Shown piece by piece: positions 1 to 43,154 of a stretch of DNA of 43,154 nucleotides (the stretch's first letter is position 1; the number at the start of each line of letters is the position of its first letter). The stretch spans positions 1 to 43,154 of the forward strand of contig OZ223513.1 in assembly GCA_965140785.1 (NCBI GenBank). The letters are read 5' to 3'. This stretch comes from an uncultured Ruficoccus sp. (lineage in GTDB: Bacteria > Verrucomicrobiota > Verrucomicrobiia > Opitutales > Cerasicoccaceae). The position numbers and the translations under genes are program-made. A model generated the notes under the pieces. That model had not been told where the DNA came from. It did no database searches and worked only from the letters and a program-made list of their open reading frames with translations.

Positions 1-1203
1 TTGCACCGTAATCATATTAATTACGGATTATTCTTCCGATAGCCTGCATAATATTAGGAAAAATTATATTATTTACTTAATTAGTTGTTCGAATAGTCTG
101 TAAATCATACCATTCCTTTGATCTAATATTCTATCCACTCTATGACTTTTAGAACCTTTAATCTAAATACTCTCGTTTCAGTTAAACTTTTTTTTCTTTA
201 ACTAATAAAAATAAAGTAAAAATTAAAATATTATATTAAACCAGGTGGATAAGGAACACCTACAATAATAACAGCTCTAATTCTCTCTGCAGGAAGATCA
301 ATTCCTTCTGCAATTTTACCTCGGCAAACACATAACATTGCAGCTCCCTTTGAACTCATCGCATCTTTAACATACGATTTGATTTACTCTTTAAATTAAC
401 TAGAATTTTACGATTCTTTATAAAGTCTTTTAATTTAACTCATTCGTTTCAAAAGTGAATTCGTTAACGACCAAGCGGTATAACATTAATTTAAAAGAGA
501 ATAGGAAGAAAAAACAATAAGAATCCCGTTTGGTATTTTCGCAAATAAATGTAAGAAGGATTCACCGAGTTCTGTTATTAATTGTTCGTTTGAACGATTC
601 TCGTAACTGAAATTAAATGGTATGTTATTTTTCCCATACGATAAAATAAAAGCAATAATATTTTCCTTCATATCCTTAATATGTGCATTAGCCAAAGTGA
701 CTTCGAACGGAATTTACAATGATTATGAATACGATTAAAACGGTTACAGTGTACCTGAGGTTAAAATTATAGAATTTACCCTTTTTGATATTATTTTTTC
801 TATTGCTAGTTTAGGATTAAAGCACCAGAAATTTAATACTACGAGATCTGAATCTCTTGTTTCTGGGTCATTACGGATATAGATTTTGAAATGGTTGATT
901 GAATTTGTATCAAAATTTTATTCAGTTTGAATTGAGTTATCTTATTTCATTAAAGTACATGTTAACTAGAATAATAAAAAAAAGCTTTTTGTAAAAAGAA
1001 ATAATAATAAATTTTACATCAAGAAATGCATTCCATTTATCCAACCCATAAGTCTAATAATAAGGAGCCACATCCTCTATAGCTCTTTTCAAGATCTTAA
1101 TATAATTTTCAAGATTTGCGATATTTAAGCCTTAACGGAAAATATAACTACATTTTTAAGAAAGTTCTAGTGTTTAAGGATCTGAGGTTGATGATATTGA
1201 GGT
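1..1203 (-). CDS. Partial eukaryotic RTEL1/FANCJ-like (XPD/Rad3 family) DNA helicase gene, TAA/TAG=Gln code, 3 introns; cut by the window edge and by the junction at ~1203
   Basis: Hand translation of the minus strand with TAA/TAG=Q gives LNFWCFNP, SIILTSGTLQPF, IPNGILIVFSSYSLL, GAAMLCVCRGKIAEGID, RAVIIVGVPYPP and WYDLQTIRTTNQ/AIGRIIRNQYDYGA. About 22 in-frame TAA/TAG and no in-frame TGA; very AT-rich. Confidence 0.92.
44..76 (-). other. Spliceosomal intron (33 nt)
   Basis: GTAAAT...ATGCAG on the minus strand; removal restores the conserved helicase motif VI NQ|AIGRIIR. Confidence 0.85.
202..241 (-). other. Spliceosomal intron (40 nt)
   Basis: GTTTAA...TATTAG, almost pure A/T; removal restores the frame PYPPV-KEKKVQLKREYLD. 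Confidence 0.85.
966..1017 (-). other. Spliceosomal intron (52 nt)
   Basis: GTAAAA...TTCTAG, T-rich; removal joins ...WNAFLD to LTCTLM... in frame. Confidence 0.75.
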
Positions 1204-1871
1204 AAGCCCGAGATGAGGGAGAAAAAAGTTGTCAGGTCCACGCCCGGCGCCAGCGGCCAGTCACTCAGATAGAGCAGAAAGCCCACGTAGGGAAAAATCA
1301 CGGCGGCAATGACGACATCGGCCTGCCGCCGCGCGACCGGCTCCTGCCGGGGAGGCAACCGCACAATCAGGTGAATAAGCCCCAAAAGTCCCAGGAGCAG
1401 GACGTAAACCGAGTCCACGATATACCAAGGGCCGGCGTGCAACTCCAGCCATGAGCGCGAGCCGTCCGTAGTCACTTTAATCGAATCATAGAACAGGCCG
1501 TGATGCCCGTTGGTAACTTGGAGGACCAACGTAACAGCGGGAACAATCCAGATCCCGACTTTCATGTTCCAACTCATCCGCCGCATGCCCAGAAAAGAGC
1601 GCACGATCAGGTACGTCATCGGCGCGATCAGGATGACGCCGGGGTACTCCAGTTTGAGCCAGAAGCGCATTCCCTCCTCGTTCAGGCTGGCCAGCTCAAA
1701 GGAATAGGTCAGGCTCCACCAGCCCAGCGCCCCCATCAGGACCGAAAACATCTTCCCGATACGCCCGTACTTGCCCTGCAGGGTTTCCAGACACAGCCAA
1801 AAGGAAACCAGCGCTGGAGCCACCAGAAAAAGGCTCCAAAAATTGGGGGAAAATGAAAAACCTGAGCCCAT
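1204..1871 (-). pseudogene. HisKA_7TM (7TM sensor) domain protein, truncated at the junction with the eukaryotic DNA
   Basis: Multiple TM helices with WWSLTYSFELAS, LEYPG, TNGHHGLFY, GPWY, VDLTTF motifs typical of HisKA_7TM. No cytoplasmic PAS/kinase/GGDEF follows; the ORF track stop at 1167 lies inside the AT-rich segment. Confidence 0.75.
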
Positions 1872-2032
1872 GCGTCCGGCCAGTCGGGTCGTTGTTTTTA
1901 AACAGCCCTTACGTATCGCCTCCAGCCCCCTGGGTCAAGCGAGGGTGAGCTGAAACTTGGCCGTCTCAACGCGGCCTTCGCTCCGAACGGAGATTGCCCG
2001 CCACTGACGGATGGGATTCATCAAAGCGCCTA

Positions 2033-2071
2033 CAAAAAAAACCACCCCAGCCTGAGCGGGGGTGGTTTTTG
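2033..2071 (-). terminator. Rho-independent terminator (potentially bidirectional) after the PEP-CTERM gene
   Basis: AAAAACCACCCC-N10-GGGGTGGTTTTT hairpin with A/T tails on both sides, about 20 bp past the stop at 2094. Confidence 0.8.
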
Positions 2072-2093
2072 AAAAAAGGCGGGGTCTTTAATG

Positions 2094-2684
2094 TCAGCAA
2101 ACCGCTGCCACGACCCGTTTTTTACGGCGGTACAGGGCCACTCCGACCAGGCCCGCCATCCCCATCAGCAGTGCGGTGGTGGAGATTTCCGGCACAGGCA
2201 CAGCCGAGAGGGTCACGGCCTGATCCGAACCGAGTCCCCAGGAAATCGTCTGGTCGATCACGCCGAGGCTGGACAGCTCGGTATCCGGAACGGTCAGGGT
2301 GCCATTGAGCTCCCCGGAGGTGAAACCGTCGGGAACGTAGAAATAAAGGTTACCAAAGAGAATCTCGATGCCAAAGCTGTTGCCTGAGCTAGATCCCACC
2401 TTGTTATTGAAAGTTTCCGAGAACAAACTGGCGCTCGACATCACGGTGTAATAGTCGTCATTCGCCTTATAGGAGGAGATGGCCTGGAGGGGAGTAGTTT
2501 GGATTCTCGCCATCTCAACGGTACTCTCCCCAGCGAACGTCAGCCCTGAAATGTTGACATTGCCCGAAGCAGTGACCAGCACACTGCTGCCTGATTGCGT
2601 GAAGCTAAGGGACAGAGCCGCCGAAGCGGACTGTACCAGACACCCGGTGACAATCAATAGCACAGAGCAGAGAACCTTTTTCAT
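2094..2684 (-). CDS. PEP-CTERM sorting domain protein
   Basis: Signal peptide MKKVLCSVLL...ASA; C-terminal VPEISTTALLMGMAGLVGVALYRRKKR. Start moved to the ATG at 2684. Confidence 0.88.
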   Translation of the reverse strand: MKKVLCSVLLIVTGCLVQSASAALSLSFTQSGSSVLVTASGNVNISGLTFAGESTVEMARIQTTPLQAISSYKANDDYYTVMSSASLFSETFNNKVGSSSGNSFGIEILFGNLYFYVPDGFTSGELNGTLTVPDTELSSLGVIDQTISWGLGSDQAVTLSAVPVPEISTTALLMGMAGLVGVALYRRKKRVVAAVC

Positions 2685-2899
2685 AAGTACCGAAAAACTA
2701 AGCAGATCACGCGCCATGTAAAGATTTTTACATAAGGGTTACTAATGTATCAGATTAGAATAAGTATTATTTCGTAAAAAACAAGGGAGGTATAACATTA
2801 CCAGATACCCGATATTTATTAGCTATCTCCGGATGGTGCCCCCAACCGCCGTAAAAAATATTGGCAGCCCGGCCCGATGCCTGCAATTCTCGTATCTTT

Positions 2900-5482
2900 A
2901 TGCCCAAGGCGAAGCAAGAAACCCCCATGATGCAGCAGTACTGGAAGTACCGGGAGGAGATCCCGGAGGACGCGCTGCTGCTGTTCCGGTTGGGGGATTT
3001 TTATGAGATGTTTCATGGCGACGCCGAGGAGGGGGCCCGACTGCTGGGCATCACCCTGACCAAGCGCAGCAACTACCCCATGGCGGGCATCCCCCACCAC
3101 GCCATGGACAGCTACCTGCCCAAGCTCCTGGCCGCGGGCAAAAAGGTCGCCATCGTTGACCAGATCGAGACGCCCCAGCCCGGCAAACTCGTCAAGCGCG
3201 CCCTGACCAAGATCCTCACCCCCGGCACGCTTTTAGAGGAGAACCAGCTCGACGCGCACAAAAACCACTACCTGCTCGCCCTCACCTCGACCAAGAAGGG
3301 CTTCCACGCCGCCTGGCTCGACCTCTCCACCGGAGACTTCCAGATCGCCACCGACGCCGACCCACGCCGCCTGTTGTCTATTTTCAATGCCATCGACCCG
3401 CGCGAGCTCGTGCTGCCTGAGACGATTTCGCCCGGCTGGGCGCACCGCGAGGACTTGCGCGACTGGCACGAGCAGTTCGACCGTTTCTGCCTGGAGCATC
3501 CCGTCACCTACGTGCCCGACTACCAGTTTGAGGGCGAGGACGGGGCCCGGCTAGTTATCCAGGCTCTCGGCGTGCATAACCTCAACGGCTTCGGTCTGGA
3601 CAAGGAGCACCCCGCCCTCGGCCCGGCGGGCGCACTCGTCACCTACGCCACGGACAACCTCTGCTCGCCACCGAAAAACCTACGCCGCATCCGCGAGTAC
3701 CGCAGCGGAGGCACCCTCCTGCTCGACCCGGCCACGATGCGCAACCTGGAGATTTTTAAGTCCGCCCAGGGCACCCGCAAGGGCTCGCTGCTGGGTGCGC
3801 TCGACCGCACCGTGACCGCCGCCGGGGCCCGCCTGCTGGAGCAGTGGCTGGCCGCCCCCATCCTCGATCTGGAGGAATTGTCGCGCCGCCAGTTGACAGT
3901 GCAGGCCTTTATCGAGTCTCCCGGCGTGGCCGCGCAGTTGCAGGAAAGCCTGAAGCAGGTGCGCGACATCGCCCGTATCCTGGGCCGGCTTCAGAACCGC
4001 CTGCGCAACCCGCGCGAGCTCGGCGGCGTGCGCGACACGCTCGACCAGCTCCCGGCCATCCGCGAGTTTTTAGCCAAGATCGAAGAGCCCCCCGTGGCCG
4101 CCTTACGTGAGTCGATCGGGGCCTTCGACGAGCTGCGCGGCTACCTCTCCGCCGCGCTCAACGACGAACTTCCCGGTAACCTGGCCGACGGCGGCGTGGT
4201 CCGCAACGGCTTTGACACCGAGCTGGACCGCCTGCGCGGCCTCACCCGCGACAACAAAACCTGGATCAGCGACCTCGAACGCGGCGAGCAGGAAAAAACG
4301 GGGATCAAGAATCTCAAGGTCAAGTACAACGGCGCCTTCGGCTACTTCATCGAGATCACCAAGTCGAACCTCTCGAACGTTCCCGAGCACTACGTGCGCC
4401 GCCAGACCATGGTCAATGCCGAGCGCTTCGTGACCGAGGAGCTGCGCCAGAAGGAGAAGGAAATCGTCCACGCCGAGGAAAAAGCCCTCGCCCGCGAGGA
4501 GGAGTTGTTCAAGGACGTGGTGGCACGCATCCTGGCCGAGTCCGATCCGCTTGCCTCGACCGCCCTCGCTCTTTCCGAGATCGACCTCTTCGTCGGCTGG
4601 GCCCAGCTCGCCCGCGAGTGGGACTACTGCCGCCCCGAGCTGGACGGGGGCGACGCGCTCGACATTGAGCAGGGCCGCCATCCCGTGGTCGAGCAAATGC
4701 TGAAGGCCGACCTGCGCGGCTTCGCCACGACTCAGAGCTTCGTCCCCAACGACACCCGCCTCTCCGCCTCCGAGGAGCAGATCGCCCTCATCACCGGGCC
4801 CAACATGGCCGGTAAATCGACCTACATCCGCCAGGTCTCGCTCATCGCGCTGATGGCTCAGGTCGGCTGCTGGGTGCCTGCCACCTCGTGTAAACTCGGG
4901 CTGGTGGACCGTATCTTTTCCCGCGTCGGCGCCAGCGACGAACTGGCCCGCGGCAACTCGACCTTCATGGTCGAGATGAACGAAACGGCCAACATCCTCA
5001 ACAACGCCACCCCGCGCAGCCTGATCATCCTCGACGAGATCGGTCGGGGCACCAGCACCTACGACGGCCTCAGCATCGCCTGGAGCGTGATCGAGTTTCT
5101 CCATGGTGAAAACGCGGAGGGACCGCGCACGCTTTTCGCCACGCACTACCACGAGATCACCCAGCTTGAGCGCACCCTGCCCCGCCTGCGCAACTACTCG
5201 GTCTCGGTCAAGGAGTGGGCGGACGAGATCCGCTTCTTGCACACCGTGGTGGCCGGGGCGGCGGACCGCAGCTACGGCATTCAGGTCGCCCGCCTGGCCG
5301 GGCTGCCGCAGAAAGTCATCGAGCGGGCCCGCGTCATTCTCCACGAGCTGGAAAACGAGGGCAACGTCCTCCAGCAGACGTTACGCGAGCCTGAAGCCCG
5401 CCCCCAGCCGAAGCCCAGACGCAAGCCCGCCCCCCCGCCCACCGGCGAGGACGACGGCGCCGGGCAGCTCGACCTGTTCTAG
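2900..5482 (+). CDS. mutS: DNA mismatch repair protein MutS
   Basis: TPMMQQY, GDFYEMF, TGPNMAGKSTY, STFMVEM, DEIGRGTSTYDG, FATHYHE and C-terminal QLDLF clamp-binding motif. Confidence 0.98.
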   Translation: MPKAKQETPMMQQYWKYREEIPEDALLLFRLGDFYEMFHGDAEEGARLLGITLTKRSNYPMAGIPHHAMDSYLPKLLAAGKKVAIVDQIETPQPGKLVKRALTKILTPGTLLEENQLDAHKNHYLLALTSTKKGFHAAWLDLSTGDFQIATDADPRRLLSIFNAIDPRELVLPETISPGWAHREDLRDWHEQFDRFCLEHPVTYVPDYQFEGEDGARLVIQALGVHNLNGFGLDKEHPALGPAGALVTYATDNLCSPPKNLRRIREYRSGGTLLLDPATMRNLEIFKSAQGTRKGSLLGALDRTVTAAGARLLEQWLAAPILDLEELSRRQLTVQAFIESPGVAAQLQESLKQVRDIARILGRLQNRLRNPRELGGVRDTLDQLPAIREFLAKIEEPPVAALRESIGAFDELRGYLSAALNDELPGNLADGGVVRNGFDTELDRLRGLTRDNKTWISDLERGEQEKTGIKNLKVKYNGAFGYFIEITKSNLSNVPEHYVRRQTMVNAERFVTEELRQKEKEIVHAEEKALAREEELFKDVVARILAESDPLASTALALSEIDLFVGWAQLAREWDYCRPELDGGDALDIEQGRHPVVEQMLKADLRGFATTQSFVPNDTRLSASEEQIALITGPNMAGKSTYIRQVSLIALMAQVGCWVPATSCKLGLVDRIFSRVGASDELARGNSTFMVEMNETANILNNATPRSLIILDEIGRGTSTYDGLSIAWSVIEFLHGENAEGPRTLFATHYHEITQLERTLPRLRNYSVSVKEWADEIRFLHTVVAGAADRSYGIQVARLAGLPQKVIERARVILHELENEGNVLQQTLREPEARPQPKPRRKPAPPPTGEDDGAGQLDLF

Positions 5483-5538
5483 GCGGCGTTGGATTCGTCA
5501 CTTCCGGTTTGCCCGGCGGGGAATTTAGACTATAGCTC

Positions 5539-6330
5539 ATGGATATGAAAGCTCTGCTCGCGCTCGCTCTGCTGCTTAATGTCTCTCCCTTCGACGAACC
5601 CAGAATGGTCCAGTACTCGACCATCGACGCCTTTTTAGCAGGGGTTTACAACGGCCAGCTCACCGTGGCCGAGCTTCAGGGAAAGGGCGACTTCGGCATC
5701 GGAACGTTTAACGGCATCGACGGCGAGTTGTTCATGCTCGACGGGGAGGTGATCCAGATCCCCGCCCTGGGCAACGCCCACCCCGCCAAGGGGGACATGC
5801 TGATCCCTTTCGCCACCTTCTGCACCTTCCAGCCCGGCCACACCGCATCCATTGATGGCCCGGCCGACGCCGAGGCCGTTTGCAAGACGATCGAGAACCG
5901 GATGTTTCCCAACCCAAATGTCTTCTACGCGATCAAACTCGAAGGTACTTTCAGCGAAGTCGTCGCCCGCGCCCCGCGCAAAATGAGCAAGCCCGACGCC
6001 GCCATCAGCGAGATCATCGACACGCAGTCCGTCTTTACCTTCAAAAACATCGAGGGGACGATGGTCGGCTTCTGGTGCCCGAAGTTCGTCAGCGGCATCA
6101 ATATTGGCGGTTGGCACATGCATTTTCTCTCCAAGGACAAGACCCGGGGCGGGCACGTGCTCGATTATCAAATCGGCCAGATCGATGTCTCCGTCATGGA
6201 AATGATGAGCTTCGAGGTCATTCTGCCGCGTGAGTCGGCCTACTATCAGGCAGAGTTGGACATGGACCGCGCCGAAATCCGCACCCAGATCGAAAGGTCC
6301 GAGGTCGGCCCCCGCAACCATCCCAAATAA
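5539..6330 (+). CDS. budA: Alpha-acetolactate decarboxylase with N-terminal signal-like peptide
   Basis: QYSTIDAFLAGVYNG, GDFGIGTFNGIDGE, GWHMHF...GGHV zinc-binding motif. Confidence 0.9.
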   Translation: MDMKALLALALLLNVSPFDEPRMVQYSTIDAFLAGVYNGQLTVAELQGKGDFGIGTFNGIDGELFMLDGEVIQIPALGNAHPAKGDMLIPFATFCTFQPGHTASIDGPADAEAVCKTIENRMFPNPNVFYAIKLEGTFSEVVARAPRKMSKPDAAISEIIDTQSVFTFKNIEGTMVGFWCPKFVSGINIGGWHMHFLSKDKTRGGHVLDYQIGQIDVSVMEMMSFEVILPRESAYYQAELDMDRAEIRTQIERSEVGPRNHPK

Positions 6331-7287
<957 letters not shown>

Positions 7288-7335
7288 AGCTTTACAACTG
7301 AATGATCGCCATTCTCGATCCGAACAGGATGATCG

Positions 7336-7465
7336 TTAACCGCAAATGACGCGAAGAACGCGACGGAATCCAGCAGTCTTCACGTCCTCTTTCAGCTACT
7401 TTAATCTCGGAAACTCTCAACCTTTTTTTTGTATTCTTCGCGCTCTTCGCGTCCTTTGCGGTTAA
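7336..7465. repeat. 130-bp inverted-repeat element, TTAACCGCAAAG family, copy 1
   Basis: Left arm TTAACCGCAAATGACGCGAAGAACGCGA versus reverse complement of right arm TTAACCGCAAAGGACGCGAAGAGCGCGA (26/28 match). Confidence 0.85.
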
Positions 7466-7501
7466 ACAAATTCTCTCCACCCGTATTCATTTTCCACGAC
7501 C

Positions 7502-8527
7502 ATGACATCCCGTGAAAGATTTCTCGCCGCCGTGCGGGGTGAGGTGCTCCAGCGCCCGCCGATGTGGCTGATGCGCCAGGCCGGACGCTACCTGCCCGAG
7601 TACCGCGCTCTTAAGCAGAAGCACGACTTCCTCACCCTGGCCAAGACCCCCGCGCTGGCCACCGAGGTCACGCTCCAGCCGATCCGGCGCTACGGCTTCG
7701 ACGCGGCTATCATCTTTTCCGACATTCTCGTCATCCCCGAGGCCATGGGCCAGCCCTACCACTTCCGCGAGCAGGGCGGTATCGGCATGGACTATGCGTT
7801 GGAAACTGAAAAGCAGATCGACGCCCTCACGCCGAAGGCCGTGCGCGAGCGGCTCGACTACGTGCCCCAGGCGCTGCGCCTGGCCCGCGGCGAACTCGGC
7901 CCGGACCACGCGCTGCTGGGCTTCGGCGGCTCGCCCTGGACCTTGGCCGCCTACATGGTGCAGGGCGGCAGCGCCGAGGGCTTCCCGCGCCTGCTCGCTT
8001 TCGTCAGGGAGGAGCCCGCCCTCTTCGAGCGGCTGATGGAAAAGCTCACCACTGCGCTGACCGAGTATTTCCTCATGCAGATCGAGGCCGGGGCGGACGC
8101 GATCCAGATCTTTGACAGCTGGGCGGCGCTGGCCCCGGCGGACGCCTACGAGGATGTATCCATTAAATGGATACGCGAGATCATCACACGCCTGCCGAAG
8201 AACTTCCCGATCATCCTCTATGCCAAGGGCCGGGCGCACGAGCGCGAAGCGCTGCTCTCCAGCGGGGCCACCGTGCTCAGCCTGGACTGGACGGTAAATC
8301 TGCCGACCTATCGCGAAGGGTTAAAAAATCCCCCCGCCCTTCAGGGCAATCTCGACCCCGCCATCCTCGACACCACCGAGGCGGCGACCCGCGAGGCCGT
8401 CACCGCGCTGCTGACCTCCATGCGCGGCCAGGGCGGGTATATTTTTAACCTCGGGCACGGCATCCACCCGCAAGCAAAGGTTGAAAATGTGGCCGCGCTG
8501 GTCGAGACTGTGAAAACCTTCCAATGA
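7502..8527 (+). CDS. hemE: Uroporphyrinogen decarboxylase
   Basis: PMWLMRQAGRYLPEY, DAAIIFSDIL, GSPWTLAAY, IFNLGHGI. Confidence 0.97.
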   Translation: MTSRERFLAAVRGEVLQRPPMWLMRQAGRYLPEYRALKQKHDFLTLAKTPALATEVTLQPIRRYGFDAAIIFSDILVIPEAMGQPYHFREQGGIGMDYALETEKQIDALTPKAVRERLDYVPQALRLARGELGPDHALLGFGGSPWTLAAYMVQGGSAEGFPRLLAFVREEPALFERLMEKLTTALTEYFLMQIEAGADAIQIFDSWAALAPADAYEDVSIKWIREIITRLPKNFPIILYAKGRAHEREALLSSGATVLSLDWTVNLPTYREGLKNPPALQGNLDPAILDTTEAATREAVTALLTSMRGQGGYIFNLGHGIHPQAKVENVAALVETVKTFQ

Positions 8528-9888
8528 ACCGCACCGCTTTTCCCGAGGACGAACTGATCGCCAAGTACAACCGGCCGGGGCCGCGCTATACCTCCTACCC
8601 GCCCGCCACGCATTTCTCCCCCGAGGTTTCCAAGGACAAACTCCTCGACGAGGTTCGGGCGGGCACCGGGCCACTCTCGCTCTACCTGCACCTGCCCTTC
8701 TGCGAGAGCCAGTGCTGGTTCTGCGGCTGCCACACCATCACCACCACCAATCACGCCCGCGCCGACGCCTACCTGGACGATCTGGAAAAGGAGCTGGCGC
8801 TGTTTTACCCACTACTCAAGCCCGGACGACAGGCGGCGCAGTTGCACTTCGGCGGGGGCACGCCGAACTTTTTCACCCCGGCCCAACTCGACCGCCTGAG
8901 CGGGCTGTTGGAGGAAAACTTCACCTTCGAGGCGCAGGCCGAGTGCAGCGTGGAGCTGGACCCGCGACGGCTGACCCGCGAGCACGTGGCCGCCTTTGCC
9001 CGGATGGGCATGCGGCGGGCGTCCTTTGGCGTGCAGGACTGCGATCCGCAGGTACAGGCGGCCATTCACCGCATCCAGCCCCCCGAGACGAACCGCCGCT
9101 GTGTCGAATTTCTTCGCGAGGCGGGGTTTTCATCGCTCAACATCGATCTGATCTACGGCCTGCCCCGGCAGAGCCCCGAGTCCTTTAAGCAGACGCTGGA
9201 CGAGGTGCTGGCGCTGGAGCCGGAGCGCTTCGCCATCTTTAACTACGCGCACGTGCCCTGGATCAAGCCCGCCCAGAAAATCCTCGAAAAGGCCGGGCTG
9301 CCCTCCCCCCAGACCAAGCTCGCCCTGCTGCGGCTGATCGTGGAGACCCTGACCGCAGCCGGGTACGTCTATATCGGGATGGACCACTTCGCCCGGGCCG
9401 ACGACGAGTTGGCCGAGGCCCAGCGTGCCGGGACGCTTCAGCGCAATTTCCAGGGCTACAGCACCCGGGCCGGGCTGGAAATTTGCGGCTTCGGTCTGTC
9501 GTCCATTTCCCAGACCGAAGGCAGCTACCGCCAGAATGTCAAAGCACTGGCCGACTACTCCGCCCGCCTGACCGGGGGGCACCTGCCCCTGGAACGCGGT
9601 TATCTGCTCACGAACGAGGACCGGTTGCGCCGCGAGGTTATCACTCGCCTGATGTGTGACATGGCGCTGAATTTCGCCACCTTCGAGGAGCGCTGGGGGA
9701 TCAATTTTGAGGAGAAATTCGCGCCCGCCCTGGCACAGTTGACGGACATGGCTCAGGACGGGCTGTTAACGCTCAGTGCCGAGGGCTTGTCGGTCACTGA
9801 AACGGGCCGGTTTTTCATCCGTAACCTCGCCATGTGCTTCGACGCCACGCTCAAGCCGAGCGAGAACCGTTACTCGAAAACGGTGTAG
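8524..9888 (+). CDS. hemN: Oxygen-independent coproporphyrinogen III oxidase (radical SAM)
   Basis: GPRYTSYP, YLHLPFCESQCWFCGC, HFGGGTP, IGMDHFA, LQRNFQGY; ATGA overlap with hemE. Confidence 0.97.
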   Translation: MNRTAFPEDELIAKYNRPGPRYTSYPPATHFSPEVSKDKLLDEVRAGTGPLSLYLHLPFCESQCWFCGCHTITTTNHARADAYLDDLEKELALFYPLLKPGRQAAQLHFGGGTPNFFTPAQLDRLSGLLEENFTFEAQAECSVELDPRRLTREHVAAFARMGMRRASFGVQDCDPQVQAAIHRIQPPETNRRCVEFLREAGFSSLNIDLIYGLPRQSPESFKQTLDEVLALEPERFAIFNYAHVPWIKPAQKILEKAGLPSPQTKLALLRLIVETLTAAGYVYIGMDHFARADDELAEAQRAGTLQRNFQGYSTRAGLEICGFGLSSISQTEGSYRQNVKALADYSARLTGGHLPLERGYLLTNEDRLRREVITRLMCDMALNFATFEERWGINFEEKFAPALAQLTDMAQDGLLTLSAEGLSVTETGRFFIRNLAMCFDATLKPSENRYSKTV

Positions 9889-9998
9889 GGCGCCCCCTCA
9901 CCGGGCTTGTTAGCGCCCGTTCAGATAAACGCTCAAAGCGGCGCCGCATTTTCGCCCAAGCTCAGGCTTTCCATTTCATAAAACTCCCCTTACTGTCC

Positions 9999-11360
9999 AT
10001 GACCATGAAGTCAGCTGTTGTCATCGGAGCCGGGATCACCGGTCTCGCCGCCGCCACCACCCTGAAAAAAGCCGGGTACGAGGTCCGCCTGCTGGAGAAA
10101 CACGACCGCACCGGCGGCTGCATCCACACCGTCAAGCAGGACGGCTACCTCGTGGAGACGGGCCCGAACACGATGATGGTCAACAACCTTCAGTCCGCCA
10201 TGCTCATGGGTGAGATCGGCCTGACGGACGAGCTGCTGCTGCCGTCGGACCAGGCGAAGAACCGCTACATCTTCAAGGAGGGCGAGATGGTCACCGTCCC
10301 GGGTGGGCCGATGAAGTTCATGAAGAGCGCCCTGCTCTCCGGCGGCGGCAAGCTGCGCCTGCTCAAGGAACCCTTTGTCAGAAAGCCGCACAACATGGCC
10401 GAGGAGTCGCTGGCCAACTTCATCCTGCGCCGACTGGGGCAGGAGGTGCTCGACTTCGTGGCCGAGCCGCTGGTCTCGGGGATTTTCGCCGGGGACCCCA
10501 AGCGTCTCTCGGCTCGGCACGCCTTTCCGCAGGTGGCGGAGCTGGAGGACCAGCACGGCTCGCTGCTCAAGGGCGCGCTCAAGTCCGGCGCCAAGGGCAA
10601 GCCCCCGGGCTCGTTCAAGGCCGTCATGGCGACCTTCCGCGACGGCATGCAGTCCCTCACGGACAAGCTGACCGAGCAGGTCGGCGATTCGCTCGTGCTC
10701 AATGCCAAGGTGACTGAAATCTCCCACAAAGGCCGCTGGCAGGTCAGCTGGGAGGTCAACGGCGAGACCCAGAGTACGGAGGCGAATGTGCTTATCGTGG
10801 CCGTGCCGGCCTATGCCGTGCGCGACCTGCCGCTGCCCCGCGATGTCAACGACACCCTTTACGACCTGCACGAAATCCCCTACCCTCCGCTGGCCTCGAT
10901 CTCAATCGGCTACCGCCGCGACCAGATCAGCCACTCTCTGGAGGGCTTCGGCGTGCTCGTGCCCGGCGTGGAGGAGCGCAAGGTGCTCGGCGTGCTTTTC
11001 CCCTCCTCCGTCTATCCGGGGCGCGCGCCCGAGGGACACGTCCTGCTGACGGCCTTCGTCGGCGGCATGCGCCAGCCCGGCCTGGCCACCCTGAGCGAGG
11101 AGGAGCACCTCGATCTGGTCAAATCCGAGCTTTCAACCATCCTGGGGGTCACGGGCGAGCCGACCTTCACCCACCGCACGCTCTGGCGCAAGGCCATCCC
11201 GCAGTACAATGTCGGGCACGGAGACTTTCTGGCCATGATCGAAAAGGCCGAGAACGACCACCCCGGTCTGCACCTGTGCGGCAACTACCGCAGCGGCATC
11301 TCCGTCGGCCAGTGCCTGGCCAACGGCATCAACCTGGCCAAGAAAATTGTGACCGCCTAG
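9999..11360 (+). CDS. hemG: Protoporphyrinogen oxidase (HemY-type flavoprotein)
   Basis: VIGAGITGLAAA FAD motif, ETGPN, GIFAGDP, GFGVLVP, AIPQYNVGH, GNYRSGISVGQC. Start moved to 9999. Confidence 0.95.
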   Translation: MTMKSAVVIGAGITGLAAATTLKKAGYEVRLLEKHDRTGGCIHTVKQDGYLVETGPNTMMVNNLQSAMLMGEIGLTDELLLPSDQAKNRYIFKEGEMVTVPGGPMKFMKSALLSGGGKLRLLKEPFVRKPHNMAEESLANFILRRLGQEVLDFVAEPLVSGIFAGDPKRLSARHAFPQVAELEDQHGSLLKGALKSGAKGKPPGSFKAVMATFRDGMQSLTDKLTEQVGDSLVLNAKVTEISHKGRWQVSWEVNGETQSTEANVLIVAVPAYAVRDLPLPRDVNDTLYDLHEIPYPPLASISIGYRRDQISHSLEGFGVLVPGVEERKVLGVLFPSSVYPGRAPEGHVLLTAFVGGMRQPGLATLSEEEHLDLVKSELSTILGVTGEPTFTHRTLWRKAIPQYNVGHGDFLAMIEKAENDHPGLHLCGNYRSGISVGQCLANGINLAKKIVTA

Positions 11361-11484
11361 TGTCGCGAGTGGTAAGTTTTCGGCATAATTGGGTAGTCCA
11401 GTTTTGATGCTTTGGTTCTGCGATTGGCGAGGGCTGCGTAAGCCCGCAATCGATAGGCCGCGAACTTCAAACTCGGGACACGAG
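11357..11484. mobile_element. 128-bp MITE-like element overlapping the hemG stop codon
   Basis: Imperfect terminal IR CTAGTGTCGCGAGTGGTAAGTT / CTCGTGTCCCGAGTTTGAAGTT (17/22); internal hairpin at 11421-11452 containing GGGCTGCGTAAGCCC. Confidence 0.55.
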
Positions 11485-11604
11485 GCTGAGGCGATCGCTG
11501 GCGCAGGTGGTGATGGTGCCGGACAGTTTGGGTAATATCGCTCCCCGGAGTCACCCTGCCTTGACCGGAGACCCGGACGCGCTCATGATGGAGGTTTACT
11601 CCGT

Positions 11605-12930
11605 ATGAAGACTGTTAGCCGACTGACTCCACTTTACCTGTTATTGCTGGCCCTGAGCACGCTCAGCGCCTACGCCGGAGAGCTGCTGCTCCTGGGTAAA
11701 AACGACCAGGCCTCGCCCTTTTACGAGCCCGGCCAGGAGATGACTTTCGAGGTCCGTCTCGTGCAGGACGGCCAGCCCGTTACCGGCAAGCGCCTCACCT
11801 GGGAGCGCACTGGCGACGACGGGCTTGTCCAAAAAGGCGAGGCCGTCTCCGCCGAGGAGCCGCTTGTCATCACAACCTCGACCGAAGAGCCGGGCTTTGT
11901 CCGCATCCTCGTCACCGCGCTCGACGACAATGACAAACCGTTCATGCATTATAACGAGAAGCGCAAGCGGGACGAAAAGGTGCAGTTCGACGGCGGAGCC
12001 GGTGTGCAACCGCAGAAGTTGAAAAGCATCCCCGAACCGGCGGATTTCGACGCCTGGTGGGCGAAACAGAAAGCCCACTTGGCCCAGACGCCGATGGAGG
12101 TGATCGAGCAGATCGAGATGCCCCAGACCCATTCCAATGTCGACACCTGGGATGTAAAAGTCACCTGTCCCGGCAACCCGCTCGCCGGCGAATCTTCTCC
12201 CCGCCCCATGTCCGGTTACCTCAGTAAAACCCACGGGGCCGCCCCCGGCAGCGCGGCGGCGATCGTCCATTTCCACGGTTACGGCGTCCGCTCTTCCATC
12301 CGGCGCGACTACGAGGTCGCCAGAGATCCCAACAAGCCTGTCATCGTCCTCGACATCAACGCCCACGGCATCGAAAACGGCCAATCCGCCGCCTTTTACC
12401 AAGACTTCAAAGACAACCAGCTCAAGGGCTATGCGTTTGACAATGAGGAAAACCAGCAGGCCGAGAGCGCCTACTTCTACGGCATGGCCATGCGGGCGCT
12501 CCGGGCGCTCCAGTTTATCAAATCCCAGCCGGAGTGGGACGGCAAGACCCTGACCGTGATCGGCGGCAGCCAGGGCGGCTTTCAGGCGCTGCTCGCCGCC
12601 GGACTCGACCCGGACATCACCCGCTGCAACGCCGGCAAGCCCTGGGTCTGCGATCTGGGCGGGACCACGGTGGACCGCCTTCGGGGCTGGCGCCCAGACT
12701 ACACCCCCGCCCTCGCCTACTACGACCCGGCCAACCACGCCAAACGCATCCACGCCGATACCACGCTCACGATCGGCCTGGGCGACTACACGTGCCCGCC
12801 CTCCAGCGTAACGGTCGTTTACAACAACATCCCGGACCAGACGCCCAAGTCTATTACCTACATCCAGGGGGCCACCCACAGCTACACTCCGCCGGACCCG
12901 CAGAAGTTCACCGTCAGCAATGAGCATTAA
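11605..12930 (+). CDS. Secreted acetylxylan esterase family protein (AXE1/CE7-like)
   Basis: Signal peptide, PADFDAWW, VHFHGYG, nucleophile elbow GGSQGG, YYDPANHA, GLGDYTCPP, catalytic His in GATH. Confidence 0.88.
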   Translation: MKTVSRLTPLYLLLLALSTLSAYAGELLLLGKNDQASPFYEPGQEMTFEVRLVQDGQPVTGKRLTWERTGDDGLVQKGEAVSAEEPLVITTSTEEPGFVRILVTALDDNDKPFMHYNEKRKRDEKVQFDGGAGVQPQKLKSIPEPADFDAWWAKQKAHLAQTPMEVIEQIEMPQTHSNVDTWDVKVTCPGNPLAGESSPRPMSGYLSKTHGAAPGSAAAIVHFHGYGVRSSIRRDYEVARDPNKPVIVLDINAHGIENGQSAAFYQDFKDNQLKGYAFDNEENQQAESAYFYGMAMRALRALQFIKSQPEWDGKTLTVIGGSQGGFQALLAAGLDPDITRCNAGKPWVCDLGGTTVDRLRGWRPDYTPALAYYDPANHAKRIHADTTLTIGLGDYTCPPSSVTVVYNNIPDQTPKSITYIQGATHSYTPPDPQKFTVSNEH

Positions 12931-12977
12931 TCCGCTCGATTGACCACCGGTCCTGAGCGGTCGGGCCCATATTTAGA

Positions 12978-13013
12978 AAAAGCCGCCCGCGGGCATTGCC
13001 ACGGGCGGCTTTT
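12978..13013 (+). terminator. Rho-independent terminator after the esterase gene
   Basis: AAAAGCCGCCCG-N12-CGGGCGGCTTTT. Confidence 0.75.
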
Positions 13014-13029
13014 GCGTTTGTAGTTGGGC

Positions 13030-14061
13030 ATGGTCAAACCAGCCGTCCTGTTGCTCAACCTCGGTTCCCCGGATTCCACGGCGGTGGCCGATGTGCGCCG
13101 CTACCTCAAGGAGTTCCTGCTCGATGAACGCGTCATCGACGCGCCCGCGCCGATCCGTAACTTCGTCGTGCGCGGCCTGATCCTGCCCTTCCGTCCGAAG
13201 CGCTCGGCCGCGGCCTATTCGAAAGTCTGGACGCCCGAGGGCTCGCCGCTGATCGTCTCCAGCCAGCAGCAGCAGCAGGCCGTAGCCGAAAACCATGAGA
13301 GCGTCCGGGTCGAGCTGGCCATGCGCTACGGCACTCCCTCCATCCCCGAGACGATCACCCGACTCAAGGCCGCGGGCGTGACGCACCTGTTTATCGTGCC
13401 GCTGTATCCGCACTACGCCATGAGCAGCTACGAAACCGTGCTCGTGCGCGTGACCGAGGAGATCGCCGCGCAGGACTTTTCCGTCAAAACCGAAACGCTC
13501 CAACCCTTTTACCGGGACGAGGACTACATCGACGCCCTCATTGCGAGCGCACAGCCTTATCTGGAAGACCCCTACGACCTCCTACTTTTTTCCTATCACG
13601 GCATCCCCGAGCGCCACGTGCGCAAGTCCGACCCCTCGCACGCGCACTGCCTGTGCGTGCCGGAGTGCTGCCAGACCCCGCACCCGGCGCACGCCACCTG
13701 CTACCGGCACCAGTGCTTCGAGACGACCCGCGCCTTCGCGGAGCGGGCCGGCCTACCGGCGGAAAAGGTCGCGGTCTCCTTTCAGTCGCGGCTGGGGCGC
13801 GACCCTTGGCTGAAGCCCTACACGGATTTTCGCCTGCAGGAGCTGCCTCAAGAGGGCGTCAAACGCCTGCGGGTCATCTGCCCGGCCTTTGTCTCGGACT
13901 GCCTGGAGACGCTGGAGGAAATCGCCATGGAGGGCAAGGAGACCTTTCTCGAAGCCGGGGGCGAGGACTTCGTGCAAATCCCCTGCATGAACAATCACCC
14001 CGCCTGGCTCAGCGTGCTCAACACCCGGGTGGACCGCTGGCTCGGCAGCCTGGAAGGCTGA
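13030..14061 (+). CDS. hemH: Ferrochelatase with Cys-rich insertion
   Basis: LLLNLGSP, LAMRYGTP, PLYPHYA, LFSYHGIP, FQSRLG..PWL.P, DCLETLEEI. Confidence 0.96.
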   Translation: MVKPAVLLLNLGSPDSTAVADVRRYLKEFLLDERVIDAPAPIRNFVVRGLILPFRPKRSAAAYSKVWTPEGSPLIVSSQQQQQAVAENHESVRVELAMRYGTPSIPETITRLKAAGVTHLFIVPLYPHYAMSSYETVLVRVTEEIAAQDFSVKTETLQPFYRDEDYIDALIASAQPYLEDPYDLLLFSYHGIPERHVRKSDPSHAHCLCVPECCQTPHPAHATCYRHQCFETTRAFAERAGLPAEKVAVSFQSRLGRDPWLKPYTDFRLQELPQEGVKRLRVICPAFVSDCLETLEEIAMEGKETFLEAGGEDFVQIPCMNNHPAWLSVLNTRVDRWLGSLEG

Positions 14062-14233
14062 TGGGTAAATGCGTAGATTCATAAGTTCGTAAATGTCTGG
14101 CGGCATAGCCCCTCCGCTTGGATCGCCGTGGGTGCCGTAGAGAAGTGGACCCGATAAGAAAAGCCGCTCATCCTGCACACGGGGGCTAATCCAGTTGATT
14201 TTCACCGTCGGAGCGGTATAGATTACCCATTTC

Positions 14234-15097
14234 ATGACACCCGGCTTGCATACCGACCACTCGCTTTTCTGGATCGGCACCGTCCTGTACGTGCTGTCGT
14301 TTCTGTTCGCGCTGGTCTCGATCAGTTCGGAGCAGCGGCTCATCCGCTCGGTCTTCATGACGCTGCTGGTGGGCGGATTCATCTTCCAGAGCATGGGGTT
14401 GTATTTCCGCGGGATCGAGGAGCATGCCTTTCCTCTGACCAATCCCTTTGAAATCCTGCAAGTGCTCGCGTGGAGCGGCGTCTGTCTGAATCTGATCCTA
14501 CGCCCGCTGTTCCGGCTCAACCTGCTGAACTTCTTCAGCGCGGGCCTGGCGACGCTGCTGGGGGCCGCCTCCCTGGCCAACCCGGACTGGGACTACACCG
14601 CCATCCCCACTCACATCGGCACGAACCCGTGGGTCGGCTTTCACGCGGTGCTGGCGGTGTTCAGCTACGGGGTTTTCGGCGTACTGGCCATCACCTCGCT
14701 CATGTACCTGATCCAGAACTACGGGCTCAACCAGCACAAGGCCGGGGGGATTTTTTCGCTCCTGCCCGCCATTCGCCAACTCGAAGACATCAACAGCAAG
14801 CTGATCGTGCTCGGCGTCAGCGTGCTGACCGTGGCGGTCGCCATCGGCTGCCTCAACTGGATCGCCCTGCCCGGCACCATCGGCGTGCTCAAGCTCATTG
14901 TCGCCATCGCCGTGTGGGCCGCCTACCTGACGCTGCTCTTTCTCCGTAACACCAACCGACTGATCGCCTCGCCCTTCGCCCGGGCCTGTGTGATTCTGTT
15001 CGCAGTCGCCCTGCTCTCGCTGTGGCCGCTGATGCGCCGCACCGCCCCCGACGCCCCGCCGACGGGCACGGACTTTTACGACGATGCAAGCCGCTGA
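14234..15097 (+). CDS. CcsA/HemX-like cytochrome c assembly family membrane protein
   Basis: About 8 TM helices, FPLTNPFE, WVGFHAVLAVFSYG, LLPAIRQLE; directly upstream of and overlapping hemA. Confidence 0.8.
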   Translation: MTPGLHTDHSLFWIGTVLYVLSFLFALVSISSEQRLIRSVFMTLLVGGFIFQSMGLYFRGIEEHAFPLTNPFEILQVLAWSGVCLNLILRPLFRLNLLNFFSAGLATLLGAASLANPDWDYTAIPTHIGTNPWVGFHAVLAVFSYGVFGVLAITSLMYLIQNYGLNQHKAGGIFSLLPAIRQLEDINSKLIVLGVSVLTVAVAIGCLNWIALPGTIGVLKLIVAIAVWAAYLTLLFLRNTNRLIASPFARACVILFAVALLSLWPLMRRTAPDAPPTGTDFYDDASR

Positions 15098-16121
15098 GTC
15101 CCCCCAGCTTTTCCTGCTCGGCAGTTCGCACCGGACCGCTCCGCTCGAGGTCCGGGAGTCGTTCGCGCTCAATACCGATTCGGCCGAGCGCCTCTACTCG
15201 CAGCTTAAGGAAAGCGCCGGGCTGAGCGAGTGCCTCATCCTCAATACCTGTAACCGCGTCGAAATCTACGGCGTGGCTACTGGCCCCGAAAGCCGCACCC
15301 ACCTGGAGGAATCCCTGCGCCGCTCCCACGGCTTTGATACGGCGGCCTTTATCCAGCACGGCTTCTGGCTGACGGGCGAGGAAGTCGTCCGGCATGCCTT
15401 CGAAGTCGCCGCCGGGCTCGACTCGCAGATGGTCGGCGAGACGGAGATCCTCGGCCAGATCAAAAGCTCCTACGCCGGAGCCGCCGCCACCGCCGCCACC
15501 GGCCCGGTGCTCAATCGCCTTTTCCAAAAGTGCTTCCAGGCCGCCAAGTGGGCCCGCACCCACACCGGCATCGGTCGCGGCCAGGTCAGCATCGGCAATA
15601 TCGCCGCCGAGCTGGCCCAGCGCGTCTGCGGCGAGCTGCAGGACGTCTCTGTCCTGCTCGTGGGCACCGGCGAGGTGGCAGAAAAAACCGTCCAGGCCCT
15701 CGTCAGCCGGGGCGCCTCCCGTGTCTCCGTGGCCGGACGCAACCTGATCAAAGCCCGCCAGCTCGCGGACGCCTTCGAGGGCTCTTGCGTCGGCCTCGTC
15801 GATGTGCCGCGTGTATTGACTTACCATGACATCGTGATCTGCTCCACGGCCTCGGAGGAGCCCCTGCTGCGCAAAAGCGAAGTCTCCCCCGCCTTGAAAA
15901 AACGCCCTACCCGCCCGCTGTTTGCCATCGACCTGGCCCTGCCGCGCGATATCGAGTCCGCCGTCGGCAAGCTCAGTAACGTTTACCTCTACAACCTCGA
16001 CGACCTCGCCGCCATCGCCAACGAAAACCTCAAGGCCCGCGAGGCCGAAGTCGAGAAAGCCCGCCACGCCCTGCTCGAACGCGCCCGCCACCTCTGGACC
16101 CACCTGGCCGGCCGGGCGTGA
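15084..16121 (+). CDS. hemA: Glutamyl-tRNA reductase (short form)
   Basis: SHRTAPLEVRE, LNTCNRVEIY, GLDSQMVGETEILGQ, VGTGE NADPH motif, IDLALPRDIE. Confidence 0.96.
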   Translation: MQAAESPQLFLLGSSHRTAPLEVRESFALNTDSAERLYSQLKESAGLSECLILNTCNRVEIYGVATGPESRTHLEESLRRSHGFDTAAFIQHGFWLTGEEVVRHAFEVAAGLDSQMVGETEILGQIKSSYAGAAATAATGPVLNRLFQKCFQAAKWARTHTGIGRGQVSIGNIAAELAQRVCGELQDVSVLLVGTGEVAEKTVQALVSRGASRVSVAGRNLIKARQLADAFEGSCVGLVDVPRVLTYHDIVICSTASEEPLLRKSEVSPALKKRPTRPLFAIDLALPRDIESAVGKLSNVYLYNLDDLAAIANENLKAREAEVEKARHALLERARHLWTHLAGRA

Positions 16122-16130
16122 GTTTCTTTT

Positions 16131-16449
16131 TCTGGGCTTACGCAGCCCAGACCCGCGGTGCGTGCCCGCACAGGACATTGAGGGGAACAAGTTCCCCTAC
16201 GCGGCCAGAAAGGCCGCTACCCCTGATTGCTGGTCCAGCCGGACCCTGCACTTTCGATGCTGCGCATCGTGTCTGCGATTGCTGAAAATGGAGATCCATT
16301 TTCAGCAATCGCAGCGCAAAAGTATCAAAACTGGGTCAGGACCATTTGTCCTAACAATCTCATCGCACGAGGCCTGATGTTTGCTTAGTCGACCCCTCGC
16401 CTGGAGAGACCTCCATGTCGGTCCAGGGTCTGGGCTGCGTAAGCCCAGA
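16131..16449. repeat. REPIN-like nested inverted repeat between convergent genes
   Basis: TCTGGGCTTACGCAGCCCAGACCC (16131-16154) is the exact reverse complement of 16426-16449; central perfect 20-bp stem at 16273-16314. Confidence 0.85.
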
Positions 16450-16462
16450 GAAAACAGACCGA

Positions 16463-18979
16463 CTAAATAAACAGGTTGGTGCCGGTGTCGCCGGAGGCGC
16501 CAAGGAATTCGGCCACGCCGCCCAGTTCAACGCCGTCGATGAGTTCTTCGGCGCGGATGCCCATCGCGTCCATGGACATGGTGCAGGCGACCAGACGCAC
16601 GCCGTTTTTCTTCGCATCCTCCATGAGCCCTCGCAGGTTGGGCAGGTTCTTGGACTTCATACGGTCCTTCATCATGCGTGTGCCCATCCCGGCCATGTGC
16701 ATCTGCGAGAGCGGAAGCTTTTCCGCGCCGCGCGGGAGCATCCAGCCGAACATTTTGTCCATGAAGCTCTTGCCCTCGACGGCAGGCGCGGGGTCCTTGC
16801 GCAGGACGTTGAGACCCCAGAAGGTAAAGAAGATGGTAGCCTTGCCGCCCATGGCGACCGCGCCGTTGGCGATGATAAAGGTGGCCATGGCCTTGTCGAG
16901 ATCACCGGAAAAGCAGACCAGCGTGGCACCGTTGCGCGGGCCGGAAGCGCTGCCGCCGTTGCGGGCAGGCGTGCCGGAGGGCCGCCACCCGGCCGGGAGC
17001 ACATCGCTCGAAAGGCGCAGGCGACCGACGACGACGCCCTTTTCTTTGCCCACGCTCAGGCACTCGTAGCCATTGGCGCGGCAGAAGGCGGGCAGGTCGT
17101 TCTTGAAACCGGCGTCGGAGGCGGTGACTTCGAGCACCTGACCGGGCTTGAGCGCGGTGGCCGCGTCCTTGACGCGCAGGATCGGTCCCGGACAGGCCAG
17201 CCCGGTGGCGTCGAGCTTCACGACCTCACCAGAGGGCTCCGAGCCGGGAACGTCCCCCGCTCCGAAGCTCTCGGGGGCAGTCGGATCGGAGTCTTTTGCG
17301 CCTTTGTCCGTCTGCTGCATGGCGGGTTCGACCTTGGAACCGCCGACATGGGCGAACACATCGAAGCCACGCTGGGCGAGCACGCGGGCGGCGAAGTAAC
17401 TGGTCTTGCCAAGGGCACAGATCGTCACCACGGGCTTGCTTTTGTCGAGCTCGCCGAGGCGGTCACGCAACTGCGGAAAGGGAATGTTGAGCGCGCCGGG
17501 GATGGGCTTGAGCGCGGCCATTTCAGACGGGCGCACGTCCACGAGCTGGGCCTTGTCGGGTGTATCGGAAAGTGAATACACCGGCTTTACGAAGCCGCGG
17601 CGGATATTATTGGCGGAGAAACCGGCTATATTGACCGGGTCCTTGGCTGAGCCAAAAGGCGGCGCGTACGCCAACTCCAGGTGCTCCAGGTCTTCCACGG
17701 TGAGCCGTCCCTTGATGGCGGTGGCGAGCACGTCGAGGCGCTTGTCCACGCCGTTCGGGCCGAAGACCTGCCCTCCGAGAATACGCCCGTCGGCCTCATC
17801 CCAGAGAACTTTGAGTGTGAGATGCGTCGCCCCCGGGTAATACCCGGCATGGTCGAAGTCGCTCACGATGGTTTTGCCGTAGGCGACCTTGGCCTGCTGC
17901 AGGCGCTTTTCGGTAAAACCCGTCACGCCGGCGGCCACATCGAAGACGCGCACAATGGAGGTGCCGATGGAGCCGGGATAGGGCCGGGCTGTTTCCCCGA
18001 GAAAAATGTGGTCGGCGGCGGTGCGGCCCTGCCGGTTGGCGGGGCCGCCGAGAGCGATGGCGACGGGACCGCCGAGGATCGGATCAGTCGTTTCGGAGGC
18101 ATCACCGATGGCGTAAATGTCCGGATCGGAGGTCTGCATGTATGGGTTGGCGACGATGTGGCCGCGCGCGCCCAGGTCCAGCCCGGCCTCCTTGGCCAGG
18201 GCGTTCTCGGGGCGCACCCCAATGGAAAGGATGACCATATCGGTTTCCAGTTTCTGGCCGGACTTGAGCTTGGCCCGGAGGCCATCGGACATTTTTTCAA
18301 AGCCATCGATACCGTCACCGAGAACGAGTTCGACCCCGTTCTCGCGGAGCTCCTCCTGCACGGCCTGCACCATGTCCTTGTCCATCTGTGGCAAAACCTG
18401 ATCCACCAGTTCGACCAGCGCGACCTCCTTGCCCAAGTGGACAAGTTGTTCGGCCATTTCCAGGCCGATAAAGCCCGCACCGATGATAGCCACGTGACGA
18501 GCGTCGGTGGCGGCCTCCTTGATCCGGTCCATGTCCTGAAGGTTGCGCAGCGTGTAGATGCCGGGCAGGTCGATGCCGGGCAGCGGGGGCGTCAGCGGCG
18601 AGGCTCCCGGGGAGAGGATGAGCTTGTCGTAGGCGAGATCCTGCTCTTCGCCGGTCTCGAGGCTGCGCACACGTACGGTGTGGGCCTCGCGGTCGATGGT
18701 GAGCCCCTCGGTGCGGTTACGCACGTCGAGCCGGAGCATGCTCTTGAGCGAGTCGGGGGTTTGCACCGCGAGCTTGCTGCGGTCCTGAATCTCGCCGCCG
18801 ATGTGGTACGGCAGTCCACAGTTGGCGAAGGAGACGTCCGGGCCACGTTCGAGCAGAATGATCTCCGCGTCCTCACTGAGGCGACGGGCGCGGGCGGCGG
18901 CGGAAGCACCACCGGCGACCCCGCCGATGATGACGAGGCGCAGTTTATTCGTAGAGGAGGGTTGGGCAGTTGTAGTCAT
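16463..18979 (-). CDS. CoA-disulfide/persulfide reductase fused to rhodanese, TusA and DsrE-like domains
   Basis: IIGGVAGGASAAARARR, SFANCGLP, ELAYAPPF; rhodanese VVTICALGKTSY; TusA LDATGLACPGP; DsrE_2 FSGDLDKAMA...FFTFWG...ACTMSMD. Confidence 0.93.
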   Translation of the reverse strand: MTTTAQPSSTNKLRLVIIGGVAGGASAAARARRLSEDAEIILLERGPDVSFANCGLPYHIGGEIQDRSKLAVQTPDSLKSMLRLDVRNRTEGLTIDREAHTVRVRSLETGEEQDLAYDKLILSPGASPLTPPLPGIDLPGIYTLRNLQDMDRIKEAATDARHVAIIGAGFIGLEMAEQLVHLGKEVALVELVDQVLPQMDKDMVQAVQEELRENGVELVLGDGIDGFEKMSDGLRAKLKSGQKLETDMVILSIGVRPENALAKEAGLDLGARGHIVANPYMQTSDPDIYAIGDASETTDPILGGPVAIALGGPANRQGRTAADHIFLGETARPYPGSIGTSIVRVFDVAAGVTGFTEKRLQQAKVAYGKTIVSDFDHAGYYPGATHLTLKVLWDEADGRILGGQVFGPNGVDKRLDVLATAIKGRLTVEDLEHLELAYAPPFGSAKDPVNIAGFSANNIRRGFVKPVYSLSDTPDKAQLVDVRPSEMAALKPIPGALNIPFPQLRDRLGELDKSKPVVTICALGKTSYFAARVLAQRGFDVFAHVGGSKVEPAMQQTDKGAKDSDPTAPESFGAGDVPGSEPSGEVVKLDATGLACPGPILRVKDAATALKPGQVLEVTASDAGFKNDLPAFCRANGYECLSVGKEKGVVVGRLRLSSDVLPAGWRPSGTPARNGGSASGPRNGATLVCFSGDLDKAMATFIIANGAVAMGGKATIFFTFWGLNVLRKDPAPAVEGKSFMDKMFGWMLPRGAEKLPLSQMHMAGMGTRMMKDRMKSKNLPNLRGLMEDAKKNGVRLVACTMSMDAMGIRAEELIDGVELGGVAEFLGASGDTGTNLFI

Positions 18980-19043
18980 GGCTGTTTTTTATAAAGTGGT
19001 TTTGTTCTTGGTGCTTGGTTCTTTGTTTTTTTTAGCGCCCTGC

Positions 19044-19373
19044 TTATATTTCGGCGCTGGCGGCGGGAGCGGTGCCGAGCGTACACTGGAAGCTGTGGCA
19101 GAAGGCTTTAATGTTGTCGCAGTTCAGCGAATAGCAGACGCGGGGGCCACAGCTTTTGGCGATCAGGAGTCCGGCCTCGCGGAGAGCCCGCAGGTGCTGC
19201 GAAACAGTGGCCTGCGCCAACGGCAGCGCCTCCACGATCTGGCCACAAGAGGCTTCCCTCTGCTGCTGGAGAAAGGTGACGATGGCTATACGCGCCGGAT
19301 GCGCCAGCGAACGGGCAAAGTCGGCCAGGGCGACCTGCTCGGGGGTGAATTCGTCGTGATTGGGAAAAGGCAT
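19044..19373 (-). CDS. ArsR/SmtB family transcriptional regulator
   Basis: LAHPARIAI, SCGQIVEALPLAQATVSQHLRALREAGL, GPRVCYSLN. Confidence 0.93.
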   Translation of the reverse strand: MPFPNHDEFTPEQVALADFARSLAHPARIAIVTFLQQQREASCGQIVEALPLAQATVSQHLRALREAGLLIAKSCGPRVCYSLNCDNIKAFCHSFQCTLGTAPAASAEI

Positions 19374-19387
19374 GGGCTCGTATCGTA

Positions 19388-19405
19388 TATCGTAGATTTA
19401 CGATA
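19388..19405. promoter_or_regulatory. Probable ArsR-family operator (7-4-7 inverted repeat)
   Basis: TATCGTA-GATT-TACGATA about 15 bp upstream of the ArsR start; TTGACT -35-like hexamer on the minus strand at 19421-19416. Confidence 0.7.
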
Positions 19406-19573
19406 AATTGAAAAGAGTCAAGCTGATTGTGGATCTTTTATATGAGTCATGGGTGAAATGGAGTTATTTAACAGAAACCATAGCCACAAAGACACAGAGC
19501 TGAGGGGAACGGGGGGCTACGACTAAATTTAGGCGGGCGGAAGAGCCGAACTCGGCTCATCTCACCACCAAAC

Positions 19574-20086
19574 TCAGGCGTCGGCGTTTTTGCCTTTTCC
19601 CTCGCTTTCCTTTTTCCGGTCGCAGACGCCGAGCTTGCTCAACTGGTCGCAGTTGGCCTCCAGCCGCAGGCTGATACTTTTAGGGCTAAATCCCTGCTTG
19701 CGGGCGAGTGCCCCTTCGCGCAACGCCAGGCAGGGGTCCTCCAGCGGAAAAACCTGCTTGCAGTCCTGACAGACGACATGGCTCTGACCTCCCTGGGGCG
19801 ATCCGGCCGGGGCGTAGCATTTTTTCTCTCCAGCCCCCTGAATCTCCTGCAGCACGCCCGCATCGACGAGGTGCCCGAGCGTGCGGTACACCGTCGAAAG
19901 AGATATCTGGCTGTCCTCGCGTCGGCAACGTATCAGCAGGGTGTCCGCATCAAACGCGTCCTCAGCCCGCAAAGCGACCTCACAAATAATTTTCCGCACG
20001 ACGGTGACTGAACTACCCTTGGTCCGCCAGTAGGCGTAGGCTTGGGCGATCAGGTAGTCCGCGGGGGTCTCAGCAACCTCTCCCAT
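19574..20086 (-). CDS. Atypical Fur-family transcriptional regulator
   Basis: ISLSTVYRTL..LVDAG recognition helix, HVVCQDC, C-terminal Cys; lacks the usual HHxH His cluster. Confidence 0.85.
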   Translation of the reverse strand: MGEVAETPADYLIAQAYAYWRTKGSSVTVVRKIICEVALRAEDAFDADTLLIRCRREDSQISLSTVYRTLGHLVDAGVLQEIQGAGEKKCYAPAGSPQGGQSHVVCQDCKQVFPLEDPCLALREGALARKQGFSPKSISLRLEANCDQLSKLGVCDRKKESEGKGKNADA

Positions 20087-20091
20087 CGTGG

Positions 20092-20481
20092 TCAGGCTGC
20101 GAGGCTATCGCCTTTGAAAGCGAACTGCAGTTCAATCCGCTCGCTCTTGTAAACACGGTTATGGACGACTTCCTGGAGCATCCGCTGACAGAAGGACTCC
20201 AGATCCCCGTCGTCGAGGAAAAGCGGAATGCTTTCGAGCATCCGGTCCCGCTCATCCCGGGCCACGACGACCAGATTGGTTTCGAGCCACTTGCGCAGGG
20301 CCTGCAGGCGTCTGACCTTGTCTCCCTTAGCGGCGCTGAAGAGCTTGAAGTAGCACGAGACACAGCGCCCCGGGTTCTGCTTAGTCAACGCGTGCTCGCG
20401 CAGGTCGAGAATGGCATCTGCCTGCTTATAAAAGGCGTCGCTAAGCGGCACCAGAACCTCATGTAAAAATTGGGCGCTCAT
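20092..20481 (-). CDS. Hypothetical protein with CxxC motif
   Basis: Clean ORF with genome-typical codons, 5 bp upstream of the Fur start; GRCVSCYF motif. Start moved to the ATG at 20481. Confidence 0.75.
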   Translation of the reverse strand: MSAQFLHEVLVPLSDAFYKQADAILDLREHALTKQNPGRCVSCYFKLFSAAKGDKVRRLQALRKWLETNLVVVARDERDRMLESIPLFLDDGDLESFCQRMLQEVVHNRVYKSERIELQFAFKGDSLAA

Positions 20482-20502
20482 TGACACCCTTATAGATGCC
20501 AA

Positions 20503-20517
20503 TGAGACCCAATCGCA
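20503..20517. promoter_or_regulatory. Fur-like box (TGAGA-N5-TCGCA)
   Basis: aaTGAGACCCAATCGCAa about 22 bp upstream of the 20481 start; resembles sites at 20855, 20883 and 28298. Confidence 0.45.
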
Positions 20518-20564
20518 AGAATAAAATGACTAGTAAGGCGTTTTTTTTCGCTACCTGATCAGAA

Positions 20565-20762
20565 CTAAGCCTTGGCGGAGTACTCGCCACACCAGTCGGA
20601 GGAGGCGGTTTCGGGGAAGTGCGTTTCGAAACGGGTATCTTCATCCACCGCGAAGACGACGGATTGGGGAGCGTTGCGGCGGCACTCGCCCTTTTCGCTG
20701 GAAACACTCTTCCAGTAGGCGCATTTGCTGCAGGTGGCGTTGGCGGTCATTGTCTTTTCCAT
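20565..20762 (-). CDS. Small 4-Cys protein, HiPIP-like cysteine pattern
   Basis: CSKCAYW...GECRRNAP...FPET...DWCGEY; GAGG Shine-Dalgarno on the minus strand about 9 nt upstream. Confidence 0.8.
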   Translation of the reverse strand: MEKTMTANATCSKCAYWKSVSSEKGECRRNAPQSVVFAVDEDTRFETHFPETASSDWCGEYSAKA

Positions 20763-20854
20763 AATGGTATTCCTCGGTTGAAGTTATGCTTAATAATTAA
20801 GCACAAGGGTCCCATTTGTTCCAGCTAAAGCCAGCATTACCAAGCATTTGCTAA

Positions 20855-20897
20855 TGAGAGGCGGTCTCGCCATAAGTGAGCTTGATTCGCAATTGCA
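20855..20897. promoter_or_regulatory. Two Fur-like boxes upstream of the Cys-rich module
   Basis: aaTGAGAGGCGGTCTCG (20855-20869) and tTGATTCGCAATTGCAa (20883-20897). Confidence 0.4.
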
Positions 20898-20947
20898 ACA
20901 AGCTCTTGGCCGGGCGCTCAATCAGCCAAAGTCGGGCTGGCGCGGGT

Positions 20948-23188
20948 CTACTTTTCGTTCAGCACCTGATGCACGAGGGAGCCGAGCACGTTGATGCTAT
21001 GGGGCTTCGGCAGGAGGGCGCTGATACCGACCTCCTCCATCACCTCAGTCGTCAGTTTCGCCGAGTAGCCAGTGGTCAGGATGATACGCTGGTCGGGGCG
21101 CAACTTGAGGACTTCCCGGGCGAAATCCATCCCGGTCATGCCGGGCATGGTCTCGTCGGTAATAATCAGGTCGTACCGTTGAGGCTCTTGGCGTAAGCGC
21201 TCCAGCGCCTCGGTCACCTTCTGGCAGCCCTCGGCCTGATAACCGATCAGTTCCAGCGACTTCTGCCCCAGCAGGAGCAGCGACTCCTCGTCGTCCACAA
21301 TCAGGATGCGCTGACCATTTCCGGGCGGTACAGGTGCGTTCTCATCATCCACGTCCACCACCCTATCCATGTGGACCGGGAAATAAAGACGAAATGACGT
21401 GCCGACATTCCTTTGACTATAGACGGTGATGGCGCCGTCGTGGTTTTTCATGATGCCATGGACGACCGCCAGTCCCAGCCCCGTCCCCTCGCCTGCCGGC
21501 TTGGTGGTAAAGAACGGATCGTAGATGCGCCTCAGCGTTTCCTTGTTCATGCCGCATCCGTCATCAGAAACCGATATGCGCACATATTGGCCCGGTTGCA
21601 GATTCGGATTCTGCTCGGCCACATGATCGTCCACCTCAAAGGGCTCCAGGGCAAACTCCAGATGGCCGGTCTGGCCGCTCATGGCATGAAGGGCATTGGT
21701 TCCGAGATTGAGAAGGACCTGCTGGACCTGCCCGGAGTTGGCCAGGACCGGCGGGGCGGAGGGCTCCAGCCGGGTCACGATCTCGATCGTGGAGGGCAGC
21801 GAAGCCCGCAGCAGGGCGATGGACTCCTGCACGACCCCGTAGAGCTGCGTCGGCTTGCGTTCCTGCGGCTCCTGGCGACTGAAGGTGAGAATCTGCTTAA
21901 TCAGCGCCGTGGCCCGCGCTCCGGCCCGCATGGCCGTATCCAGGTTCTCGCGGACCTCCGGCTGAGTTGAGGCCATGTGGGCCAACTGCGTGTAGCCGTT
22001 GATAGCCATCATGATATTGTTGAAGTCGTGGGCAATCCCACCCGCCAGCGTACCGATGGCCTCCATCTTTTGCGCCTGGTTGAGCTGCCCCTCAAGCTTG
22101 CGCTTGTCGGACACGTCCCGCATCATGAGGAGAATGCCGTTCGGATTGCCGGCTCCATCCACAGTGGAGTATGCCAGCACCTCGACGCAGACGGTGGAGC
22201 CGTCCTTGCGCAGCTCCTCCCGCTCATGATGGATTTCACGCCCATTGCGTAAGCGCTCCAGACGCTTCAGGAGGGCGGCATGGGCCTCCTTGGGATAGCG
22301 ACTCAAATAGGGCTTGCCCACCATCTCGGAGGCGGACCAGCCAAGCAGTTCAGTCGCCCCCTCATTCCAGTAGACGATATTAGTGTCCAGGTCGGCGAAG
22401 ATAATCGCATCGCGCAGCCGGGAGAGGATCGCGGCGTCGCGCCGGAGCACAGCCTCGTTGTGCTTGCGCAGGGTGATGTCGCGCAGGGTGACCAGGGTCG
22501 CCTCTTTTTCATTCCAGGCGGACTCGACCGTGCGCATCTCCACCACCCTGACCGAGCCATCCGAACGCGGGATCTCCAGTTCGCCCGGGGGCTCCAGGTC
22601 CAGTGGGTACTGAAACGGCTGCCCGACCAGCTCCAGCATGCGGCAGTCCAGAATATCCTCCGCCGCCGGATTGGCGAACTGAACCCGGTTCTCCCGGCAC
22701 ACGACAAGGATGGCATCCTTGCTGGATTCGATAATCTGCCGGATGCGCGATTCACTGGCCGCCAGTTGGCGGGTCTTGCTGCGCAGTTCGCTGTCCACGC
22801 GCTGACGCTCGACCGCGTACCTGATGCAGCGCCCCAGCAGTGTCGCATCGAACTGATTCTTACGCAGGAAATCCTGGGCTCCCATGCGCAGGGCGCGCGT
22901 GCTGGCTTCTTCATCATCCAGCCCGGTCAGCACAAGGACGGGCACATCCGGAAATCGTTTTTTGAGCCGGGTACAGGTCTGCTCTCCCTGGGAATCCGGC
23001 AGGCCCAGATCCAATAGCACCGCGTCATAAACATCCTTGCCCAGTTCCTCCAGGCACTCGGCCATGCGGGACACGTTTTTCAGCGTGAAGTCAAAATCCT
23101 CCACCTCCTCCAGTAACTCCTGGAGAATCAAAACATCGGCCGGGTTGTCCTCAACCAGCAAGATGTGGAACTTGTGCCGATTACGCAT
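20948..23188 (-). CDS. Hybrid sensor kinase REC-PAS-PAS-HisKA-HATPase-REC
   Basis: [17 protein letters not shown] receiver, two PAS domains, [25 protein letters not shown]-terminal ILIVDDE receiver. Confidence 0.94.
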
Positions 23189-23639
23189 CTTCGCTGTCGG
23201 GGAGCTCGACCACGCAGAACCAGAAATCATGAATAGACCTTACGATTCCAGAGAAAGTTTCAAAGTTGACCGGCTTGACGACATAGCAATTGGCATGTAG
23301 ACCGTAAACGGTCTTAACGTCCGCGTCGGAGTTAGAGGTGCTCAGCACCACAACGGGGATATTTTGGAGCGAAGCATCGGCCTTGATCTCGGCCAAGACT
23401 TCTCGTCCGCTTTTACGGGGTAAATTCAAATCCAGCAAGATGAGGCCGGGCCGGGGGGCGTCCGCATACTTGCCCTGGCGGTGGAGGAATTCGAGGGCCT
23501 CGACCCCGTCCTGCACGACGTGCAGCACATTGAGCACTTTGGAGTACTCCAGCGCCTCGCGGGTCAACATGATATCGGCCGGACTGTCTTCAACCAAAAG
23601 GATTTCAACAGGGCGGGTTGGTGAGGATGAACGTTCCAT
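23181..23639 (-). CDS. Single-domain response regulator (Rcp1-like)
   Basis: [40 protein letters not shown]. Confidence 0.94.
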
Positions 23640-23689
23640 TCAATGTCTTTCGCAATTAATCATTATCTTATATTATTTATACCCAATCT

Positions 23690-26032
23690 TCAATCATCTT
23701 CAATGTCTTCACAAATAGTAAAATAAAAGGTACTGCCTTCTCCGGGGGTGGACTCGACCCAAATACTGCCGCCGTGGCGCTCGGCAATACGCTTGCACAG
23801 GGCCAGGCCGATCCCGGTGCCGGCATATTCGTCGCGGGTGTGCAGGCGCTGAAAGATCACAAAAATGCGCTCGAAGTAATCCGCATCTATCCCGATGCCA
23901 TTATCCCGCACGCTAATAACCCACTTGTTGTCTTTCTTCTCAACGCCGATATTGATCTCCGGCGGACGCTCGCCCCGGAATTTGAGCCCGTTACCGATCA
24001 GGTTCTGAAAGAGCATCGCCAATTGCCCGGCATCACAGCGCACGTCGGGAAGCGAATCGTGGATGATGGTCGCCCCACACTCTTCGATCAGGACACTGAG
24101 ATTTTTCATGGCGATCTTGAGGGGTTTTACCAGATTGATCTCTTGCATGGCCTCCCCGCGCGTACTCACCCGGGAGAATGCCAGCAGATCCTGAATCAGG
24201 CGCTGCATGCGCTCGGCTCCATCCACCGTGTGAGCGATAAACTGGTCCGCCTTTTCGTCCAGCTTGCCTTCGTAGCGCTTTTTCAACAACTGGACGCAGC
24301 CGGCGACCGCGCGCAGGGGCTCCTGTAAATCGTGAGAAGCGATGTAGGCGAACTGCTCCAGGTCTTTGTTGGAACGCGCCAGGCGGGCCGCCTGACGGAC
24401 CAGGGTCTCGGACACCCTCATGCTCTCCGTGATGTCGGAACGCACGGCAACGAATTGCCGCGGCTTGCCGTTGGCGCCCATAAAGGGAACGATCGTCGTC
24501 TCGACCCAGTAGATGCTGCCGTCTTTGGCCCGGTTGCGGATTTTCCCATGCCAGACATGGCCCTGCGAAATGGTCTTCCATAGGCCGCGCATGAAGTCCT
24601 TCGTGTGGTACCCCGAATTGAGAATCCGATGGTCCTGTCCGATCAGTTCCTCGCGGGCGTATTTGGAAATAGCGCAGAACTTGTCGTTCACGTACGTGAT
24701 CTCGCCACGCGGATTGGTGATCGCGACGATGGCGTGCTCGTCCAGCGCGGTTTTCAGATCCTGGATCTCGCGCAGGCTGTCCTGCAGGTACCCTTCAACC
24801 CGTTTATGCTCGGTCACATTCCGGGTGATCCGTGAAACGCCGATCAGTTTTCCAGCATCATCGACGATGGATGAGACCATCACGGAAACATCCAACACGT
24901 TTCCATTTTTGCACTGGCGCTTGGCCTCGAAATGACCCGTTCTCGCGCCTTGCCGGATACTCTGGATGATCTCGCTTTCGTCAGCAAGGTCATCGTGCGG
25001 GATAAGGCGGGCCATGGTCTTTCCGATCATCTCCTTCTCGGTGTAGCCGTACATTTTTTCCGCGGCCCGGTTCCAGGTCATGATCGTACCGTTCATGTTT
25101 TCACTGACCACGGCCGCATCCGACGACTCGATAATGGCCGCCAACAGCGCGTCCGAGCGCTGCGCCTCGCGCAGGAGCTTGTTCTGCTCGATCAACTCCT
25201 CATGCGTCCGGTTAAGCTTCGCAGCCTGCAGCCAGATAAAAGCGCCAAAGACCAACATCGTGATCACAGTGAACAGGTCCGCGATCATGACCGGCTCGTA
25301 ATAGCCGGCCATGGCTCCATGCACGAGCAACCACCCCAACAGCATCGGTAGCAGCAGGACCACCGGCACCAGCCGCCGGGCGAACTGGCCGCCCATTTTT
25401 TGGCTGGTGAGCGTCTCCATCATCCCCTGCTGAGGTCGCATCAGGAGGGTTCCGGAGCTGAGCACAACGAAAAGCAGCGAGGTGTGCACAGCCATGGAGG
25501 AGAACCAGAAGAAATTGTAAAGGGCGGACACCTCCATCAGGTATCCCAGCACGCCGATCATGCCGCCGATAAAGGTCCCCATGGCAAAGGCCTGTCCCAG
25601 CCTCACGAAAGCCGCTCCTTCCTTTCGCCCGCCCAGGAAAAGCAGCGAAATATTTAACATGAAGAAGCAAAAAGCCGTCGCCGTGGACATGCGCCCCGGA
25701 AATGACTCCATCGGTGTGTCCGGATCGACCACGACCCACTCGTCGATCCCTATCTGGACACCGCCCCAGTATTCCCAGAGCGTCGCCACCGCGATTAACA
25801 GCGAAAGAACGGCTAGAGCGTGGGCAACTCCCCGGCCAAACCGAAGAGCAAAAAGGGCCAGCGCACCCGCCGACAGTAAAAAGCACAGGGCGGTGTTGAA
25901 CTTCATCGTCGCCATCCCCGGCAGGACGCTCTTGACCGCGTCGATATTGGCGAACCACCCGACTAAAACAACCGCCGAAATAAAGAAACTAATAACACCG
26001 AGGACGAACGATTGCCGGGTATAGCGAGTCAT
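23690..26032 (-). CDS. Membrane-bound PAS sensor histidine kinase (Cph1-type transmitter)
   Basis: N-terminal TM bundle, two PAS domains, FAYIASHDLQEPLR, DNGIGID, FQRLH, GTGIGLALC. Confidence 0.94.
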   Translation of the reverse strand: MTRYTRQSFVLGVISFFISAVVLVGWFANIDAVKSVLPGMATMKFNTALCFLLSAGALALFALRFGRGVAHALAVLSLLIAVATLWEYWGGVQIGIDEWVVVDPDTPMESFPGRMSTATAFCFFMLNISLLFLGGRKEGAAFVRLGQAFAMGTFIGGMIGVLGYLMEVSALYNFFWFSSMAVHTSLLFVVLSSGTLLMRPQQGMMETLTSQKMGGQFARRLVPVVLLLPMLLGWLLVHGAMAGYYEPVMIADLFTVITMLVFGAFIWLQAAKLNRTHEELIEQNKLLREAQRSDALLAAIIESSDAAVVSENMNGTIMTWNRAAEKMYGYTEKEMIGKTMARLIPHDDLADESEIIQSIRQGARTGHFEAKRQCKNGNVLDVSVMVSSIVDDAGKLIGVSRITRNVTEHKRVEGYLQDSLREIQDLKTALDEHAIVAITNPRGEITYVNDKFCAISKYAREELIGQDHRILNSGYHTKDFMRGLWKTISQGHVWHGKIRNRAKDGSIYWVETTIVPFMGANGKPRQFVAVRSDITESMRVSETLVRQAARLARSNKDLEQFAYIASHDLQEPLRAVAGCVQLLKKRYEGKLDEKADQFIAHTVDGAERMQRLIQDLLAFSRVSTRGEAMQEINLVKPLKIAMKNLSVLIEECGATIIHDSLPDVRCDAGQLAMLFQNLIGNGLKFRGERPPEINIGVEKKDNKWVISVRDNGIGIDADYFERIFVIFQRLHTRDEYAGTGIGLALCKRIAERHGGSIWVESTPGEGSTFYFTICEDIEDD

Positions 26033-26705
26033 ATAGAGCGAAGGGGAAGAGTGAAGAAGCACTACTCAACGCTATAGCGTTCTATGTAGACCTGATATTG
26101 AGGCGAGTCAAACACAAGTCGTTACATAATACGTACTTTTCAACACATAACCTAATGGAATGAGTCTTACCTTCTCAGAATTATTCCTCAAAAAACGCGA
26201 TTCCCCCCCGCGCCAACTCCCATCGGACTTCCGCGGTCATCGTAGTTCATTGTCTTTCAATTAAAAGTCCCGGGGGCATACCTATCCTGAAAACATTACT
26301 TTGTACCGCCCGGCTATAGATAGGTACTTAAACCCTTCCATATAGGGCCTTTAGTCATACATAATATTCTCCGGCATACCCGAGGTAATGTTTTTTAAAC
26401 CACGGCCTGTACTCAAACCTCAGAACGAGCAGTCGAGGTGAATAATGGAGGTTAAGTTTTGGGCTGCCAGCTGAGGCAATTTTAAGAATTACCGAGCCGA
26501 GGATACGAAATTTATCCCAATCAGGCACAAGCATGTAACGTGAGCAGGTTAGCGTACAGGGCCTTGGGGAGCTCTGCTATGACACCGGCCACACGCCTTC
26601 AGACGCCAGGGCCTTTCCCCTCTTCGACTTCGCTCGCGATAGAACCAACCGAAACCCCAGACAGCCCCGTTTTGCCGCGTACAGGTACTGGGAATGCTTC
26701 CCGCC

Positions 26706-28265
26706 TCAATGTTCGCGAACCGCCGGAGCATGGCCCGGACGGCGTGAATTCGCACCGTCGTGAAGCGCCTCTCCGGGTGCCATTTTTACCGGAAAGTGTC
26801 CGTGCGGATGACCGCTGGGGCGTCCCTGAGTGTGACCGCTTGGCGGCGTACCGCCGGGGTGACCACCCATGCCACCGGGATGGCCTTTCATGCCTGCCGG
26901 GTGCCCCCCGGACTGAGCCGGAGCGGCTGGCGCCAGGCAGCCCATGATGAGGCTCTGAATTGTCTTGGCCCAGTAGGAACCGCTCATGGTCAGGCCGAAG
27001 CCCTCTTCGTCGCCATGCGGGGGGTCGATCAGCCCGGCTTGGCGCCAGTTCTCCAGCAAAGGGAGGGCCCAGGCATGCGCTTTCTCCGGCCAGGCAGCCA
27101 GCGGTGGAAGCTGGCGGCGCTCCATCGCCTCGGAGAGCCGACTCTTGAAGCGCTCCAGCTCGGTCATGGGCGCGCTCGGGGCCAGACAGCGGGCCGGGAT
27201 CGACCCGGCGGTGATCTGCTCGGCGTAGGCGTCGATATCACGCTCCATCATAATGGAGACGCGGCTGAGATTGCCCCCGGCCGACGAGCCGATGGGCAGG
27301 ATGTCGGCGTTGCTCTTGGCCAGGCGGTTGTAGATCGAGCGTTCGCGCTGGCCACGCCGCCAGTGCTGAGGCGTGAAGTGCTCGAACCCGTACCCGGCCA
27401 GCGCCTCGTGCGCGGCGCCGTACATCCGGGCCCTCTCCGCGCGCTCCGGCGGATGGCCGATACTCCCCCGCCCCTCGGCCACGGCCTTGGCCAGCGGACT
27501 GCCGGGGAACTGGATCAGCTCGTACAGATCGAGCCCGTCGATCCGGGTTTCCTCAGCCAGAAAGCGTAAATCCTCCAGGAGCAGCTCTCGGGTCTGGCCG
27601 GGCAGACCGAAAATCAGATCCACGATGAGCACCGCCTCGGTATCCGCCAGCGTGTTGAGCACTTTTAGGATTTCCTCCCGTCCGGCCAGTCGCCCCAGGC
27701 GGCGGCGCAAGGCTTCGTCCGTGCTCTGGAGCCCGAGCGAGAACCGGTTCGCCCCGGCCTCGCGCCAGGCCTTCGCCTTTTCCGGCGTAAAGTCGCGAAT
27801 ACGTCCTTCCACCGTGACCTCGGTCTCCTCGGTGATGGCGAACAGGCTCTTGAGCTTACGCAACACGCGGGCCAGATCCGGCGCGTTCAGGTCACTGGGC
27901 GTTCCCCCACCGAAATACACCGCGTCCACCGGGCGACAGTCCGCCCCCTGCCCCAGCGCGTCCTCGACCAGTTCCAAGTGGCGCAGCAGCAGGTCCGCGT
28001 AAAAAGCACTGAAACTATCGCTGCTGCGATTCTGGTAAAAGGGACAGAAAAGGCACCGGTGCCGACAAAACGGCACGTGCACGTAGAGGGCCAGCGGTTT
28101 GCAGCTGCGAGCGGCAAACAGACGCGGCGCCCACTCGCCAAAAGGCTTGTCCAACATCTGTGCGCCGGCCGCCGCCCGGCCATGGTTCGGCATCTTCTGA
28201 CCGGGCGCGAACGCCTCAGTCAGCGGGTCCGCTCCCGCGGGTACATAGCAGTCTTCCGGTTTCAT
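26706..28265 (-). CDS. HutW/ChuW-like heme-degrading radical SAM methyltransferase with His/Gly-rich tail
   Basis: LYVHVPFCRHRCLFCPF, AVYFGGGTP, TVEGRI, GANRFSLG, DGLDLY, HWRRGQRERSIYN, GSSAGG are typical of HutW/ChuW. Confidence 0.8.
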   Translation of the reverse strand: MKPEDCYVPAGADPLTEAFAPGQKMPNHGRAAAGAQMLDKPFGEWAPRLFAARSCKPLALYVHVPFCRHRCLFCPFYQNRSSDSFSAFYADLLLRHLELVEDALGQGADCRPVDAVYFGGGTPSDLNAPDLARVLRKLKSLFAITEETEVTVEGRIRDFTPEKAKAWREAGANRFSLGLQSTDEALRRRLGRLAGREEILKVLNTLADTEAVLIVDLIFGLPGQTRELLLEDLRFLAEETRIDGLDLYELIQFPGSPLAKAVAEGRGSIGHPPERAERARMYGAAHEALAGYGFEHFTPQHWRRGQRERSIYNRLAKSNADILPIGSSAGGNLSRVSIMMERDIDAYAEQITAGSIPARCLAPSAPMTELERFKSRLSEAMERRQLPPLAAWPEKAHAWALPLLENWRQAGLIDPPHGDEEGFGLTMSGSYWAKTIQSLIMGCLAPAAPAQSGGHPAGMKGHPGGMGGHPGGTPPSGHTQGRPSGHPHGHFPVKMAPGEALHDGANSRRPGHAPAVREH

Positions 28266-28297
28266 TCTCTGGCCCTGTCGTTAATATGAAACGTAAT

Positions 28298-28312
28298 TGA
28301 GTCTCGGTTTCA
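28298..28312. promoter_or_regulatory. Fur-like box upstream of the HutW-like gene
   Basis: aatTGAGTCTCGGTTTCAa (TGA-N9-TCA) about 33 bp upstream of the start at 28265. Confidence 0.45.
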
Positions 28313-28428
28313 AGTAAATGCATAGAGCGCCCTTCTCCAAGGCCGAAAATGGTCTTGCCGGCAAGCAACAAGCATTCTTATCAACCCCATTAGAAGGCTT
28401 GCGCAGCTCTTCTGATCCCTTCGAGGGC

Positions 28429-30264
28429 CTAGGCTTTGAAAAAGCTGACCACAGCCTGTACCACCCCGGCCAGGCTTTCTCCGGCCACCAGCCCCGCCGC
28501 CAGGACGATCAGGTATTTGGCGCTCCAGTGCTTCCAGAGGCGCTCGGCCACCACCCGGGCCATCGCCCCCAGGAAAATCGCCAGGCTGATAAACGGCGGA
28601 ATGATAAAAGCGAAGCCCAGACTGGAGGCACTCGGCACCCAGTGGCGGCGCTTTTCGGGCAGGAGCGCTTCCAGGCAGGCCAGGACGACGCCGATCACGA
28701 TCGCCGCCACCACTGCCGGGCCGCAGCCCTCGGGGATGGTGTCGAGGCCCTCGGCCAGTACTTCGGCCACCGCCGCCCAGGTCGCCACCGCCGGAGCGGG
28801 CCACTCCGGGGTCAGGAGCATTTCCTGTGGGTTGGGGATGAGAACCAGGTAGGCGGCGCACCCGGCCAGCGAACCGGCCAGGATGCCGAAAATCTGCGCG
28901 ATGATCTGCGCCCGCAGGCTCGCGCCGATGAGCTTGCCCGTTTTCAAGTCGTGCAGCAGGTCCGAGCACTGCCCGGCGGCTCCGCCGGTGACGTTGGCCG
29001 TCATCAGGTTCACCGTCGTGTTGGCCGGGGAGAGAAAGCCGAAGGTTACCTGTGTGATCTTGCCCAGCGCCCCGATGGGCGGGATGCCCGTCTCCCCCGA
29101 GACGCGCGCGGCCACCACCGCCAGCAGGAATGACAACCCGAAGGCTACCGTCCCCAGCCACAGCGGGATCGAAAACACCCATTGCTGCACCACCACACAG
29201 GCGATGAAGGCTACCCCCAGCATAACCAGGAACCACTTTTTTGGAAAATACCGAGCTCCGCCCGGCGCGTTGGCCGCCTCGTCAGCAGCGGTCGTTTCGG
29301 GGTCTGCATCCGCCAGCTCAATGCCCCGGGCCGCGGCCAGCTTGTTTTTTAAAATCTTCAGCATCGACAGGGCGAACGAGGTCAGCGCCCCGGCCACCAT
29401 CAGGCTCACGCCCGGCCACAACAGCCACTCCAGCATCACCTCATACCAGGAGAGTCCGGCCAACGCCGGTTCGGCCCACCCCCGCGCCAGCAGTTCCGGC
29501 GGCAGCGCCATCCAGGCGATCACCGTGCCGATCAGCAGCGAGACGCCCACGCGCGGTCCCACGATCACCCCGAAGCCCAGCAGCAACAGCGAGGGCTGAA
29601 GCTCGATCCCCAGCATCCGCCAGCTCACGCGTTCGACCCCCTGCGCGGCGACATTGGCCGGTGCCCGGAACCCCCACTCCCGCGGCGGCCCGACCGACGG
29701 GATCTTTAAGGAAGCTTTGATAAACGCATTGTAGAGAAACACGCCAGCCGAGAGCAGCCCGGCTCCCAGCAGCGCCTTGACACGGGCGGCAGCTTCCTTG
29801 CCGTGGGCGTAGATTTCGGTGATCGTCTCGGCGGTCGCAATCCCGTTGGGAAAGGGCAGCGCCTCGCGCTCCAGCATCTGGCGGCGCACCGCCAGCGCGC
29901 AGGCGATCCCGGCGAAGCTGACCACGAACACCCACACCGTCAGCACGGGATAAGTCATTTCCTGCCCGGTCAGCAGCGCCAACGCCGGGATCGGTGCCAC
30001 GAGCCCGGCGGACAAGATCGAGGCCGCAGACGAGGCCGCCGTCTGGTTAATGTTGTTCTCCAGCAGCCCCCAGTGCTTGGCCGCGCCGAAGCGGTGCAGG
30101 CCGTTCCACCACGCGTAGCTCAGCAGCGCCGCCGCGATCGACATGTTGAAGGAGAAGCCGATCTTTAAGCCGGTGTAAATGTTACACGGAGCCAACAGCG
30201 CACCGAGCACGAAGCCCGTTATGATCGCACGGACGGTCAGTTGTCTTTCCGGAGCCGGGGGCAT
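28429..30264 (-). CDS. OPT family oligopeptide/metal-chelate transporter
   Basis: QLTVRAI, NIYTGLKIG, ENNINQTAASS, LPFPNGIATAE, GETGIPPIG, DLKTG, PAPAVATW, AAGLVAGE. Confidence 0.92.
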   Translation of the reverse strand: MPPAPERQLTVRAIITGFVLGALLAPCNIYTGLKIGFSFNMSIAAALLSYAWWNGLHRFGAAKHWGLLENNINQTAASSAASILSAGLVAPIPALALLTGQEMTYPVLTVWVFVVSFAGIACALAVRRQMLEREALPFPNGIATAETITEIYAHGKEAAARVKALLGAGLLSAGVFLYNAFIKASLKIPSVGPPREWGFRAPANVAAQGVERVSWRMLGIELQPSLLLLGFGVIVGPRVGVSLLIGTVIAWMALPPELLARGWAEPALAGLSWYEVMLEWLLWPGVSLMVAGALTSFALSMLKILKNKLAAARGIELADADPETTAADEAANAPGGARYFPKKWFLVMLGVAFIACVVVQQWVFSIPLWLGTVAFGLSFLLAVVAARVSGETGIPPIGALGKITQVTFGFLSPANTTVNLMTANVTGGAAGQCSDLLHDLKTGKLIGASLRAQIIAQIFGILAGSLAGCAAYLVLIPNPQEMLLTPEWPAPAVATWAAVAEVLAEGLDTIPEGCGPAVVAAIVIGVVLACLEALLPEKRRHWVPSASSLGFAFIIPPFISLAIFLGAMARVVAERLWKHWSAKYLIVLAAGLVAGESLAGVVQAVVSFFKA

Positions 30265-30589
30265 CGCGCGGTGATAGCGCACATGCGCCCGCCAAGGCAA
30301 GGGTAACCCGTAAGGGAGAGAAACACACGGCCAGTTTTATGATCCGCCTTTATAGGCACGAACCAGCATCAACCCGCAAAGAATGCGCAGGAGCCCCCCC
30401 CCTTATGGGCCCTATTAATACCGAATGAATACTGCTACCTTTAATTAGGGTAAAAAGCATTGATCGATGGTCCGCGCGAAGACTACTCTACGAAACGTTA
30501 GATATCTATCGGCTGCAGGCGAAGAGCCTGCCATGAGCTTCTGGATCCCTGCTTCAAGGCAATAATCATCTTAACGGATCTGCTTCCCC

Positions 30590-31243
30590 ATGAAAACAAA
30601 AGTCCTATTCGCCTTCACTGTCTGCGCAGCGCTCCTGAGCTCTCCCATGCAAGCGGCCCTCACCCTAACCTTCACCGGGACGATGAACGTTACCACCTCG
30701 GGTGACTTTGATCGTTACGATGGCTCTACCTGGACTTATACCTTTGTATCCAGCAATACTGAATATCAGGATGTCCGCGGCTATGCCGGTGTGGTGTCGG
30801 ACTCGGTCACCTTGACCATCAGTGGTGCCAGCAATCCGGACGATAACGGCACTTTTAGCCTTGTTGAAAGCAATACGACAGTCTTCGCCGTGTTTCCGAA
30901 TGTTGGGAACTCTTTCTATGGGCTACTCGACACGGAAACCGTGGCTGGTCAGTTTTATCTTGGAGAGACAGGGCCCTATGTGATGAACTTGTTTCCTAAT
31001 GGTCCGAGCGTCTTAGCTTCCTCTCCCACGGCTGGGAGTACCGTCGAATTGGCTGATTTCGACGGGATAGAGGTCGTTTCCTCTGCTGTGTCTATCAATC
31101 TCAGCAAGGATAACCCCATCAATGGAACCCAATACACGTATAACGCCACAGTCAGCGCTTCTGTCCCCGAGCCTGCGACTTATGCAGCCTTAGCTGGAGT
31201 CTGCGCGCTCGCTTGGTGTGCTTATCGCCGCCGCCGCTCTTAA
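30590..31243 (+). CDS. PEP-CTERM sorting domain protein
   Basis: Signal peptide; C-terminal VPEPATYAALAGVCALAWCAYRRRRS. Confidence 0.92.
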   Translation: MKTKVLFAFTVCAALLSSPMQAALTLTFTGTMNVTTSGDFDRYDGSTWTYTFVSSNTEYQDVRGYAGVVSDSVTLTISGASNPDDNGTFSLVESNTTVFAVFPNVGNSFYGLLDTETVAGQFYLGETGPYVMNLFPNGPSVLASSPTAGSTVELADFDGIEVVSSAVSINLSKDNPINGTQYTYNATVSASVPEPATYAALAGVCALAWCAYRRRRS

Positions 31244-31498
31244 ACGGCGCAAGCCAGCAGCCCTGCCCTGCTCCCCAACTGGACGGTCGCATATGCGAGG
31301 GTGTGAAGACAGCCATTCGCCAGCCCTGTGCTCGAGTGCCGAGGTGTGATGAATCCTCCGTCCACCCTTGAAAATCCTGCGCCGCCGTTAACGGCTTTTA
31401 GTTAAATATCCGGTTAGCCTTTGACACCCTCAAACGGTTGTGAGATGGTCAATCTGACTACGTCCGGTGCCCCCTTGGCCCGGACCTCTCACTCAGTT

Positions 31499-33274
31499 AT
31501 GTGCGGAATTAGCGGAATCATGGAGTTTAACGGACGTGCGCCCGATCCGGCGCAGGTCTCCCGAATGATGGATACGATGGTCCCCCGGGGACCCGATGGC
31601 GACGGCCTCGTCATGCGCGGCCCGGTAGTCCTCGGGCACCGGCGGCTCAAGATCATCGACTTGAGCGAAGCGGCTCAGCAGCCGATGGTGGATGCCGCCC
31701 TCGGCCTGACCATCGTTTACAATGGCGCCATCTATAATTATCCGGAGCTGCGCAAGGAGCTCGAAGGCAAGGGCTACACCTTCTTCAGCCACGGCGACAC
31801 CGAGGTTATTCTAAAGGCCTTTCACGCTTGGGGCGCGGACTGCGTCAAGCACATGAACGGCATGTTCGCCTTCGCCATCCATGAGCGCGAAACCGGCCGA
31901 CTCACCCTGGCCCGCGACCGCCTCGGGATCAAGCCGCTCTATTATACCAAGAGCGCCGAGGCCCTGCGCTTCGCCTCCACCCTGCCCGCGCTGCTCGCCG
32001 CCGGAGGTGTGGACACCTCGCTCGATCCGGTCGCGCTCAACTACTACATGACCTTCCACTCGGTCGTCCCGCCCGAGCGCACCATCCTCAGTGGCGTGAA
32101 AAAACTCCCGCCCGCCACCGTCGCCGTGGTCGAGCCCGACGGCAAGATGACCCAGACCAAGTATTGGGATCTTCAATACGGTCCGCGCGAAGAGGAGAAA
32201 AACTTCTCCCAGCGCGACTGGGAAGATGCCACCCTCGAAGTCATGCGCCTGGCCGTCAAGCGCCGCCTCATCGCCGACGTGCCGGTCGGCGTGCTGCTCT
32301 CCGGCGGCCTCGACTCGAGCCTCATCGTGGGCTTGCTGGCTGAGCACAGCAACCAGCAGATCGAGACCTTTTCCATCGGCTTCGAAACCGTCGGCGACGA
32401 GGCCGGGGACGAGTTCAAATACTCCGATGTCATCGTCGAGCATTTCCAGACCAAGCACCACAAGCTGCCCATCGACTCGACCCGCGCCCTGCCCGCCCTC
32501 AAAGCCTGCATCGCGCAAATGTCCGAGCCCATGGTCAGCCACGACAACGTCGGCTTCTACATGCTCTCGCAGGAGGTGGCCAAGTTCGTCAAGGTCGTCC
32601 AGAGCGGCCAGGGGGCGGACGAGATTTTCGGCGGCTACCACTGGTACCCGCCCATGATGACCGCCTCCGACCCGCTGGCGAGCTACGCCAACGCGTTCTT
32701 CGACCGCGACTACGCCGAGTATTGCGAACTGGTGGAGCAGAAGTGGCAGCAGGGCGACTTCGCCCGCGACTTCGTCAAGGCGCACTTCGCCAAGCCCGGT
32801 GCCGACGCTGCCATTGACAAGGCCATGCGCCTGGACGCGCAGGTCATGCTGGTGGACGACCCGGTCAAGCGCGTGGACAACAACACCATGGCCGCCTCCC
32901 TGGAGGCCCGCGTGCCCTTCCTCGACCACGAGGTGGTGGAGTTCGCCGCCCGCGTTCCCCCGGAACTCAAGATCCAGGACGACGGCAAGTACGTGCTCAA
33001 GGAAGCCGCCCGCCGCGTCATCCCTGCCGAGGTCATTGACCGGCCCAAGGGCTACTTCCCGGTCCCCGCGCTGAAGTACCTGCGCGGCGAATTCCTCGAC
33101 ATGGCCCGCGAGTCCCTCCTCAACGACACCGCCCGCTCCCGCGGCCTCTTCCAGGGCGCCTACGTGGAGAAGCTCCTGGCCGCGCCCGAGGAGCACATCA
33201 CCCCCCTGCGCGGCTCGAAGCTGTGGCAGCTCTCCCTGCTCGAACTGTGGCTGCAATCGCACGGTATTTCATGA
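31499..33274 (+). CDS. N-acetylglutaminylglutamine amidotransferase (asparagine synthase family)
   Basis: MCGI Ntn start, GHRRLKIIDLS, LLSGGLDSS, SGQGADE, MLVDDPVKRVDN, RGSKLWQL; adjacent to ngg. Confidence 0.92.
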   Translation: MCGISGIMEFNGRAPDPAQVSRMMDTMVPRGPDGDGLVMRGPVVLGHRRLKIIDLSEAAQQPMVDAALGLTIVYNGAIYNYPELRKELEGKGYTFFSHGDTEVILKAFHAWGADCVKHMNGMFAFAIHERETGRLTLARDRLGIKPLYYTKSAEALRFASTLPALLAAGGVDTSLDPVALNYYMTFHSVVPPERTILSGVKKLPPATVAVVEPDGKMTQTKYWDLQYGPREEEKNFSQRDWEDATLEVMRLAVKRRLIADVPVGVLLSGGLDSSLIVGLLAEHSNQQIETFSIGFETVGDEAGDEFKYSDVIVEHFQTKHHKLPIDSTRALPALKACIAQMSEPMVSHDNVGFYMLSQEVAKFVKVVQSGQGADEIFGGYHWYPPMMTASDPLASYANAFFDRDYAEYCELVEQKWQQGDFARDFVKAHFAKPGADAAIDKAMRLDAQVMLVDDPVKRVDNNTMAASLEARVPFLDHEVVEFAARVPPELKIQDDGKYVLKEAARRVIPAEVIDRPKGYFPVPALKYLRGEFLDMARESLLNDTARSRGLFQGAYVEKLLAAPEEHITPLRGSKLWQLSLLELWLQSHGIS

Positions 33275-33288
33275 TTGTAAATGTATTG

Positions 33289-33430
33289 AATGGCTAAATG
33301 GCTGGATGGTTGGATGGTTACACACGATAACCTCTCCCCCAAAAGCCAAAGCTCGTATTTACGGCCATCAAACACCTGCTGTTCGCGTTATCTACCCAGC
33401 CATTTAGCCTTTTAACCGATTAGCCATTTT
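33289..33430. repeat. Intergenic element with inverted octamer-repeat arms
   Basis: Left arm ATGGCTAA ATGGCTGG ATGGTTGG ATGGTT; right arm AGCCATTT AGCCTTTT AACCGATT AGCCATTT; perfect 14-bp pair 33292-33305 / 33396-33409. Confidence 0.75.
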
Positions 33431-33434
33431 TCCC

Positions 33435-35099
33435 ATGGAAGTCCTACAAACCAAGCCCGGCACTGTTCTGCAATGCGGCTGGGGTCGCCTGCTCTTCGCC
33501 GACACCTTTCCCGCGCCCGAGGCGCTGGCCGAGTCGATCCTGGCCGAGCGCGACGACCAGCGCGACATTGCGCTGTACTTGCTCGATCCGCACCTGGTGC
33601 TCAACTGCGCCCCGCAGCAGATCTTCCTCGATCCCTCCAACACCTACCGGCTGTACTTCAACCAGTACAAAAAGCCCGACCGCGAGCCCGCCGGCTTCGA
33701 GATCCGCGAGGTTACGCATAAGGAGGATCTCGACGAGATCAACCGCATCTACAGCTCGTTGAACATGGTGCCGGTGGACCAGGAGTACGTCTGGAAGGAG
33801 CGCCACCACGAGGCTTTCACCTACTTCGTCGCGATCAAGAGCGACACCCAGGAAATCATTGGAACGACCATGGGCGTCGATCACCGTTGCTGCGGCGAAC
33901 ACATGGCCAATCGGTGCAGCCTGTGGGCGCTCGGCGTGGACCCGCGAGCGGAATTGCCCGGTGTCGGTCTGGCCCTGGTCAACCACCTGATCGAGTACTA
34001 CGGCGCGCGCGGACGCGAGGAGATGGATGTATCCGTTATCCATGACAACAACAAGGCCCAGCGCCTGTACGAGAAGCTCGGCTTCCAGCGTATCTACATC
34101 TTTGCCGCCAAGCGCCGCAACCGCATCAACGAGCGGCTCTTCGTCGGCTCGCCCGCGCCCGAGGGCTACAACCCTTACGCCTCTATCATCATCAACGAGG
34201 CCCTCCGCCGCGGCATCGCAGTGGACCCGATTTCGCCCGAACGCGGGTACTTCCGGCTCAGTCTGGGCGGGCGCAGCGTCACCTGCTGGGAGTCCCTGTG
34301 CGAGCTGACCAGCGCCATCGCGCTCAAGCGGACCGAGGACAAGCAGTTCACCCGCGAAATCCTCAACGAGCACAAGCTTTCCACCCCGGACCAGATCGTG
34401 GCCGGCGACGCGCGTAAGGACCTGCGCTTCCTCAACATGCACAAGAGCGTCGTGGTCAAGCCACTACACGGCGAGCAGGGCCAGGGTATCTCCGTCGATG
34501 TGCGCTCGGAGGAGTCCTTGAAAAAGGCCCTCGACAAGGCCCGCGTGCACGACGACACCGTATTGATCGAGCAATACGTCGAAGGGCAGGATCTGCGTAT
34601 CATTGTCATCAATCAGGAAGTCGTGGCCGCCGCCGAGCGTCGCCCCCCGAGTGTGACCGGCACCGGTGAGCACACCGTCCGCGAACTGATCGAAAAGCTC
34701 AGTCGCCGCCGCTCAGCCGCAACCGGCGGCGAGAGTACAATCCCACTCGATGAGGAAACCGAGCGCTGCGTCCACATGGCCGGCTACGGTCTCGACGACG
34801 TGTTGGAGAAGAAAACCTCCATCCCCGTGCGCAAGACCGCCAACCTCCACACCGGCGGCACCATCCACGACGTAACCGAGCAGCTTCACCCCACCCTGGC
34901 CGACGCCAGCGTCCGCGCCGCCCGCGCGCTGGACATCCCGGTGGTCGGCCTCGACCTCATTGTTACCTCGCCGGACAAGCCCGAGTACGTCTTCATCGAG
35001 GGCAACGAACGCCCCGGCCTGGCCAATCACGAACCTCAGCCGACGGCGGAAAAGTTTATCGACTTCCTCTTCCCGCAGACCATCACCCCTCCGGCCTGA
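33435..35099 (+). CDS. ngg: N-acetylglutaminylglutamine synthetase (GNAT plus ATP-grasp)
   Basis: CGWGRLLF, RDIALY, FLDPS, GNAT SLWALGVDP, ATP-grasp VVKPLHGEQG, ANLHTGG, NERPGLANHEPQPTAE. Confidence 0.93.
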   Translation: MEVLQTKPGTVLQCGWGRLLFADTFPAPEALAESILAERDDQRDIALYLLDPHLVLNCAPQQIFLDPSNTYRLYFNQYKKPDREPAGFEIREVTHKEDLDEINRIYSSLNMVPVDQEYVWKERHHEAFTYFVAIKSDTQEIIGTTMGVDHRCCGEHMANRCSLWALGVDPRAELPGVGLALVNHLIEYYGARGREEMDVSVIHDNNKAQRLYEKLGFQRIYIFAAKRRNRINERLFVGSPAPEGYNPYASIIINEALRRGIAVDPISPERGYFRLSLGGRSVTCWESLCELTSAIALKRTEDKQFTREILNEHKLSTPDQIVAGDARKDLRFLNMHKSVVVKPLHGEQGQGISVDVRSEESLKKALDKARVHDDTVLIEQYVEGQDLRIIVINQEVVAAAERRPPSVTGTGEHTVRELIEKLSRRRSAATGGESTIPLDEETERCVHMAGYGLDDVLEKKTSIPVRKTANLHTGGTIHDVTEQLHPTLADASVRAARALDIPVVGLDLIVTSPDKPEYVFIEGNERPGLANHEPQPTAEKFIDFLFPQTITPPA

Positions 35100-35142
35100 G
35101 CGGGTTGACTCTTCGCGCATTTGCCCTTCCTTCTTTCTCTGT

Positions 35143-36405
35143 ATGCCCAAAAAGAAACCGGACGGCCCCGACACCGATTATCTCCAGCAGGTCCTGCTCA
35201 AGCTTCTGAGTATCCATAGCCCCTCGGGCTACACCGACCCGATTGTGCGTGAGCTGTGCAACGAGCTCGACGCCTTGGAGCTACCCTACGAGATCACCCG
35301 CCGCGGTGCCGTGCGCACCACCCTGCCCGGCCGCGCCTACAGCCCGGACCGCGCCATCGTCGGTCACGTCGATACGCTCGGAGCCGTGGTCAAAAACCTG
35401 AAGGACAACGGCCGCACCGAGATCGTCCCTGTCGGCACCTGGTCGGCCCGCTTCGCCGAGGGCGCCCGCGTCTCGCTCTACACGGACACCGGTATTTACC
35501 GCGGCACGATCCTGCCGCTGAAGGCCTCCGGCCACACCTATAACGACGCCATCGATACCCAGCCCGGCATTTGGGAAAACCTCGAACTGCGCATCGACGA
35601 GGACTTTTTCACCCGCGAGGACCTGCTCAAGGGCGGCGTGCAGATTGGCGACTTTATCGGCGTGGATTCGCAAGCGGAGTTTTTGCAGAACGGCTACATC
35701 AACTCGCGCCACCTCGACGACAAGGCGGGCGTCGCCGCCATGCTCACTGCGGCCAAGTACATCATGGACCACAAGATCGAGCTGCCGGTCGAGTGCCACC
35801 TGCTCTTTACCATTTCCGAGGAGGTCGGCTCGGGCGCATCCGCCGTGCTTCACGGTGACGTGGCCGAAATGGTCTCGATCGACAACGGAACCGTCGCCCC
35901 CGGCCAGAACTCCAGCGAGAGCGGCGTGACTATCGCCATGGGCGACTCGACCGGGCCCTTCGACTACCACCTCACGCATCACCTGATCAACCTTTGCGAG
36001 AAGAACGCCATCGCGCACCAGCGGGATATCTTTAAGTACTACCGCTGCGACAGCGCCTCGGCTCTGGAGGCCGGAAACGACATCCGCACCGCGCTAGTGA
36101 CCTTCGGCGTGGACGCCTCCCATGGCTACGAGCGTACAAACCTCGATTCCCTCGCCTGCATCACCCGGCTGATCGTCGCCTACTGCCAGACGAACCTTAT
36201 CTACCAGCGCCAGCGCAAGCACCTCGGCTCCCTCAACACCTTCCCCAAGGTGAAAAAGACCGACGTGCCCCTGACGCAGCTTGAGCAGACCGAATCCCTC
36301 GCGCAGATCCCCCCCTCGCCGCCCAAAGTAGAAAAAGCCGCCAAGCCTGCCAAGTCCGGCAAGGATTCCCCCGCGAAAGCGACCCCGGCCAAACCGAAAA
36401 AATAA
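35143..36405 (+). CDS. NAGGN system M42 family peptidase
   Basis: SPSGYTD, HVDTLGA, GTWSARFAEG, SRHLDDKAG, EEVGSG, DASHGYERT; third gene of the NAGGN operon. Confidence 0.92.
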   Translation: MPKKKPDGPDTDYLQQVLLKLLSIHSPSGYTDPIVRELCNELDALELPYEITRRGAVRTTLPGRAYSPDRAIVGHVDTLGAVVKNLKDNGRTEIVPVGTWSARFAEGARVSLYTDTGIYRGTILPLKASGHTYNDAIDTQPGIWENLELRIDEDFFTREDLLKGGVQIGDFIGVDSQAEFLQNGYINSRHLDDKAGVAAMLTAAKYIMDHKIELPVECHLLFTISEEVGSGASAVLHGDVAEMVSIDNGTVAPGQNSSESGVTIAMGDSTGPFDYHLTHHLINLCEKNAIAHQRDIFKYYRCDSASALEAGNDIRTALVTFGVDASHGYERTNLDSLACITRLIVAYCQTNLIYQRQRKHLGSLNTFPKVKKTDVPLTQLEQTESLAQIPPSPPKVEKAAKPAKSGKDSPAKATPAKPKK

Positions 36406-36458
36406 ACCGCCGCCAAACACAGTGGACGTTTTCGCTCGGAATGTGATAGTTAATCTCA

Positions 36459-36950
36459 ATGAGCCAGAACGCAAAAGTCGCCGGAATCTGTGTGATCATT
36501 GTGGCGGTGGTGCTGGGCTTCATCATGCTGGGCCGCAGCAGTGACGAGCAGCAGATCCACGACCAGCTAGACAAGCTGGAGGAACTCGGCTCCAAGCCCG
36601 CGGGAGAGGGGCAGCTTCAGAGCCTCGCAGCGGCCAAGAAAATCGCTGACTGCTTTACCGAACAGGCCGAAGTGCGCATCATGCCGGAACTCTCCTACAC
36701 CTCCAACCGCAAGGAGCTAACCGGCATGATGGTGGCCGCCCGCAACCGCGTGAGCAGTTCCGACGTCAGCCTCGGTAACCGCTCGATCAGCATCTCCGAG
36801 GACGGACGGCGGGCCACCGTTATCACCACCGGCACCGCCAGCGTGGTCATCGGCGGCGAGCACGACCGTCACAAAGACCGCTACCGGATGGAGTTTATCA
36901 AAATCGACGGCGACTGGCTCATCTCCAGCGTCGAACCCGCCGGTGACTGA
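36459..36950 (+). CDS. Membrane-anchored NTF2/SnoaL-like protein
   Basis: N-terminal TM helix; ADCFTEQA, ISEDGRRATV, FIKIDGDWLISS pattern. Confidence 0.65.
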   Translation: MSQNAKVAGICVIIVAVVLGFIMLGRSSDEQQIHDQLDKLEELGSKPAGEGQLQSLAAAKKIADCFTEQAEVRIMPELSYTSNRKELTGMMVAARNRVSSSDVSLGNRSISISEDGRRATVITTGTASVVIGGEHDRHKDRYRMEFIKIDGDWLISSVEPAGD

Positions 36951-36992
36951 GTTTGACTCGCTCCGCCGCAAGCGGAAAAATCCCGCGAAATC

Positions 36993-37553
36993 TCAGGATC
37001 GCAAGCGTCTCCAGCCAGCCACAGCGAAAGCTCCCACACCAATCAGCACCGCATAGGTCGCGGGCTCAGGTACGACTCCCCCCACTTGGGTGTTGGGATC
37101 CGGAAACGGGTCCCCGGAATTATAACCGGCCGACAGGATGAAGCTGCTCGCATCCACATTCTCGGGGTTGAAAACCGCTCCGCCGCCGAGGACTTCGAAA
37201 GAGAATGAAAAAACCTGCCCCGCAGCGATGGTGTATTCGGTGAAAAACGATATATACTCGCTGTTATCTGGATTACGGGACGATGAAACCGTCGTTGCCT
37301 GATTCGTTACGCCGGAATCATTGACCGGCAGGGGATTATCAGGCACGCCCGCGATGACCCAATCAGTCCCTTGCGGACTCCAAAGATAAAGAACATTGGA
37401 GAATTCAGTGCCGATATTCGCGTCAGGATCTATCGTTCCGCTGATCTGGCCCAAAAAGGTGGTATCATCGAATACCTCTATGTTCAGGGAGAGAACCCCA
37501 TAGGCAGAGCTCAGGCCAAGCGTGCATAGAAGCAGGAGCGACACAAATCTCAT
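36993..37553 (-). CDS. PEP-CTERM sorting domain protein
   Basis: Signal peptide MRFVSLLLLCTLGLSSAYG; C-terminal VPEPATYAVLIGVGAFAVAGWRRLRS. Confidence 0.9.
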   Translation of the reverse strand: MRFVSLLLLCTLGLSSAYGVLSLNIEVFDDTTFLGQISGTIDPDANIGTEFSNVLYLWSPQGTDWVIAGVPDNPLPVNDSGVTNQATTVSSSRNPDNSEYISFFTEYTIAAGQVFSFSFEVLGGGAVFNPENVDASSFILSAGYNSGDPFPDPNTQVGGVVPEPATYAVLIGVGAFAVAGWRRLRS

Positions 37554-37645
37554 AATACCCATGGCCAATATCAATACCTCACGCATAACCAACAATGATA
37601 CAACAGGTCAATCCAAAAACATTTCTCCTCCTGCGTGGTGTCAGT

Positions 37646-38020
37646 TTACCATTTCGGCAACCAGGATCGGTTTCTCGCCACCCAGCGATAAACCGCCTCG
37701 CTCAGAGCGCGAAAGAACCCCCACCGACGGTAGCAGCGCCAGAGCAGCGACCAGCCGCGCACGTCCTTCAAAACCCGAAAAACCGCCGCCGCCCCGCGGA
37801 AAACGCGCCCGTCCGGTTCGATCAGGTGGACGGCCTCGGCGAAGGCACTCTCCCCCACCTCGGGAAAGCGTGTCATGACTTCCTGATACGGCGCGGTGTC
37901 GAGGTACTCGGGGGTACGCTTTTTCAGCCGCCGTACCCACCGCCCGCAAAAACGGCAGTCACCGTCCCAGACCAGGAGTGGTTGGGCCGGTGGTTGATCG
38001 ACGGTATCGGGGGCGGGCAT
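37646..38020 (-). CDS. DCC family thiol-disulfide oxidoreductase (DUF393)
   Basis: VWDGDCRFC, GRVFRGAAA, YRWVARNR. Confidence 0.9.
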   Translation of the reverse strand: MPAPDTVDQPPAQPLLVWDGDCRFCGRWVRRLKKRTPEYLDTAPYQEVMTRFPEVGESAFAEAVHLIEPDGRVFRGAAAVFRVLKDVRGWSLLWRCYRRWGFFRALSEAVYRWVARNRSWLPKW

Positions 38021-38031
38021 GGTGTCTTATC

Positions 38032-38157
38032 TTAACGGCAAAGGCTCCAAGGCGCAAAGAACATATCGATGCTTCAATTCGCGAAAGCAGCGGTTAAAAA
38101 TGGCCTGGAAAGAAAATATCATCCTTCACCCTTTGCGTCTCTGCCCTTTGCGGTTAA
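38032..38157. repeat. 126-bp inverted-repeat element, TTAACCGCAAAG family, copy 2
   Basis: Left arm TTAACGGCAAAGGCTCCAAGGCGCAAAG; right arm reverse complement TTAACCGCAAAGGGCAGAGACGCAAAG. Confidence 0.8.
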
Positions 38158-38173
38158 AATTTAGATCGTCCCC

Positions 38174-38296
38174 ATGAGCAAAACCGCCTGCGAGATCAAA
38201 GACTACACATCCCCTAAAGAGGCCAAGTACATCTGCAAAAAATGCGGGGCGAAGGCCAACAAGGAGAAGAAGCTCTGCAAACCCGCAAAGCGATAG
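38174..38296 (+). CDS. 40-aa Lys/Cys-rich microprotein (not in the ORF track)
   Basis: MSKTACEIKDYTSPKEAKYICKKCGAKANKEKKLCKPAKR*; four Cys including CxxC, codons with C/G third positions. Confidence 0.7.
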   Translation: MSKTACEIKDYTSPKEAKYICKKCGAKANKEKKLCKPAKR

Positions 38297-38375
38297 GTCT
38301 CTGTTGAAGCGTTGAGCCGCTGCCTCAGATAAGTTCTGTCGAAGCGTTTTCTTAAAGGCACTTCGATGAACAAAT

Positions 38376-39683
38376 CTAAGCACCTGCCTTGCCGATTTCC
38401 TTGATCGCGGTTGCGAGAATTTCGGCGGTGCGGGCGATGTCGTTTTTGGAGTGGGCGGTGCTGATGAAGCAGGTCTCGTAGGCCGAAGGCGGCAGGTAAA
38501 CGCCGTATTCGAGCGCAGTCTGGAAGAGCGGCTTGAACAGCTCGGTCCGGCTCGCGGTGGCTTGCTCGTAATTCGTCACCGGCTTATCCGCGAAGAACAG
38601 ACAGAACATCGAACCGGCCTGCGGCACCTGGAGCGGCACCCCGAGGTTCGCGGCAGCAAGCTTGAGGGCGATGGCGAGCTGCTTGCCGGAGGATTCGAGG
38701 CGCTTGTACGGCGGGTCCTCGCGCAGGAGCTTGAGCGCGGCGATCCCGGCGGCCATGGCCAGCGGATTCCCACTGAGCGTCCCGGCCTGGTAAACCGGCC
38801 CGAGCGGGGCGAGGTGGTCCATCAGGTCCGCCCGTCCGCCAAAGGCCCCCACCGGCAGGCCCCCGCCGATGATTTTGCCCAGGCAAGTCAGATCAGGGGT
38901 GACACCGGTTTTCTCCTGCACGCCCCCCGCAGCGATGCGGAAGCCCGTCATCACCTCGTCAAAGATCAGGACCGCGCCGTGGCGGGTGCACAGTTCGCGC
39001 AGCCCCTCCAGATAGCCGGTCTGCGGCAGGATGAGCCCGCAGTTGGCCGGATACGGCTCCAGGATGATGCCCGCGATCTGCTCCGGGTGCTCGGAAAAGG
39101 CGTGCTGCACCGCACTCAGGTCGTTGTAAGGCAGCAAAATCGTTTCGGCGGCGAAGGAGGCGGGCACGCCCGCGCTGTCGGGATTGCCCAGGGTGAGCGC
39201 GCCCGAACCGGCCTTGACCAGCAGGGAGTCCACGTGGCCGTGGTAGCAGCCGGCGAACTTGATAATCTTGTCCCGCCCGGTGGCTCCGCGGGCCAGGCGG
39301 ATGGCCGACATGGTGGCCTCGGTCCCGCTGTTGACCATGCGGACCTTTTCGATGGAGGGGACCATGTCCACGATCAGCTCGGCCATTTCGACCTCGTAGG
39401 GATTGGGTGTGCCGAAGCTCGTGCCCTGCGCCAGCGCCTCGGCAATGGCCTCGCGGATGACCGGGTGGTTGTGGCCGTGGATGGCCGGGCCCCAGGTGCA
39501 GACGTAGTCGATGTACTCGCGGCCATCGGCGGTGACGAGCCGCGGCCCCATCGCGCTTTGGGTAAAAAACGGCGCCCCGCCCACAGAGCGAAAGGCCCGC
39601 ACGGGCGAGTTGACCCCGCCCGGAATGAGCTTCAGGGCGCGTTCGAAAAGGTCGTTGGAAACGGGAGAATCTTCAGCTGACAT
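38376..39683 (-). CDS. hemL: Glutamate-1-semialdehyde 2,1-aminomutase
   Basis: [61 protein letters not shown]. Confidence 0.97.
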
Positions 39684-41313
39684 ATTTCTGGACGATCGGT
39701 ATGCGCCGCCCGACCCCGAAGGCCAGCGGCGTGATTTTCAGGCCGGGCGCGGCCTGCTTGCGTTTGTATTCGTTTAAATCGACCTTGCGCACGATGTCGC
39801 GCACGGTGGCCTCGTCGAAGCCCGCCTCGACGATTTCGGCGGCCACCTTGCCCTCCTCCACGTAGAGGCGCAGGATCTCGTCCAGCACCGGGTACGGCGG
39901 GAGCGAATCCTCGTCTTTCTGGTCGGGGCGCAGTTCGGCCGAGGGGGGCTTTTCAATGGTGTTCTGCGGGACGACCTCGCGCTCGCGGTTCAGGTAGCGG
40001 GCCAGGGCATAGACCTGCATCTTGGGCAGGTCGGAAATCACCGCCAGCCCTCCGGCCATGTCGCCGTAAAGGGTGCAGTAGCCGACGGCGACCTCACTTT
40101 TGTTGCCAGTGGTCAGCAGGAGTGCGCCGAACTTGTTGGAAACCGCCATCAGGAGCAGGCCGCGCGCGCGGGCCTGGATGTTCTCCTCGGCCACGCCCAG
40201 GTCGGTCCCGGCAAAGAGGTCCGCCAGCGCCCCGGAGGCGGCCTCAACGATCCCCGCGATGGGAAGCGTCTCGTAGCGGATGCCGAGGTTTTCAGCCAGC
40301 ACGCGGGCGTCATCGCGGCTGTGCTGGCTGGAAATGGCCGAGGGCAGACTGATACCGATCACGTTCTCCGGGCCGAAAGCCTCCGTGGCCAGCGCGGCGA
40401 CCACGGCCGAGTCAATCCCGCCACTGAGGCCGATGAGGGCGGAGCGGAAGCCGCTCTTGTGGGCGTAGTCGCGCAAGCCCAGCACGAGAGCGTCGTGAAT
40501 ATCGGCCATGTCGTCCTGCTCATAGCCGGGAGAAACGGCGGAAGCGGGTCCGCCCGTGTCCACCACGAGGCATTCCTCGGAAAAGCCTTTCAGCCCGGCC
40601 AGGAGGGAGCCGTCGGCAGCCATGACCTTGCTGTGTCCGTCAAAAATCAGCTCGTCGTTGCCGCCCACGAGGTTGCAATAAACCAGCGGTGCGCGGCAGC
40701 GGACGGCAGCCTCGGCCAGCAGACGTTCGCGCAGGTGCTTCTTGCCGCTGTGCCAGGGGCTGGCCGAGAGGTTGAGGACCAGGTCCACGTCCGCGGCGGC
40801 GAGGGCCGTCACCGGGTCCACCTCGTAGTGGCGACGGGTGGGCACGGCGGGGTGGTTCCAGACATCCTCGCAGATGGTCACGCCGATCCGCTTGCCGCCC
40901 CACTCGATCAGCCCCGGCTCACGCGCGGGCTCGAAGTACCGGTCCTCGTCGAAGACATCGTAGGTCGGCAGCAGGCACTTGCGCACGACATGGCGGACCT
41001 CACCCTTTTCGCACCAGGCGGCGGCATTGTAGAAGCGCCGTCCGCGCTCGGAGGGGTTGCGCTCGACGAAGCCGACCAGCGCGGGCACCTCGCCAATTTC
41101 GGCGGCCACGCGGTGGAGGGCGGCCTCGTTATCGGCCACGAAGCGGCTCTTGAAGAGCAGGTCGCGCGGCGGATACCCGGCCACGGCCAGCTCCGGGGTC
41201 AGGACCAGCTCCGCCCCGCCGTCCACGAGTTCGCGGTAGGCGTGGAGGATTTTTTCGGCGTTACCGCTGAGGTCGCCGACGATGGTGTTAATCTGCGCGA
41301 GGCCGATCTTCAT
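39673..41313 (-). CDS. nadE: Glutamine-dependent NAD+ synthetase
   Basis: Nitrilase domain ([19 protein letters not shown]) plus [31 protein letters not shown]. Confidence 0.97.
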
Positions 41314-41475
41314 TGGAGCCAACTATCCGTGATCCCACACGCAGGTTCCAGACCTTTTTACCGAACCGGGGCCGGAAAACGAAAAATAAGAGTGGCCGAG
41401 GCGGCAGATTTACGAATCCTAGCCTGTCAGAAACCGGTCAGCTTGCCTGTCCTCCGGTTTTCTTGAGAAGGTTTT

Positions 41476-41603
41476 TTAACCGCAAAGACGCAAAGGGCGC
41501 AAAGTTTTAGCCAACTTCCACTCTCTCAATCCACTGCCCGGAATCACTGCAAAAAAGCGGCGTTAAAGGTTGCCTTCGCGTCCTTGGCGCCCTTTGCGGT
41601 TAA
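41476..41603. repeat. 128-bp inverted-repeat element, TTAACCGCAAAG family, copy 3
   Basis: Left arm TTAACCGCAAAGACGCAAAGGGCGCAAAG; right arm reverse complement TTAACCGCAAAGGGCGCCAAGGACGCGAAG. Confidence 0.82.
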
Positions 41604-41620
41604 TGATCACATTAAAATCC

Positions 41621-42211
41621 ATGACTGACACCCTCACCCTCGCCTCGGCTTCGCCCCGCCGCAAGCACCTGCTGGAGCAGGCGCGGCTGCGCTTCGAGGT
41701 GTGCCCGGCCCAGGTCGAGGAACACGAGGACCCGGCCTCGTGCCCGCGCGAAACCGTCCTCCACAACGCCCGGCTCAAGGCCGCCAACGTCAGCGCCCGC
41801 CTGCCCCAGGCGCTCGTGCTGGGGTCGGACACCGTGGTCGCGCTCGACGACGAGGTGTTACACAAGCCCGCCGACATGGATGCGGCCCGGGCCATGCTTC
41901 GCCGCCTGGCCGGACGCACGCACACCGTTTACACCAGCGTCTGCCTGCTCGGCCCCGCCGCCGGCATCGACGAGTGCCACGCCGTGACCAGTGCCGTCAC
42001 TTTCAAGGAACTGGACGCGGCGGCCATCGAACGGTACTTCGCGCTCGTCAATCCGCTGGACAAAGCCGGAGCCTATGGTATTCAAGAGGGAAAAGAAATG
42101 ATCATCGCCGGGCTTGAGGGGTCCCTGAACAACGTCATGGGGCTCCCGACAGAGTTTTTACTGGACTTGCTTGACCGGCTGCAACTGCTCGACAAGCTAC
42201 GCCTTACATGA
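41621..42211 (+). CDS. maf: Maf family nucleoside triphosphate pyrophosphatase
   Basis: LASASPRR, GSDTVV, KP, DKAGAYGIQ, NVMGLP. The ORF track start at 41570 lies inside the repeat. Confidence 0.95.
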   Translation: MTDTLTLASASPRRKHLLEQARLRFEVCPAQVEEHEDPASCPRETVLHNARLKAANVSARLPQALVLGSDTVVALDDEVLHKPADMDAARAMLRRLAGRTHTVYTSVCLLGPAAGIDECHAVTSAVTFKELDAAAIERYFALVNPLDKAGAYGIQEGKEMIIAGLEGSLNNVMGLPTEFLLDLLDRLQLLDKLRLT

Positions 42212-43154
42212 CGACCGCACCTCTGCCGCCGCCCCGCCGGAAGCCCTCCGAATGGCCGCGCTGGGACCGTGAGTCCGATTACGGGCGTCAGGCCTACCGC
42301 CGCTCCGTCCTGGTGGGGCTGGCCGCGACGATCCTTTTCCACCTCATGCTGATTTACGTCGTGCCGTGGCCCGATGTGACCTTGCAGGAGATGGAGCCGG
42401 AGCAGCCAAATCCGCCCATGGAGGTCGAGCTGGTCGAGGCGCCCCCGCCGGAGCGCTTCGTCGAGACCAACCCGAACGTGCAGGAGGAAAAGCCCGAGAA
42501 CACCCCGAACATCGCCGCTCAGGATCAGGTGGCCGCTCAGGAACAGCCCGACATCACCCAGGACACAGACACGCCGAAGGTCGAGGGCGAGATCCCCGAT
42601 TCGCAGAAAATCGTCACCGGCGATCTTTTTGAGGAGCCCACGCCGCCGCCGGTTCCCCAGGGCCTGCCCGACGCCCAGCCGAGCGAACAGCAGCAGCCGC
42701 AAGAGCAGGCGCAGCCCACCGAGGAAATGCAGCAGCCGGTGGAGGAAACCCCGCCCGAGCCGCAGGAACAGACCCAGCCGGTCGAGCAGCCCGCCGAAAA
42801 CGAAGCCCAGGAAGCCCCGCAGGAGGAGGCCCCCCTCATGCCCGAGCAGGAAGCCGTTCAGGACGAGGGCACGCCCAGCATTGAAAAAGCGGGCGAAAAT
42901 GAGGAAATCCCCGAAAAGCCGGAGGAAAAAACCGTCGAGCCTGCCCCGGCCCCACGCCCGCAGCGCGAGATCCAGGTCCAGATGGAGGAAGTCGCCCCCA
43001 CCCAGCAGGCGCAGCAGGGCCAACCCTCGCCCAAGCCCCGTCCGCGTATTAACTTCAAGGTCCCGCCCGGCCCGCTCATGCAGACGCCCGTTTCTGCCAG
43101 CCGCATGGGCGCGCTCGCCATCGACGCTAATTTCAGCGAATTCGGCGCCTACCA
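42208..43154 (+). CDS. TonB/TolA-like membrane-anchored Pro/Glu/Gln-rich protein, 3' end outside the window
   Basis: ATG overlaps the maf stop (ATGA); MTTAPLPPP..., TM helix with His (LAATILFHLMLIYVV), long PEQ-rich linker, open to the window end. Confidence 0.7.
   Translation, partial: MTTAPLPPPRRKPSEWPRWDRESDYGRQAYRRSVLVGLAATILFHLMLIYVVPWPDVTLQEMEPEQPNPPMEVELVEAPPPERFVETNPNVQEEKPENTPNIAAQDQVAAQEQPDITQDTDTPKVEGEIPDSQKIVTGDLFEEPTPPPVPQGLPDAQPSEQQQPQEQAQPTEEMQQPVEETPPEPQEQTQPVEQPAENEAQEAPQEEAPLMPEQEAVQDEGTPSIEKAGENEEIPEKPEEKTVEPAPAPRPQREIQVQMEEVAPTQQAQQGQPSPKPRPRINFKVPPGPLMQTPVSASRMGALAIDANFSEFGAY

Follow-up and report, generated by a model that had tools for sequence, protein, structure and literature searches.

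A probable ciliate helicase gene fragment joined to a Verrucomicrobiota contig by assembly

RTEL1, of the XPD/Rad3 superfamily, and FANCJ/BRIP1 appear to be the closest described relatives of a gene fragment found at one end of a bacterial contig. The fragment resembles RTEL1 in helicase domain 2, where it carries TSGTL, CRGK..EG.D, and NQAIGR..R. It differs in that the Pfam ARCH_RTEL1 profile is not matched above its cut-off on the part present, and in an identity of at most 44% among the matches listed. FANCJ/BRIP1 (PDB 9ej9) is its best match among solved structures, with an E-value of 1.4e-27 over query positions 59-281.

A second described system is the ciliate nuclear code (NCBI table 6) in combination with short spliceosomal introns. 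The fragment is alike in both respects: TAA and TAG stand in frame, TGA is absent, and GT-AG introns of 33-52 nt are removed in a contig from one public sequencing run (X5). Ciliates also use codes other than table 6, such as the one described for an oligohymenophorean ciliate with split UAA and UAG meanings (PMC10553269).

Chimerism and contamination of prokaryotic assemblies are a known problem, which is addressed by GUNC (10.1101/2020.12.16.422776 = PMC8201837). The contig described here shares with such cases an abrupt change in composition, the presence of genes from two domains of life, both of them cut, and the lack of any contig across the join. It differs from them in that the contaminant is eukaryotic and uses a variant code, with 0 ORFs of at least 100 aa under table 11. 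The window, that is, the whole stretch of DNA analysed, is the complete contig C42 (OZ223513.1; 43,154 nt) of a 50-contig, 4.36-Mb assembly assigned to an uncultured Ruficoccus sp. Positions 1-1203 very probably represent a fragment of a ciliate nuclear gene, encoding an Fe-S helicase of the RTEL1/FANCJ branch of the XPD superfamily, that was joined to a Verrucomicrobiota contig by assembly.

Gene structure in the AT-rich end

The GC content of the window is 0.28 over positions 1-1000 and 0.27 over 1101-1200; it rises to 0.56 over 1201-1300 and lies at ~0.5-0.7 from 1501 on. With the standard or bacterial code, the AT-rich part contains no frame that reaches 100 aa; the longest stop-to-stop frame inside it spans 75 aa. 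The preliminary description of this DNA, made from the letters and their open reading frames, had likewise held that these 1.2 kb look non-coding in the standard code. When table 6 is applied, a 327-aa frame at 105..1088 and a second frame at 2..355 are open on the minus strand, and the two match adjoining parts of the same Pfam profile. A low-GC bacterial island or a prophage was considered for this stretch and rejected, as no standard-code ORF reaches 100 aa and homology is found under table 6 only.

After removal of three GT..AG segments, the minus-strand frame is open from 1203 to 1 and comprises 359 codons. Exon piece A (1018..1203, minus strand) contributes 62 codons, which correspond to the end of the ARCH region, are open under table 6, and are in frame after splicing. 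At its upstream end this piece is truncated by the chimeric junction; contigs of 4/4 runs cover it and then differ from the window past 1204. Intron 1 (966..1017, minus strand; 52 nt, GT..AG) leads to exon B (242..965, minus strand), with 241 codons plus 1 base, which contains the start of helicase domain 2 and motifs IV-V, including the stretches TSGTL, CRGKIAEGID, and VGVPYPP in this order. Intron 2 (202..241, minus strand; 40 nt, GT..AG) separates exon B from exon C (77..201, minus strand; 125 nt), whose last codon, a TAA at 79-77, corresponds to the motif-VI glutamine. Intron 3 (44..76, minus strand; 33 nt, GT..AG) falls between N-Q and A-I-G-R of this motif. Exon piece D (1..43, minus strand) reads AIGRIIRNQYDYGA and runs off the contig end, within the region that matches positions 97-146 of the Pfam Helicase_C_2 profile. 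The GC contents of introns 1, 2, and 3 are 0.13, 0.07, and 0.18, respectively, compared to 0.30 for the exons.

The gene model can be compared with contigs of public runs. A 1943-nt contig of run X5 (record 12) aligns to window positions 1-42, 76-201, 242-965, and 1018-1204, while its own coordinates are unbroken. This contig is without exactly the three predicted segments, all of which are retained in the contigs of runs X1, X2, and X3; the X3 contig additionally has a 16-nt deletion at 983, inside intron 1. Exactly the 52 nt of intron 1 and 33 nt at intron 3 are skipped, and both skips are bordered by CT..AC when read on the plus strand, equivalent to GT..AG on the minus strand. Across intron 2, the X5 record passes from its position 703 to 704 while the window passes from 201 to 242. 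One row was dropped from the listing of X5 joints, at the skipped repeat 203-230, and we infer that this row is the joint of the 40-nt intron 2, for which the listing has no entry. Because the three GT-AG segments are exactly absent, the X5 contig is read as a putative transcript. An mRNA origin is the simple reading, with a processed DNA copy as the alternative. Introns of 33, 40, and 52 nt with GT-AG borders had been proposed in the preliminary description, and the intron-less contig yields the same lengths. The recoding and splicing carried out there by eye proved accurate to the base. Ciliate internal eliminated sequences (IESs) were also considered for the three segments and rejected, as the segments start with GT and end with AG and are retained in the DNA-like contigs from three runs.

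Identity of the helicase and its likely source

The 327-aa frame matches the Pfam family Helicase_C_2 over profile positions 3-97 (E 1.7e-20; 74.1 bits, cut-off 25.3), and the frame at 2..355 extends the match over positions 97-146 (3.8e-06; 27.5 bits). Motif VI (Q..GR..R) is present as NQAIGRIIR after splicing, and its Q, its G, and both R residues are invariant in a 40-sequence alignment. Solved structures matched after FANCJ are human XPD (5e-25), yeast Rad3 (4e-22), and CHL1 (2e-20), and the score of FANCJ is only slightly above that of XPD. A first rank of FANCJ among PDB entries does not make the gene a FANCJ, because no chain named RTEL1 is among the 14 matched PDB sequences. The earlier proposal of an RTEL1/FANCJ-like helicase, to be checked against the XPD family, is borne out by the Helicase_C_2 match and by the FANCJ, XPD, and CHL1 structures.

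The domain content of the best 40 library matches gives further orientation. Helicase_C_2 is found in 40/40, DEAD_2 in 33/40, ARCH_RTEL1 in 28/40, a RING finger in 10/40, and HHD_RTEL1 in 4/40. On exon B, the ARCH_RTEL1 profile (PF23109) scores E = 2 and 8.8 bits (cut-off 27), with only the end of the domain present and this end split by an intron; exon A gives no match to the same profile. The fragment (~359 residues) corresponds to residues ~409-720 of homologues of ~900-1230 aa. The Fe-S/DEAD_2 half would lie upstream of the junction, and the C-terminal tail, with harmonin-like domains or a RING finger, beyond position 1. A tblastn search of the whole assembly (table 6, 3 homologues) did not find the N-terminal DEAD_2/Fe-S half. 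Judged by sequence, the fragment is the C-terminal half of an XPD-superfamily helicase that is closest to RTEL1/FANCJ. Within the RTEL1/FANCJ branch it is probably RTEL1-like; a tree in which no row is a labelled FANCJ or DDX11 does not tell RTEL1 from FANCJ.

The source organism was approached by homology searches and a tree. A homology search with exon B (241 aa) as the query returned 17 proteins at E <= 0.001. The best named match is from Paramecium pentaurelia (1.3e-43, 37% identity), followed by Pseudocohnilembus persalinus (3.5e-43, 43% identity) and Paramecium sonneborni. Further matches are from Drosophila, Moneuplotes, Intoshia, and Anaeramoeba; these are named RTEL1 or have RTEL1-specific Pfam domains, and the Drosophila protein carries both ARCH_RTEL1 and HHD_RTEL1. 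In an exhaustive search of 1.84 billion representatives, 3868 proteins reached E <= 0.001, and 172 of them E <= 1e-30, with 1.2e-42 as the best value. Identity to known proteins is 37-44%, and none exceeds 44% among the matches listed from these 1.84 billion representatives.

The tree (LG+G4, quick search, SH-aLRT support, no bootstrap) covered the query span, using the 571 columns in which at least half of the rows have a residue. Its 46 rows are the query, the 17 proteins from the exon-B search above, and 28 others; 118 of the 163 proteins collected were left out. The fragment groups with Pseudocohnilembus, a four-row Paramecium clade, and an unnamed protein, seven rows in all (SH-aLRT 85). 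The Moneuplotes RTEL1 falls outside this group, as do the animal, Babesia, and Anaeramoeba rows. The fragment stands among RTEL1-named rows and is set apart from three XPD-like outgroup rows with an SH-aLRT of 100.

A ciliate of oligohymenophorean type is most likely the source, and the protein collections searched contain no close relative of it. At an identity of 37-44% and an SH-aLRT of 85, placement in the ciliate lineage has moderate support. A ciliate had been suggested before any search was run, with the expectation that the best matches would be ciliate proteins rather than bacterial DinG; Paramecium and Pseudocohnilembus do head the named list, and the tree group agrees, at the low identities given above.

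It is very unlikely that the gene comes instead from a non-ciliate eukaryote with TAA and TAG as glutamine, such as a diplomonad, an oxymonad, or an ulvophyte/dasycladalean alga. The code alone cannot separate these lineages from ciliates, and the low identity to ciliate proteins leaves some room for such a source. Against it stand the best named matches and the tree, which joins the fragment to ciliates and separates it from animals, the apicomplexan, and Anaeramoeba, which we take to belong to Metamonada, in a set of rows without any diplomonad, oxymonad, or ulvophyte. A coding GC content of 30% together with very AT-rich introns of 33-52 nt also fits ciliate genomes.

Reading of TAA and TAG

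The spliced frame contains 19 TAA and 3 TAG codons, and canonical glutamine codons number only 3 (2 CAA and 1 CAG). The total of 22 reassigned codons is exactly the approximate figure given in the preliminary description. TGA does not occur in the 359 codons present, the true end of the gene being off the contig; when the spliced sequence is read in its other two frames, TGA occurs 7 and 9 times. To examine the meaning of the codons, the spliced product was aligned with 163 proteins from two homology searches. At the 22 columns with TAA or TAG, glutamine makes up 13.9% of homologue residues, compared to 4.0% over all query columns, a 3.5x enrichment. E, K, R, D, or S is dominant at most of the other TAA/TAG columns.

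The TAA at 79-77 had been singled out as the glutamine of NQAIGR. This column is Q in 159/159 homologues that have a residue there. Because this TAA sits on the invariant motif-VI glutamine column, TAA is glutamine in the fragment. The three TAG codons of the window are on variable columns (E/D/Q, K/Q/R, and one that is gappy). The earlier claim that TAA and TAG occupy glutamine positions holds for TAA, through the invariant column and the enrichment, and TAG is found on variable columns only. For TAG, glutamine is the putative reading.

Indirect support for TAG as glutamine is provided by a second contig of the assembly, C20, which ends in an AT-rich tail (described below) that may derive from the same organism. 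In the PI-PLC-X domain encoded there, 2/3 TAG codons align to glutamines of PLC-delta1, in the stretches ..EQQ.. and ..PEQLK... Codon usage in this tail is the same as in the fragment (TAA >> TAG >> CAA/CAG). A search for tRNA genes, and hence for a suppressor tRNA-Gln, found none in the AT-rich tails of the assembly or in window positions 1-2703.

A variant ciliate code that gives TAG a meaning other than glutamine would suit the positions of the window's three TAG codons, which give no fixed meaning. In the oligohymenophorean ciliate with split meanings, UAA is reportedly lysine and UAG glutamate. Such a code is highly improbable here: the TAA at the invariant glutamine rules out a non-glutamine meaning of TAA, and the PI-PLC-X codons of the C20 tail argue for glutamine at TAG, if the organism is the same. 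With TAA and, by inference, TAG as glutamine, the helicase gene would in its own organism be transcribed, its three tiny GT-AG introns would be spliced out, and both codons would be decoded as glutamine.

The junction and other foreign DNA in the assembly

The preliminary description had located the gene at the end of a bacterial sequence. This position is real in the deposited contig, and it was made by an assembly chimera at 1203/1204, where the GC content steps. The junction was tested by aligning contigs (Logan) of four public runs, X1, X2, X3, and X5, to window positions 1-2400. A contig bridging 1203/1204 is found in 0/4 runs, and both sides continue otherwise. Contigs of the ciliate part, namely record 1 of X1 (9652 nt, depth 20.4), record 7 of X2, record 11 of X3 (depth 496), and record 12 of X5, pass 1204 in 4/4 runs with an identical 30-nt consensus that is unlike the window. 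In X1, the bacterial side is represented by a separate 2943-nt contig (depth 2.6), which agrees with the window at every position of 1204-2400; ahead of 1204 it carries 1201 nt of different, GC-rich sequence. The two sides share a single base at the join. Within 1-2400, the contigs of X3 and X5, which belong to two other studies, cover the ciliate part only, which is not taken to mean that the bacterium is absent there, and those of X1 and X2 (study P1) cover both parts.

The bacterial gene at the junction encodes the 7TM region at the N-terminus of a histidine kinase (1205..1871, minus strand; frame 1934..1205), with a match to Pfam HisKA_7TM at 4.5e-40. The start at 1871 is a reading based on the first Met in frame. 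The gene is cut at the junction after the 7TM part, and the assembly lacks the kinase part. In the GC-rich continuation of X1, the kinase frame stays open (...ISG-FLLAAGIFRY), and in the AT-rich continuation the helicase frame stays open (RDLFKLLSDH-TSISS...); both were read by hand. As each continuation keeps the frame of its own gene open, both genes are intact in nature and owe their truncation to the join. Both 30-nt continuations are absent from the whole assembly with up to 2 mismatches allowed. The cut histidine-kinase gene was also sought in 20 relatives, with a match in 0/20.

The window and the run contigs differ at positions 291, 327, 555, and 780; at three of these sites the window differs from all four runs, and at the fourth from three. 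All four lie in exons; a single one alters the protein, from Phe to Leu, and the other three are synonymous. They are more suggestive of a ciliate allele than of read errors; the bacterial part is identical to the X1 contig. As the window differs from the run contigs, these are not the exact reads behind its ciliate part. Because rare variants are lost from Logan contigs, a genuine junction molecule of low abundance is formally possible.

The ciliate fragment stands next to bacterial DNA through an assembly chimera. Real lateral transfer, in which ciliate DNA would have been integrated into the bacterial chromosome, for example in a symbiont or prey of a ciliate, accords with the contiguity of both sequences in the deposited contig without Ns and with the joint occurrence of bacterium and ciliate in samples X1 and X2, but it is extremely improbable in view of the 0/4 runs with a bridging contig, the bacterial contig of X1 that runs through the site and continues the kinase frame, the unequal depths in X1 (20.4 vs 2.6), a fragment that is cut mid-exon at both ends with its introns kept and 22 in-frame bacterial stop codons, the ciliate-type tail on the high-GC contig C20, and the tail of like composition on C39. 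Because of the mid-exon cuts, the introns, and the in-frame stops, the fragment is not expressible in the bacterium. The case is one of contamination, not gene transfer, and no cross-kingdom transfer is involved. An assembler or a chimeric read would have joined two co-extracted DNAs at 1203/1204, and this join would have cut both the helicase gene and the bacterial histidine-kinase gene. The fragment would be without function in the bacterium.

C20 is a second and larger ciliate-bacterium chimera of the same kind. This contig is high in GC up to ~59.88 kb and has ~22% GC from there to its end at 93.8 kb (59,880-93,795, ~34 kb). Frames in the tail are open only when TAA and TAG are read through, and they match PI-PLC-X (4e-46), EF-hands, UCH (3e-42), cyclophilin (3e-28), Pkinase (3e-46), and WD40. 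The Pkinase frame has 12 TAA and 2 TAG codons inside. For the UCH gene, a homology search gave 3 matches only, at 23-27% identity. A third contig, C39, consists of a high-GC part of 276 kb and a 30-kb tail of ~22% GC (276,020-305,856), in which 3 standard-code ORFs of at least 100 aa occur. Two domain matches in this tail, Hydrolase_4 (alpha/beta hydrolase; 3.6e-4) and Ribosomal_60s (P-protein; 0.063), are both under their cut-offs. With its like composition and this weak gene evidence, the C39 tail is probably more ciliate DNA. Telomere-type repeats were not found in any contig of the assembly.

Several other regions are also unusual in composition. Just before the AT-rich tail, the bacterial part of C39 contains an island of ~40% GC (272,200-276,000). 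It carries an RVT_1 reverse-transcriptase frame (5e-19, 395 aa) with 4 in-frame TAA/TAG codons, as read under table 6, and may be a retron, a group II intron, a defence-type reverse-transcriptase island, or a third source of DNA. C28 (13 kb, 28% GC throughout) encodes a GntR regulator and has standard-code frames of up to 503 aa; it is likely from a low-GC bacterium, binned by mistake, and not from the ciliate. C9, C41, and C44, at ~38-40% GC, have a composition foreign to a genome of ~60% GC.

The genome is listed at 1.21% contamination despite the ~34 kb of ciliate-type DNA on C20. Variant-code DNA yields no bacterial-style ORFs, so contamination checks that are based on markers or ORFs would miss it. 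Anyone looking in this genome for "eukaryote-like" genes, or for unusual AT-rich islands that seem non-coding, would be led astray. The practical value of the finding lies in cleaning the record, as a species-representative genome carries ciliate DNA, with 1.2 kb on C42 and ~34 kb on C20; for the ~30-kb tail of C39, the indication is a like composition with weak gene evidence only.

The repeated joins between ciliate and bacterial DNA could reflect a standing association, with the Verrucomicrobiota member as a symbiont, an epibiont, or a regular prey, although we regard this as rather unlikely. If such an association were true, DNA of the bacterium and the ciliate would always be co-extracted. 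The biology of the fragment itself is ordinary: an RTEL1/FANCJ-type helicase gene of a ciliate, with the well-known code in which TAA and TAG specify glutamine, and with short introns.
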